Below, piece after piece: positions 1-64,000 of a stretch of 64,000 nt of DNA; position 1 is the stretch's first letter, and each line of letters begins with the position of its first letter. The position numbers and the translations under genes are program-made. The stretch is from NCBI RefSeq assembly GCF_030028105.1, contig NC_092376.1, forward strand, positions 158,936,212 through 159,000,211. The letters are read 5' to 3'. Under the pieces are notes generated by a model. It saw only the letters and a list, made by a program, of their open reading frames with translations, searched no databases and was not told the origin of the DNA. The stretch is from Mobula birostris. Its lineage: Eukaryota.

Positions 1-1340
1 AAGGCACATATAGCACAGATAAGTTAGCAAGCACATTTAAGATATCGGTAAAATACAATCACACAAAAAAATATTGTGCAAGTCCCTGAGCCCCAGCATG
101 TTGCAGCAGTCTTTAGTTGAATCCGATACAACTTGTCTTCTTTAAAAAAGCAAACGAGGAATTCTGCAGATGCTGGAAATTCAAACAACTTGTCTTCTGT
201 TGAGCGAACACTATGGGATAGCACTGATTCCAGCATAGACACCACACCACCATCACCTCTGTCACTCCAGTGGAACACCTGACTCCGATGCCTCCCCCGG
301 GCGGCTGCAAACAGACAGCACCACAGCTTCAGGCCTTATCTTCACTATGACTGGGGCCATGTAGGTCTCCCGTCACTCGCCAGTGAGCCAATAAATTGGG
401 CATGCAGATTTCCACATCACCAATGTCCAACAGGGTCTTGCAATTACAAGAGAAGTGACTTAAGATAAACACTCGTTGTTTGATTGTTCACCTTTGGTCA
501 TCCTAGTTGGAAGATATTGCTCAGATCACTTTCCTTTTCATTATCATTAATTAAAATTAAATAATTCAGATTGTTCACAGTAAAAATAAAAAAAGGGCTA
601 TTGTCAATATGGAGATACAGAAATGTCATTTCCCAAAATATAATTAAAACCAGTGAAGAATATGAATTGTAGACTGTTTCCAGTAAAGTACTAATGGCTT
701 ACACATGTTTAAATTGAATACAAACCGCCTCCTAAAGAGAGCAAGGAATAGTGCATAATTTAAAATCAACTTTTAAGAAACTTGATGTCTGAGTTAGAAG
801 ATATGTAGGACCTTGTTTCTCGGTTAGGTTCCTAAAAACAACAGTGGAAGAGGGTCCAAATCAACTGAGCTGCCTTCTATTCTGCTGCCCTCTTGGAACT
901 TGACCAAAGTGATGTAAATCAAGCTGACTGGCCGAGTAGAATTTAGTCATGGAACGATTACTTGGTCAGCAGTGCTTGTGCTCTGCATAAGATTCAGGAA
1001 ATTCTTTAGGCCTGTGGTTGAACTTGGCTGGGGGACACACTATTGGAAAATTTTGAGTCGGCCCGCTAGTCCATCCCAGCCCAGTCCAGCCCACATGCTA
1101 TAGTTGGTAAGACGCTTCTCTGCTGGATGTTCTGACACACCCCAGTCTGCCTCAGATTAAAGGACTGAAAGGTAGGGTAAAAACAAGTGCTATTACTTTA
1201 AATGTTCTGCTGCTCTTTAATCACATTCTTTGGTGTGCTTTTATCTGTGCTGCATGCTTTTTTGTACTAGATTAAAGGCTTAAAGACTTTTTCCCTGTTG
1301 CAAATGAGTGACTTTATAGTTAAGTTAAAATAGTGAAAGG

Positions 1341-1526
1341 CACTTGGCTGAGAAGCAACAGCTGTCTGTGAGTTTTAAAGCACGGATAACTTCAGAGCTT
1401 ACTGTTGCCATCAGGCCACTCTAAATTTAGACAGCTGCTCAACAACTCTCGGCTTTTAAGGAGGTTCTCCTGAACGCTCAAGTTTGTTTGGAAGTGGAGG
1501 AAATTCAAAGTGTCTCAGGGCAGCTG
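1341..1526. promoter_or_regulatory. Candidate muscle enhancer/promoter: MEF2 site plus clustered E-boxes
   Basis: CTAAATTTAG (1421-1430) fits MEF2 YTA(W)4TAR. CAGCTG E-boxes at 1359-1364, 1432-1437 and 1521-1526, CACTTG at 1341-1346. Context looks non-repetitive and is upstream of a muscle gene. Confidence 0.4.
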
Positions 1527-2384
1527 GCAGCAGTGTCTGCTTTTAATTGTTAACTGAGAATGTACGAGTGAAATGAAAATCGAAACATTTTTCAGCTTCA
1601 TGTTAATTTGTTCAGGATGATTTTTCCATAAGGAGCAACCCCCCCCCCCCACTTCGATGGAATGTTTAATTTGAAAGTATATACACTGATATGTAAAGTA
1701 ATGATGACAGTAAAAGCACTCCTTCCTCACTAATGCCTGCTTGCAGAGCCACCCGAATCTCACATTTTATCTGAATATTTTAACTCAGTACGTGGGCTAT
1801 TGTGATAAAGTGCAGCAAAGGCTGGTATTATTAATGCCGGGGAAATACTTATGAACTTTTCTTATCATACTCATACTGGTGACAAGTTATTTGACCTTGC
1901 TATTTGTCACTGACTAGCTCAATGCGACCAGTGTTTGATCTTCTGTGTCATTCTTCGACTTTGTTTTATGCAGTTAAAATAAGGCGAATGTTGCAGAGCT
2001 GATATTTATTTTGCTTCTACAAACAACCTCTTGCTTCTCTCTCTTGCAATATCCACCTCTCCTCCTATCCTCCACATCCAAAGATCTTAACACGCAGAGA
2101 TTTAATATTCTCTTTATACCCCGTCCAACAAATTTTATAAACCTACTTTCAATTCTTGGAGGAAAGCTAATGAAAATGGAATGACCTGCACTTCTTCATC
2201 TTCTACCTCTAGCATCTTCTTCAGCAACATGATGTCCAACAGTGGACTACAAAAAAAAAGTGCAATTGTTGTTTTAAGTGGGAAATGCAGGCGTGAGTTT
2301 GTACACAGGAAACACAAGCATGTGGATTAAGAACGCTGGCAATAACCCGTTGAGTTACAAACTGGGACTGGATAGGCTGGGCGT

Positions 2385-2900
2385 ACAGGAGACTGCAGAC
2401 ACTGGAAACTGCAGCAAGAAGTAAATTGATGGAATAAATCAGCAACATCTAAGGAATGAAATGCACAGTCGATGTTTTGGATTGATACCCTTGAGATGTA
2501 GCGGGAGTATAATCAGTATAAGGAGGTGAGGGGAAGGGGTAGAGCAGGAGCTGGCAAGATTTAGGTCTTGGTGAGAGGGGTGAAAGGAGATGGTGAAACA
2601 GTGGAAATAGTAATCGAGGACGGAAGGTGATAGCTGGACGCAACAAAGGGCTACAGATGCTGGAATCTGATTGGGAAGTCAGTTGGAATGTGGAACTAAA
2701 AGGAAATGGGGTATACAGATGCGAAAAGTGGGGCGGGGGGGGGAGGGAGAGGAACCATTTGGAGGATATATGGAGCTAGCAGCTGGGAGCACCAGAAAGC
2801 ACTGGCAGACAGAACCAAATGCTCAGCAAAGCGATTGCCTAGTCTGCGCTTCATCTCACCGAGGTAGGGGAAGCCACAGCGAGAGAGCTGAATACAGTGA
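2385..2900 (-). mobile_element. Degenerate Penelope-like terminal (pLTR-type) fragment
   Basis: Same layout as 35552-35990 (ctgcagacactggaa...cagtcgatgttttgg...purine-rich tract) but highly diverged. Confidence 0.45.
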
Positions 2901-2954
2901 ACAACAATGAAAGCCGTTTAGAATTGTCAATTGTGATGAGGTAGGGGCATGTGT

Positions 2955-3445
2955 TAAACTCCTAGAGGATAGGTTGGGACTGTTTTCCCTGGAGCAAAGG
3001 AGTGGCCTTATAGAGGTTGATAAAAATCATGAGAGGCAGATAGAAGGGAGATGATCATGGACCTTTTCCCAAGGCTGGGGAGTCTAAAATTAGTGGCCAT
3101 GGGTTTACGTTGAGAGGGGAAAGATTTAGAAGGGATCTAAGTACAACCTTTTCATCTAGAAGGCAGTGGGTATATGGAACCAACCATCAGAGGAAGTTAT
3201 AGAGGTGTGAACAAGTACAACACATAGAGTCATAGATTGTTAGAACAACACAGCATGAAAGCAGGCCCTTTGGCCCATCTAGTCTGTGCCATACTTGAAA
3301 TGGTTTAAACTTGATACATGGATGGGCAAAGTTTAGAGGGGAGATAGGAAGACAGATGGGACCAACGGGTAGGCACCTTGGCTGGCATGGATGAGTGGGA
3401 CTGAAGGGCTTGTTTCCCTGCTGGACAACTGTGGCTTAATGACTC
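2955..3445 (+). mobile_element. Old CR1 LINE 3' fragment
   Basis: Resembles the CR1 ORF2 C-terminus (LGLFSLE... region) and 3' UTR (gggactgaagggcttgtttccctgctg). Confidence 0.7.
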
Positions 3446-6400
3446 TTAACACTTGCCTTTTCTCGTTAGAAGGAGTATAGATCATTTTATAGTTGTGTAC
3501 AAAAGCTGCAAAGGCCTCTTTTTAATGTCCTATGTAACAGTGGGGCTTTCTTGCTGTGCAGTACTCACACAGTGCTGCTCTGAAGCTCAAGCCTGTCGAA
3601 CTTGAACAGCCTATATAGCAGAGGCAAGAGTGCTATCATTTGAGCCACCATTGACACAGCAATCTAATTTGCTTTCATAACGTCAGTCCAAATAGCCCCT
3701 TTATGTCTATGCAGTCATATTATCATTAGATTTATATCCTTGTGGTTTGGTAAAGAAAGCACTAATGTCTTTATCTTTTGAAGAAAACTGATTTTATGTC
3801 TAGCCTAATTAAAAAGCTTCACTGGCATATTTTATCTGGGGATTCCTTTGAGATGTGGTGCATTAGAAATTCAAAGTAGTTGTCCTTCCCTGAATCTTGA
3901 TGAAGCTTGATTCAGGGAAAAACTCTTCCTTGACAAGGTTTGTTTTGTTTTGTGCTGTTAACTTACTTTGATTTTAGCTATAATAAAAACAATTTCTTTT
4001 GCTCTTCTGTGATCTGTTTGATTGTGAAGCATTATAGTGGTTACTGTTGTAAAGGCTACAGCATATATGCATGAGTAGGCTGTTGCTTCTGTTGATTTTT
4101 TATCTATTACTTGCTGGAAGTGTAAGCTGATAGTGATATGGTGAGGGCAACAAGACACCTGGTATCTCTATGAACAATGAGACTGACAGCTTGTCTCTTT
4201 AACAAATTAGATTTAAAGTTTGAGAAAGAAGTAAAGTCAGGAGGTACAAGAGGAGCAATAAATATAAGGTAAACAAACCAAGTGTGAGTCATGAGTTAAG
4301 ACTGCTTCCTTCTATATTATGACATTAACTGTTCTGATTATTCAAGTTAATCTTCCTTACTAATCCTCATATCCATGATTTCCTCTGTATTCAAATCTAT
4401 CGCACAACTTCAACACTCACTAAGTGAGCCGTCGTAGAATTCTGGGGCACAGCATTCCAAAGATTTGCAATCTTCTCAGAACAGAACTCTCTCCTCATCT
4501 CAGTCCTAAAGGCTGATAACTTACCCTGAGTCTAATCCATTTCAATCCAAGACTCTGTAGCTAGGGGATTCTCTTGGGATCAGTACTGCCAATTCACCTC
4601 AAAAAATTATATTGTCTCAGTTAGACCATCTTTTTAATTCTTGTGAACTTAAGTGATTTGCTTCATAGAGCAACCCTCTCATCCTCTTATGAACTTCTGC
4701 TCCAATTCTAATAAAGAAATACACCTTTTTTCAAGGAAATAAACCAAAAACTGCATACTATAAACACTGGTACCATTCCTATAAACTAAAAAGACATACC
4801 AACAAGTTGCAGATGAACAAGCCGTCCATTACAGTAATTGAAATTAGACAAATGGATTTTAATTCACCCTGTGCTTCTTCCATATTTCACAATCTTCTTT
4901 ATCCTATTCTTAATAAGTCTGAACTCCTCTCCATATTTGTACAGTTTCATATAGTTTCTTTGCCACTATGATGATTTCACAAATATATGTTATTTCCTTA
5001 GTTATCCTTTTTACACAAATGGTCTAAAAGCTTTTTGAGAACATACATCTCAGCATATTGTTCACAATTCACAATTAATGCTGTGAAGCTAGCTTCCTTA
5101 AGCACATAAAACTCCCGACATTAATAAATCAGTTATTTGATATGCTACATGTATCCATCTGATCTACAAGTGTCCTTGAACTAAGCCACTTAGAGTCAGC
5201 TGGTCTGTTTTAAACAAGTCAGATGAAATAACCCATTGTTTTATACTACACCTTGAGCAGCAATAAAGCAGGTGTCGTTACTTTCCACAGAGAGAGTGCC
5301 TGTGCTACAAATAGAGCTTGTTTGCAAAGCTGAGTTTTTAACTTCAGACTGATTACTGCTTTCCATTTACATTTGAAGAACTGAAGACTGACTCCCACTA
5401 CCTGAAGCTAAACAAATTGTTAGTTGGAAGTCTACTTATATATCTGGTTGTTCTTACAAGTGGCAGCTGCTGTGTTTCAAAAGCAGAAATTAAGGAGTGA
5501 CTATCCATCACCATAGTTCCATTATGTAGTGAGCTAGGAGACTGGATAAGAGCAGTAATGTATGTATGTGGTGCAGCTCTATTCATTTGAATGGGGTCAC
5601 CAAATCTCACTAAAAGATAAGCAAAGACAAGTGGCTTGTTTAAATTAATAGTAAGCTTAATTTTTGTACATGAATCTCTTGGCATTTTAAATGAATTTAT
5701 TTTGAAGTATTCATTGGTGACATTTAGAAACAGTGCAAAGGGCTTTTTGACAGCACTAGCTGTCAGAGAACTGTCGGAGTGGTGTATAGGTAGGGTCTTA
5801 GTTCTCAGTGCCTGTGGTGTCAATGCTACAACATTAAGAAAGGCTGGAGTAAGGGAGATGTATGGGCACAAAGAATGTGTGTGACAAGGGTCCCCTGCAG
5901 GTGGAGAAAGCAAAGCTTAAGCTGGATCCAATGCTATTCAGTCCAATGTTCTGAGCTGGAGGCAGAGAGGTGAGTGAAGTTGTATTTATACTCATACTCT
6001 TAGCCAGCAGCCTTGGCATTCTCTGATAAGTTTACTAGGTATTCAATATGTAAATCATAAAAAATAATAGATAGGTTTAAAGTAAGGTTTTTTTTGCAAG
6101 GCAAAGGTCAGAATAGTATTTGTTGGATTTTCAGGTTTTGGAGACTTGAAATGCATTGCATGCCACTTAAACCACCAGAATTGTCAAATTTTCACACTTC
6201 AAGCCAAATTGACATCAATTGCAGAACCTTATTTTTCCAGCAATATGCACCTCTTTATCTTTATGATCCAGAGCTTCTAATCTTTGTCTGGAAATGGTTG
6301 AAAATGGTATGTTTTATATGAGCCAAAATAACATTATTGTGTGTTCTTTTAAAGAACATTGACCGTGCCCACAGTTTGACAGGATATCCTGCTGAACTTT

Positions 6401-7045
6401 TTGTTGTGCCAAGGTTCCCAGCATTAGGGAAGAGATTTAAGTCACTCCAGCACTGGGGAAGGGAAATGAAAAATTAGGATTGCCGGTACATTTAGCTGAA
6501 TCTTGTATTCTTCTTAATTCAATAAATAGATGAACTTAGGAAACTGGTTTCTTTCCTCTGCTGTACCAACACTTCATTTGGTGATAGGTTTATTACGGTC
6601 CCATGTTCTGAGATGCAGTGAACACTTTGTTTTGTGTGCCTTCCATACAGATCATTTCAAAACATAAGTACATGGAGGCTGTACAAAGGGAAAAGCAATT
6701 ACAGAATGTGGAATACACTGTTATGGTTACAGTTACAGAGAAATTACAGTGCTGGTATGCAATAAAGTGCAAGGGCCATGACAAGGTAGACTGTGAGGTC
6801 AAGAAATCTATCTGTAAGACCATATGCCCATAAGACAGAGGAGCAACATTCAGCTGTTTGGCTCTTCGAGTTTGCTCTGCCATTCCATCGTGGCTGATTT
6901 ATTATCCCTCTCAATCCCACTCTCCTGTAAACTTTGAAACCCCTGACTAACTAAGAACTTATCAAACTCTGCTTTATCCAAGAGATAAATGCAATACTCA
7001 CTTTTGTTATCTAGCGCTCAAATTTATTGCAACAGACTCCTTCAA

Positions 7046-9624
7046 TAGAACCATAGAAACTACAGCACAGAAACAGGCCCTTTGGCCCTTCTTGGCTGTG
7101 CCGAACCATTTTCTGCCTAGTCCCACTGACCTGCACACGGACCATATCCCTCCATACACCTCCCATCCATGTATCTGTCCAATTTATTCTTAAATGTTAA
7201 AAAAGAACCCTCATTTACCACCTCGTCTGGCAGCTCATTCCATACTCCCACCACTCTCTGTGTGAAGAAGCCCCCCCTAATGTTCCCTTTAAACTTTTCC
7301 CCCCTCACCCTTAACCCATGTCCTCTGGTTCTTTTCTCCCCTTGCCTCAGTGGAAAAAGCCTGCTCACATTCACTCTATCTATACCCATCATAATTTTAT
7401 ATACCTCTATCAAATCTCCCCTCATTCTTCTACGCTCTAGGGAATAAAGTCCTAACCTATTCAACCTTTCTCTGTAACTGAGTTTCTCAAGTCCTGGCAA
7501 CATCCTTGTAAACCTTCTCTGCACTCTTTCAACCTTATTTATATCCTTCCTGTAATTTGGTGACCAAAACTGAACACAATACTCCAGATTCGGCCTACCA
7601 ATGCCTTATACAACCTCATCATAACATTCCTGCTCTTATACTGAATACTTCGATTAATAAAGGCCAATATACCAAAAGCTCTCTTTACGACCCTATCTAC
7701 CTGTGACGACACTTTTAGGGAATTTTGTATCTGTATTCCCAGATCCCTCTGTTCCACTGCACTCCTCAGTGCCTTACCATTAACCCTGTATGTTCTACGT
7801 TGGTTTGTCCTTCCAACGTGCAATACCTCACACTTGTCAGTATTAAACTCCATCTGCCATTTTTCAGCCCATTTTTCCAGCTGGTCCAAGTCCCTCTGCA
7901 GGCTCTGAAAACCTTTCTCACTGTCTACTACACCTCCAATCTTTGTATCATCAGCAAACTTGCTGATCCAATTTACCACATTATCATCCAGATCATTGAT
8001 ATAGATGACAAATAACAATGGACCCAGCACTGATCCCTGTGGCACACCACTAGTCACAGGCCTCCACTCAGAGAAGCAATTCTCTACCACCACTCTCTGG
8101 CTTCTTCCGTCGAGCCAATGTCTAATCCAATTTACCACCTCTCCATGTATACCTAGCGACTGAATTTTCCTAACTAACCTCCCATGCGGGACCTTGTCAA
8201 AGGCCTTACTGAAGCCCATGTAGACAATATCCACTGCCTTCCCTTCATCCACTTTCCTGGTAACCTCCTCGAAAAACTCCAACAGATTGGTCAAACATGA
8301 CCTACCACGCACAAAGCCATGTTGACTCTCCCTAATAAGCCCCTGTCTATCTAAATGCTTGTAGATTCTGTCTCTTAGTACTCCCTCCAATAACTTACCT
8401 ACTGACGTTAAACTCACCGGCCTATAATTTCCTGGATTACTTTTCAATCCTTTTTTAAACAACGGAACAACATGAGCCACTCTCCAATCCTCTGGCACTT
8501 CACCCGTAGACAGCGACATTTTAAATATTTCTGCCAGGGCCCCCGCAATTTCAACACTAGTCTCCTTCAAGGTCCGAGGGAACACTCTGTCAGGTCCCGG
8601 GGATTTATCCACTTTAATTTTCCTCAAGACAGCAAGCACCTCCTCCTTTTCAATCTGTACAGTTTCCATGGTCTCACTGCTTGATTCCCTCAATTCCATA
8701 GATTTCATGCCAGCTTCCTTAGTAAATACAGACACAAAAAACCTATTTAGGATCTCCCCCATTTCCTTTGGTTCCGCACAAAGCCGACCACTCTGATCTT
8801 CAAGAGGACCAATTTTATCCCTTACAATCCTTTTGCTCTTAATATACTTGTAAAAGCTCTTTGGATTATCCTTCACTTTGACTGCCAAGGCAACCTCATG
8901 TCTTCTTTTTGCCCTCCTGATTTCTTTCTTAAGTATTTTCTTGCACTTCTTATACTCCTCAAGCACCGATTTACCCCCTGTTTCCTATACATTTCATAGA
9001 ACTCCCTCTTCTTCTTTATCAGAGTTGCAATATCCCTTGAGAACCAAGGTTCCTTATTCCTATTCAATTTGCCTTTAATCCTGACAGGAACATACAAACT
9101 CTGCACTCTCAAAATTTCCCCTTTGAAGGCTTCCCACCTACCAATCACATCTTTGCCAGAGAACAACCTGTCCCAATCCACACTTTTTAGATCCTTTCTC
9201 ATTTCTTCAAATTTGGCCTTCTTCCAGTTCAGAACCTCAACCCTAGGACCAGATCTATCCTTGTCCATGAAACTAATGGTGTTATGATCACTGGAACCAA
9301 AGTGCTCTCCTACACAGACTTCTGTCACTTGCCCTAATTCGTTTCCTAACAGGAGATCCAATATTGCATCCCCTCTAGTTGGTCCCTCTATATACTGATT
9401 TAGAAAACTTTCCTGAACACATTTTACAAACTCTAAACCATCTAGACTCCTAACAGTATGGGAGTCCCAATCAATGTATGGAAAATTAAAATCCACTACC
9501 ACCACAACTTTATGTTTCCTGCAGTTGCCTGCTATCTCTCTGCAGATTTGCTCTTCCAAGTCTCGTTGACTATTGGGTAGTCTGTAATACAATCCCACTA
9601 ATGTGGCCATACCTTTCCTGTTTC
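7046..9624 (-). mobile_element. Young 5'-truncated CR1 LINE (ORF2 broken by frameshifts)
   Basis: ORFs 8873-9610, 7539-8966 and 7117-7524 give a partial APE endonuclease and RT (SGVPQGSVLGP, FADD). 3' tail is gtttctat-like. TTCAAT at 7041-7046 and 9622-9627 is a likely TSD. Nearly identical to 14199-16780. Confidence 0.95.
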
Positions 9625-10444
9625 AATGATAGCAGCAACATTGAATCACAGGGACTCTGACATATCTCTGTCAAAAACTCCATAATTAAATATCACGGCA
9701 GTTCTGGCTTCAGTGCCAATTATGCCAGTTAAGTGCAGAAGCAAGGCTGAGAATGATTATTTCAAGAACAATGGTAAAATAATGTCTCAGAATTTGCTGA
9801 CACTGATGACCTTCCTCCACTGACTGATAAACAATGAAAAAGTTTGAGCTTGCCATTTCGCTCAGTTCGAGATCCGGTGAGTGAGAGAAGTTTGGGGCTA
9901 CGATCCATACTCCCTTGACGGAACGTCATTATACCATAGGTCTTTGTCCCACGTATACAGGTCAACTTTCTTCCATATGAAGGTCTGGACCTTGACAGGG
10001 TCTGGCTGCCATTTAGCCCTTCATGTTGTGTCTTGGGGCTACATCTTTGCCAGATGACATACAAATTCAATGCTCTTCTCTTCAATTTCTTTAGCCTACT
10101 TTGTGCCAACGTAGTGACCTTCACGTAGTGAGCACCATTGACTTAGGGCCCCACTGTTGTGTTTCAAACTCTCAATTTCTTCTTCTTTACAAGAGATGGT
10201 CTAATGCTATTGCTTAATAACGGCTGCCAACAGTAAAAAAAAAGTCCATCTCTGACTCCCTTTCGTATTTGGAAACCCTGTTTCTTTGAGAATTTAATTA
10301 GATGGTGACCCAGTTTAAAACCGTGTGGTTACAGCTTATCGCTCCATCCATTGGCATTCCTGAGGCTGTCAGCAGATAGGCTAAAGTGCCAAAATGCAAG
10401 AAATTATCTGTCCATCCCAGTACCTGATACTCTTGGGAACCAGG

Positions 10445-11780
10445 ATTCAAAGTTCAAAGTAAATTTATTATCAATGTACATATATGTCACCGTATATTAT
10501 CCTGGCATTAGTTTTCTTTCAGGCATTTACAATAAATACAAAGAAACACAAAAGTATCAGTGAAAAACTGCAAACAGCAAAGACAGGCAAACAACCTGTG
10601 AAAAAGACAACAAATTGAGCAAATGCAAATAAAGAGAAGATAATACTAACAAATAAGTAATAAACATTGAGAACATCAGTTGTAGAGTCCCTGAAAGTGA
10701 ATCTATAAGTTATGGAACCAGTTCACTGTTGAGTTGAGCGAAGTTTTCCACTCTGGTTTAGGAGTCTGATGGTTGAGGGGTAATAACCGTTCCTGAACCT
10801 GGTGATGTGGGACCAAGGCTTCTGTAATTCTTTCCTGATGGTAGCAGTGAGAAAACAGCATGACCTGGATGGTGGAGGTCCTTGTTGATATATGCTACTC
10901 TCCTGCGACAGTGCTCCTTGTAGATGTGCTTAATGGTGGGGTGGTCTTTATCTGTGAAGGATACGGCTGCATCCACTACTTTTTGTTAGGGTTTCCATGC
11001 CAGCATACCAGTCCATGATATAATCAGTCAGAATACTGTCCAACGCGCATCTATAGAATTTTGTTAAAGTTCTGGATGACTTGCCAAACTTTCGCAAACT
11101 TTTAAGGAAGTAGAGGTGCTGTCGTGCCTTCTTTCTAATTGCACTTAGGCTGTGGTATCAGGATAGATCCTCTGAAATGATAACGCTGAGGAATTTGAAG
11201 GTGATGACCCCCTTCACCTCTAATCCCATGATGAGGAGGGGCTCACAGACCTCCGGTTTCCTCCTCCTGTTGTCATTAATCAGCTCTTTGGCTTTAGTGA
11301 CGTTGAGTGAGAGGTTGACAACAATAGTGTCATCAGAAAACCTAAATATGGCATTGGAGCACTACTTAGCCACAGTCATAAGTACAAAATGAGTAGAGCA
11401 GGGGTTAGTCACACAGTCTTGTGGTGCATCTTTGCTGATCGTTATTGTGGAAGAGATATTGTTACCAATCCAAACTGACTGGGGTCTGCAAGTGAGGAAA
11501 TTGATGATCCAGTTGCACAAGTTGTCTAAGTCTTTCCAACTCAGTGATTAGCTTTGTGGGGTTAATAGTGTTGAATACAGAGCTGCAGTCAATGAAGAAC
11601 ATCCTGATGTATGCATTTTCACTGTCCAGACCTTCCTGGGTTGAGAGAAGAATGAATGAAATGGCATCTGCTGTTGACCTGTTGTGACAGTATGCAAATT
11701 GGAGTGGATCCAAGTTGCTCCTCAGGCAAGAATTGATAGGTTTCATCACCAGCCTCTCAAAACACTTCATCACAGTGGTT
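10445..11780 (-). mobile_element. Rex1/Babar-type LINE fragment (RT plus 3' end)
   Basis: ORF 11462-11773 has MKCFERLV...LDPLQFAY..NRSTADAIS...RMFFIDCSSVFNTI. ORF 10758-10976 has KDLHHPGHAVFSLLPSG. Tail aataaatttactttgaac. Confidence 0.85.
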
Positions 11781-11889
11781 CTTCTGGTGGAAGTGATACC
11801 TCATCCCTTGCACAGCTAAGTTCTCTTTCTCCAAAGGCCTCCAACGCATGTGTGCCCTGGCAGAGTTCAGCGAGTTCAGTGAGACAAGC

Positions 11890-12398
11890 ACGTTCAAAGT
11901 AAATTTATTATCAAAGTACATATAAATTACAATAAACAACTCTTAGAATGATTTTCTTAGGGGCATATACTCAATAAATCCATAACCGAATAATAACCAA
12001 AATAGAATTAATGAAAGATCAAACAGTGTGCAAAAGACAGCAAACTGTGCAAATACAAATAGAGAGAAATAATAATAATAATTAAATAAGCAATATATAT
12101 TGAGAACATGGGATGAGGGAAAAGTCCATGAAAGTGTGTCCTTAGTTTGTGGGAACATTTCAATGATGGGGCAAGTGAAGTTGAGTGAAGTTATCCCCTC
12201 TGGTTCAAAAGCAGGTCGTAAATGTTCCTGAAACTGTGGTGTGAGTCCAGAGATTCCTATACCCTCTTCCTGATGGACGCAGCAAGAAGAGAGTATGGCT
12301 TGGGTGTTGGGGGTTCCCTGATGATGGTTGCTGCTTTCCTGAGACAATTCGCCATGTAGATATGCTCATTGGTGGGGAGGATTTTACCTGTGATGGAC
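11890..12398 (-). mobile_element. Rex1/Babar-type LINE 3' fragment
   Basis: Same 3' UTR and tail family as 10445-10980 and 51075-51800. Confidence 0.75.
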
Positions 12399-12535
12399 TA
12401 TAAGACCATAAGACATAGGAGTAGAACTAGGCCACCTGGCCCAGAGAGTCTGCTCCGCCATTCAATCATGGCTGATCCTTTTTTTTTCTCTCCTCCTCAA
12501 CCCCAGTTCCCGGCCTTCTCCCTGTAACCTTTGAT

Positions 12536-13301
12536 GCCAAGAAGTGGCAGATAGAATATAGCGTAGGGAAGTGTATGGTCATGCACTTTGATAGAAGGAA
12601 TAGTGCATAGAGTATTTTCCATAATGGGGAGAAAAGTGAAAAATCAGATGTGCAAAGGGTTTTGAGATTCCTCTTGCAGGATTCCCTAAAGTGTAACTTG
12701 CAGGTTGAGTCAGTGGTAAGGAAGACAAGTGCAATGTTAGCATTCATTTCAAGAGAACGAGAGTATAAGAGCAATGTGTATTGCTGAGACTTTATAATGC
12801 ATTGGTCAGACTGTACTTGGACTATTGTGTCCAGTTTTGAGTCCCATATCTAATAAAAGATGTGTTGGCATTGTAGATGGTCCTCAGGAGTTTCACGAGA
12901 ATGATTCTGGGAATGAAAGGGTTAACGTGTAAGGACCATTTGATGGCTCTGGGCCTGTATTCGCTGGAGTTCAGAAGAAAGAGGGGATATCTTATGGAAA
13001 CCTATCAAATATTGAAAAGCCTGGATGGAATGGATGTGGAGAGGCTGCATCCTATACTGGGGGCATTTAGTATCAGTGAGGAAGAACCTCAGAATAGAGG
13101 GACATCCATTTAAAATGGAGATGAGAAGGAATTTCTTTAGCTAATGGGTAGTGAATCTGTGGAATTCATTACCACAGACTTCTGTAGAGCCCAAGTCATT
13201 AAGAATATTTAAAGCAGAGTTTGACAGATTCTTGTTAGTCAAAGTGTCAAAAATGGGGAGAAGGCTGGAGAACAGGGTTGAGAGGGTTAATAATTCAGCC
13301 A
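12536..13301 (+). mobile_element. Degenerate CR1 LINE 3' portion (abutted at 12400-12539 by a minus-strand CR1 3' end)
   Basis: ORFs 12877-13113 (FTRMILGMKGL..LGLYSLEFRR) and 13151-13333 (NLWNSLP). Confidence 0.85.
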
Positions 13302-13834
13302 CTGTGCTTTTGGTGAGGGAATTTCATAATTGAGACCAAGTTACAATGAAGGATTGGCATCTTCATGCAACAGTTGGGCTGAAAGGCTTGTTTTTGTGCT
13401 GTATAACACTCTTACTCCAGAATTCTATGTCAGGATGGTATGAAACTTGGTTGGTGACATATAGATAATTGTGTTCCTATGCATTTGCTCACCTTACCTT
13501 TGTGCATTGCACCCCATCACAAAGCCTCACCGTTAGCCTTTATCCTCTCCCATTTTCCTCTGCAGTTTAAAACTTGTCACAAATTTTTCAGTTCTAATGA
13601 CAAATTTTTGTGCCCTAACACGGTGATACTGTGTTTCATTCCACGACTTCTGCCTGATCTGATGGGTATTTTCAGGGTTTTCTATTCCTCATTCAGATCT
13701 CCAGTGGCCACAAGATTCTGACCTTCTGACTTAGAACAATAACATTGGCTGTAAAATTTGGACAATGTCAGGCCTAAACAAAATTCATTGTTGTTACATT
13801 TTTGTCAGATTTTTGCAACTATTCTAGTGTCTTT

Positions 13835-14198
13835 GGAGAGAGTGTGGCCTGCTTGGAGAGTATTAGCTACGAGAGTGGTTGGGCAAGCTGGGATTGTTCT
13901 CCCTGGATCACTGGAGGCTGAGGGGTAACCTGATAGAAGTATTTGACATCATGAGAGGCAGAGACAAGGTAGGTAATTAGAGTCTTTTTCCCTGGGTGCA
14001 AATGTCAATTAGTAAATGGCATAGCTTTCAGGATTGTGGGGGAAAGTTTAAAGATTTATGAGACAAATTTCTAACACAGTATAGTAGGTACTTGAACCAT
14101 ATTCCAATACAGAATAGTCGCATGAATAGGGGGATATTAATCAAATGGAATTAGTTTGGATTTGCACAGGTTTCTTGGGCCAAAGGGCCTCTTCCTTT
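13835..14198 (+). mobile_element. Old CR1 3' fragment whose tail was interrupted by the young CR1
   Basis: LGLFSL..RLRGNLIEV-like sequence and gggccaaagggcct 3' UTR. A tail-like ctgtactattcta resumes at about 17207. Confidence 0.65.
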
Positions 14199-17198
14199 TA
14201 GAAACCATAGAAACTACAGCACAGAAACAGGCCCTTTGGCCCTTCTTGGCTGTGCCGAACCATTTTCTGCCTAGTCCCACTGACCTGCACACGGACCATA
14301 TCCCTCCATACACCTCCCATCCATGTATCTGTCCAATTTATTCTTAAATGTTAAAAAAGAACCCGCATTTACCACCTCGTCTGGCAGCTCATTCCATACT
14401 CCCACCACTCTCTGTGTGAAGAAGCCTCCCCTAATGTTCCCTTTAAACTTTTCCCCCCTCACCCTTAACCCATGTCCTCTGGTTTTTTTCTCCCCTTGCC
14501 TCAGTGGAAAAAGCCTGCTTGCATTCACTCTATCTATACCCATCATAATTTTATATACCTCTATCAAATCTCCCCTCATTCTTCTACGCTCCAGGGAACA
14601 AAGTCCTAACCTATTCAACCTTTCTCTGTAACTGAGTTTCTCAAGTCCCGGCAACATCCTTGTAAACCTTCTCTGCACTCTTTCAACCTTATTTATATCC
14701 TTCCCATAATTTGGTGACCAAAACTGAACACAATATTCCAGATTCGGCCTCACCAACCTCATCATAACATTCCAGCTCTTATACTCAATACTTCGATTAA
14801 TAAAGGCCAATGTACCAAAAGCTCTCTTTACGACCCTATCTACCTGTGACGACACTTTTAGGGAATTTTGTATCTGTGCTCCCAGATCCCTCTGTTCCAC
14901 TGCACTCCTCAGTGCCTTACCATTAACCCTGTATGTTCTACGTTGGTTTGTCCTTCCAATGTGCAATACCTCACACTTGTCAGTATTAAACTCCATCTGC
15001 CATTTTTCAGCCCATTTTTCCAGCTGGTCCAAGTCCCTCTGCAGGCTCTGAAAACCTTCCTCACTGTCTACTACACCTCCAATCTTTGTATCATCAACAA
15101 ACTTGCTGATCCAATTTATCACATTATCATCCAGATCATTGATATAGATGACAAATAACAATAGACCCAGCACTGATCCCTGTGGCACACCACTAGTCAC
15201 AGGCCTCCACTCAGAGAAGCAATTTTCTACCACCACTCTCTGGCTTCTTCCATCGAGCCAATGTCCAATCCAATTTACCACCTCTCCATGTATACCTAGC
15301 GACTGAATTTTCCTAACTAACCTCCCATGCGGGACCTTGTCAAAGGCCTTACTGAAGTCCATGTAGACAATATCCATTGCCTTCCCTTCATCCACTTTCC
15401 TGGTAACCTCCTCGAAAAACTCCAACAGATTGGTCAAACATGACCTACCACGCACAAAGCCATGTTGACTCTCCCTAATAAGCCCCTGTCTATCCAAATG
15501 CTTGTAGATTCTGTCTCTTAGTACTCCCTCCAATAACTTACCTACTACTGACGTTAAACCCACCGGCGTATAATTTCCCGGATTACTTTTCAATCCTTTT
15601 TTAAACAACGGAACAACATGAGCCACTCTCCAATCCTCCAGCACTTCACCCGTAGACAGCGACATTTTAAATATTTCTGCCAGGGCCCGCGCAATTTCAA
15701 CACTAGTCTCCTTCAAGGTCCGAGGGAACACTCTGTCAGGTCCCGGGGATTTATCCACTTTAATTTTCCTCAAGACAGCAAGCACCTCCTCCTTTTCAAT
15801 CTGTATAGTTTCCATGGTCTCACTACTTGATTCCCTCAATTCCATAGATTTCATGCCAGCTTCCTTAGTAAATACAGATGCAAAAAACCTATTTACGATC
15901 TCCCCCATTTTCTTTGGTTCCGCACAAAGCCGACCACTCTGATCTTCAAGAGGACCAATTTTATCCCTTACAATCCTTTTGCTCTTAATATACTTGTAAA
16001 ATCTCTTTGGATTATCCTTCACTTTGACTGCCAAGGCAACCTCATGTCTTCTTTTTGCCCTCCTGATTTCTTTCTTAAGTATTTTCTTGCACTTCTTATA
16101 CTCCTCAAGCTCCTGATTTACCCCCTGTTTCCTATACATTTCATACAACTCCCTCTTCTTCTTTATCAGAGTTGCAATATCCCTTGAGAACCAAGGTTCC
16201 TTATTCCTATTCAATTTGCCTTTAATCCTGACAGGAACATACAAACTCTGCACTCTCAAAATTTCCCCTTTGAAGGCTTCCCACCTACCAATCACATCTT
16301 TGCCAGAGAACAACCTGTCCCAATCCACGCTTTTTAGATCCTTTCTCATTTCTTCAAATTTGGCCTTTTTCCAGTTCAGAACCTCAACCCTAGGACCAGA
16401 TCTATCCTTGTCCATGATCAAATTGAAACTAATGGCGTTATGATCACTGGAACCAAAGTGCTCCCCTACACAGACTTCCGTCACTTGCCCTAATTCGTTT
16501 CCTAACAGGAGATCCAATATTGCATCCCCTCTAGTTGGTCCCTCTATATACTGATTTAAAAAACTTTCCTGAACACATTTTACAAACTCTACACCATCTA
16601 GACCCCTAACAGTATGGGAGTCCCAATCAATGTATGGAAAATTAAAATCCCCTACCACCACAACTTTATGTTTCCTGCAGTTGCCTGCTATCTCTCTGCA
16701 GATTTGCTCTTCCAAGTCTCGTTGACTATTGGGTGGTCTGTATAACAATCCCACTAATGTGGCCATACCTTTCCTGTTTCTCAGCTCCACCCATAAGGAC
16801 TCAGTAGACAAGCCCTCTAATCTGTCCTGCCTGAGCACTGCTGTAATATTTTCCCTAACAAGCAATGCTACTCCCCCACCTTTCACTCCTCTGCCTCGAT
16901 CACATCTGAAACATCGGAACCCCGGAATATTAAGCTGCCAGTCCTGCCCCTCCTGTAGCCAAGTTTCACTAATTGCTACAACATCATAATTCCACGTGTC
17001 AATCCACGCCCTCCACTCATCCACCTTCCCCGCAATACTCCTAGCATTGAAATATATACACCTCAGAAGATTTTTACCACCACTCACAACCTTTCTATCA
17101 GTGGATTTGCTTAAACTTTCAATATCATTTATTTTCACCCCAGCCACACTGTCAGCTCTGGCACTCTGGTTCCCATCCCCCTGCAAATCTAGTTTAAA
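14199..17198 (-). mobile_element. Young CR1 LINE containing all of ORF2 and the 3' UTR, truncated at the ORF1 stop
   Basis: Uninterrupted 971-codon frame and gtttctatggtttcta tail. The 5' end is at TTTAAACTAG. Confidence 0.97.
14271..17186 (-). CDS. CR1 ORF2: APE-type endonuclease plus reverse transcriptase (open frame, probably damaged)
   Basis: Endonuclease motifs YFNARS, ISETW, GDFN, SDH. RT motifs DFSKAFD, SGVPQGSVLG, FVDD. The predicted start is TTG; the first AUG is about 140 codons in. Confidence 0.9.
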   Translation of the reverse strand: MQGDGNQSARADSVAGVKINDIESLSKSTDRKVVSGGKNLLRCIYFNARSIAGKVDEWRAWIDTWNYDVVAISETWLQEGQDWQLNIPGFRCFRCDRGRGVKGGGVALLVRENITAVLRQDRLEGLSTESLWVELRNRKGMATLVGLLYRPPNSQRDLEEQICREIAGNCRKHKVVVVGDFNFPYIDWDSHTVRGLDGVEFVKCVQESFLNQYIEGPTRGDAILDLLLGNELGQVTEVCVGEHFGSSDHNAISFNLIMDKDRSGPRVEVLNWKKAKFEEMRKDLKSVDWDRLFSGKDVIGRWEAFKGEILRVQSLYVPVRIKGKLNRNKEPWFSRDIATLIKKKRELYEMYRKQGVNQELEEYKKCKKILKKEIRRAKRRHEVALAVKVKDNPKRFYKYIKSKRIVRDKIGPLEDQSGRLCAEPKKMGEIVNRFFASVFTKEAGMKSMELRESSSETMETIQIEKEEVLAVLRKIKVDKSPGPDRVFPRTLKETSVEIARALAEIFKMSLSTGEVLEDWRVAHVVPLFKKGLKSNPGNYTPVGLTSVVGKLLEGVLRDRIYKHLDRQGLIRESQHGFVRGRSCLTNLLEFFEEVTRKVDEGKAMDIVYMDFSKAFDKVPHGRLVRKIQSLGIHGEVVNWIGHWLDGRSQRVVVENCFSEWRPVTSGVPQGSVLGLLLFVIYINDLDDNVINWISKFVDDTKIGGVVDSEEGFQSLQRDLDQLEKWAEKWQMEFNTDKCEVLHIGRTNQRRTYRVNGKALRSAVEQRDLGAQIQNSLKVSSQVDRVVKRAFGTLAFINRSIEYKSWNVMMRLVRPNLEYCVQFWSPNYGKDINKVERVQRRFTRMLPGLEKLSYRERLNRLGLCSLERRRMRGDLIEVYKIMMGIDRVNASRLFPLRQGEKKTRGHGLRVRGEKFKGNIRGGFFTQRVVGVWNELPDEVVNAGSFLTFKNKLDRYMDGRCMEGYGPCAGQWD

Positions 17199-18497
17199 GC
17201 TAGATTCTGTACTATTCTACAAATAAGAATCAGCAAAGCAGTCTGAACATCTTGCAGCTCTTTATTATATTGTAATTAAGTTCTTTGAAGCCATGCATCA
17301 CCCCAGCACAGTTCTTACACATCTGCTAGATTTAGATGTGCGCTGGTAATAGATAGTAAATTTTGTGAGTAGGGCAGGGTAACTCAAAGCATGAAATCCT
17401 TGGAAGATTATAAACTGATATGGGATATACAAATGCAGAACACTCCATGGTCTCACTGTTTAGAATGTTTTATGCCTGTATAGAATAGAGGTTTACTTGT
17501 AAGTTTTCCATTTCTAAAAATAAGATTCGAAAATACATGGTGGATTTCTTTGGGAGATTTAAATATTTCCATGTAATGTTTAACAAATGTGCAATGATAT
17601 TAAACTTCCCAACGTGGCAAATTGGAGGAAACAAAATTGCTGATGTATGTTTAAAAACAGATCATTCTTGGTGGTATTTAGAAGAGTTCCGAATGAGATG
17701 TATGTGCTAGCAGACTCTTACATCCACTTCTAAGTAAGGAGAATAAAGTTAAAGAATTATCGCTGGCACTAGTAATTTGCGTAGAAACGTAAAAAATGTT
17801 GTCAGACATGTGTTCTCTGTTCCAATTCTAATGAAGGATTCATGGTTGAAAATTTACAGTACTTTTTAAATTAACTGTCTTACTAAGCATTTTGAATGCT
17901 TCAGTTTGCTTCATCTTTCCACTGCATTGAGTTTTGGCTACCAGTTCAGAATGAACAAATAAGGATTGGGATTATCCCATCAAAAGCATTTAGGATTAGT
18001 CAGTGATTTAAATTTTGTGGGTATTTCAGAGTCATATTTCAAAAGGGTTTTGTCAAAAATACATTCTTACATAGAATGCATCTCTTGGAGCCACCAACTC
18101 CCATTAAATATTGAATCTATTATGAGTTTTTCCAGGCAGTCCACCCTAATCCCAAATCTAAATTATTTAGAGGATGAACGAAAGTTCTGATCTCCCTCTC
18201 CCACTGAGGGAAGGTTTGAAGAAGTGAAAAGGTGGCTGTTTTGCTTGATGCACAGAATTATTTTTCAAGAAAAGATCTCAATTTTATGCTAATAATATTT
18301 CCCATGAAACTGTCATCAGCTTTGTGTTATCCATATGGAAGCACTAGAGTATTGATAACTATTACAAATGTCTTAGAGTTGTGTTGTCTATCACAAATGT
18401 CTTGGAGCTGTGATGTCTATCTCAATGTATTGCCGTGCTGGACAGAGAATGTGATTTTGCTTTATACTTCTCTGCTGCTTGGAGGTGTAAATTTGGA

Positions 18498-18704
18498 TGC
18501 CACAGTCTTCTGTAGAAGCGAAGTCATTAAGAATATTTAAAGTAGAGTTTGATAGGTTCTTGTTAGTCAAAGTGTCAAAGATGGGGAGAAGGCTGGAGAA
18601 CAGGGTTGAGAGGAATACTAATTCAGCCATGATAGAATGGCAGAGCAGACTCAATGGGCTGAAAGACCCAGTTTTGCTCTTATGCCTTAAGGTCTTCTGG
18701 TCTT
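18498..18704 (+). mobile_element. Short CR1 3' end fragment
   Basis: AKSLRIFKVEFDRFL plus 3' UTR and ggtctt tail. Closely matches 13171-13301. Confidence 0.8.
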
Positions 18705-18810
18705 ACCAATCCATCAGTCAATGCTGTTAAAACGGCTTTACTTTTTGAAAATTGCTTGCACAAATTCACTAACAGTCACTGTGGAGTAGCTAACATAAAT
18801 TCTCATGAGG

Positions 18811-20003
18811 GCTGCTGTTAGACGAGTTGGTAGTTTATCATCGCCCATCACCTCGTACCCCACTGAAAAGCCAGGATCAGAATATTCTGCTCTGCCAGTT
18901 TAGAAGGTGCAAAAAAACCTGCTCTAGGTTGGACCTGGCACTAACACAGCTTCTCCATTCACATCAGCTTATATTTCTCACATATTATAATTTTTTTTAA
19001 TGTCAGAAACTTTCTTGATTAGAATCAGGCACATTCATGCTGAGGCAGGCTTTTTGTCCAGACTGTGTAGCTCGTTTCAGTGGGACTTCCGAGCTTCCTG
19101 AGCAGACATAGGGCACAGTGCAGGCCACTTTCCTTTGCAATGTTCTCTGCCAACCCTTCTCTGGGCAATTCAACTATCAACACACACACAATGCCAGAGG
19201 AATTCAGCCAGTCAGGTGCATCTATGGAGGGGACTAAGCGGTTGACATTATGGGACAAAACCTTTCATCAGGACCGGAAAGGAAGGGGAAAGTTGCCAGA
19301 ATAAGAAGGTGAGTTGGAGGAAGTAAATACAAGCTGGCACGGTATATGTGAAACCTGGTGTGGGGAAGGGTGGGTGGATGAAGAGAGAAGATGGAAGGTG
19401 ATAGGTGGAAGAGGTAAAGAGCTGAAGAAGGAGAAATCTGAAAGGAGTGGACAATGGACCACAGGAGGAAAGGAAGGAGGAGGGGCACCAAGGGGAGATG
19501 ATGGGCAGGTAAGGAGAAGAGTAGAGGTAAGACGGCAGCCAGAATGGGAATGGGAAAAAGAACAACTATCAACAACCCCTTTATCCACTCATGGTAACTC
19601 CCACAACTTTAATGCCCATCTCTCAACCCAATCCTCACCATCAAATCTGCCACTACACCTGACACACCTATGATACAGGAAACTCTTGTCAATTATTGAC
19701 ACTGTTACCCCTCGCCACAACGTCCATCCTTCATTGTTACTTCCAAACACTGAATCACAACTCTTCAAGTACACAGTAACAACCTTCTATGAATGAGACT
19801 CACGTGATCACAACCCTGCCCCTAACGCACACCCACCGTTCTTCACTGCTCTTGATCACAAATCCTAGGACTTGCTCCAGACCTGAATTTACTCAATATT
19901 TTTGCACCTTCTAAACTGGCAGAGCAGAATATTCTGATCCTGTCTTTTCAATAGGGTACGAGGTGATGGGCGATGATAAACTACCAACTCGTCTAACAGC
20001 AGC
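18811..20003. repeat. 105-bp near-perfect inverted repeat pair (18811-18915 / 19899-20003) around a ~1 kb spacer
   Basis: The reverse complement of the right arm equals the left arm with 3 mismatches by manual comparison. Confidence 0.95.
19180..19560 (-). mobile_element. Penelope-like terminal fragment with a degenerate hammerhead motif
   Basis: acacacacaatgccagaggaattcagc... homologous to 35552-35990. The minus strand reads cggtc CTGATGA aagg...ATAA tGTC aaccg (GAAA box mutated). Confidence 0.7.
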
Positions 20004-20809
20004 TGAGTTATTTAAACAGCAGCTGATTACCAAATATCACAAAAAAAAGTCTGAGGATGAATTTCGTCCTCAAAGCAGCATTGTTTGAGATAGGTAAAGG
20101 TTTTCGCTCTCGAAGGCCACATATGTTCTTCGGTATAATCCTGAGTATGTGCTCATGCAAAGGTTTCCTTGTAGTTAAGAATAAAATGATGAATATAGAT
20201 TGGAATGGGTTAAATTCTCAACAGTGTTTATAAATGTGGATTTGATTGAAGTAAAACATTTTTGCAGAACAATGGTGATTTTTTCAAACTTCCTGCAAAA
20301 CACTATTATTATGCTGTGACAACCAATTAAAATGAGCATCAGCAAAAGGTGGTTCCTAGAAATGTTATTTTTGCCTGGGTGAGGAAGACGTTATATATGT
20401 GCAGCTGCACAATCCCTGGTGACAGAGAGCTGCAGTGGCTTAGTGGCCCATTCTTAAGCTACCTACACTGTTAGGAATGCTAGAAAGTAACCATTATCCC
20501 AAAGGGGCAAATTGAGAGTGGATAGTGAAATTGGAAAGGGAAATGGAAAATACTGAAAATGGTGTAAAGCTGAGTGTCATCAAGGGGATTAAATGAAATT
20601 ATGTTTCATGTTTAAAGCTTTTTGCTTAGACTTTCCCTAAGAGCTGATCATTTTCAGAGTAAGACCTGGCTGACTTGGGTGTGTGGGTCAAGAATCAAGT
20701 TATCCAATCATAGCATCTCTTAGACAGGTCCAGCAAGGGTTGTTAGTAACAGACAGAAGAACACATACTTATATGGAAACTATTTGATGAAGCTATATAG
20801 CAACCACAG

Positions 20810-21183
20810 TAGGACCACCAGACATAAATAATTATTTTCGCCAAGCAGTAAGACTGATTAACACCTCCACATGGTAACACACCCTACCTTAGCCTCCACC
20901 ATTGCCACTTTATTGTTTCCTGTCAAAGTCACCTTTGCTTGAATTTCCAGCATCTGCAGAATTCCTTGTGTTTATGCACAGGCAGTCCTGTACCTAGCAT
21001 CTCTTTATGTACATACAGCCAATTTCTGTGTATAAGTTATCTTATGTATTTATATTTATTGTGCTTTTTTTATATTGTGTTCTCTATCTTATTGTGTTTT
21101 TTTTGTGCTGCAAAAGATCTGGAGTACCAATTATTTTGTTCTCCTTTACACTTGTGTACCAGAAATGACTTTAAACAATCTTG
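20810..21183 (+). mobile_element. Rex1-type 3' UTR fragment with a ~40-bp Penelope-terminus insert (20935-20973)
   Basis: AT-rich 3' UTR ending aaatgactttaaacaatcttga. Insert ttgcttgaatttccagcatctgcagaattccttgtg matches the reverse complement of 35552-35588. Confidence 0.55.
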
Positions 21184-21301
21184 AGAACTGGGAATTGAGA
21201 ATTAGCTGTCTTGGGAGAGAAGAGTATGGGAAGCCATTTCTCTGATTTTCAATCCAGGCACCTGGTCCGTAAGGCATCAGGGTCTGTCTTTGTGTTGAAG
21301 T

Positions 21302-21450
21302 GGGCAGCACAGTGGCATAATTTTTAGCATAACACTATTACAGCGCCAGTGAACTGGGTTCAATTCCCACTGCTGTCCGTAAGGAGTTTGTACTTTCTCC
21401 CTGTGACTCTGTGGACTTCCTCTGGGTGCTCTGGTTTCCTTCAATGTTCC
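21302..21450 (+). mobile_element. tRNA-derived V-SINE/HE1-like SINE (partial)
   Basis: B-box-like gggttcaattccc followed by V-domain-like ggagtttgtac.ttctccctgtgact...gggtgctctggtttcct. Confidence 0.75.
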
Positions 21451-21518
21451 AATGAATCAGCTTTTCATTCTGTCGGCTTTGGCTCACGGGGGCTATCATA
21501 TCCTATTTGACATGAAGT

Positions 21519-22071
21519 CTCAGTAGCCAATTTATTAGTTACATCTGTACATCTGCTTGTTAATGCAAATATCTACTCAGCCAATCATGTGCCAGCAACT
21601 CAATGTATAAAAGCATGCAGACATGGTCCAGAAGTTCTGTTATTGTTCAGCCCCAACATCAGAATGGGTTAAGAAATCTGATCTAGGTAACATTAACCTT
21701 GCAATGATTGCTAGTGCCAGAACGGTGTGGTTTGGGTATCTCAGAAACTGCTGATCTCCAGGGATTTTCATGTACAGTTTATAGAATTTATAGAGAATGG
21801 GGCAAAAAATGAAATGCATCCATTGAGTGGCAGTTCTGTGGGCTAGTGAGAGAGGTCAGAGGAGAATGGTCAGACTGGTTCAAGCTGACAGAAAGGCAAC
21901 AGTAACTCAAATAACCACGTTACAGCAGTGGTGTGTGGGAGAGCATCGCTGAACGCACAACACGTCAAACCTTGATGCAGATGGGCTTTAGTAGCAGAAG
22001 ATGACGAACGTAGAGTCAGTGCCCACTTTATTACATACAGGAGGCTCCTAATAAAGTAATCTCTGAGTGTA
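21519..22071 (+). mobile_element. Non-autonomous Tc1/mariner-like element
   Basis: Degenerate TIRs ctcagtagccaatttattag / cctaataaagtaatctctgagtgTA. Internal sequence is inversely homologous to 61440-61745. Confidence 0.7.
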
Positions 22072-22119
22072 TATCAATACATTAAAAGTATTATTCAGTT
22101 ACAAGTACAAGATCAATCC

Positions 22120-22543
22120 TATCATGGGTCCTAGCCTTCATTGTATCCAAGGCATCTTCAAGGAGCGGTGTCTTAGGAAGACAGCATCCAGCATTAAGGA
22201 CCCCCACCACCCAGGACGTGCCCTCTTCTCATTGTTACCATCGAAAAGGAGGTACAGAAGCCTGAAGACACACACTCAGCGACTCAGGAACAACTTCTTT
22301 CCCTCTACTATCTGATTCCTAAATGGACATTCAACCTGTGAACGCTACCTCACTATTTTATTTATTTTTGGGTTTATTTTCTGCACTGCTTACTTTAACT
22401 TAACTAGTTACTAGACATATATTCACTTACTGCAATTCAATTTTTTATTGCTATATTTATTTATCATGTATTTCATTGTTCTGCTGCCATAAAGTTAACG
22501 AATTTCATGACATATGCCGATGATAGTTAACCTGATTCTGATT
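22120..22543 (+). mobile_element. Rex1/Babar-type LINE 3' fragment
   Basis: SIKDPHHPGRALFSLLPSKRRYRSLKTHTQRLRNNFFP; tail cctgattctgatt. Confidence 0.85.
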
Positions 22544-24194
22544 GGTGGACTGTCATCGAACACTTACATCATTTGAAACTTGACTGTATTGAGTGCAGTA
22601 GCTCTATAGCACAGGAAACTTTCTCCCATTACGGTAAAAATAAATGATTTGTGCTTATACACGTTATAATTTCAAAGGAAAGAAATCTGATAGAAAATTG
22701 ATAACACAGGTCAGAAAAAGCTGTCAGAGCTCTGGGCATCTGGAGTTTTAATGGAGCAGAAGTGGGGGGGGGGGTGGGAAGTTTGAGGAAGAAACATCCA
22801 GGGAAAAGAGGGAAAAAAAGCAAAGGAGAATAGGAAATAATACACACTACTGTGCAGAACAATGAGCAAAAACAATGAAAGCAAAGAAAATAAAATAATA
22901 AATTCAAACCTGTGAAGCATGTTTAATGGGTACAGAGGAGCATGTCCCAGGACAATGTGGGACATGAATATTGTGCAGTTGAAGTAGCAATTATGTGTGT
23001 ACAGAGGAGATGAATTGTCTAATAAGAGATGAGAAAACTTAGACTGAAGTTAAAAAAGCTAATACACAGGAATAACTTGGGTAAGTGAGATCCCCTGCAA
23101 ATTTGAGTTAAGGAGAGGGTAAGGTAGGGACCCCTTGGTCTAGGATCTAGCATAGCTTAGTTGTATAGGGTAACTACAACTTGTTCTTCTCTTGAATAAT
23201 ACAAAGCTGTTAACTGGCTGTATTGAACCAGTGAGTTGTATGTTTTATAATCCATCTGTTCATGACTTTCTAAATCAGGAACATCTTTTATTAAAAGGCA
23301 ATTCAGATTTTGTTTTCCCATTCCCTCAAGGGCTCAGCAAGCAGCTGGGCCCCGTAGATTGAAAACATTATGAATTTGATCATCATCTTGTGAGGAATTC
23401 GTGATACGGGAGGTTGCAGGAGGGAATTTGCACTTTTGTTCAATGCCTTTTGATTAGAGAAGGTGAAAAAAAATCAGATTCATTTTCTCAATCAATACCC
23501 AGCAGACCCCCTTCAGAAAATAAATGCATGCAGACTTTGGATGAAAGTTGGTCATGATGTTTTTCAAATCCATATGACCAGCTTACCATAGAGACAGAAG
23601 AGAGTGTAAATGCTGGAAAATGGAGCAGGAAACTATCTGTGGAGGAACTTGGGGGTTGGGGGGGGGAGGTTTGAACAGCATTTCCTGGGGGGAGTGGGGG
23701 AGGAATTGTCAAAGTTTCTTTACTATTTTGGGTGAAATTCAGGAAGGCTTTTGGCATTGATAAATCCCCTCAATACTCTGCTATGGTGTTAGCAATAGAA
23801 GGAGAGGAAAAACACGGATGAAATAATTGAAGACTGTGTTTCTCCATTTACTTTGGAAACAAAAACTTGCAGAAAAACAGTACTTCCAAGCACATCTTAA
23901 ATTTACTTCGAATTTTGAACTGTGTTCTTGCCTCAGTTGGTATCAAAATTGTGGAGGTGGGAGGAGAACAATCTAAAATGCGATGTGATGAAAATCTGAA
24001 ATTCCTCACAATCAGAAAAACACTCGACCCATTGTATCTAATATACGGAGGAATGTAAATCGCACACAATCTTACTGCAGTTTGCTAGCATTTCTGTATT
24101 GAAAAATGCTGGGCCTTAATTCACCCTTTGGACCATTTTGGGTTGGACAGGCAAGGACGTGAATCAGAATCTTACTCTGTAAGCAAGAAGTTTA

Positions 24195-24447
24195 GGCATG
24201 GCACCGAGGTGTAGCAGTTACTGTAACACGATTGCAGTGCCACTGACCTGGGCTGCATTACTGCTGCTGTTTGTAATGAGTTTGTACATTCTCCCTGTGA
24301 TCATTTGGGCTTCCTTCAGCTGCTCCAGCTTCCCCCACAATCCAAAGACATATGGGTTAGTAGGTTATTTGGTCACTTGGGTGTAACTGGGTGGCATGGG
24401 CTTGTTGGGCCAGAAGGGTCTGTTACTGTGCTGTATCTCTAAATAAA
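24195..24447 (+). mobile_element. V-SINE/HE1-like SINE
   Basis: V-domain gagtttgtacattctccctgtga... and CR1-like tail gggccagaagggtctgttactgtgctgtatctctaaataaa. Confidence 0.75.
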
Positions 24448-24504
24448 AAGTAAATAACTAAATAAAAAGAACAAATTTCCATGTATTTTAACTCTAATTG
24501 TCCC

Positions 24505-24957
24505 ATATCGGACCACAAAGCACTCCAGCGTGTGGTGAAAACTGCCCAGCGGATTATCGGCACGCAATTTCCCACCATTGAGAACATCTACCATAAACGC
24601 TGCCTGGGCAGGGCGAAAAGCATTATCAGGGATGCACCCTAACCATGGACATTTTACTCTCCTCCCATCCGGTAGGCGCTACAGGAGCCTCCGCTCCTGC
24701 ACCAGCAGGCACAGGAAGAGCTTCTTCCCTGAGGCTGTGACACTGCTGAACCTCACATCACAGCGCTAAGCAGTATTGCACCCATATTGTACTGTCTCAG
24801 TACTTTTATATTTGTGTGCTGCAGCACTTTTTTATTCGCAGTTATTTTGTAAATAACACTATTCTTTGCATTTCTGCTGAGATGCTAAATGCATTACATT
24901 GGCTTTGTATCTGTACTCGGCACAATGACAATAAAGTTGAATCTAATCTAATCTAAT
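24505..24957 (+). mobile_element. Young Rex1/Babar-type 3' fragment
   Basis: HPNHGHFTLLPSGRRYRSLR..RHRKSFFPEAVTLLN; CpGs retained; aataaagttg(aatct)n tail. Confidence 0.85.
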
Positions 24958-25822
24958 TTCATTTCTTTCTGACCTTCCCAGTCCATTCACAAGGATTGGA
25001 GAAAAGGATGTTTCATATATGTTTACAGGAAGTGGATTGGCAATTATTATCCATTTGTAACAACCATTGGGAAAGCAGAAATTCTGTCTATCTAGCAAGA
25101 GACATCAATGAGCTGCTTCTTGTAGGGAGTGAGGGGGTCCGGGGAGATAATTTTATATTGAATGAACTCCATCCACTCATAAGAGATTGTTTTTCTCTCT
25201 ATATGCAATGCATACACATTAGAGTTCCAATAATCTCTATCCAACTATTTTGAAGTCCTGATGGTTTAACTTCTAGTTCACTGAGAACTTACTCCCATGT
25301 TCCCTACAACTCGCCTAAGTTCCAAGCTGCTTTTCACACATTGGGCCGTTGCTTCTGTGCTCCATTCAATACATAGAAACTCCATTTCCCACGCTCCCTT
25401 TCACCAGTATGGGCCCAGCTTTCATAGTCCCTATAACTCACTTGGGGCCCTGGTTCCAACAATCTCTTTCAATCACCTGGTACTATTTTCCATGTCCAAT
25501 TGTAACTTACCTGATACATCTTTTATGATCCCCTTAAATTTAACAGGTTTACTGAAAATGTTATTATTCTGTAAAATATCTAAAAATAAGTGAATTGAAA
25601 GTGTACTGAACATTTAATAAAGTGACATCTGTGAGCCCAATACCATCTGAGTCCTCAGCATGCAGCATTAACAGTTTTACTGCAGTTTACTTCATGTCCA
25701 AGCTATTTGATTTTGGCCTTGAATTCAGATAAATTGCCTCACAGTCCTGCATCCCTTCTGAAAACTTAAGCATCAAGGATCAACTTCATTCGCCATATAC
25801 ATTTACAATAAATAGAAACTTA

Positions 25823-26631
25823 CAGTGTATTCTGGTTAACAGGGACACACTGGGACCAGTACATTTTGGCCCAATTAAGTGGCTGCCCCAATTAGCTGAA
25901 GTTTCATGGAAGTAGCAAAAAAGTATAAAGAAGACAAACTGAGTAACAAATTATGTATTTCAATGAAATACGGAATAAATCAGAACTAATTGAACTACAG
26001 TACTATAAAACTCTGTATTAGTTCCTAATCATTATCAACAGAGCAATTCATCCAGTGTACACTGCAGTTTCTTTTGACAGTAAATGAACAAAATCAGCGC
26101 AGCACCAAGTGCAAATAATGGACTGACTTCATGCAATGCTTTTGATGATTACATCCTTTAAGTCTTCATTTTCTTTGTAACATTCAAGATGATTGCTGAT
26201 ACCTTCAAATTCTTCATAGGTCCTAACTTGTTGATGTAGTGAAATTGTTTCATTTTCACTCCCGGGCGTTCCTGGCATCCTGAATATTGAAAGCACAGTG
26301 AGCAAAATAGTTCCGAATTGTCTTACTGCTTATTTCTTGCCGATTATCAGTGGCAAAAATCACTGCTTTTTGAAGAACCACATGCAACTGATGTTACTTT
26401 AAAATTGCTCGCTGCAAGCATGGTGTAGTGTCTAATGGCCACACAAATGCACAAACTGACACTAGTTAGAAACTGTTGAGCAACTGTCTTCTGAACCAAT
26501 TAAGCAACATAGTGTCCCAAATAAATGAAGAGGATCCTGGCTATTTTTTGATTAGTTTTTGTTCTTTAAGAGCTGTCACAAATAACTCCCTGTCCCAATT
26601 AACCGATGGACCAATTAACCCAAATCTATTG
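25823..26631. mobile_element. Tigger/pogo-like non-autonomous DNA transposon nested in a Rex1-type 3' fragment (about 25770-26950, minus)
   Basis: TA|cagtgtattctggttaa ... ttaacccaaatctattg|TA termini with TA flanks. Repeated ccaattaa subterminal motifs. Host ORF 26765-27007 has HP...LQKLPSG..Y..IKTKT. Confidence 0.7.
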
Positions 26632-26989
26632 TATATTAAAATAAGTTAAAATACGGAAATGGAATAAAATAGGTATAAATACATAAATGCTAGCAAGTAT
26701 TTAGAATATAAACAGCATTATAAAAAGTGGTTTCAAATTTTTACAATGCGGTGCTGTGACTGAGCTAATAGATAGAGGGGGGTGGGGGCTCACCAGAATG
26801 ATTGATCATATTAACTGCCTGGAGGAAGAAACATTTAAGATGGTGTGAAGTTTTTGTTTTAATACCCTTATAGTACATTCCAGAAGGGAGCTTTTGTAAA
26901 ATGCAGTTTGTAGGATGTGTTAATGTCGACATAGATTTTTCTTGCCCGCTTATTTGTCCTGGATACATATAAATCCCACTGTAATAGGA

Positions 26990-27226
26990 GACTGCATTCA
27001 ATGACAATAATAAATCCCCACTGTCTTACAATTAGGTGATCATAATTAGCCAAGAAGATACTAGAATAAAATTTGGAAAATTGGAAAATTATATACATTT
27101 CTTGTCCTGCATTGATGGTAGACTGCAGCCAATGATAAAATCAAATCCCCATTGCTTTACAATTAGGTGATCATAATTAGCAAGAAATTACTAGAAAAAA
27201 ATTAAAATTGCAATTAATAGACATTT
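26990..27226 (+). repeat. Diverged local tandem duplication, unit about 131 bp
   Basis: Units start gactgca at 26990 and 27121 and share the identical core ttacaattaggtgatcataattagc. Confidence 0.85.
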
Positions 27227-30200
27227 GTTTAGGAGAAGTTACAGGAACAGACCTAGAAACTGGATCTGGATGTGGGAGGCACAATTAGTAAGTTCATTGA
27301 TGACACAAAGATAGAAGATAGAATATAGAACTGCAAAGCACAGAAGCAGGCACTACAGCCCGTCATGACTACACCAACTGCAATGCCTGTCTCACTGGTT
27401 TAATCTCACCTTCTCCATTTGTGCATGAATCAGCCAATGATAACCAGATTTACTTCACAATGATGGAAAGAGCCAAAACTTTTCCTGGTGAAGAAAGTAT
27501 CGAAAGGACAGTAAGAGATTTCAATTGAATACTTCTAGATATTTAGTTTTGCAATTAGTGGTAGCACCTCAGTATCAACGTATTAGGATTATACTGCGAA
27601 GACGTTTAATCCTAACCACCTACTAAAAGTCTTGGTTTTTGAGCTATATTTTTCTCTTCCCTAGTTCTAGTTATGCCTCTTTTTGATTCAGAATAGATGA
27701 TTATTTTGCAGTCACTTAAGTGGCATCTTCCTCTCCAAAGTCATCCTCTTCTCTCTCCACCATTACTGCTTTTTATGATCTCATTTAAACCATTTTTGCA
27801 TTGATGTTATTAGAAAATATTATTTAAACTAGAAGTCAAATATTAGTGTAGTCAGCAGTATTATAATGCAGAGTCACATTTTAGAAGAAAAACAACTGTA
27901 GAAAAGATCATTTGGAATCAACTGGAGTTAATTGTTTTTTTTTATCTAATTTGGGCTGGGTTGCTTCGACATAAGTATAGTCACATGAAGGAAAAGATGT
28001 TACGTACAGCCATTCTTAAACATGCACTACAGTCTGATTTCCAATTAAACTTTACTTTGTGCTGGAGATGTAAGGGACACGACACTGGACCATTTGTACT
28101 GTGAAGCAAAGTGAGTGATTCAACATGTCACAGAATGAATATTGAATTCACGGTTATCACCATCATCTTGCTGAGTGCAGCAGACAGCAATTTCATCAAA
28201 TACTTTCTTTACAATGATACAAATCATACATCATCAGGGTGAACCATGTCTTATGTTACTTATGTAAATTATCACCTTGATGGAACTGCCGCATGAATTT
28301 TCTTTCTTTGCCAAAAAGAAAGGTTTACTAGATTTTTTCTTACCTTATTCCCTGTATTTCAGTGAGGCCATCCTAATATTAGCCTTTCAGTTCCTTCTTA
28401 ACTTACCTCTTCTGTTTATTTCCCTGTGATTCCACCCTCAACCAACATCAGAACATTCTATTCCTCTCTAATCCAGTGATCTTTTTAGCTGTGTGCTGTG
28501 TGTTCAAGCAACATTGCTTTCACTTAAATTTTTGATGGATGTTTTTTGTAAGTAAAATAATTTTGCCCTTTAAAAAAACAGAATAATGTTGAGGGGTAGG
28601 AGGGAGATGTGATGATCCAAAGTGAAAATTATATTTGACATTTTATATGGATTTTGTTTAGGTTTTGCTGAAGTTTAGCTTCTTCTAATTCATTTTTTCC
28701 TCTGTGATTAAAACTGTTAAAAGGGAATCCATTGGGAGCTCTGCATTTTATTCAAATAATGTTTGAAGATTAATAATGTACGTAATTATTCAATTGCTTC
28801 ATTTTTGTGCTTCAGTTATCCAAATATGCTCTGGAAAATAAACATAAAAATAGGTTGAAATGTTTGTTTTGGTCCTTATCACACAAGCAGTTGTAGTTGA
28901 TTTAAGGAAGCAATTATGCAGTAAAGCAACACCCTCAAAACATTCAAGTTAACAATCTCTACTGTATATGAAATTTCATCAGAGTTCCATTATTAATGTA
29001 GAAAGGCAAATTAATTCTTATCAGATGAAATGAAAATGAAAGAATATATATTTTAATTGATCTAAGCTGATTAGGATCCACTGCGAGTTGACACTGCAGT
29101 CTAATTTTATGTAAAATAAATTACTTGACAAGAATGCAAAACCTGTAGGTTAAATATTGTAACTGTTATAAAGCTGTTAATGTTCCAAGTTGCTCATACT
29201 GATTGTTAGAAAGGTTCACTGATGTTGAGGAGTCCTAGAAGCAAAAAGATTCAGAACAGGGATGGGCTCTGATGACTCAGCAGTACTTTAAAAGAACACA
29301 AGAAATGGTGGTAAAGAAAGACTATAATAATGCGAATTCTAGAATCTGAGAGAATTAGGTAAGAAAATCTTTGATTCTAAAAAGACAGTGTCTAATTCTT
29401 CAACAGAATCTTTAAGCATCACTTTACAGCAGCAGTCTGTAGTCTTTCAAAAGACCCTTTGACTGAAACAGTAGCATATGTTCCCAATAATTTTAAGATA
29501 CTATGATGACTCCGTACTTGCTTTCAAATGATGTGCATAAAATCAGTTGCAGTATCTTACAGAGCTCCAGCCTGACAAGAAAAATTAACTAATCATCGTC
29601 CATTCTGAGCAAGAATAATGGTGACTGTATGTAGTCTTGTTGGTTTCATGTAAAGCTGATTACATTTGATGAACTGTGCTGATTATGCTGTTTGAACTGA
29701 GTGCCAGCTTAAGGCAACTGAGTAAGTCACAGGGTTGAATTGTGTCAGTATTGTAGTTTGATCTGCAAATGAAAGAATATTTCTGCGGAAATCTGGAAAG
29801 TGAGTTTCTATTGACTGAAATTGAAACAGAAATTTGTGACTCAGAAGGACATCATTGTATCCATGAATTCAAAGAAAAATTAGCTTTTTGGGTTTCCCCT
29901 ACTTCTCAGCACTTGATGTCCAGCTCAGTAGGTCTTCATGTCTTCATCCTATTAAATCAAGGATAAATTCTGCCTCCACCCCTCTTTCAGCAGTGATTTC
30001 CAAACTTTACTGCTTTTTAACCAGAATGAGAATTGGTGGCGGCAGTTTTGCGGGTAGACAGATATTAGAATCTGAAACTCTGAGTTACAAAACAATATTA
30101 ATTACCTTGTGGCATTAATTTGCAAGGAAAAATATCACCATCAGAAGGAAAATAATAGCAGAATTAGCTCTCAATGAACAATTCATTTGCTCTTATAACT

Positions 30201-31310
30201 AATGACCAAACCTTACAAGTATTTACAGTCTGATAATTTGTGTGAATTTTCATGTTGCAGGATGCATTATCAGAAGCATTTTCATTTTTTTGCCAAAATA
30301 GCATTTAAGGTCAAGAGTTCCTTTATGGAGGGAGGAGGCACATGAGAGAAATGCCTAGAAATTGGACTCTGTACGCTTTAGGGTGACCTATTATAGTGCT
30401 GCAGAAAGCAGTGCTACCAAGTCCTTAAATGCAAAAAAAAAAATACTGTGTAATTGAGTTGTCCTTTCTTTAAGATATCATATCATGGTTTGATCTCTTT
30501 TAAATGTGTTAAGACTGAACCTACATATTGCAATGGATCTCCCTCAGATACAAATAGAATCCAGAGTACATACTATATCATACATTCAGAATGATATGTG
30601 TATAACTTAAAACAGGAGGATGAAGTGATTATGTTATGAAGCTGAGGCAAAGGGTTGTTAATGAAGATAAAGCGAAGCAAGTCAAATTGCCAGTCGTTGC
30701 ATAAAACCGATTTCAGTGGGGCAGTAATGATGTTGGTTGGCATGGTAAGGTGGCAGAAGCAATTTCCTATTGGTGAGCCTCAGAATGCTATACACATCGG
30801 TTAATGAGGAAAATCCAGTTATCTTTTATTTAATAAAATGTATTTTTTTGCATTTTCAATGTCTATTGTTTTGTTGGCATTTTATATTGTGAGAACAGTA
30901 AAAACCAACAAGGCCATGTAAAGGACAATCAGTTCATCAAACCATACTATCATTCAATGAGATCATAGCTGTCATGTACCTCAACTTATTCTCACTGTCA
31001 AAAACTAATCCCACCATATGCAGTCTATCTGACCATTCTATATGTGTGAATGTTTTTCCTGAAAACCACAACTATAAGGATGGAGATGAAATGTAAACCT
31101 GACATGGAGAGCTCACATGAGTAGGTGGGATACAGGTTTTATAATTCACTAAACCTTGACCTGATCCCATCAATGTACTGCTGAACAGGCTAGATCAGAA
31201 TTTAATCCATAGTCTGGATAATAATAATGTGGTAAATCTTGACAATTAATATTGGTTTTGTGGAGAAACAGATCATTCTTGTTATATTAATAAGCTTTTT
31301 TGTTATTCAG

Positions 31311-31499
31311 ATGACACAGGAACAGTACTTGACTCAACGAAACAACATCCAGACCTCAGAAAACCAATATGTCTACAAAATTGGGATTTACGGCTGGCGA
31401 AAGCGGTGCCTTTATTTGTTTGTCCTCCTCTTGATGATTCTGCTGTTGGTGAATCTTGCTCTGACAATATGGATCCTGAAAGTCATGAATTTTACAAAA
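31311..31499 (+). CDS. SGCG: First coding exon of a gamma/delta/zeta-family sarcoglycan, most likely gamma-sarcoglycan (cytoplasmic N-terminus plus TM helix)
   Basis: Translates to [63 protein letters not shown] (63 codons). Acceptor ttttttgttattcAG lies directly before the ATG, with a phase-0 donor AAA|GTAAGT at 31500. [11 protein letters not shown] is the family signature. [12 protein letters not shown] and NLALT match human SGCG as recalled. Family confidence is very high, paralog assignment lower. Confidence 0.8.
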
Positions 31500-31989
31500 G
31501 TAAGTAGCAACAATGAAAATGATTTATTTTTAATATGTAAACTATATAAAGTGATTACATATGAATGCTGGCAATTAAAAATGACCAATTAAAGAAACGT
31601 TAATAATTTTTTTCATTATATACAATTCAGTCTGCTTTGGCTGAAACACATGTGTCTATGGACTTGCTGTCCAAGAATTTGGTGTTGCTTTTGGTGATCT
31701 CTGAGGAACAACCTTCTCCTCCTCAGTCCACAGTCACAAATCAAAACTGACCTTTGGCTCCAATTTAGCTGGACTGATAATTGGATCAGGGAATGCTGGT
31801 GGCCTCTCTACCCTCGATAATCTCTCTTTTGTCCCATTTCTCAGTGAGGTGGGTTTATAGGCACTTGATTTAGTAGTGAACATTTAGATGTCCTGTTCAC
31901 TTTTATTTCATCATCTATTCTTTAGGTCACAGGTTTCCTACTGGACCTCAGTCTTCAGGTGACTGTAAAGCTGTTTCATTTGTCCTGAG

Positions 31990-32355
31990 TTGTAGTACTC
32001 CAGTTCAAGAATTACTTGCTGTTGCAATTAAGTGGCACTGGATTTTATCAACCCTGTCCTGGAGTTTACTGGTACGGAAATCAGACGTCTCTTCATGGAT
32101 ACTAAATGCGGTGCCTTGACCTCTGTATCTCCTGTTCCATAAGGCATAGGAGCAGAATTAGGCCATTTGGCCCATTGAATCTGCTCCACCTGTCATCATG
32201 GCTGAATGTTCCATGGGTGTCAGATTGTTTGTGAGGTGTTGTCTGAGACTTTAAACATTGATTTTCAGGTGACAATGTTCCTAATAATGCTGTTCTTTTC
32301 TAGCCAGGAAGATGGAAGTAACATAACAAATTAAACAGTGGTCAATGCAGCAGTC
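31990..32355 (-). repeat. Old (RTE-like?) segment also present at 43374-43666, carrying a 66-bp CR1 3' insert
   Basis: Colinear similarity to 43374-43666. Insert 32141-32206 is flanked by TGTTCCAT direct repeats. Confidence 0.8.
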
Positions 32356-34012
32356 TATGCAGTGCTCAATGATACATTGAGATCGGGATTACAATAATAA
32401 CAGTTAACATGTACAAGCACAAATTCCAAGTTACAAATATAATTTAACCTCCCAATCTCATAGTAACTGACCATTAAAAAGATATTTTATAAAGAGAGAA
32501 AAAAGAAACCCCCTAAACTAAAAAAAACAAGTAAACTAAAAAAAAAAGAAACAAAGCTTGGGCTGTCACATTACCTCGGCTAAAATTATTATTTGTCGTT
32601 AACTCCACTCCTCTATACACGAACAAAAAATTACGACAAAAGATTTAGAAGGGGTCAACTTACATCATATGAAAATATTGAATAAATGGCCTCCGAGTTT
32701 CTTCAAATTTAACCGAAGGATCCATAGTACCACTCCAAATTTTTTCCAAGTTTAGGCATGCTATCAATTGGGAAAAGCATTGAACTGTAGTGGGGGGATT
32801 AGAATCTTTCCATTTAAATAAAATGGATCTTCTGGCTATTAATGTAACAAATGCAATTAGACGACAAGCTGACAAGGATAAGCAACTAGAGTCTATCACT
32901 GCTAGTCCAAAAATTGTGGATAATAGGATGAGGTTGAAAATCAATACGCAAAACTACTGAAATAATATCAAAAATATCTTTCCAATATTTTTCTAGAAGA
33001 GGACAAGACCAGAACATATGTGTCAAGGAAGCTACCTCAGAATTACATCTATCACAAACAGGATTTATGTGGCAATAAAAACAAGCTAACTTATCCTTGG
33101 ACGTATGAGCCCTATGTACCACCTTAAATTTTATCAAAGTGTGTCTGGCACACGTTCAGGAAGTATTGACTAATTGAAGAATTTTCTCCCATTTTTCTGC
33201 AGATAAAGATATTTGAAGTTCTCTTTCTCACTTGTTCTTAATTTTATCAGATGTAGCTAGACGTATTTTCATAATCAGATCATAAATAAGTGCTATTAAA
33301 CTCTACTGATAGGGGTATAAACCTAAAAGTTTTTCTGTAACTTCAATTTGATGCGATATTGGAAAAGTAGATAAAGTAGCATTCAAAAAGTTTCTAATCT
33401 TTAAATATCTGAAAAAGTGTGATCTAGGCAAATTATATTTATTAGACAACTGTTCAAAGTACATAAAACAATCATCCATGAATAAATAACAAAAGTATGT
33501 TATTCCCTTTGTTTTCTGTAGCAGAAAAGCTTGATAAATTCTAGATGGTTGAAAGAAAAAATTAGATATAATAGAACTTGACAGGATAAATTTGTTCAAT
33601 GCAAAGAATTTACAAAATTGAAACCATATTCATAATGTATGTTTAATTATTGGATTTATCACTTGTTTATTTAATTTAGTAAGTGCAAAGGGAAGCACAG
33701 CTCCTAGAATAGAATCCAGTGAAAATCCCTGTACAGACTCCCGCTCGAGGTTCATCCATTGTGGACTTTGAGTTTCATCCAATTCTTGTCTCCAAAAAGT
33801 TAAATATGGAATGTTAATTGCCCAGTAGTAAAATCTAAGATTCGGCAAAGCCAAACCGCCTTCATTCTTTTGATTTCTATAAATATTTCTTACTTAACCT
33901 AAGGTTTCTATTCTGCCATATATATGAAGAAATTTTACAATCAATAATATCAAAAAAAGATATAGGGATAAAAATTGATACCATCTGAAATAGATACAGA
34001 AATTTAGGTAAA

Positions 34013-35260
34013 ATACTTTATACTTTATTGTCGCCAAACAATTGATACTAGAACGTACAATCATCACAGCGATATTTGATTCTGCGCTTCCTGCTCCCTG
34101 GATTACAAATCGATAGTAAATATTAAAAATTTAAATTATAAATCATAAATAGAAAATAGAAAAATGGAAAGTAAAGTAGTACAAAAAAACCGAGAGGCAT
34201 GTCTGGATATTTGGAGGGTACGGCCCAGATCTGAGTCAGGATCTGTTCAGCAGTCTTATCATAGTTGGAAAGAAGCTGTTCCCAAATCTGGTCGTACGAG
34301 TCTTCAAGCTCCTGAGCCTTCTCCAAGAGGGAAGAGGGACAAAAAGTGTGTTGGCTGGGTGGGTCGTGTCCTTGATTATCCTGGCAGAACTGCTCCAACA
34401 GCGTGTGGTGTAAACTGAGTCCAAGGATGGAAGATTGGTTTGTGTGATGTGCTGCGCTGTGTTCACGGTTTTCTGCAGCTTCTTCCGGTCTTGGACAGGA
34501 CAACTTCCATACGAGGTTGTGATGCACCCTAGAAGAATGCTTTCTACGGTGCATCTATAAAAATTAGTGAGGGTTTTAGGGGATAGGCCAAATTTCTTTA
34601 GTTTTCTCAGGAAGAAAAGCGCTAGTGGGCCTTCTTGGCAGTGGACTCTGCTTGGTTGGACCAAGTCAGGTCATTTGTGATATTGACCCTGAAGAACTTA
34701 AAGCTTTTGATCTGTTCCACTTGCGTACCACCGATGTAAATTGGGTCGTGCGGTCCGCTACTCCTTCTGAAGTCAACAACCAATTCCTTCGTCTTGCTGA
34801 CATTGAGGGATAGGTTATTGTCTTCGTACCATGCCACCAGGTTTTTAATTTCCTCTCTGTACTCAAACTCATCATTACCCGAGATACGGCCTACAGTTGT
34901 TGTGTCATCAGCAAACTTATATATTGAGTTCGATGGAAACTTGGCTGCACAACCATGGGTGTACAGTGAGTACAGCAGAGGGCTGAGTACACAGCCTTGT
35001 GGGGCACTGGTGCTCAGAGTGATTGTAGAGGAGAGCTTGTCCCCTATTTTTACAGCCTGGGTTCTGTATGTCAGGAAGTTGAAGATCCAGCTGCAAATAT
35101 GAGTGCTAAGGCCCAGGTTCCGGAGCTTAGGAATCAGTTTATTTGGAATGATGGTATTAAAGGCAGAGCTGTAGTCAATGAAAAGGAGCCTTACGTATGC
35201 GTCTTTATCCTCCAGGTGTTCTAAGGAGGAATGTAGGGCCAAAGAGATGGCATCTGCCAT
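34013..35260 (-). mobile_element. Rex1/Babar LINE (5'-truncated) inserted in L1 ORF2
   Basis: [45 protein letters not shown]; tail aataaagtataaagtat. L1 reads ..RINTIK before the insert and ILPKFLY after it. Confidence 0.92.
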
Positions 35261-35551
35261 CTTCACCTTAATAGTATTAATTCGACCAATCAAAGATAAG
35301 GACAATGGGGACCATTTAGTAAACAGTTGTTTAACATGATTAATTAAGGGCAAAAGATTAACTTCAAATAAATCCGTATGCTTCTCAGTAATTTTAACAC
35401 CCAAAGAAGTAAAATAATCAGTAACTAATCTAAATAGTGATTGTCTATTAATTGGAACTTCCATATTTAATGGAAAAAGCACACACTTATCAAGATTCAG
35501 TATATAACCAAAAAAACTACTGAACTGAGCAAATAGTGTTATTACTGCAGG

Positions 35552-36774
35552 CACAAGGAAATCTGCAGATACTGGAAATTCAAGCAATACACCTTAAAAG
35601 TGCTGGTGAACGCAGCAGGCCAGGCAGCATCTCTAGGAAGAGGTAGAGTTGACGTTTCAGACAGGGACCCTTCGTCAGGACTAACTGAAAGAAGAGATAG
35701 TAAGAGATTTGAAAGTGGGAGGGGGAGGGGGAGATCCGAAATGATAGGAGAAGACAGGAGGGGGAGAGTGGATCTAAGAGCTGGAAAAGGGAAAGGATCA
35801 TGGGACAGGAAGCCTGGGGAGAAAGAGAAGTGGAGAGGGTGGAGAGCAGGCAAGGAGTTATAGTAAGAGGGACAGAGGGAGAAAAAATTGAGAGAGAGAA
35901 AAAAGGGGTGGAAAATAAAAAAATATATAAAATAAATAAATAAGGAATGAGGTGTGAAGGGGAGGAGGGGAATTAAAGGAAGTTTGAGAAGTCAATGTTC
36001 ATGCCATCAGGTTGGAGGCTACCCAGATGGAATATAAGGTGTTGTTCCTCCAACCTGAGTGTGGCTTCATCTTGACAGTAGAGGAGGCTGTGGATAGACA
36101 TATCAGAATGGGAATGGGACATGGAATTAAAATGTGTGGCCACTAGGAGATCCTGCTTTCTCTGGCAGACGGAGCGTAGGTATTCAGCGAAACGGTCTCC
36201 CAGCCTGCGTTGGGTCTCGCCAATATATAGAAGGCCGCACCAGATGCAGTATATCACCCCAGCCGACTTACAGGTGAAATGTCGCCTCACCTGGAAGGAC
36301 TGTCTGGGCCCCTGAGTGGTGGTGAGGGAGGAAGTGTAAGGGCATGTGTAGCACTTGTTCCACTTACAAGGAAAAGTGCCGGGAGAGAGATCGGTGGGAA
36401 GGGATGGGGGGGTATGAATGGATAAAGGAGTCGCGTAGGAAGTGATCCCTGTTTAAAGCAGAAAGGGGGGCGTACGGAAAGATGTGCTTGTTGGTGGGAT
36501 CCCGTTGGAGGTGGCGGGAGTTACGGAAAATTATATGTTGAACCCGGAGGTTGGTGGGGTGGTAGGTTAGGACAAGGGGAACTCTATTCCTAGTGGGGTG
36601 GCGGGAGGATGGAGTGAGAGCAGATGTGCGTGAAATGGGAGAGATGTGTTTGAGAGCAGAGTTGATGTTGGAGGAAGGGAAGCCTCTTTCTTTATAAAAG
36701 GAAGAACATCTCATTCATCCTGGAATGAATAGCCTCATCCTGAGAGCAGATGCAGCGGAGACAGAGGAATTGCA
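35552..36774 (-). mobile_element. Penelope-like element (GIY-YIG endonuclease plus terminal repeat) inserted in L1 RT
   Basis: ORF 35973-36290 has FTC...VIYCIWC..LYIGET.RRL..RFAE...E..LIF.LGSLQP.GMN. The L1 frame rejoins as SNPEKSM|[11 protein letters not shown] when the insert is removed. Confidence 0.92.
35647..35683 (-). ncRNA. Minimal type I hammerhead ribozyme motif in the Penelope-like terminus
   Basis: The minus strand reads agtc CTGACGA agggtccctgtct GAAAC GTC aact: complete CUGANGA/GAAA/NUH core with short stems. Minimal hammerheads are known from Penelope-like elements. Confidence 0.7.
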
Positions 36775-39700
36775 CATGGATTTCTCTGGGTTAGGAATAT
36801 ATAGTAACAGGTCATCTGCATATAGTGATACTTTATGCATCCCATTCCCATGAATAATGTCAAATATATAGGTGAATCAGGGATAGCAATTTGCCAAGGG
36901 CTCCAGGGCAATATCAAAAAGTAAAGGGCTTACAGGACAGCCCTGCCTAGTACCTTGAAAAAGCCTAAAAAACGGGGATCTCTGATTATTGGTAAATACA
37001 GCAGCTGGAGGTGTACGATATATCAGTTGAATCCAGGATATAAACTTTGAGCTGAAATTAAATTTCTTAAGTATATCAAATAAATATTCCCATTCAAGTC
37101 TGTCAGATGCCTTCTTGGCGTCAAGCAAAATAACACATTCTGGTGTTTTAATTGAAGTGGTGTATACAATGTTCATTAGCCTCCTAATATTAAAATGCGA
37201 GTAATGATTTTTAATAAATCCTGTCTGATCTTCGGAGACAATTTGTGGTGGTACCTTCTCTATTCTAATTGCTAATATTTTGGAAAAGATTTTAGAATCT
37301 ACATTCAACAAAGGTATAGATCTATATGATGCACATTCAGTGGGATCTTTATCTTCTTTAAGAATTAATGAGATAGATGCTTTATAAAATGATTGTGGTA
37401 ATTTACCTACAGATAAGGCATCTTTAAAAATTCTACGTAACCAGGGAGAAAGTACGTCTGAAAAAGGTTTATAAAATTCAACTGTATACCCATCTGGGCC
37501 AGGTGTTTTACCAGAATTCATCGAAAAAATTGCTTTCTTTATTTCCTCTTCAGTAATGGGTGCATCTAATGTTAAACATTCATCAGCTGGTAATTTCAGA
37601 ATATTTAGTTTCCTTAAAAATTCATGCATTATGGTAAGATCATCAGGAAATTCTGATTGATATATAGTGGTATAAAATTCTTGAAAAGATTTATTAATTT
37701 CATCATGGTCAACCGTCAAATTACCTTCCTGTCTACGAACTTTATTAATCTGACGTTTCGCCAAAGCAGCTTTCAATTAGCCAGTAACTTACTCGATTTA
37801 TCACCATGTATGTAAAATTGACTCTTAGTTTTAAGGAATTGATTTTCAATCAGGGCTGTTAATAAACTATGTTGCATCTGAAGTTCAACTCTCTATAAAG
37901 CTACAAATTAGGAGCAATAGAATACTTTTTATCAATTTCTTTAATCTTATCAGCCAATGTACGTATTTCACTATTAATACATTTTTTCACTCCAGCAGAG
38001 TATGAAATAATTTGCCCACAGATATATACTTCAAAGGTATCCCATAATATCTCACTGGAAATTTCTTCCATTGAGTTAGATGAAAAGAAAAATGCAATCT
38101 GTTCTTCAATAAAATTATCAAAATTTAAATCTTGAAGCAAAATAGAATTGAACCGCCATTGTCTAGTACTAAAAATTGCATCCCTAAATTTAATTGATAA
38201 TTTCAAAGGCGCATAGTTGGAAATGGCGATTGTATCATACTCACAGGTAGTGACAAATGAAACTAATTGAGAATCAATAAAGAAGTAATCGATTCTAGAG
38301 TAATTATGATATACATGAGAAAAGAAAGAGAACTCTTTATCATTAGGATCTAAAAACTTCCAAACATCTAAAATTCCTGCATCAACTAAAAAGGAATTAA
38401 TAAAAATAGCAGATTTGTTTGGATGTGCCTGATTGGGTGCAGACCTATCCATCATAGGATTCAAACAACAGTTAAAATCATCGCCCATTATTAACATATA
38501 TTCATTTAAATTGGGAAGAGATACAAATAAATGCTTAGAGAATTCAGGATAATTTAATTTGATGCATAAACATTAACCAAAACTACTTTTTGGTTATAAA
38601 GTAAACCAGTAATTAATAGAAATCTACTATATGGGCCTGCGATTATATCATGACGAACAAATGAGATTGAAGAATCTATAAAAATGGAAACACCTTTCAC
38701 TTTGGTCGATGAGTTTGAATGAACTATTCTTCTTTCCAAAACCTAAAAAGAACGCTGATTATCCTCCTTCCTCACGAGTCTCCTCCACAAAAATAATCTG
38801 AGCATTCAATCTATAAAAAACTTTAAAAATCTTCTTCCGTTTAATTGGATGGTTCAAACCATTCATGTTCCATGAAACAAAGTTAATAATATTATTCATT
38901 TTCCTTAAATAAACCATATGGTAAGTAAAGGGTTAACCAAATTGTACTATAAACCCAAGAATCAGAAAGAGGAACAAAAGTTTAAAGAGGAACCGGAAGT
39001 TATGACAATACAGACATTTTTCGTAGTTTCAAGTCAACCCAAGTGAAAAATACTAAAGTAAAAGTAACCTCCTCCCCTCCCAGAGCCCCGAAACTTGGCC
39101 AATAGGCAGCCAGTAAACTGTCTAAGAACCACCCAATCACCATCTCTCTTGACGGCAAGTCTCCAATTCTAAAAAAATTAAAATAAAAACCACCCATAGT
39201 CTAAACATTGTGAAAGGAATGCCTATTACAGTTAGATGAAAAAAAAATCAACCCTTTACAGACCATTTTAAAAAACCTGGTCTTAAGAAATAAAACAGAG
39301 TACAATCTTAATAATATTTCAAGAAAAATAGAAAAAAAACATAGAGCAGACATAAGTGAAAACGAAGTACCAGAGGACTCAGCCCAAGGGCAAAGCTCTA
39401 CGAACTTAAAATGTCTGAATCTATAAGCTGGTTATTAACTAATAAACCAGGTGTATACAAACTTAAAGGAATGGTAAATTAATTAAACATCCAAACTCAA
39501 AAGAATGTTCTTCAAGAAATTGTTGTGCAACCTCCACGGATTTAAACCATTTAAACGAATTACTGGGTAAAACAACTCTTAAGCGGGTGAGTTATAGCAG
39601 CGCTGGTCGAAAATTCCTTTGATGTAGTTCCAACATCACCGATTTAAAACACGAACTTTCTTGCAATACCTCAGGGCAATAATCTTCAACCAAACGAAAC

Positions 39701-40874
39701 TTGATTTTGATGTACAATAATTCCTTCCCAACGAGCAATTCGAATTAAGTGCTCCTTAGTACTCACATAATGAAATCGAAGAATTACAGGATGCGGATTT
39801 AACTGTTCCGATGGTTTGGGTCTTAGTGATCGATGTACGCGATCGAGTACTGGAGGAGAGGAGAAGACCTCCGAGCCAAAGACTTCCATTAAGAATTGAG
39901 AAAAAAATTTAGTAAGGTCCCCACTCTCAACGTCTTCACTGAGTCCTATTATTCACAAATTCTGTCTGCAACTATGACTCTCCAAATCAATAATCTTGGC
40001 TTTATACTGCTCCAATGTACGAGTAGTTGAATTTAATTTCTTTTCCAAAGAGTTCATTCTGGAATCCCTCTGTTTCCCTGCTTCAGTAAGCTCTGAAATT
40101 TGCCGTTGCTGTTTTCTGCTCTCTTTTCCAAGTGCTATCAATTTACTTTGATTCTCCTTCAACATTACTTCCAATGTAGCGAATTTCTTGTCAAGTTTTT
40201 CATCCAATATGTTCGAAATAGCTTGCAAAGTAAGTTGAGGCTGTTTAGGTTGTTCAAAAGTACCTTCCTTCTTCCTGTTTCCATTATCAGTTTCTTTGCC
40301 TTCGGCTAATGCCTTTCTTAGTCTGGTAGACATTTCCATCGATTAGACTTCAAAATTCAAACATATAAAGGTGTTAAAGACACTTTGATATATATAATAG
40401 AAGGGTGATAAGAAAATTGAAAAATGTCCAGAGCCCAGCCAAAATATGACCTACTCCATCTAGCGTCGCCAAGCGAGTCCCTTGTAGCTTTTTTAATTAT
40501 TGTCTATTGTGTTAATGACGCTAATGACCTGGTTTCGCCTCAGAGAGAACATGAGGATCATGGGAGATTTCTTATTCCACACTAGAGTTACTAAGATGTC
40601 ATTCTTGGAAACCAAACCTACCTCATAAGACAAAGTTTATTCTGTAGTTTGCATAAGCAGAAGTAATCACAACCTTCTTCTGTGAGTTTGCTGTCTCAGA
40701 CTCATTTTGCATCAGGATTGGAAGGTCAACATCCAAATATCTGAGCTCCATGGGAGCTCCCGTAACCTCCCACCCTCACTCTCCCTTAGTCACCCACCCC
40801 TTGCTCATTGGACCCTTTCTTTCTTCCCTTCCCCAGGCACCCATCCTAATTTTTTCTCAGCTGTCCCCTCCCTG

Positions 40875-41157
40875 GCATGCTGGCATAGTGGTTAGCACAA
40901 TGCTCTACAGTACAGGAGACATGAGTTCAGTTTCTGCCACAGTCTGTAAGGAGTTTGTACGTTCTCCCCATGACTGTGTGGGTTTCTTCTGGATGCTCCA
41001 GTTTCCTTCCACAGTCCAAAACAATACTATTTGGTAGATTAATTGGTCAGCGTAAATTAACCCACGAGTAGGCGCAGATTAAATCGGGGGTTGCTGGGCG
41101 ACATGGGTTGAAGAATTGGAAGGGCCTATTCTGCACTGTATCTCAATAAATAAATAA
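40875..41157 (+). mobile_element. V-SINE/HE1-like SINE
   Basis: A-box-like tggcatagtggttagc, B-box-like gagttcagtttc, V-domain, and CR1-like tail with (aaat)n. Confidence 0.8.
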
Positions 41158-41171
41158 TTTCAGAGCTTCTT

Positions 41172-42450
41172 TCAGTCCTGTGCAGTAGCCCCGCCCCCCC
41201 CATACCAGATAGTGATGTAGCCTGTCAGAATGCTCTCCATGATACACCTATAGAAATTTTTGAGTGTATTTATTGACATGCCAAATCTCTTCAAACCCCT
41301 AATGAAGTACAGTTGCTGTCTTGCCTTCTTTATAACTGCATCGATATGTTGGGACCAAGTTAGATCCTCATAGATCTTGACACCCAGGAACTGGAAACTG
41401 CTCACTCTCTCCACTCCTGATTCCTCTATGAGGATTGGTATGTGTTCCTTCATCTTATCCATCCTGAAGTCCACAATCAACTCTTTTGTCCTACTGACAT
41501 TGAGTGCAAGGTTGTTGCTGTGACACCACTCCACTAGTTGGTATATCTCACTCCTGTACGCTCCCTCGTCTCCATCTGAGATTCTACCAACAATGGTTGT
41601 ATCATCAGCAAATTTATAGATGGCATTTGAGCTAGCCTAGCTACACAGTCATGGGTATAGAGAGTAGAGCAGTGGGCTAAACATACACCCCTGAGGTGTA
41701 CCAGAGTTGATCGTCAGCGAGGAGGAGATGTTATCACCAATCCGCACAGATCGTGGTCTTCCAGTTGGAAAGTCAAGGATCCAATTGCAGAGGGAGGTAC
41801 AGAGACCCAGGTTCTATAACTTCTCAGTCAGGATTGTGGGAATGATGGTATTAAATGCTGAGCTATAGTCAATGAACAGCATCCTGACATAGGTGTCTGT
41901 ATTGTCCAGGTGGTCTAAGGCCTGTGAGGAGCTATCTGCCATTGACCTATTGTGGCGATAGGCAAATTGCAATTGGTCCAGATCCTTGCTGAGGCAGGAG
42001 TTCAGTCAAGTCATGACCAACCTCTCAAAGCATTTCATCACTGTAAATGTGAGTGCTACCAGGCCATAGTCATTAAGGCATCTCATACTATTCTTCTTAG
42101 GCACTGGTATAATTGTTGCCTTTTTGAAGCAAGTGGGAACTTCTGCTTGTAGCAGTGAGGGGTTGAAAATGTCCCTGAATACTCTCACCAGTTAGTTGGC
42201 AAAGGTTTTTAGAGCCTTACCAGGTACTCCAACGGGACCTTCCACCTTGTGAGGGTTCACTCTCTTTAAAGACAGACTAACATCGGCCTCTGAGACAGAG
42301 ATCACAGGGTTATCAAGTGCAGCAGGGATCTTCACAGCTGTAGTTGTGTTCTCCCTTTCAAAACGTGCATAGAGGGCATTGAGTTCATCTGGTAATGAAG
42401 CATCACTGCCATTCATACTATTGGGTTTTGCTTTGTTGGAAGTAATTTCT
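41172..42450 (-). mobile_element. Rex1/Babar LINE RT fragment
   Basis: LPDELNALYARFE; [24 protein letters not shown]; WC..NNLALNVSRTKELIVDFR. Confidence 0.9.
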
Positions 42451-43373
42451 CTTGCAACCCACAATCTCACTATTCCTCTCTGCCACCTCAGCAAATTAAT
42501 TCCATTCATCCTCGAACAAAGTTCTCCTTGTCACTTCCTCACTCTCAAGTCTTGAGAAAAACATTGGGGGGTAAAAAAGAAAAATTGCATAGTTTTGACC
42601 AAAGCTTCTAGGATTTAATATTCACTCTCTGGTCCAGTTGTCTGTTTTCTTTCTTTTAAGTTACTTGTTAACACCATCACATCTCCCTCATTATTACTTG
42701 GTTTTGTTACCAATTTAGTTTAATAATGTGAAGTGCCTTAGGCTGTAGTATAATGTTAAAAGCTCCATAAACCCAAACTTCTATTCTTATTACTAAAGTG
42801 GGACTGTATTGCTTTAAGCCTGCACTGTAAAGAAAATTACAGGTCCAAATGTAGTAGATTTAAAGGACCATTTTAACTGCCCGGCACTCTGTTTCTACTG
42901 ACGGTGATTGCTTGCACATTCCTTTAACTTTTACTTCCTGCTTAATTCAATCATTTCCTTTCATTCTGCACTTGTTAGTGACTCCTAAGATGTTTCTCTC
43001 CGCTTCCACTTTTTTTTCTCTGCTTTACAAATTACAAAATTCATTTCCTGTGATTGATATTTTTTCATGGAATATATAGTATATTATTCAAAAAGCGCTT
43101 TTGGGCATCTTTTATATTTCTAGCATTCAGCTAAAAATTCTGTCAAAAGTGCCATCAGTTTCAGGGTTTATCTGTGAATGCAGAAGGCCACAGCTTGCTG
43201 GCTGCTTTCTGACAATCATTTCCAGATTGTACTCCAACACTGGACTGTGCAGTACCTCACCTCATGGGATCAGACCAGCCAAGAAGTGCAATTTGAAAAT
43301 GGTGGATCAGCAAAAGGTAAATTCAGTGGTGAATATGTGCAACGTCACCGGGTCAGGAATCCTTTGTTTTGAA

Positions 43374-43666
43374 TTGTAGTACTTCCAGTTCAATAATTAC
43401 TTGCTTTTGAAGTTAATTAGTACTGGATTCCTTGAAACCAGTTCTGGATTTCATTGGTACTGAAATCAGAAATCTCTTCATGGATACTAATTATGGTGCC
43501 TTGACCTTTGTAGCTCCTGTTCCATTGGTTTCAGATTGTTTCTGAGGTGTTGTCTGAGATTTTCAACATTGATTTTCAGGTGACAATGTTCCTGGTGCCT
43601 TTGTTAATTTTTAGCCAGGATGATGGAAGTGACATAGTAAGTGAAATGGTGGTCAATGCAGCAGTC
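43374..43666 (-). repeat. Second copy of the 31990-32355 segment (empty site)
   Basis: Single TGTTCCAT with no insert. Confidence 0.8.
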
Positions 43667-44649
43667 ATCGGTGCTGGTGATATCTGTCAGGCCACAAGTG
43701 ATACTAGCATCCTGTTTGGTTAAAATGTAATATAACTTGGAATCACGGAGTTATAGGGTTATACTGCATGGAAGTAAGTCTTCCAACTCAATGCAGGTCT
43801 TTCTGAGCCGGTGCATTTTACCTGTATTTGACTCTTACTCCTCTAAATCTTTCTATTCATGCATCTCTCCAAATGTATTTTTAGTATTATGCTGCTGAGC
43901 TCTTTGCCACCACCCAGGTGTCACTGCATAGGTCTCATATACTGTTTACTTTTTAATTTGTGTTGCAAATGCATCTTATAATTTGTTAATTTACTTGTGG
44001 TAATATTACTTCATGTGTTATGTGTGTGCAAGTTATTTGTACTGTGTTATGCACCTTAGTCTGGAGGGATATTTGTTTTGCATGTGTGCTTTTGAATGAC
44101 AATAAACTCAACTTGAACTTGAATGGTACCTGCCTCTAGAGCTTGTTCCATATACTCACCACCCTCTGTATAAGATGTGCCCATGTCAGAGTTAGGGGGT
44201 GAGTAACTCCATGCGTACAAAAAGTTGTGAACCACTATATCTATATGAATTTCCTAGTTACTTCCTTCTCTCCTGGTTTGTGTAGTATTGTATGATCTTC
44301 AGTTCCTTGTCTGAAAATAGATTGTGATTCCTTGCATTTAATTAATGACTTTTAGTCTTACGAAGTGACACGGGACTAAAACCCAGGTTGAATCCTCCAG
44401 GCCGAATTGATTTTCAAAAATATGAACTGATTGTGGATAATTTAATGTCATTATTATGCGCAAAATATTTACTTTTGTTGGTTCATGTCATTTACGATTA
44501 GTTTTGCTCTGACCATTTGTTAACACTTTAAAAGGTGCCTCGACAGACAGAAAAAAAAACTCTGTAAATGTTTATACTGTATGAATCTTTAATTAATTGA
44601 CACTGATAATGTCTGAAAGAGAGCAATGTTAATTGCTGGTAATGCAGTT

Positions 44650-45620
44650 TAATTGTGTATTGTTAATTGCCTTTCCCTGGGGACTGCGCCTTTTTCTGGA
44701 GTGCTGAGCCATGTGCTGAATCCCGTTAGTTGTCAGAATCTTTACTTTACAGTCTTCTCTATTTTGCATGGATTGAGTATGTATTCTGAGGTATGTACAG
44801 TATCTATGACAGCATTGTCATCTGCATATTGGAGCTCCATGATGGAAGTCATTGACACCTTGCTCTTTGCCTTGAATCTGTTAAGGGTGAAGAGTCCTCC
44901 ATCTGTCCTATAGAGTCTGGACTCCTTGTGGGAGGTCTTGGCCTGTGAGATGGAGAATGGTTGCAATGAAAACAGCAAATGGAGCTGGGGAAATGATGCA
45001 CTGCTGTTTGACCTCAGTTTCAAGGTTAAAAGGTGCTGTTTCAGAGCCACTGTTGCTGATGACTGTTGCACTCATATCACTACTTAAGAGCTGCAGGATC
45101 TTGAAGTATTTCTCCAGGAACCCTATTTTGGACAGTACCTGCCAAAGAGCAGATCGATTTAGAGTCAAATGTTTTTATAGGCCATATAAGGTGGGAGATT
45201 TTGTTCCCGGGCTTTATTCTGCAGCTGACACGCTGTAAAAATCATGTCAGATGTCTCACTGGCCGGACGGATGCTACTCTGGGATTCAGGCAGGAGATCC
45301 AAGTACCTGGTTGTTATACTCATGTAAGTGCACAAAGGGTTGCAGGCTGAATACTTTTTCAAGGCACTATATACAAATGACCTTCAATGGCAGAATAATT
45401 CTATTTGCTGTAAGGGTTCACATCACAAAGCCATGTTCAGATTTGTCACTGCCTATTCTGCTGCCTCTGCAAAATTTTACAAATCTACTGGAAGCATAGA
45501 GAACCAATGTCAGATTCCTGTCCCAGGCCAATATACTCAGAACTGAGTGTTTGTATTGGCAGGTAGGTCAGTTTGTCCAGACCCCCAAAACACATCTTCT
45601 GCTCCAAGCTCTACACTGCA
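44650..45620 (-). mobile_element. Old RTE-clade LINE RT remnant
   Basis: LLPESQ, NRSALWQVLSKIG, YRTDGGLFTLNRFKAKSKV..ELQYADD. The order of the pieces suggests decay and rearrangement. Confidence 0.75.
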
Positions 45621-45679
45621 AGCAGTCCCTAGGGGTACAGGAGTAAACTCTTAACTGCATTCTCAAAAACTCTGTAACC

Positions 45680-47790
45680 CACACACACAAAATGCTGAGA
45701 CCCTTCAGCAGGACAGGAAGAAAAAAGATGAGGAGTCAGAATTAGAAGGTGGGGGGAAGTTAAGGGAGAAACACAAGGTGATATGTGAGACCTGGTTGGG
45801 GGGAGGGGTGAAGTAGAGAGCTGGGAAGTTGATTGGTGAAAGAGAAACAGGGCTGAGAAAGGAGAATTTAATAGGAGAGGACAGAAGGCCATGGAAGAAA
45901 GAAAATGGGGCAGGAGCACCAGAGGGAGGCTATGGGCAGGCAAGAAGATAAGGTGAGAAAGGGAAAAGAGGATGGGGAATGGTGGGGGGGGGGGGGGGAA
46001 TTACTGGAAATTTGAGAAATCGAACTTGGAGGCTACCCAGACGGTAGGTCGAGGGATAGAGTTTAAGAGTCGCGATGTAATGATGCAGCTCTATAAAACT
46101 CTGGTTAGGCCACACTTGGAGTACTGTGTCCAGTTCTGGTCACCTCACTATAGGAAGGATGTGGAAGCATTGGAAAGGGTACAGAGGAGATTTACCAGGA
46201 TGCTGCCTGGTTTAGAAAGTATGCATTATGATCAGAGATTAAGGGAGCTAGGGCTTTACTCTTTGGAGAGAAGGAGGATGAGAGGAGACATGATAGAGGT
46301 GTACAAGATAATAAGAGGAATAGATAGAGTGGATAGCCAGCGCCTCTTCCCCAGGGCACTACTGCTCAATACAAGAGGACATGGCTTTAAGGTAAGGGGT
46401 GGGAAGTTCAAGGGGGATATTACAGGAAGGTTTTTTACTCAGAGAGTGGTTGGTGCGTGGAATGCACTGCCTGAGTCAGTGGTGGAAGCAGATACACTAG
46501 TGAAGTTTAAGAGACTACTAGACAGATATATGGAGGAATTTAAGGTGGGGGCTTATATGGGAGGCAGGGTTTGAGGGTTGGCACGACATTGTGGGCTGAA
46601 GGGCCTGTACTGTGCTGTACTATTCTATGTTCTATGTTCTAATATAAAGTGTTATTCCTCCAGTCTGAATGTGGCCTCATCGCGACGGTAGAGGAGGCCA
46701 TGGATTAACATATCGGAATGGGAATGGGAAGTGGAACTGAAATGGCGCTCCCTGGGAGATCCCGCTTCTTCTGGCGGATGGAGCATAGGTGCTCGGTGAA
46801 GTGGTCTCCCAATCTACGAAGGGTCTCACCAAATTATAGGAGGCCACACTAGGAGCACTGAATACAGTAGATGATCCCAGCAGACTCACAGATGAAGTGT
46901 TGCCTCACCTGGAAGGACCGTTCAGGGCCCTGAATGGTAGTGAGGGAGGAGGTGTAGGGGCAGGTGTAGCACTTGTTCTGCTTACAAGTATAAATGCAGA
47001 GGCTGGTAGGGTGGTAGGTGAGGATGAGAGGAACTCTATCCCTGGTGAGGTGGTGGGAGGATGGGGTGAGGGCAGATGTACGCGAAATGGAAAAGATATG
47101 GTTTAGGGCAGCGTTGGTGGTGGAGGAAGGGAAGCCCCTTTCTTCATTCTGGAATGAAAAGCCTCTTCCTGAGAGCAGATGGAGTGGAGATGGAGGAATT
47201 GAGAGAAGGGGATGGCATTTTTACAAGTAACAGGGTGGGAAGAGGTATAGTCAAGGGAGCTGTGAGAGTCAGTGGATTTATAATAGACATCAGTAGATAA
47301 GCTGTCTCCAGAAATAGAGACAGCGAGATTGAGAAAAGGGAAGATGTCAGAAATAGACCAAATAAATTTGAGGGAAGTTGGAGGGAAAATTGATTAAGTT
47401 AATGAGCTTAGTATGGGTGCTAGAAATAGCACCATTGCAGTCGTTAATGTAGCATAGGAAAAGTTGGGGAGTGATACCAGTGTAGGCTTGGAACATAGAC
47501 TGTTTGAAGTAGCCAACAAAAAGACAAGTAGAGCTGGGACCCATGCAAGTACCCATGGCTACCCTTTTGTTTGAAGGAAGTAGGAGGAGCCAAAGGAGAA
47601 AGTATTGAGAGCGAAGACAAGTTCTACTAGAAAGAGGAGAGTGGCAGTGGAGGGGAACTGGTTGGGTCTGGTGTCCAGAAAGGAATGGAGGGCTCTGAGG
47701 CCTTCCTGGCGGGGGATGGACTGGACATCCATAGTGAAAATAAAATACTTGAGGGCCAGGGAACATGAAATCATTGGAAAGAAATGTCAC
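45680..47790 (-). mobile_element. Penelope-like element (RT, GIY-YIG, terminus) interrupted by CR1
   Basis: VAMGTCMGPS..LFVGYF..YIND (PLE RT). Colinear with 35552-36774. Confidence 0.88.
46045..46640 (+). mobile_element. Young CR1 3' fragment inserted in the Penelope-like element
   Basis: Intact frame LYKTLVRPHLEYCVQFWSP...FFTQRVVGAWNALP; (ttctatg)n tail. Confidence 0.93.
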
Positions 47791-47947
47791 AGGTGTAGGC
47801 AGGAATGGACTGAACCGGGGGGATAAAACTGAATCGAAAACTATGTGCTACTGTTATGGGACCAACCAATAAAACGATTGATGATTCACTCATGGAAAAA
47901 AGTCCTACAACAAGGGTGAGACACAAAAAACTCTGAAGATGTAACAG

Positions 47948-48058
47948 CACACACAAAATGCTGGAGGAACTCAACATGGCAGGTAGCATCTATTGTATGG
48001 AGGAAAATAAACAGTCGATGATTTGGACCTGCTGAGTTCCTCCAGCATTTTGTGTGTG
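47948..48058. repeat. Fold-back mini-element with perfect 26-bp inverted termini derived from the Penelope-like end
   Basis: cacacacaaaatgctggaggaactca (47948-47973) / tgagttcctccagcattttgtgtgtg (48033-48058). Confidence 0.85.
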
Positions 48059-48067
48059 TTGGTAATA

Positions 48068-50590
48068 GGCCATAAGACCAAGGGGCAAAATTAGGCCATT
48101 GGCCCAGTGAGTCTGCTCCACCATTCAATCATGGCCGATCCTTTTTTTCCCTTCTCAGCCCCGGTCCCTGATCTTCTGCCCATAACCTTTGATGCCATGT
48201 CCAGTCAAGAACTCATCAATCTCTGCCTTAAATACACCCAACGACCTGGCCTCCACAGCTGCCAGTGGTAACAAATTCCTCAACTTCAACACCCTCTGGC
48301 TAAAGAAATTTCTCTGCACCTCTGTTTTAAATGGACACACTTCTATCCTGAGGCTGTGTCCTAGACTCCCCCACCATTCCACATCTACTCTGTCTAGACT
48401 TTTCAACATTCGAAAGGTTTCAATGAGATCCCTCCTCATCCTTCTAAATTCCAGTGAGTACAGACCCAGAGCCATCAACCGTTCCTCGTATGATAACCCT
48501 TTCATTCCCAGAACCATCCTTGTGAACTTCCTCTGAAACCTCTCCAAATGCCAACTCATCTTTTCTTAGATGAGAAGTCCAAAACTGTTTACAATACTCA
48601 TGGTGAGTGCTTTACAAAGCCTCAGCATCACATCCCTGCTCTTGTATTCTAGACCTCTTGAAATTAATGCTAACATTGCATTTGCCTTCCTTACGAGGAA
48701 CTCAACCTGCAAGTCCGTTTGCATCTCAGATTTTTGGATTTTCTCCCCGTGTAGAAAATAGTCTGCACACTTATTTCTACTCCCAAAGTACATGAACATG
48801 CATTTTCCAACATTTTAGAACATAGAACATAGAAAGCCTACAGCACAATACAGGCCCTTCAGCCCACAATACTATGCTGAACATGTACTTACTTTAGAAA
48901 TTACCTTGGATTACCCATAGCCCTCTAATTTTCTAAGCTCCATGTACCTATTCAGGACCCTCTTAAAAGACCCTATTGTATCCGCCTACACCACTGTCGC
49001 TGGCAGCTCATTCCATGCACTCAGCACTCTCTACGTAAAAAAACTTACCCCTGACACTTCCTCTGTATTTACTTTCAAGCACCTTAAAACTGTGTGCTCT
49101 CATGTTAGCCATTTCAGCCCTGGGAAAAAGCCTCTGACTATCCATATGATCATGCCTCTCATCATTTTATACACGTTTTATTTCATTTGCTATTTTCTTA
49201 CCCATCTCCTAATCTGTCTAGGTCCTTCTGCAGCCTAACTTGCAAACTTTGCAACAAAGCCATTTATTCCAGCATCTTAATCATCGATATACATTTTGTA
49301 GCCTGGGGAAAAATACGCACGCAAGACAACAAATACTTTTTTGGGTCTTTAATTCCTTTTTCTGATTTAGATGTTTTAATGAAGATAGAGGGTATCAAAA
49401 TAAAAATAAGGAAATGAATTTAAAAAACCACAGTTCCGGCTGTTACAATTTCAGTTTAATTTCGGACCACACCCTTGTTATGTATGCAGTATGAAAATAA
49501 ATAAAACAAAATATACAAAACTAATACAGTAGTGGCAATTCTAAAAAAAATACCAAACAACATTAGAATCCCATCAACCCTGTACCTTATACACAACGTC
49601 AAAAATATGAGCAAATACATCCCATTGTAACTAAGAGATACACACACTTTGGCACACATGTGCTTAGCTTCCAAGTACATCAGTGAAGGCTGATGCAGAA
49701 TAATTGCTTATCTCATCTGCCATCTCCTTGTCCCCCATTATTAAATCTCCAGCCTCATTTTCTGGCAGTCCTATATCCACTCACATCTCTCTTTTATTTT
49801 TTACATACTTGAAAAGCTTTTACTATCCACTTTGATGTTGTTTGCTAGCTTGCTTTCATATTTCATTATTTCCCTCCAAATGATTCTTTTATTTGCTCTC
49901 CATATGTTTTTAAAGGCTTCCCAATCCTTTATCTTCCTGCTAATTTTTGCCTTGTTGTAAGCCCTCTCTTTTGCTTTTACATTAACTTTGACTTTCCTTA
50001 TCAGCCATGGTTGTAGTATTTTGCCATTTGAGTATTTCTTCATTTTTCAGCTACATCTCTCCTACACTTTCCTATTTTTTCCCAGAACTACATGCCATTG
50101 CCGCTTTGCTGTTATACCTGCCAGCATCACCTTCCAATTTACTTTGGCCAACTCCTCTCTCATACCACTGTAATTTCCTCTACACCACTGAAATACTGGT
50201 ACATCAGACTTCACCTTCTCCCTATCAAATTTAAAGTTGAACTCAATCATATTGTGATCATTGCTTCCTAAATGTTATTTTATCTTAAGCTCCCTAATTG
50301 CCTCCAGTTAATTCCATAACCCTCAATCCAATATAGTTGATCCCTTGTAGGTGCAATGACAAATTGCCCTAAAAAGCCATCTAGTATGCATTCAATAAAC
50401 TAACTCACTGTCTTGAGATCCATTACCAGCCTGATTTTCCCTATCGCCCTGCATGTTAAAGTCTTCCATAACTATCATAACGTTGCCTTTTTGACACACC
50501 TTTTCTATTTCCTGTTGTAATCTGTGGATAACGTCCCAGCTGCTGTTGGGAGTCCTGTATCAGGTACCTTTTACCCTTGCAGTTACTTAA
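48068..50590 (-). mobile_element. Cluster of degenerate CR1 pieces (48068-48815, 48816-49175, 49680-50590)
   Basis: ORFs 48155-48559, 48566-48799, 49801-50043 and 50062-50250 resemble CR1 ORF2. A separate tail tagaacatagaacatag is at 48816. Confidence 0.8.
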
Positions 50591-51074
50591 CTCTGGGTTA
50601 AATGCTCATTTTATAATTCAAACAGACTGAGAGCACCCTTTATTTTAAGGAACTCATTTATTAATCTGGGAAGGATAACTTATACTTCATTTGGAAAATT
50701 ATCTAGCATACATCAGTGAATTCGAATTAATAGCATTTTGCAAAAAATATACTTGTTTTCTTTCTCAAGAAGTGACATGAATACACATTTTACAACTTCT
50801 TGTGAAAATACAATTTTTTTCAATTTAATAAAAGTCATTAAAAGAATAGGGCAGGGAATTTTAACCAGGCACCTGGGTCGTTAAAGTTACCTGAAGTGTT
50901 CCTGCATGCTCTTTCAGTCAGGAACTGACTGATCATGCCTGTAACATGCTCATCTGAGAAAGCAATACTCAAAGTCTGTGGGGTGGAATTTCATAAATAC
51001 ATATACACTTTCAGTGATAACATTTAAATTGGGCTTCCCACCAGGCCAACCAATTGGTAAAGAGAAATTTCCTT

Positions 51075-51800
51075 CAAAGTTGAAATTTCAAAGTAAATTT
51101 ATTATGAAAATACAAATATTCACTGTCTGCAACCCTGAGATTCATTTTGCTGCAGGCATATTCAGAATCAGAATCAGAATCAGGTTTATTAATCACCAGC
51201 ATGTGTCGTGAAATTTGTTAACTTAGCAGCAGCTGTTCAATGCAATACATAATAAAGAAGAAGGAAAAAATAATAAATAAGTAAATCAATTATAGTAAAG
51301 GTATAATATAAGTACAGAAATAATATAGATTAAATAAGTGAGGTAGTGTTTACGGTTTCAATGTCCATTTATGAATAAATCTATCTATTAACCAAAATAA
51401 AATCAATGAAGGACCACACCAACTTGGGCATTCAACAGTGTGCAAAAGACAACAAACTGTACAAGTACAAAAAAGAAAGAAATAATAATAATAATAAATA
51501 AATAAGCAATAAATATCAAGAACATGAGATAAAGAATCCTTGAAAGTATGTCCTTAGGTTATGGAAACATTTCAATGATGGGGAAAGTGAAGTCGAGTGA
51601 AGTTATCCCCTTTGGTTCAAGAGCCTGATGGTTGAGGGGTGATAACTATTCCTGAATTTGGTGCTATGAGTCCTGAGGCTCCTGTACCTTCTTCCTGATG
51701 GCAGCAGCAAGAAGGGAGCGTGACCTTGGTGACGGGGTCCCTGCTGATGGATGCCGTTTTCCTGCGACAACGCTTCCTATAGATGTGCACAGTGGTGGCT
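51075..51800 (-). mobile_element. Rex1-type 3' fragment with a second 3' end ((aatcag)n tail) nested at about 51160-51375
   Basis: Homologous to 11890-12398. Confidence 0.75.
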
Positions 51801-52264
51801 GGGAGAAGAAGGCGTACTCCAATCTTAGACCTCTGATGCAATAATTTCAATTCCCTCCACTTCTACCTATCACAAGAGAAGAGGTCTTTTCAAGAATTAA
51901 TAAACATCACTTAACAGTTGCAATTCTGCCAGAGGCAAACTGGAAATAAACTTGCCAATGCATTTTCCCATAATTTAGATCCTGGATTGAGAAATATTTT
52001 CTGATGAGACTAAAGTCAGAGTGGTTCATTTGCATGTGATGCTTAAATGTTTTCTCCAGCTTTCTGATGAGACATCATCGGAGGTTCAGGAAACCCAGAG
52101 ACCAATGGAATGAGTGCACATTCTATTATTTCATTAATGTTGTGTATGAACCATTGAGAAAACACATTGCATGTGCCTTCCTATTTGACAAGTAAAATGG
52201 TAGAAGGAAAACTAAATAGTTTTATCATTTTAAGTCATATGTGGAGTAGTAAACAGTCAAATGA

Positions 52265-52411
52265 AGGAATTCAGTGAGTCGAGCAGCATGTGTGGGGAAA
52301 AAAAATTATCAACATTTCAGTCAAAACTCTGCATCAGTCTTCATGCAGGGTTTCAACCCATATCAGACAATTTATTTCTCCCCACAGATGCTGGTCAATC
52401 ACTGATTTCCT
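52265..52411. repeat. Imperfect palindrome of two head-to-head Penelope-like termini
   Basis: aggaattcagtga..cagcatgtgtgggga.. mirrors tccccacagatgctg..tcactgatttcct. Confidence 0.7.
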
Positions 52412-53277
52412 CTAGCAAGTTGCTTTTTGCTCCAGATTCCAGCATGTGCAGTCTCTTTTGTGTGTGGAGCAGTTCGCATTTCCTTTTATCCAGGCTTGAA
52501 ACTGGATCACACTGCTGAGATAAAAGTGACCTATAATCATTTTCTGAAATTGTACCAATCTCCAGACATCACCAGACTGTAAGAATCCAGTACAGCGGGG
52601 GAAAATATTCGGGAAGTTCTGCAGCAAGTTCATGAGGCTAAAAGTTATCAGTGTAGCAGGCAGGGGTAGACGTGGTGCTTTCTGATATCAGGTCAGTACT
52701 CATTATTGGGGAAGCCTAACTGTAAACGGAGCATGGACTATATCCGATCAAAGAACATCTGTTACCGTGAAAATCAGAAAAGATATCCCTGTATCCCTGC
52801 TTGTTAAATGCACCCTGAAGTGAATAAATTCTTAACAAAATAATGAGGACGAAGTGATTAACAGTTCCACTTTCGGAGATGATTAACATTTTATTGTTCT
52901 ATGTTTTATATCTATGCGACACATAATAGATTTGAAAGGTTCTGTACATTCTTCTGCATTTTCATTAGATTTAGTGAACTCTTTTCTGAAAATTCTGATT
53001 TAAATATTACAGATTGATCTGACATTCCAGCAACATTTCACATCGATACAAACAATGTTGAGATCCATCGCTGATTGCCTTTATAGATTTTCTCTTCAAA
53101 TTAACCTGTTTTATGCATCTGCCTTGAGCACACATTACAGTGCAAAATATGTACATTCTAGAATTAAATGGTACAACAGGGAAGACATAGAACAGTCAAT
53201 TAAACCCAGAAATATTTGGTGTAATCAATCCACGGTGTGCCATTGGTCTCAAGAATCAAAGTTCTATTGACATAGGC

Positions 53278-53924
53278 AGGAGGAGAAATTGGCGGCGTGA
53301 TGCCGCGCGTGCGGCCGTTCCAAATTGATATCGTATTTGTGAAGTAGGATGCCGTGTACAATCCTGATCTGATGGAGACAGACGTGAAGAAGTGCGTAGG
53401 AACACCTGGAGAAACTTCTGAAATGCCTGCTTCACTGCTGCTGCCACTGTGCAATCGAGAATCTCCGGAGAGGAAGGCCCCAAATCCTTGGCTTTGCCTA
53501 TTGCCTGTTGCCGGGGCTGGGGTCGAAGCGCTCGGCAGAGATGGTGCTCAGTGCTCGGTGTCGGAGAGCTGGTCGGAGGCTTGGAGTTTTCGGACGGACT
53601 CGGGGTCGGACTGTGGTCGGATGCTTCCAGGATGTTGCATCAGCAAGTTTGCGACGCTGGAGGTTTACCGTCTGCGTGAGATGATGGTACTTTCGAGAGA
53701 CTTTGAGACTCTTACCGTGCCTATGGTCTGTTCTTATCAAATTATGGTATTGCTTTGTACTGTTGTAACTATATGTTATAATTATGTGGTTTTTGTCAGT
53801 TTTTAAGTCGGTTTGTCATGTGTTTCTGTGATATCATTCCGGAAAAACATTGTATCATTTCTTAATGCATGCATTACTAAATGACAATAAAAGAGGACTG
53901 CGTGTCCTCATAATCTAACCTAAC
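53278..53924 (+). mobile_element. Young CpG-rich non-autonomous retroelement with a Rex1-like 3' end
   Basis: High CpG density and no RT motif. Ends atgacaataaaa, GAGGAC-tgcgt-GTCCTC hairpin, then taatctaacctaac. Confidence 0.6.
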
Positions 53925-54399
53925 ATTGGTCCGGCAGATCTTTGTCTGTCATGTGAGCTTTCAGGGCAAGCACATTCAGTGGAAGGTACAGAGAGTCATT
54001 GTAGCCACTCAGCTCTCTGCCAGCTCCTAATAGAGCAATTCTATCTGTGCCATTCCCCCATTACTTTTCTCTACACCAGCCTATTATTTCTCCTTAAATG
54101 CCAATCCAATTTCAGTCTGAAGGCTCTGGCCCTCTGTGAGAAAGATCCTTTCTGTATTTCCCCACAACTTTAAATCCGTCTCCACAGTTATCTGCTAATG
54201 GAAACAATATAAACAGTCACAATCCTCTACATCTTTATAAAATCTCCTCTCAATCTTCGTTACTGCAAAGAGAACTACACAAGCTTCTCCTGCCCAACCT
54301 TGTAGAAAGTACTTCATTCAAGGACACACTTAAGACTCAGTCAGAAGATAGTCTTGAAACTTCTTTAATGAGGTCACTCCAAAATGCAGGATCCAACTT

Positions 54400-56505
54400 G
54401 CAATGTTCACGTCTATGCCTAAACAAGGACGACTACAATGGGATGAGAGACGAGTTAGGTAAGGTAGACTGGGAACACAAGCTATATGGTGGGACAGTGG
54501 AGGAACAGTGGAAGACTTTCAAGGAGATTTTTCATGGTGCTCAACCAAAGTATGTTCCAGTTAAAAGCAAGGACAGTAAAGAAATAAAGCAAGGCATCAA
54601 ACTAAAAGCTTGTGTGTAGAAAGTCACCAAGAGTATTGGGAAACTGGAAGATTGGGAAAAGTTCAAAAAGCAACAAAGAACTACCGAGCTAGCAATAAAG
54701 AAAGGGAAGATAGATTATGAAAATAAAATAGCACAAAATATAATAATTATATAAAGTGGAAAAAGTGGATGTAGGTCCCAGAGGACGAGAAGGGGGAATT
54801 GATATTGGGTAATGAGGAAAAGGACAAGGCTTTGGATGACTATTTTGTGTCAGCTTTCATGGTGAAGGACATGTCTAACATGTCGATGGAGAGATGACAT
54901 GGATGTGATTGGAGGTAAGGACCTTGATGCAGTAGCTTAAGTTCCATGATCCTGTTGGAATGCATCCAAGGATACTGAAAGAAATGGCACAGGTTATATT
55001 TCAGGCTTTAGTGATAATTTACCAAAATTCTCTGGACTCTGGGCAGGTTCCGGCAGATTTGAAGAAGACTAATGTCATGCCACTGTTCAAAAATGGATGT
55101 AGGCAAAAGGCAGCTAACTATAGGCCAGTTAGTTTAACATCTGTAGTTGGGGAAATGCTTGAAGCTATTATTAAAGAAGAAATAACAAGGCATCTGGAAA
55201 AAAATGGATCCATCAGGCAAACAGAGCATAGGTTCAGCAAAGGCAGGTCCTGTTTGACAAAATTACTGGAGTCCTTTGAGGACATAACAAGCACAGTGGA
55301 TAGAGGGAACAGATGGACGTTATTTACTTGGATTTCCAGAAGTGATTTGATAAGGTGCCATATAAAAGACTTACCCATAAGATAAGGATGCATAGAGTTG
55401 GGGGTGATGCATTAGCATGGATAGAGGATTAGCTAACTAATAGAAAGCAGAGAGTTGGGATACATGAGTGTTACTCTAGCTGGCAATCAGTGGTGAACAG
55501 TGCGCCGCAGGGATCGGTGCTGGGCTCGCAACTGTTCACGATATACTTTAACGATCTGGAAGAGGAGACCGAGTGTAGTGTATCTAAGTTTGTTGATGAC
55601 ACTAAATTGAGTGGAAATGCAAATTGTGCAGTGTATACGGAGAGTCAGCGGAGAGATATAGATAGGATAAGTGAGTGGCAAGGGTTTGGCAGATGGAGTA
55701 CGATGTTGGTAAATGTGAAGGAAAAGTGGAAGGTCAGATTATTATTTCAATGGTTAAAGGATGCAGCATGCTGCTGTGCAGAAGGACTTGGGAGTGCTTG
55801 TGCATGAATTGTGAGTTTGCAGTTGCAGCTGGCTGTCAAGAAGGCGAATGGAACGCTGCCCTTCATTGCTAGAGGGATTGAATTTAAGAGCAGGGAGATT
55901 ATGCTGCAACTGTACAGGGTACTGGGGAGGCTGTACCTGGAGTACTGCATGTAGTTCTGGTCTCCTTGCTTGAGGAAGGATATACTGGCTTTGGATTGCG
56001 GTACAGAGAAGGTACACCAGATTTATTCCTTGAGATGAGGCGGTTAGTCTATGAGACAAAATTGAGTCACCTGGGACTGTACTCGCTGGAATTCAGAAGA
56101 ATGAGAGGAGATCTTATAGAAACATAAAATTATGAAATGGATAAATAAGATAGAGACAGGAAAGTTGTTTCCACTGGTAGGTGAGACTAGAACTAGGGGA
56201 TATAGCCTCGAGATTTGGGTTAGTAAATTTAGGATGGAGATGAAGAGGAGCTGCTTTTACCAAAGAGTGGTGAATCTGTCGAATTTTCTGCCCAATGAAG
56301 CAGTGGAAGCTACCTCAGTAAGTATATTAAAGACAACGTTGGATAGATTTTTGCATGGTAGGGGAATTAGGGGTTATGGGGTAAAGGCAGGTAGGTGGAA
56401 ATGAGCCCATGGTCAGATCAGCCATGATCCTATTGAATGGCGGAGCAGGCTCGACGGGCCAGGTGGCCTACTCCTGCTCTTATTTCCTATGTTCTTCTGT
56501 TCTTA
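54400..56505 (+). mobile_element. Degenerate CR1 LINE ORF2 plus 3' UTR
   Basis: HPRILKE..NYRPVSLTSVVG..GRSCLT; APQGSVLG..SKFVDDTK; tail ttcctatgttcttctgttctta. Confidence 0.9.
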
Positions 56506-57779
56506 TCTCCATGCCTTCCTCCTGAACCAAACACTCTCATCAGTAGAGCAAAAGATTACCTTAAAGACAGAGATAACAGTCGAGCATGTTCTTAAGCTTC
56601 CTTGAAAAGAAACAACGGCCTCAACTCATGGGAATCCCTGCTTTCTGACCTCTCAAGATGCAGAAGAAAAGCCTGAGAAGTTGCCAAGTGCCTTGTATCT
56701 CTGCAGCAGGAGCTCAGGGGTTAGCTGAAAGTGGGAAAGGAGCTCCAAAGAACCCACAGCCTGCCCATACAAGGACTTCCTGCACCACCTGTAGGTTGTT
56801 GATCGAATCTGAGCACCTACCTTAAAACCAAAAAAATGAAATGTAAGCAAGTCATTTCTAAAGTTTTTAAACATTTTGTCATGTTCAATGGTTACCAGCT
56901 TCAGTACTCAACCACAAAGCACTGTTTCATTAGCTACTAGCCTCTAACTCAGCATATTGTCCCTCCTGTCAGATCGATCTTCCCATTATTCACGCCCACC
57001 ACCCTTCTTCCAGTAATCTGGTTTCACCTATCAGCCCCTGTTTCACCTTTCTCTGTCACCTCTTTATGTTGGCTATCTTCCCTCTACACTCTCAGTCCCA
57101 ATCTTGGGTCTTTGCCTGAAATGTCGACAATCCCTTTAACTCCAGAGTTTCTGCTAGACCTGTTGAATTCCTCCAGCAGTTTGTGTTCTGCTCTAGATAT
57201 CAGCATTTGCAGTTTCTAGTGTGTCTGCCTGTGCTGTTTTGAAAACATCTGATTAATTTTGTTGCTTTAGGGCTGAACAAAAAATTCTAAAATGTACAAA
57301 ATTTAAAAAATCTAATTTATCAGCTTAATGATTGACCAGTTTAGTGAATCAATCTACCCTTCTTGCTGAGTGCAACCACCTTCTTCACACTTGACCAATG
57401 AGGGCTCAAACATCATTGATGCATGACTAATAAAAATGTTGTATGCAAACTAACAGCTAATTGTAGCACAATACTCAGTTGGTCAATGGGAGCTCAAAAA
57501 CATGTTTAATGTAGTTTTGATACAGTCCAGGCTATTTTTCTTAGGGGCAGATAAAATGGGAAGAATTTGTTTTAACCTTCATTAAGCACTTCACAATGCT
57601 TGACATTAATTTTGGTCTGAACAATGATCAATGGTATACACAGTATTAACCACAATAGAAATTTATTTGCAAAATTCTCAGCATTAACAAGTGGTAGAAC
57701 TTTGAGAAGCAAAGGCAGATTGAAGAACAACAGAAAGTTTCTCTAAGCTTCTGAGGAAGTAGTGATCTGAGGTGAGTCA

Positions 57780-58240
57780 TAAAGTCGTAACAGACCGTTC
57801 AGAGCAGTTGTCCACACGGACTAAGTGGCACCCAGTAGTAATAATTCCATCTTTAGCACTTGGCCCATAGCCCCTATTCCTAGGCAATCCAAGTATTCTT
57901 CCAGACATTCCTTAGTTGCTGTTTGTGGCTCTACTTTCCTCACTTTCTCTGATGATGGATTACGAGTACTTACTACTCTCTAGATAATAAAGGTTTCCCA
58001 CAGATCCCTGTTAAATCTTACTCATGTCCTTTAGTTTTTCCAACCACTGATTTGGGGAAAAGTTTTCTACCATATACCCTATTTGTAGTCTTAATAATGT
58101 TATATACTTCAGTCATGCTCCTTCTTAGCCTTCTCTGCTCCAGGGTAAATAGATCTAGACTTTGCAGTGTCTCCTCAATGCCAACACACACTATTCCAGG
58201 CAAAACCCCAGTGAATGTCCTCAGCGCATTGATCTTACCA
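57780..58240 (-). mobile_element. Old CR1 3' fragment
   Basis: FTGVLPG..LDLFTLEQRRLR...EVYNII. Confidence 0.7.
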
Positions 58241-58525
58241 TTCCTATACAAAGTGGAGTGAAGAGAAAGTTATGAAGGTAACCACATCACTCAGAAATAA
58301 AAGGGTCTCCCATTTACCAGGTAAATAGCATGTGGCTTCAAGGTATTCAATATTTTGTTAAGATTTGCCATGATTCAGGTACCGCAATGCCTGTGATTTT
58401 ATGAAGGGACCATTGTTAAATGTTTTGAATCCGTACTGTTTGTTAAAAGGACTGAAAGTGATGCAGTCAAAAGTGTCAAGAAAGTGTGTTGCTTTGGACA
58501 TGAGATTGCAAGATTTGGAACAACA

Positions 58526-58527
<2 letters not shown>

Positions 58528-58561
<34 letters not shown>
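58528..58561 (+). repeat. (GT)17 microsatellite
   Basis: Pure GT dinucleotide run. Confidence 0.98.
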
Positions 58562-58562
<1 letters not shown>

Positions 58563-59169
58563 GGGGTGCTGGGGTTAATTGGTTAATTGCACTGAAACAA
58601 TGGAAATTCCAGTTAAAATGGGAGGAAAATTCAGTCTAGACACTAACCTTGGATCGCTTCTTTCAGAAGAAAGTGTTACAACCTGGCTCATTTCCAAACA
58701 CACCACAAGCCCACTCCCCAACCTCCACTACCCAAGCTATTTCACTTCATCTCCTGCTGTTACTGTTGTTTTGATGCGTTCATGAGCTCATTTAAGTCAG
58801 TTCACTATTTAATGAATAACCTAAGCTTATCCTCGAGAAAGCCATTCATCACTCTGTCAGAAATGCATCCCAAAACATATAATGGTTTTAGTCTGTTGTC
58901 TATCAGAGTCATCAACTGCAAGCATGTGTATCCTGTCATTAGAATAGAGGGTCTATCCTTGGATCATTCAGTCACAATGAGCCTGTTGTACCATAGTGTC
59001 AGTGAGCAGGCAAGGGAGCAGAACATTTGTTGGGCTTGTCAATTCCACAAGATTAAGGTGCTTTCTATATTAATGGATCAGTCAGTCACTACAGAAACTC
59101 TGAAATGTGTGCCATTATGTCAGTCACACACCAACGAGTCAGTCGTATCATGGAACCAGTCATCTTACA

Positions 59170-60197
59170 CAGAAAATGGAACAGCACTTTGGCCCACTTT
59201 GTTGTGTCAACTTATATAATATATGATCAATATAATCCTTCCCTCCTATACAGCCCGTAACCCTCTATTTTCTGATATCTATGTCCTATTTAAGAGTCTT
59301 TTAAATATCAGCCTCTACCACCACCCTTGACAGTGCTTTTCACACAGGTATGCAAAAGACCTACCTCTGACACCTCCCCTAAACCTTCCTCCAAGGATGT
59401 CCTCTGGGATTGGCCGTTGTCGTGCTGGGGAAAAGGCACATGCAGTCCACTCTGTTTATGCCTTTTATAATCTATACACCTAATTCAGATGTTCTCTAAT
59501 CCTCCTTTGCTCCAAAGAGGAGCTCAGTTGCATTTTCCTCATAAAATATGTTCTCTAATCCAGGCTACATCTCGGTAGCTATAGATCTACATTGTTATGC
59601 ATGATATCAGGAATAATGGTAGGAATATTGTGAGTAATCTGGAGTATTGTGAGCAGTTTTGGGCCCCTTATTTTAGAAAGGATGTGCTGACATTGGAGAG
59701 GGTTCAAAGGAAGTTCTCAAAAATGATTCCAGGATAGAACGGCTTCTTCTGTGAAGAGTGCTTGATGGCTCTAGGCCTGTATACACCAGAATTCAGAAGA
59801 ATGAGGGGTGACCTATTTGAAACCTATTGAATGTTGAAAGGCCTCGATAGAGTGGATGTGGAGAGGTGTTTCCTATAGTGGGAGAGTCTCCGACCAGAGG
59901 ACACAGCCTCAGAACAGAGGGTTGTCCATTTAGAATGGAGATAAGGAGGAATTTCTTTAGCCAGAGAGTGGTGAATCTGTGGAATTTGTTGCCACAGGCA
60001 GATGTGGAGGCTAAGTCTTTACATATATTTAAGGCAGAGATTAATAACTTCTTGACTGGTCAGGGTATGAAGGGATATGGGGAGAAAGCAGGAGATTGAG
60101 GCTGAGAGGAAAACTGGATCAGCCAATGACGAAATGGCAGAGCAGTCTCGATGGGCCAAATGGCCTAATCCTATATCTTATGGTCTTATAGTCTTAT
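59170..60197. mobile_element. Two CR1 3' fragments in opposite orientation (about 59170-59575 minus; 59636-60197 plus)
   Basis: Plus piece TRGHSLR..RRNFFSQRVVNLWNLLP with (ggtctta)n tail. The minus piece resembles the 7046-7500 type. Confidence 0.8.
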
Positions 60198-61439
60198 GAA
60201 TTTTCTAGTGATAGATCATATTATCTGAATAGGGTATTAATATTTTGAATATTAATGTTCAGATATGATTATGCAAACATCTACACTGTTAGTGTGACTT
60301 CATAATCTTTAACTGCAAGAAGTCAAACATGTTGTCTAGCTGTAGATGCATTCACTGCAGTTTACAGATCACTTAGATTCATAAGCAACAATCAGAATAA
60401 TTCACATTAATACAGGCTCTACACATAGCAGGACGCCTAGAATACAATCTGAGTGCTGATGGAACTGGTCTCACTCGTTATTTATCATCTGTTGTTTTAA
60501 TGAATATCAGATGCTCTGTGGGCACATTTACATTTTTTGCCCGTTCAATTAGACTGAGAAACATATGCTGCCCTTCCAATCCTTTCTAGGGATTATCCAA
60601 TCAGGTGGAAAAATGTCTCAGTGGATCAGTAATACCCACACACTGTCAGAATTTACTGATTACCGAAAACAACACGCATGTTTATTCCCTACGATACACT
60701 GTTTTAAACTGAAACTAACAAATGCAATGAAGGTGTGAAAATGCCCACTCATAATTTTTCCCTTGTATTTAAAAGTATTTCTAATTTTAACTCACCACTA
60801 AAATCTCATCGTTTATGGTTGATTTTAACTGCTGCTTTTATTACTAAATGGACCATTGAGATATCTCCCTGGAGTAACTTCAAAAGGAGATTTATCTTTA
60901 AAAAATTGACTTGAATGCGAGTCTCCAAGACAGTGACTGTGACTGTAATTAACATAAGTGTTGATGTACAGTAATTGAATATTTCCACTGCTGGTTATAA
61001 TTAAAGTTTAGCATACAATCTAAGGCTTAGTCTTAAACTAAAATTTGATGATAATATCTGTTGATACAGTATGCTGTGATACATTCAGTAAGAGTGGCTA
61101 ACTATACCTATATATATGGCACTAGGCAGCTCTGTAGACAGAGTTTTGATAAAAGAGAGCTTGTGTTTTATAATTCCACAAATTGAACAAAGTGGATATC
61201 CTAGTGGGCTTTGACAGAACCAAAGCTCTTTGAAAGTACCAGCTGTGAAAATAGTGACAGAGAGGGAGGGAGAGAGAATTCCTATGTGTGTGTGTTTTTT
61301 TTATTATTCACGCAACTATAACATACACATTGCTGTCGTTAAATAAAGGTTGAATGTTTGAGTTTTATTTTAGGAAGATTTTAGGAATACTGGCAGTCAG
61401 AAGTTGTCTGCTTACATAATGGTATCTTTCTTCAAGAAC

Positions 61440-61745
61440 AGGTGCTGAGAAGTTTCTGAAGTTTTTGCTTTTCGCACTATTCACTATAAATTCTAAACTG
61501 TTGTGCATGTAAACCCCAGGAGATCAGCAGTTTCTGAAATACTCAAACCACCCCATCTGGCACCAAGGTCAAAGTCACTTAGGTCACATTTCTTCCCCAT
61601 GCTGGTGTTTGATTTGAACAACTGAAGCTCGTGACCATGTCTACATGCTTTTATGCATCGAGTTCCTGTCACATGTTTAGCTGATTAGATATTTGCATTA
61701 CAAGCAGGTGTACAGGTGTACCTAATAGAGTGGCCACTGAATGTA
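61440..61745 (-). mobile_element. Tc1-like non-autonomous element fragment
   Basis: Terminal ggtgtacctaatagagtggccactgaatgTA. Reverse-complement homology to 21519-21790. Confidence 0.7.
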
Positions 61746-62505
61746 CAGTGTTTACTTCACAGTAGGAAGTGGTACAGAGAAAGGAAGGGCATTCTTATGT
61801 CAGCTGTTATATTAGGTTTGCTGTAATCTTTCAAATTAAAGTATTTGACCACAGAATAAGAAATCTGTTTTTTCCATCCTTTACTAAAATTTCATGGTCA
61901 AGATTAGTGATAATACTGCATAGTGGGGTTTAAACTAAGGTTGTAGGGGGATGGGAACCAGAGTGCTTGAACAGTTATTGGAGATGTTGGTAAGGCCTCA
62001 GGCAAAGTCAGGAATCAAAAGGGTGAGCATGCTGCGACTAGTGTCCTGAGTTGTGTATATTTCAATGCAAGAAGTATCGTAGGAAAGGCAGATACGCTCA
62101 GGGCATGGATCGGATCAACACGTGAAATTATGACATTGCAGCCATTAGTGAGACTTGGCTGCAGGAGAGGCAGGACTGGCAGCTCAATATCCCAGGGTTT
62201 TGTTGTTTTAGGCGTGACAGAGCAGGACGGATTAAAGGAGGAGGTTTGGAAAATGCCATGGCAGTGGTCTGTCAGAACAGACTGGAGAACTTGACTACTG
62301 AGGTATTGTGGGTGGAATCGAGAAACAAGAAAGTTATGACCATGTTAATGGGGGCTATATTACAGCCCCCCCCCCCAACAGCCTGTGGGTTTCAGAGGAA
62401 CAAATTTGTAAAGGGATTGCAGATTGTTTTAAGGTTGCTTTAGTAGGTGATTTTAACTTTCCGCACATTGACTGGAAATCCCATACTGTAAAAGGACTAG
62501 ATGGC

Positions 62506-63498
62506 TGCTCCCAACTGCAGCTCTTCCATTTCACACATGTCGGCTCTTACCCCATCCTCCCACCACCCTACCAGGGATAGGGTTCCTCTTGTCCTCACCT
62601 ACTACCCCACCAGCCTCTGCACCCAGCACATGAAGCTTCCGCCACCTCCAGTAGGATCTCACCACCAAGCACATCTTTCTGTCCTCCCACTTTCTGCAGG
62701 GATCGCTCCCTACGTGACTCCCTTGTCCATTCTACCTTCCCCACTGATCTCCCTCCTAGCACTTATCCTTGCAAGTGAAACAAATACTACACCTGCCCCT
62801 ACCCCTCCTCCCTCGCTACCATTCAGGGCCCTAAACAGTCCTTCCAGGTGAGGTGACACTTCACCTGTGAATCTGCTAGGTCATAGTCTGCGTCTGGTGC
62901 TTCCGGTGTGACCTCCTTCTACTGGTGAGACCCGACGTAGATTAGGAGACCACTTTGCTGAGGACCTACACTCCATCTGTCAGAAAAAGTGGGATCTCCC
63001 GGTGACCACCCATTTTAATTTCATTTTCCGTTCCCATTCTGATATGCCTATCCATGGCCTCCTCTACTGTCGTGATGAGGCTACATTTAAGTTGGAGGAG
63101 CAACATCTTTTGTTCCGTTTGGGTAGCCTCCAACCTGATGTGATGAACATCAATTTCTCAAACTTCCTTTCATGTTCCCCCCTCACCATTTCTCATCCCC
63201 TTTTCCCTATCTCACCTTATCTCCTTGCATGCCCACCAACTCCCTCCAGTGCTCCTCACCCCTTTTCTTCCTTCCTTGGCATTCTGTCTCTTTCACCAAT
63301 CAACTTCCCAGTTCTTTACTTCATCCCTCCTCCTTCAGGTTTCGCCTATCACCTTGTGTTTCTCTCTCCCCTCCCCCACCTTTTAAATCTGATCATCGGC
63401 TTTTTTTTTGCAGTCCTGCCGAAGGATTTTGGCCTGAAACGTCGACAATACTCTTTTCCATAGATGCTGCCTGGCCTGCTGAGTTCCTCCAGCATTTT
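62506..63498 (+). mobile_element. Penelope-like element with 9-bp TSD
   Basis: GIY-YIG C-terminus HFNF..HSDM.IHGLLYC..LEEQHLLFRLGSLQP. CTAGATGGC at 62497-62505 and 63499-63507. Confidence 0.92.
63411..63446 (+). ncRNA. Hammerhead motif variant (A6C core change)
   Basis: cagtc CTGCCGA AGG attttgg CCT GAAAC GTC GAC. Stems I and II pair, but the core CUGA reads CUGC. Confidence 0.55.
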
Positions 63499-64000
63499 CT
63501 AGATGGCATAGAGTTTGTCAAATGTGTTCAGGAAAGTTTCCTTCATCAGCACGTGATACCAGATCTGCAATTAGGGAGTGAGATGGGGCTAGTGCCAAAA
63601 GTTTGTGTTGGGGAACGCTTTGCATCCAGTGACCACAATGCCACTAGTTTTAAAAGTAAACAGGAAAAAAGATAGGTCTGGTTCATGAGATTCTAAATTA
63701 AAGAAAGGCTAATTTTGATGATATCAGCAGTGTGGATTGGAACAGGCTGTTTTCTGGCAAAGGTATACTTGGTAAGTAGGAGGCCTTCAAAAAATTCAAA
63801 GATTGTATGTGCCTGTCAGAATAAAAGGTAAAGATAACAAGAGCAGGGGACCGTGGTTTTCAAGAGATACTGAGGCCCTGGTTGAGAGAAAAAAGGAAGT
63901 GCAGAGAAGGTACAATTAAGCAGGAACAAATGAGGTGCTTATGGAATATAAGAAAAGGAAGAGAACACTTAAGAAAGAAATCAGGAAGGATAAAAGTAGG

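What the first reader, a model, noticed from the sequence alone, without database searches (positions are those of the whole stretch)
17184..17198. Canonical -1 frameshift heptamer (U UUA AAC) at the CR1 ORF1-stop/ORF2 junction, with an AUG-less ORF2
Seen: the minus strand reads T TTA AAC TAG (17198-17189). The -1 frame TTT AAA CTA GAT TTG CAG runs without a stop into the 971-codon ORF2, and its first AUG comes only about 140 codons later, after the endonuclease N-terminal motifs. The diverged copy at 61929-61938 keeps the same TTTAAAC+stop in the same phase relative to ORF2, preceded by an overlapping second heptamer G GGT TTA. Established: UUUAAAC is the X XXY YYZ slippery site used by coronaviruses. 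I recall CR1 ORF1 proteins ending ..LN*, but ORF1 itself is not in this window. Inference: these LINEs may make an ORF1-ORF2 fusion by programmed -1 frameshifting, unlike L1 reinitiation. I see no convincing downstream pseudoknot, only a G-rich tract (GGGGGATGGG), and I cannot say whether this is already published.
Basis: partly seen in the sequence, partly recalled or inferred. Interest (0 to 1): 0.75.

Follow-up and report, generated by a model that had tools for sequence, protein, structure and literature searches.

The report
Ancient slippery site joins CR1 genes
A common jumping gene (a CR1-type LINE) ends its first gene with the seven-letter slippery sequence that coronaviruses use, relatives from sharks to birds end that gene the same way, and ribosomes likely slip back one base there to make the second, copying protein as a fusion, which has not been tested.

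Summary
Confirmed. T TTA AAC TAG lies at 17198-17189 (-), and ORF2 is open from it in the -1 frame with no AUG for 144 codons. Copy 2 (61929) has the same junction. ORF1 is missing from the window, but 530 and 605 contigs of this family run on into an ORF1-like end in phase with Leu-Asn-stop. ORF1 ends Leu-Asn-stop in rays, sharks, coelacanth, frogs, turtles, lizards, birds and distant unnamed families (201 of 376 proteins). The residue before it takes 14 forms, all codable by NNT, never K/E/Q/M/W: the mark of a fixed U UUA AAC. A G-run follows 7 nt after the stop. No conserved pseudoknot was found, so it fails one mark of a canonical signal. Several families have AUG, GUG or UUG just after the stop, so reinitiation stays a real rival. 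Best reading: programmed -1 frameshifting (about 0.65), untested. Ten paper searches found no CR1 report, but the classic CR1 papers were not readable. This scan noted the same junction in other genomes (e1-8041403, e1-9568866).

The parts
17192..17198 (-). Slippery heptamer T TTA AAC (X XXY YYZ), the last two codons of ORF1 plus the base before
   Evidence: sequence; ORF1 phase from family contigs and related loci
17189..17191 (-). ORF1 stop codon TAG, directly after the heptamer
17161..17188 (-). 7-nt spacer (holding an in-frame TTG at 17186), G-run 17181-17172 and rest of the block shared between subfamilies
   Evidence: 22-nt identical stretch in the two copies; other subfamilies leave the reference at 17157 and 17162; same G-run spacing in 7 of 10 bird-like junctions with sequence there
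14271..17198 (-). ORF2 (endonuclease + reverse transcriptase), open in the -1 frame from the heptamer; first ATG at 16766
14199..17200 (-). Copy 1 of the CR1-like LINE, 5'-truncated within about 2 nt of the heptamer; short TTCTATGG-type 3' tail; possible 4-nt target duplication TCTA (17204-17201 and 14202-14199)
   Evidence: depth falls to single-copy above 17211; ends; upstream reading scores like random sequence against ORF1 ends
61926..61938 (+). Copy 2 junction: G GGT TTA overlapping T TTA AAC, then TAA
61939..63999 (+). Copy 2 G-run (61946-61950) and decayed ORF2 5' part, interrupted at about 62505-63497 by another repeat
7049..9624 (-). Copy 3, 96.9% identical to copy 1, truncated inside the endonuclease (no junction)

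Best explanation
The site is the conserved ORF1/ORF2 junction of an esterase-type CR1 LINE, and it likely works as a programmed -1 ribosomal frameshift signal that would make ORF2 as an ORF1-ORF2 fusion. Shown: ORF1 ends x-Leu-Asn-stop on T TTA AAC TAR; ORF2 is open from the heptamer in the -1 frame; the -1 frame is closed a few codons upstream; a G-run follows 7 nt after the stop. Inferred: most ribosomes stop and release ORF1p. A minority, with UUA and AAC in the P and A sites, slip to UUU AAA and go on Leu-Asn | Leu-Asp-Leu-Gln-Gly through a 37-108 codon linker into the endonuclease and reverse transcriptase. That would set a high ORF1p to ORF2p ratio, as Gag to Gag-Pol. The stimulator is the weakest step: not a pseudoknot, more likely the unstructured G-run (protein-bound or a weak G-quadruplex), perhaps helped by the adjacent stop.
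For: (1) Phase: at 17198, 530 of 8996 laid contigs (run X1) and 605 of 8158 (X5) continue into a shared sequence. Read by hand on the minus strand it gives an ORF1-type end (G-R-F-A-S-A-A-G-G-G) in phase with L-N-stop, and a -1 frame stop 6 codons before the TTT (agreement only 0.54-0.55). Ray and shark ORF1 proteins end the same way. (2) Breadth: L-N-stop ends 108 of 118 ORF1 proteins that reach the last helix (259 examined), 55 of 61 in the close set and 39 of 47 in the distant set (71 and 49 examined). Named hosts include rays, sharks, Latimeria, Xenopus, turtles, lizards and birds. (3) Tied to the stop, not the fold: the distance from DGxHL to the end is 22-39 residues, mostly 26 or 39, yet LN stays last. 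Loach proteins of the ZfL2-1 type end RTI or RTA. (4) Nucleotide signature: the residue before LN takes 14 forms, all codable by NNT, and is K/E/Q/M/W in 0 of 201. On a tree of 127 of 196 tails it changes 39 times, never into these five, against 77 of 291 changes at positions -4 to -12 (naive P 6e-6). D, N and R occur; E, Q and K do not. (5) DNA: in 11 bird-like junctions the last Leu is TTA in 10 of 10 Leu codons, while Leu at -10 and -7 uses 4 and 3 codons. (6) The -1 frame opens only 1-2 codons before the TTT in 9 of those 11, so F-K-L cannot come from an upstream AUG there. (7) -1 readings F-K-L-x-x-[K/Q/L]-G occur in 16 gene models from birds, a ray, a lizard and unnamed families (18 pattern hits less 2 unrelated ones). 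Two of them are copies in which ORF1 runs on through this peptide into the endonuclease (P0398, P0530). (8) U_UUA_AAC is listed among the shiftiest mammalian -1 heptamers (PMC5009743, passage).
Against: No 3' structure: folds of both copies are no more stable than shuffles (z -0.40 to +1.33), the alignment of 11 junctions has 0 predicted pairs, and G-quadruplex folding gave none, although G4Hunter 1.12 is in the top 2.6% of the element. Start codons sit right after the stop in many copies: ATG in 3, GTG or TTG in 5, TCG in 2 of 10 bird-like junctions, TTG in both window copies. Two Hypanus gene models begin at a Met-Gly-Gly-Gly that likely maps to the G-run (P0001, P0575). The endonuclease motif is in the -1 phase in only 6 of 10 junctions where it was found; the other 4 are decayed copies. 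The codon control is not clean: Ile, Val, Phe and Gln columns nearby are also single-codon, and the 11 junctions come from only 4 assemblies, 7 from one. No variant of 5% or more is listed at 17155-17198, but none is listed at 17024-17098 either and 7 rows were not shown, so that gap proves little. Gene models are biased to open frames. No RNA, ribosome or protein data were seen.
Confidence: 0.65

Rival explanations
1. Termination-reinitiation. Ribosomes stop at the ORF1 stop and restart 2-5 nt later at an AUG or near-cognate codon (UUG here); the heptamer and G-run are a conserved coupling signal and ORF2p is a separate protein, as inferred for L1.
For: NTG stands 2 nt after the stop, in the ORF2 frame, in 8 of 10 bird-like junctions and both window copies. 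A restart there also explains the -1 phase and the open linker. L1 ORF2 is reported to be made by an AUG-independent initiation (PMC5009743; PMC1965478, passages).
Against: The residue at that codon is S, A, V, L, N, R, P, G or C in gene models; N, C, S, A, P and G cannot be NTG codons, so a start codon is not kept across families. Reinitiation does not predict an exact X XXY YYZ in ribosomal phase upstream of the stop, nor the NNT rule.
Confidence: 0.22
2. Non-translational RNA or DNA element (binding site for ORF1p, ORF2p or a host protein, a splice or transcription signal) that happens to overlap the ORF1 stop; ORF2 is made by some other route.
For: The conserved block is nucleotide-level and runs about 30 nt past the stop. 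Both window copies that reach it end at or near it.
Against: It would not need a fixed codon phase to both ORFs. A 3' splice site (CTAG) fails in copy 2, which has TAA. No Rfam family matches the block.
Confidence: 0.07
3. Protein-level constraint only: ORF1p needs a free C-terminal Leu-Asn, and the codons are shared by descent.
For: LN is near-invariant at protein level; the DNA sample is small and related.
Against: It cannot explain why the variable residue before LN avoids only those residues that lack a T-ending codon, nor F-K-L in the other frame, nor the G-run 7 nt after the stop.
Confidence: 0.04
4. Polymerase slippage adds one base at the T3A3 run or the upstream G-run, so that some transcripts carry a fused frame.
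For: Family contigs show a G-run of variable length just upstream (loose ends).
Against: The runs are short, and bird-like junctions have GCT with no upstream G-run.
Confidence: 0.02

Closest known systems
Coronavirus (IBV) U_UUA_AAC -1 frameshift site
   Same: Identical heptamer, in the same ribosomal phase, joining an upstream ORF to a -1 frame polymerase ORF (heptamer in PMC5009743, passages).
   Different: No pseudoknot or stem-loop 3' of the site; the ORF1 stop follows at once; cellular retrotransposon, not a virus; untested.
Retroviral and plant-virus shift sites followed directly by the stop (RSV gag-pol, BYDV; recalled, no call)
   Same: Heptamer then stop; structural protein in excess over a fused polymerase.
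   Different: Those have proven RNA-structure stimulators; none found here.
Arterivirus nsp2 shift site stimulated by nsp1beta with PCBP (PMC5009743, passage)
   Same: A model for an unstructured motif at fixed distance after a slippery site.
   Different: The motif there is C-rich (recalled) and a protein partner is known; here it is G-rich and no partner was tested.
Mammalian L1 ORF2 translation; Candida Zorro3
   Same: Bicistronic LINE RNA with an ORF2 for endonuclease and reverse transcriptase; L1 tolerates loss of the ORF2 AUG.
   Different: Their ORFs do not overlap; here ORF2 is open from inside ORF1 in the -1 frame at a slippery heptamer.
Other non-LTR elements with proposed frameshifts: Drosophila HeT-A gag, Paramecium groups 1-2, Dictyostelium TRE5-A
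   Same: Frameshifting in non-LTR elements has been stated for HeT-A gag and proposed for Paramecium ORF2 (+1 or reinitiation, PMC5405496).
   Different: Other clades and, for Paramecium, the other direction. The TRE5-A -1 claim comes from earlier scan notes; I did not find it in three Dictyostelium papers searched by word.
ZfL2-1 type esterase LINEs of teleost fish (PDB 4C1B)
   Same: Same SGNH esterase ORF1 (E 2.5e-38).
   Different: Loach proteins of this type end RTI or RTA, without Leu-Asn, so they lack this junction.

Membership tests
CR1-clade LINE (vertebrate type) | ORF2 with APE endonuclease followed by reverse transcriptase | tested here: met
   Pfam PF03372/PF14529 and PF00078; best hit a Hypanus protein at 72%
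CR1-clade LINE (vertebrate type) | ORF1 with SGNH esterase upstream of ORF2 | tested here: inconclusive
   Absent from the window; only 30 letters of family sequence upstream were seen, and they read like ray ORF1 ends
CR1-clade LINE (vertebrate type) | 3' end of short repeats, not poly(A); heavy 5' truncation (3' end type recalled; truncation in PMC4316615) | tested here: met
   TTCTATGG-type tails in copies 1 and 3, both truncated
CR1-clade LINE (vertebrate type) | Placement in the CR1 clade on a reverse-transcriptase tree | not tested
   No RT tree was built; the label CR1 rests on similarity and on recalled features, and no call names these proteins CR1
Canonical programmed -1 frameshift signal | X XXY YYZ heptamer in the phase of the upstream ORF | tested here: met
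Canonical programmed -1 frameshift signal | Downstream ORF open from the site in the -1 frame | tested here: met
   975 codons in copy 1; open to the endonuclease in L003 and L006; out of phase in 4 of 10 decayed junctions
Canonical programmed -1 frameshift signal | Heptamer conserved beyond amino-acid need | tested here: met
Canonical programmed -1 frameshift signal | Pseudoknot or stem-loop 5-9 nt after the heptamer | tested here: not met
   so it is not filed as a canonical member, only as working like one
Canonical programmed -1 frameshift signal | Measured trans-frame product that depends on the heptamer | not testable with these tools
   no ribosome profiling, proteomics or reporter data
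Termination-reinitiation (L1 or stop-start type) | Usable start codon within a few nt of the upstream stop, kept across relatives | tested here: inconclusive
   ATG in 3 of 10 and GTG/TTG in 5 of 10 bird-like junctions, TTG in both window copies; not kept in gene models of other families
Termination-reinitiation (L1 or stop-start type) | Separate ORF2 protein with its own N-terminus | not testable with these tools
   needs protein data

The most novel reading that the evidence does not exclude
Esterase-type CR1 LINEs across jawed vertebrates, and in more distant unnamed families, make a Gag-Pol-like ORF1p-ORF2p fusion by -1 frameshifting at an invariant U UUA AAC that is stimulated not by a pseudoknot but by an unstructured G-run fixed 10 nt downstream (protein-bound or quadruplex): a cellular recoding signal of a new build, older than the shark-bony fish split.
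Probability: 0.35. Interest if true: 0.85.

Novelty: new variant of a known kind. Interest (0 to 1): 0.68.

Why it matters
How LINEs translate ORF2 from a two-gene RNA is an open question; the 2016 frameshifting review calls the L1 route unknown and names no CR1 case in the part held. A fixed, one-base-testable signal shared by CR1 elements from rays to birds makes that question testable with a simple reporter. If right, CR1 ORF2p carries ORF1p at its N-terminus, so gene models that start ORF2 at a later AUG are wrong, ORF1p would be needed in cis by design, and a frameshift stimulator without a pseudoknot would be on hand.

Tried and rejected
No host genome was held, so no genome-wide copy survey. 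Viral contigs gave no relative in 3 scans; plasmids and phages none; genome contigs gave 2 loci without a junction; a handle search covered 1 of 5 loci and found nothing. Raw-read runs X21 and X22 laid 0 reads. A 13-bp long-range duplex between the block and 16478-16460 was rejected: 12 of 39 control blocks reach 13 bp, and it is not the best partner in the three other loci where that motif was found. A bird-like hairpin about 30 nt downstream is missing in the window copies. The ATG in GGGGGATGGG is in the ORF1 frame and meets a stop after 13 codons. The 44-nt variant-free gap was not used as evidence. Rfam gave two weak hits in the flank, far below cut-off. A bacterial promoter scan is irrelevant and empty. 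Rows dropped: of 36 loci, 11 gave a junction; L005 ends short, L020 lacks it, L022 and L033 were misaligned. L007 was mis-registered and counted as a miss there, and left out. P0042 and P0095 were dropped from the FKL list as unrelated matches. Papers: ten searches listed no paper on CR1 frameshifting. Word-search passages only were read in PMC11835228, PMC5009743 (first 300,000 of 449,034 characters held), PMC3905857, PMC1965478, PMC4700185, PMC5405496, PMC6515669, PMC4255032, PMC5633606, PMC3159450 (no passage matched), PMC4316615 and PMC5006619; no supplements were opened. Haas 1997, Kapitonov and Jurka 2003 and a 2011 Dictyostelium review were not held; they, the turtle CR1 paper of 1997 (recalled) and Repbase notes may already mention the overlap or a frameshift.
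Full report
Observation. The minus strand at 17198-17189 reads T TTA AAC TAG. The frame that begins at the TTT is open for 975 codons (971 from the TTG at 17186) and encodes an endonuclease and a reverse transcriptase. Its first ATG is at 16766, after the first endonuclease motifs. A second, decayed copy has TTTAAAC TAA at 61929-61938 in the same phase, with G GGT TTA overlapping it. The heptamer alone is common in the window (29 times), but the two copies start to align exactly at it and share a 22-nt identical G-rich stretch after it. The closest named protein is from the ray Hypanus sabinus, 72% identical. The label CR1 rests on similarity and recalled features; no RT tree was built.

Is ORF1 in phase? 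ORF1 is not in the window. Copy 1 is cut within about 2 nt of the heptamer: depth falls to single-copy above 17211 and its upstream reading scores like random sequence against ray ORF1 ends. Copy 2 may keep a few codons (fraction of random windows as good: 0.03-0.15). Contigs of two public runs supply the missing part. At 17198, 530 of 8996 laid contigs in X1 and 605 of 8158 in X5 continue into a shared sequence (agreement 0.54-0.55). Read by hand on the minus strand it gives G-R-F-A-S-A-A-G-G-G in phase with L-N-stop, with a stop in the -1 frame six codons before the TTT. Ray and shark ORF1 proteins end in the same kind of helix. Other subfamilies leave the reference at 17157 and 17162 (131-182 contigs each), so the shared block is about 40 nt long.

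How wide is it? ORF1 relatives were collected in three searches. L-N-stop ends 108 of the 118 that reach the last helix among 259 examined, and 55 of 61 and 39 of 47 in the close and distant sets of the third search (three proteins are shared with the first count). In all, 201 of 376 end in LN; many of the rest are fragments. Named hosts are rays, sharks, Latimeria, two frogs, three turtles, four lizards and many birds; a Callorhinchus protein has LN plus one residue. Unnamed families only about 41-45% identical add up to 13 residues of tail and still end in LN, whereas loach proteins of the ZfL2-1 type end RTI or RTA. So LN goes with the stop, not with the fold.

Is the DNA held beyond protein need? 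If the base before TTA must be T, the residue before LN may vary but can never be K, E, Q, M or W. It takes 14 forms and is none of these in 201 proteins. On a tree of 127 of 196 tails it changes 39 times and never into those five, against 77 of 291 changes at positions -4 to -12. The naive P is 6e-6. My thinning rule kept sequences that differ at this position, and some positions avoid these residues for structural reasons (2 of 28 at -7), so the figure is a guide only. Still, D, N and R occur and E, Q and K do not. DNA was scarce: 11 junctions from 36 loci and 4 assemblies. There the last Leu is TTA in 10 of 10, Asn AAC in 7 of 7, Ala GCT in 9 of 9, while two nearby Leu columns use 3-4 codons; but four other columns are also single-codon. 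The -1 frame opens only 1-2 codons before the TTT in 9 of 11. A G-run begins 7 nt after the stop in 7 of the 10 with sequence there and in both window copies. Sixteen gene models read the junction in the -1 frame as F-K-L-x-x-[K/Q/L]-G, with 37-108 codons to the endonuclease where measured; in P0398 and P0530 ORF1 runs through it into ORF2.

What speaks against a frameshift? There is no stimulatory structure: single folds are at shuffle level, the joint fold has no pairs, and a long-range duplex is at chance level. The G-run scores 1.12 by G4Hunter, top 2.6% of the element, but was not folded as a quadruplex. Start codons are often at hand: ATG in 3, GTG or TTG in 5 of 10 bird-like junctions, and TTG in both window copies, all 2 nt after the stop in the ORF2 frame. 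Four of 10 junctions have the endonuclease out of phase, in decayed copies. L1 is reported to make ORF2 without needing its AUG. Against that rival, the codon after the stop is not a start codon in many families, and reinitiation gives no reason for an exact slippery heptamer in ribosomal phase.

Mechanism. I put -1 frameshifting at 0.65 and reinitiation at 0.22; the two could coexist where an AUG is present. In the frameshift model most ribosomes stop; some slip from UUA AAC to UUU AAA and continue Leu-Asn then Leu-Asp-Leu-Gln-Gly into ORF2. The anatomy is shown; the slip, its rate, the fusion and the role of the G-run are inferred.

Known or new. The heptamer is the IBV site and among the shiftiest known (PMC5009743). 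Lacking the 3' structure, the site works like a canonical -1 signal but is not filed as one. Frameshifting has been stated or proposed for other non-LTR elements (HeT-A; Paramecium). Ten searches of the open library found no CR1 report, but the founding CR1 papers could not be read, so prior mention is not excluded. Earlier notes of this scan describe the same junction in other genomes; they are not independent proof, and my data soften their statement that ORF2 has no start codon. Verdict: real, deeply conserved, a new variant of a known kind, interest 0.68.

Noticed in passing
window 17200 (-) and about 61900-61929 (+): The only two CR1-like copies in the window that reach the ORF1/ORF2 junction both end at or within a few codons of it. 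This may mark a 5'-truncation hot spot (RNA cut at a paused ribosome, or a reverse-transcriptase stall at the G-runs), or chance.
   Followed up: partly
window 62505-63497 (+) and 35973-36452 (-): A shared, different repeat (open frames of 183 and 159 codons with a GETxRRLGDxFAExL motif, recalled as GIY-YIG/Penelope-like; no Pfam hit); one copy interrupts CR1 copy 2.
   Followed up: no
window 34622-35593, 36877-38572, 41172-42455 (-): Decayed LINEs of other clades (L1/Tx1-like and Rex/RTE-like by recalled motifs; RVT_1 hits).
   Followed up: no
window 7049-9624 (-) and 14199-17200 (-): Two 96.9% identical young copies 4.6 kb apart in the same orientation; copy 1 has a fully open ORF2.
   Followed up: partly
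proteins P0232, P0399, P0577; locus L035: Vertebrate-type CR1 ORF1 or ORF2 sequences filed under bacteria (Klebsiella, Pseudomonas, Aeromonas, Providencia): likely host contamination of assemblies.
   Followed up: no
proteins P0448, P0450, P0456, P0471: Loach ORF1 esterases of the ZfL2-1 type lack the Leu-Asn end, so that lineage either lost or never had the junction signal; a natural control.
   Followed up: partly
L006, L013, L018, L024, about 30 nt after the heptamer: A short inverted repeat (GGCTC...GAGCC type) in some bird-like junctions, absent from the window copies.
   Followed up: partly
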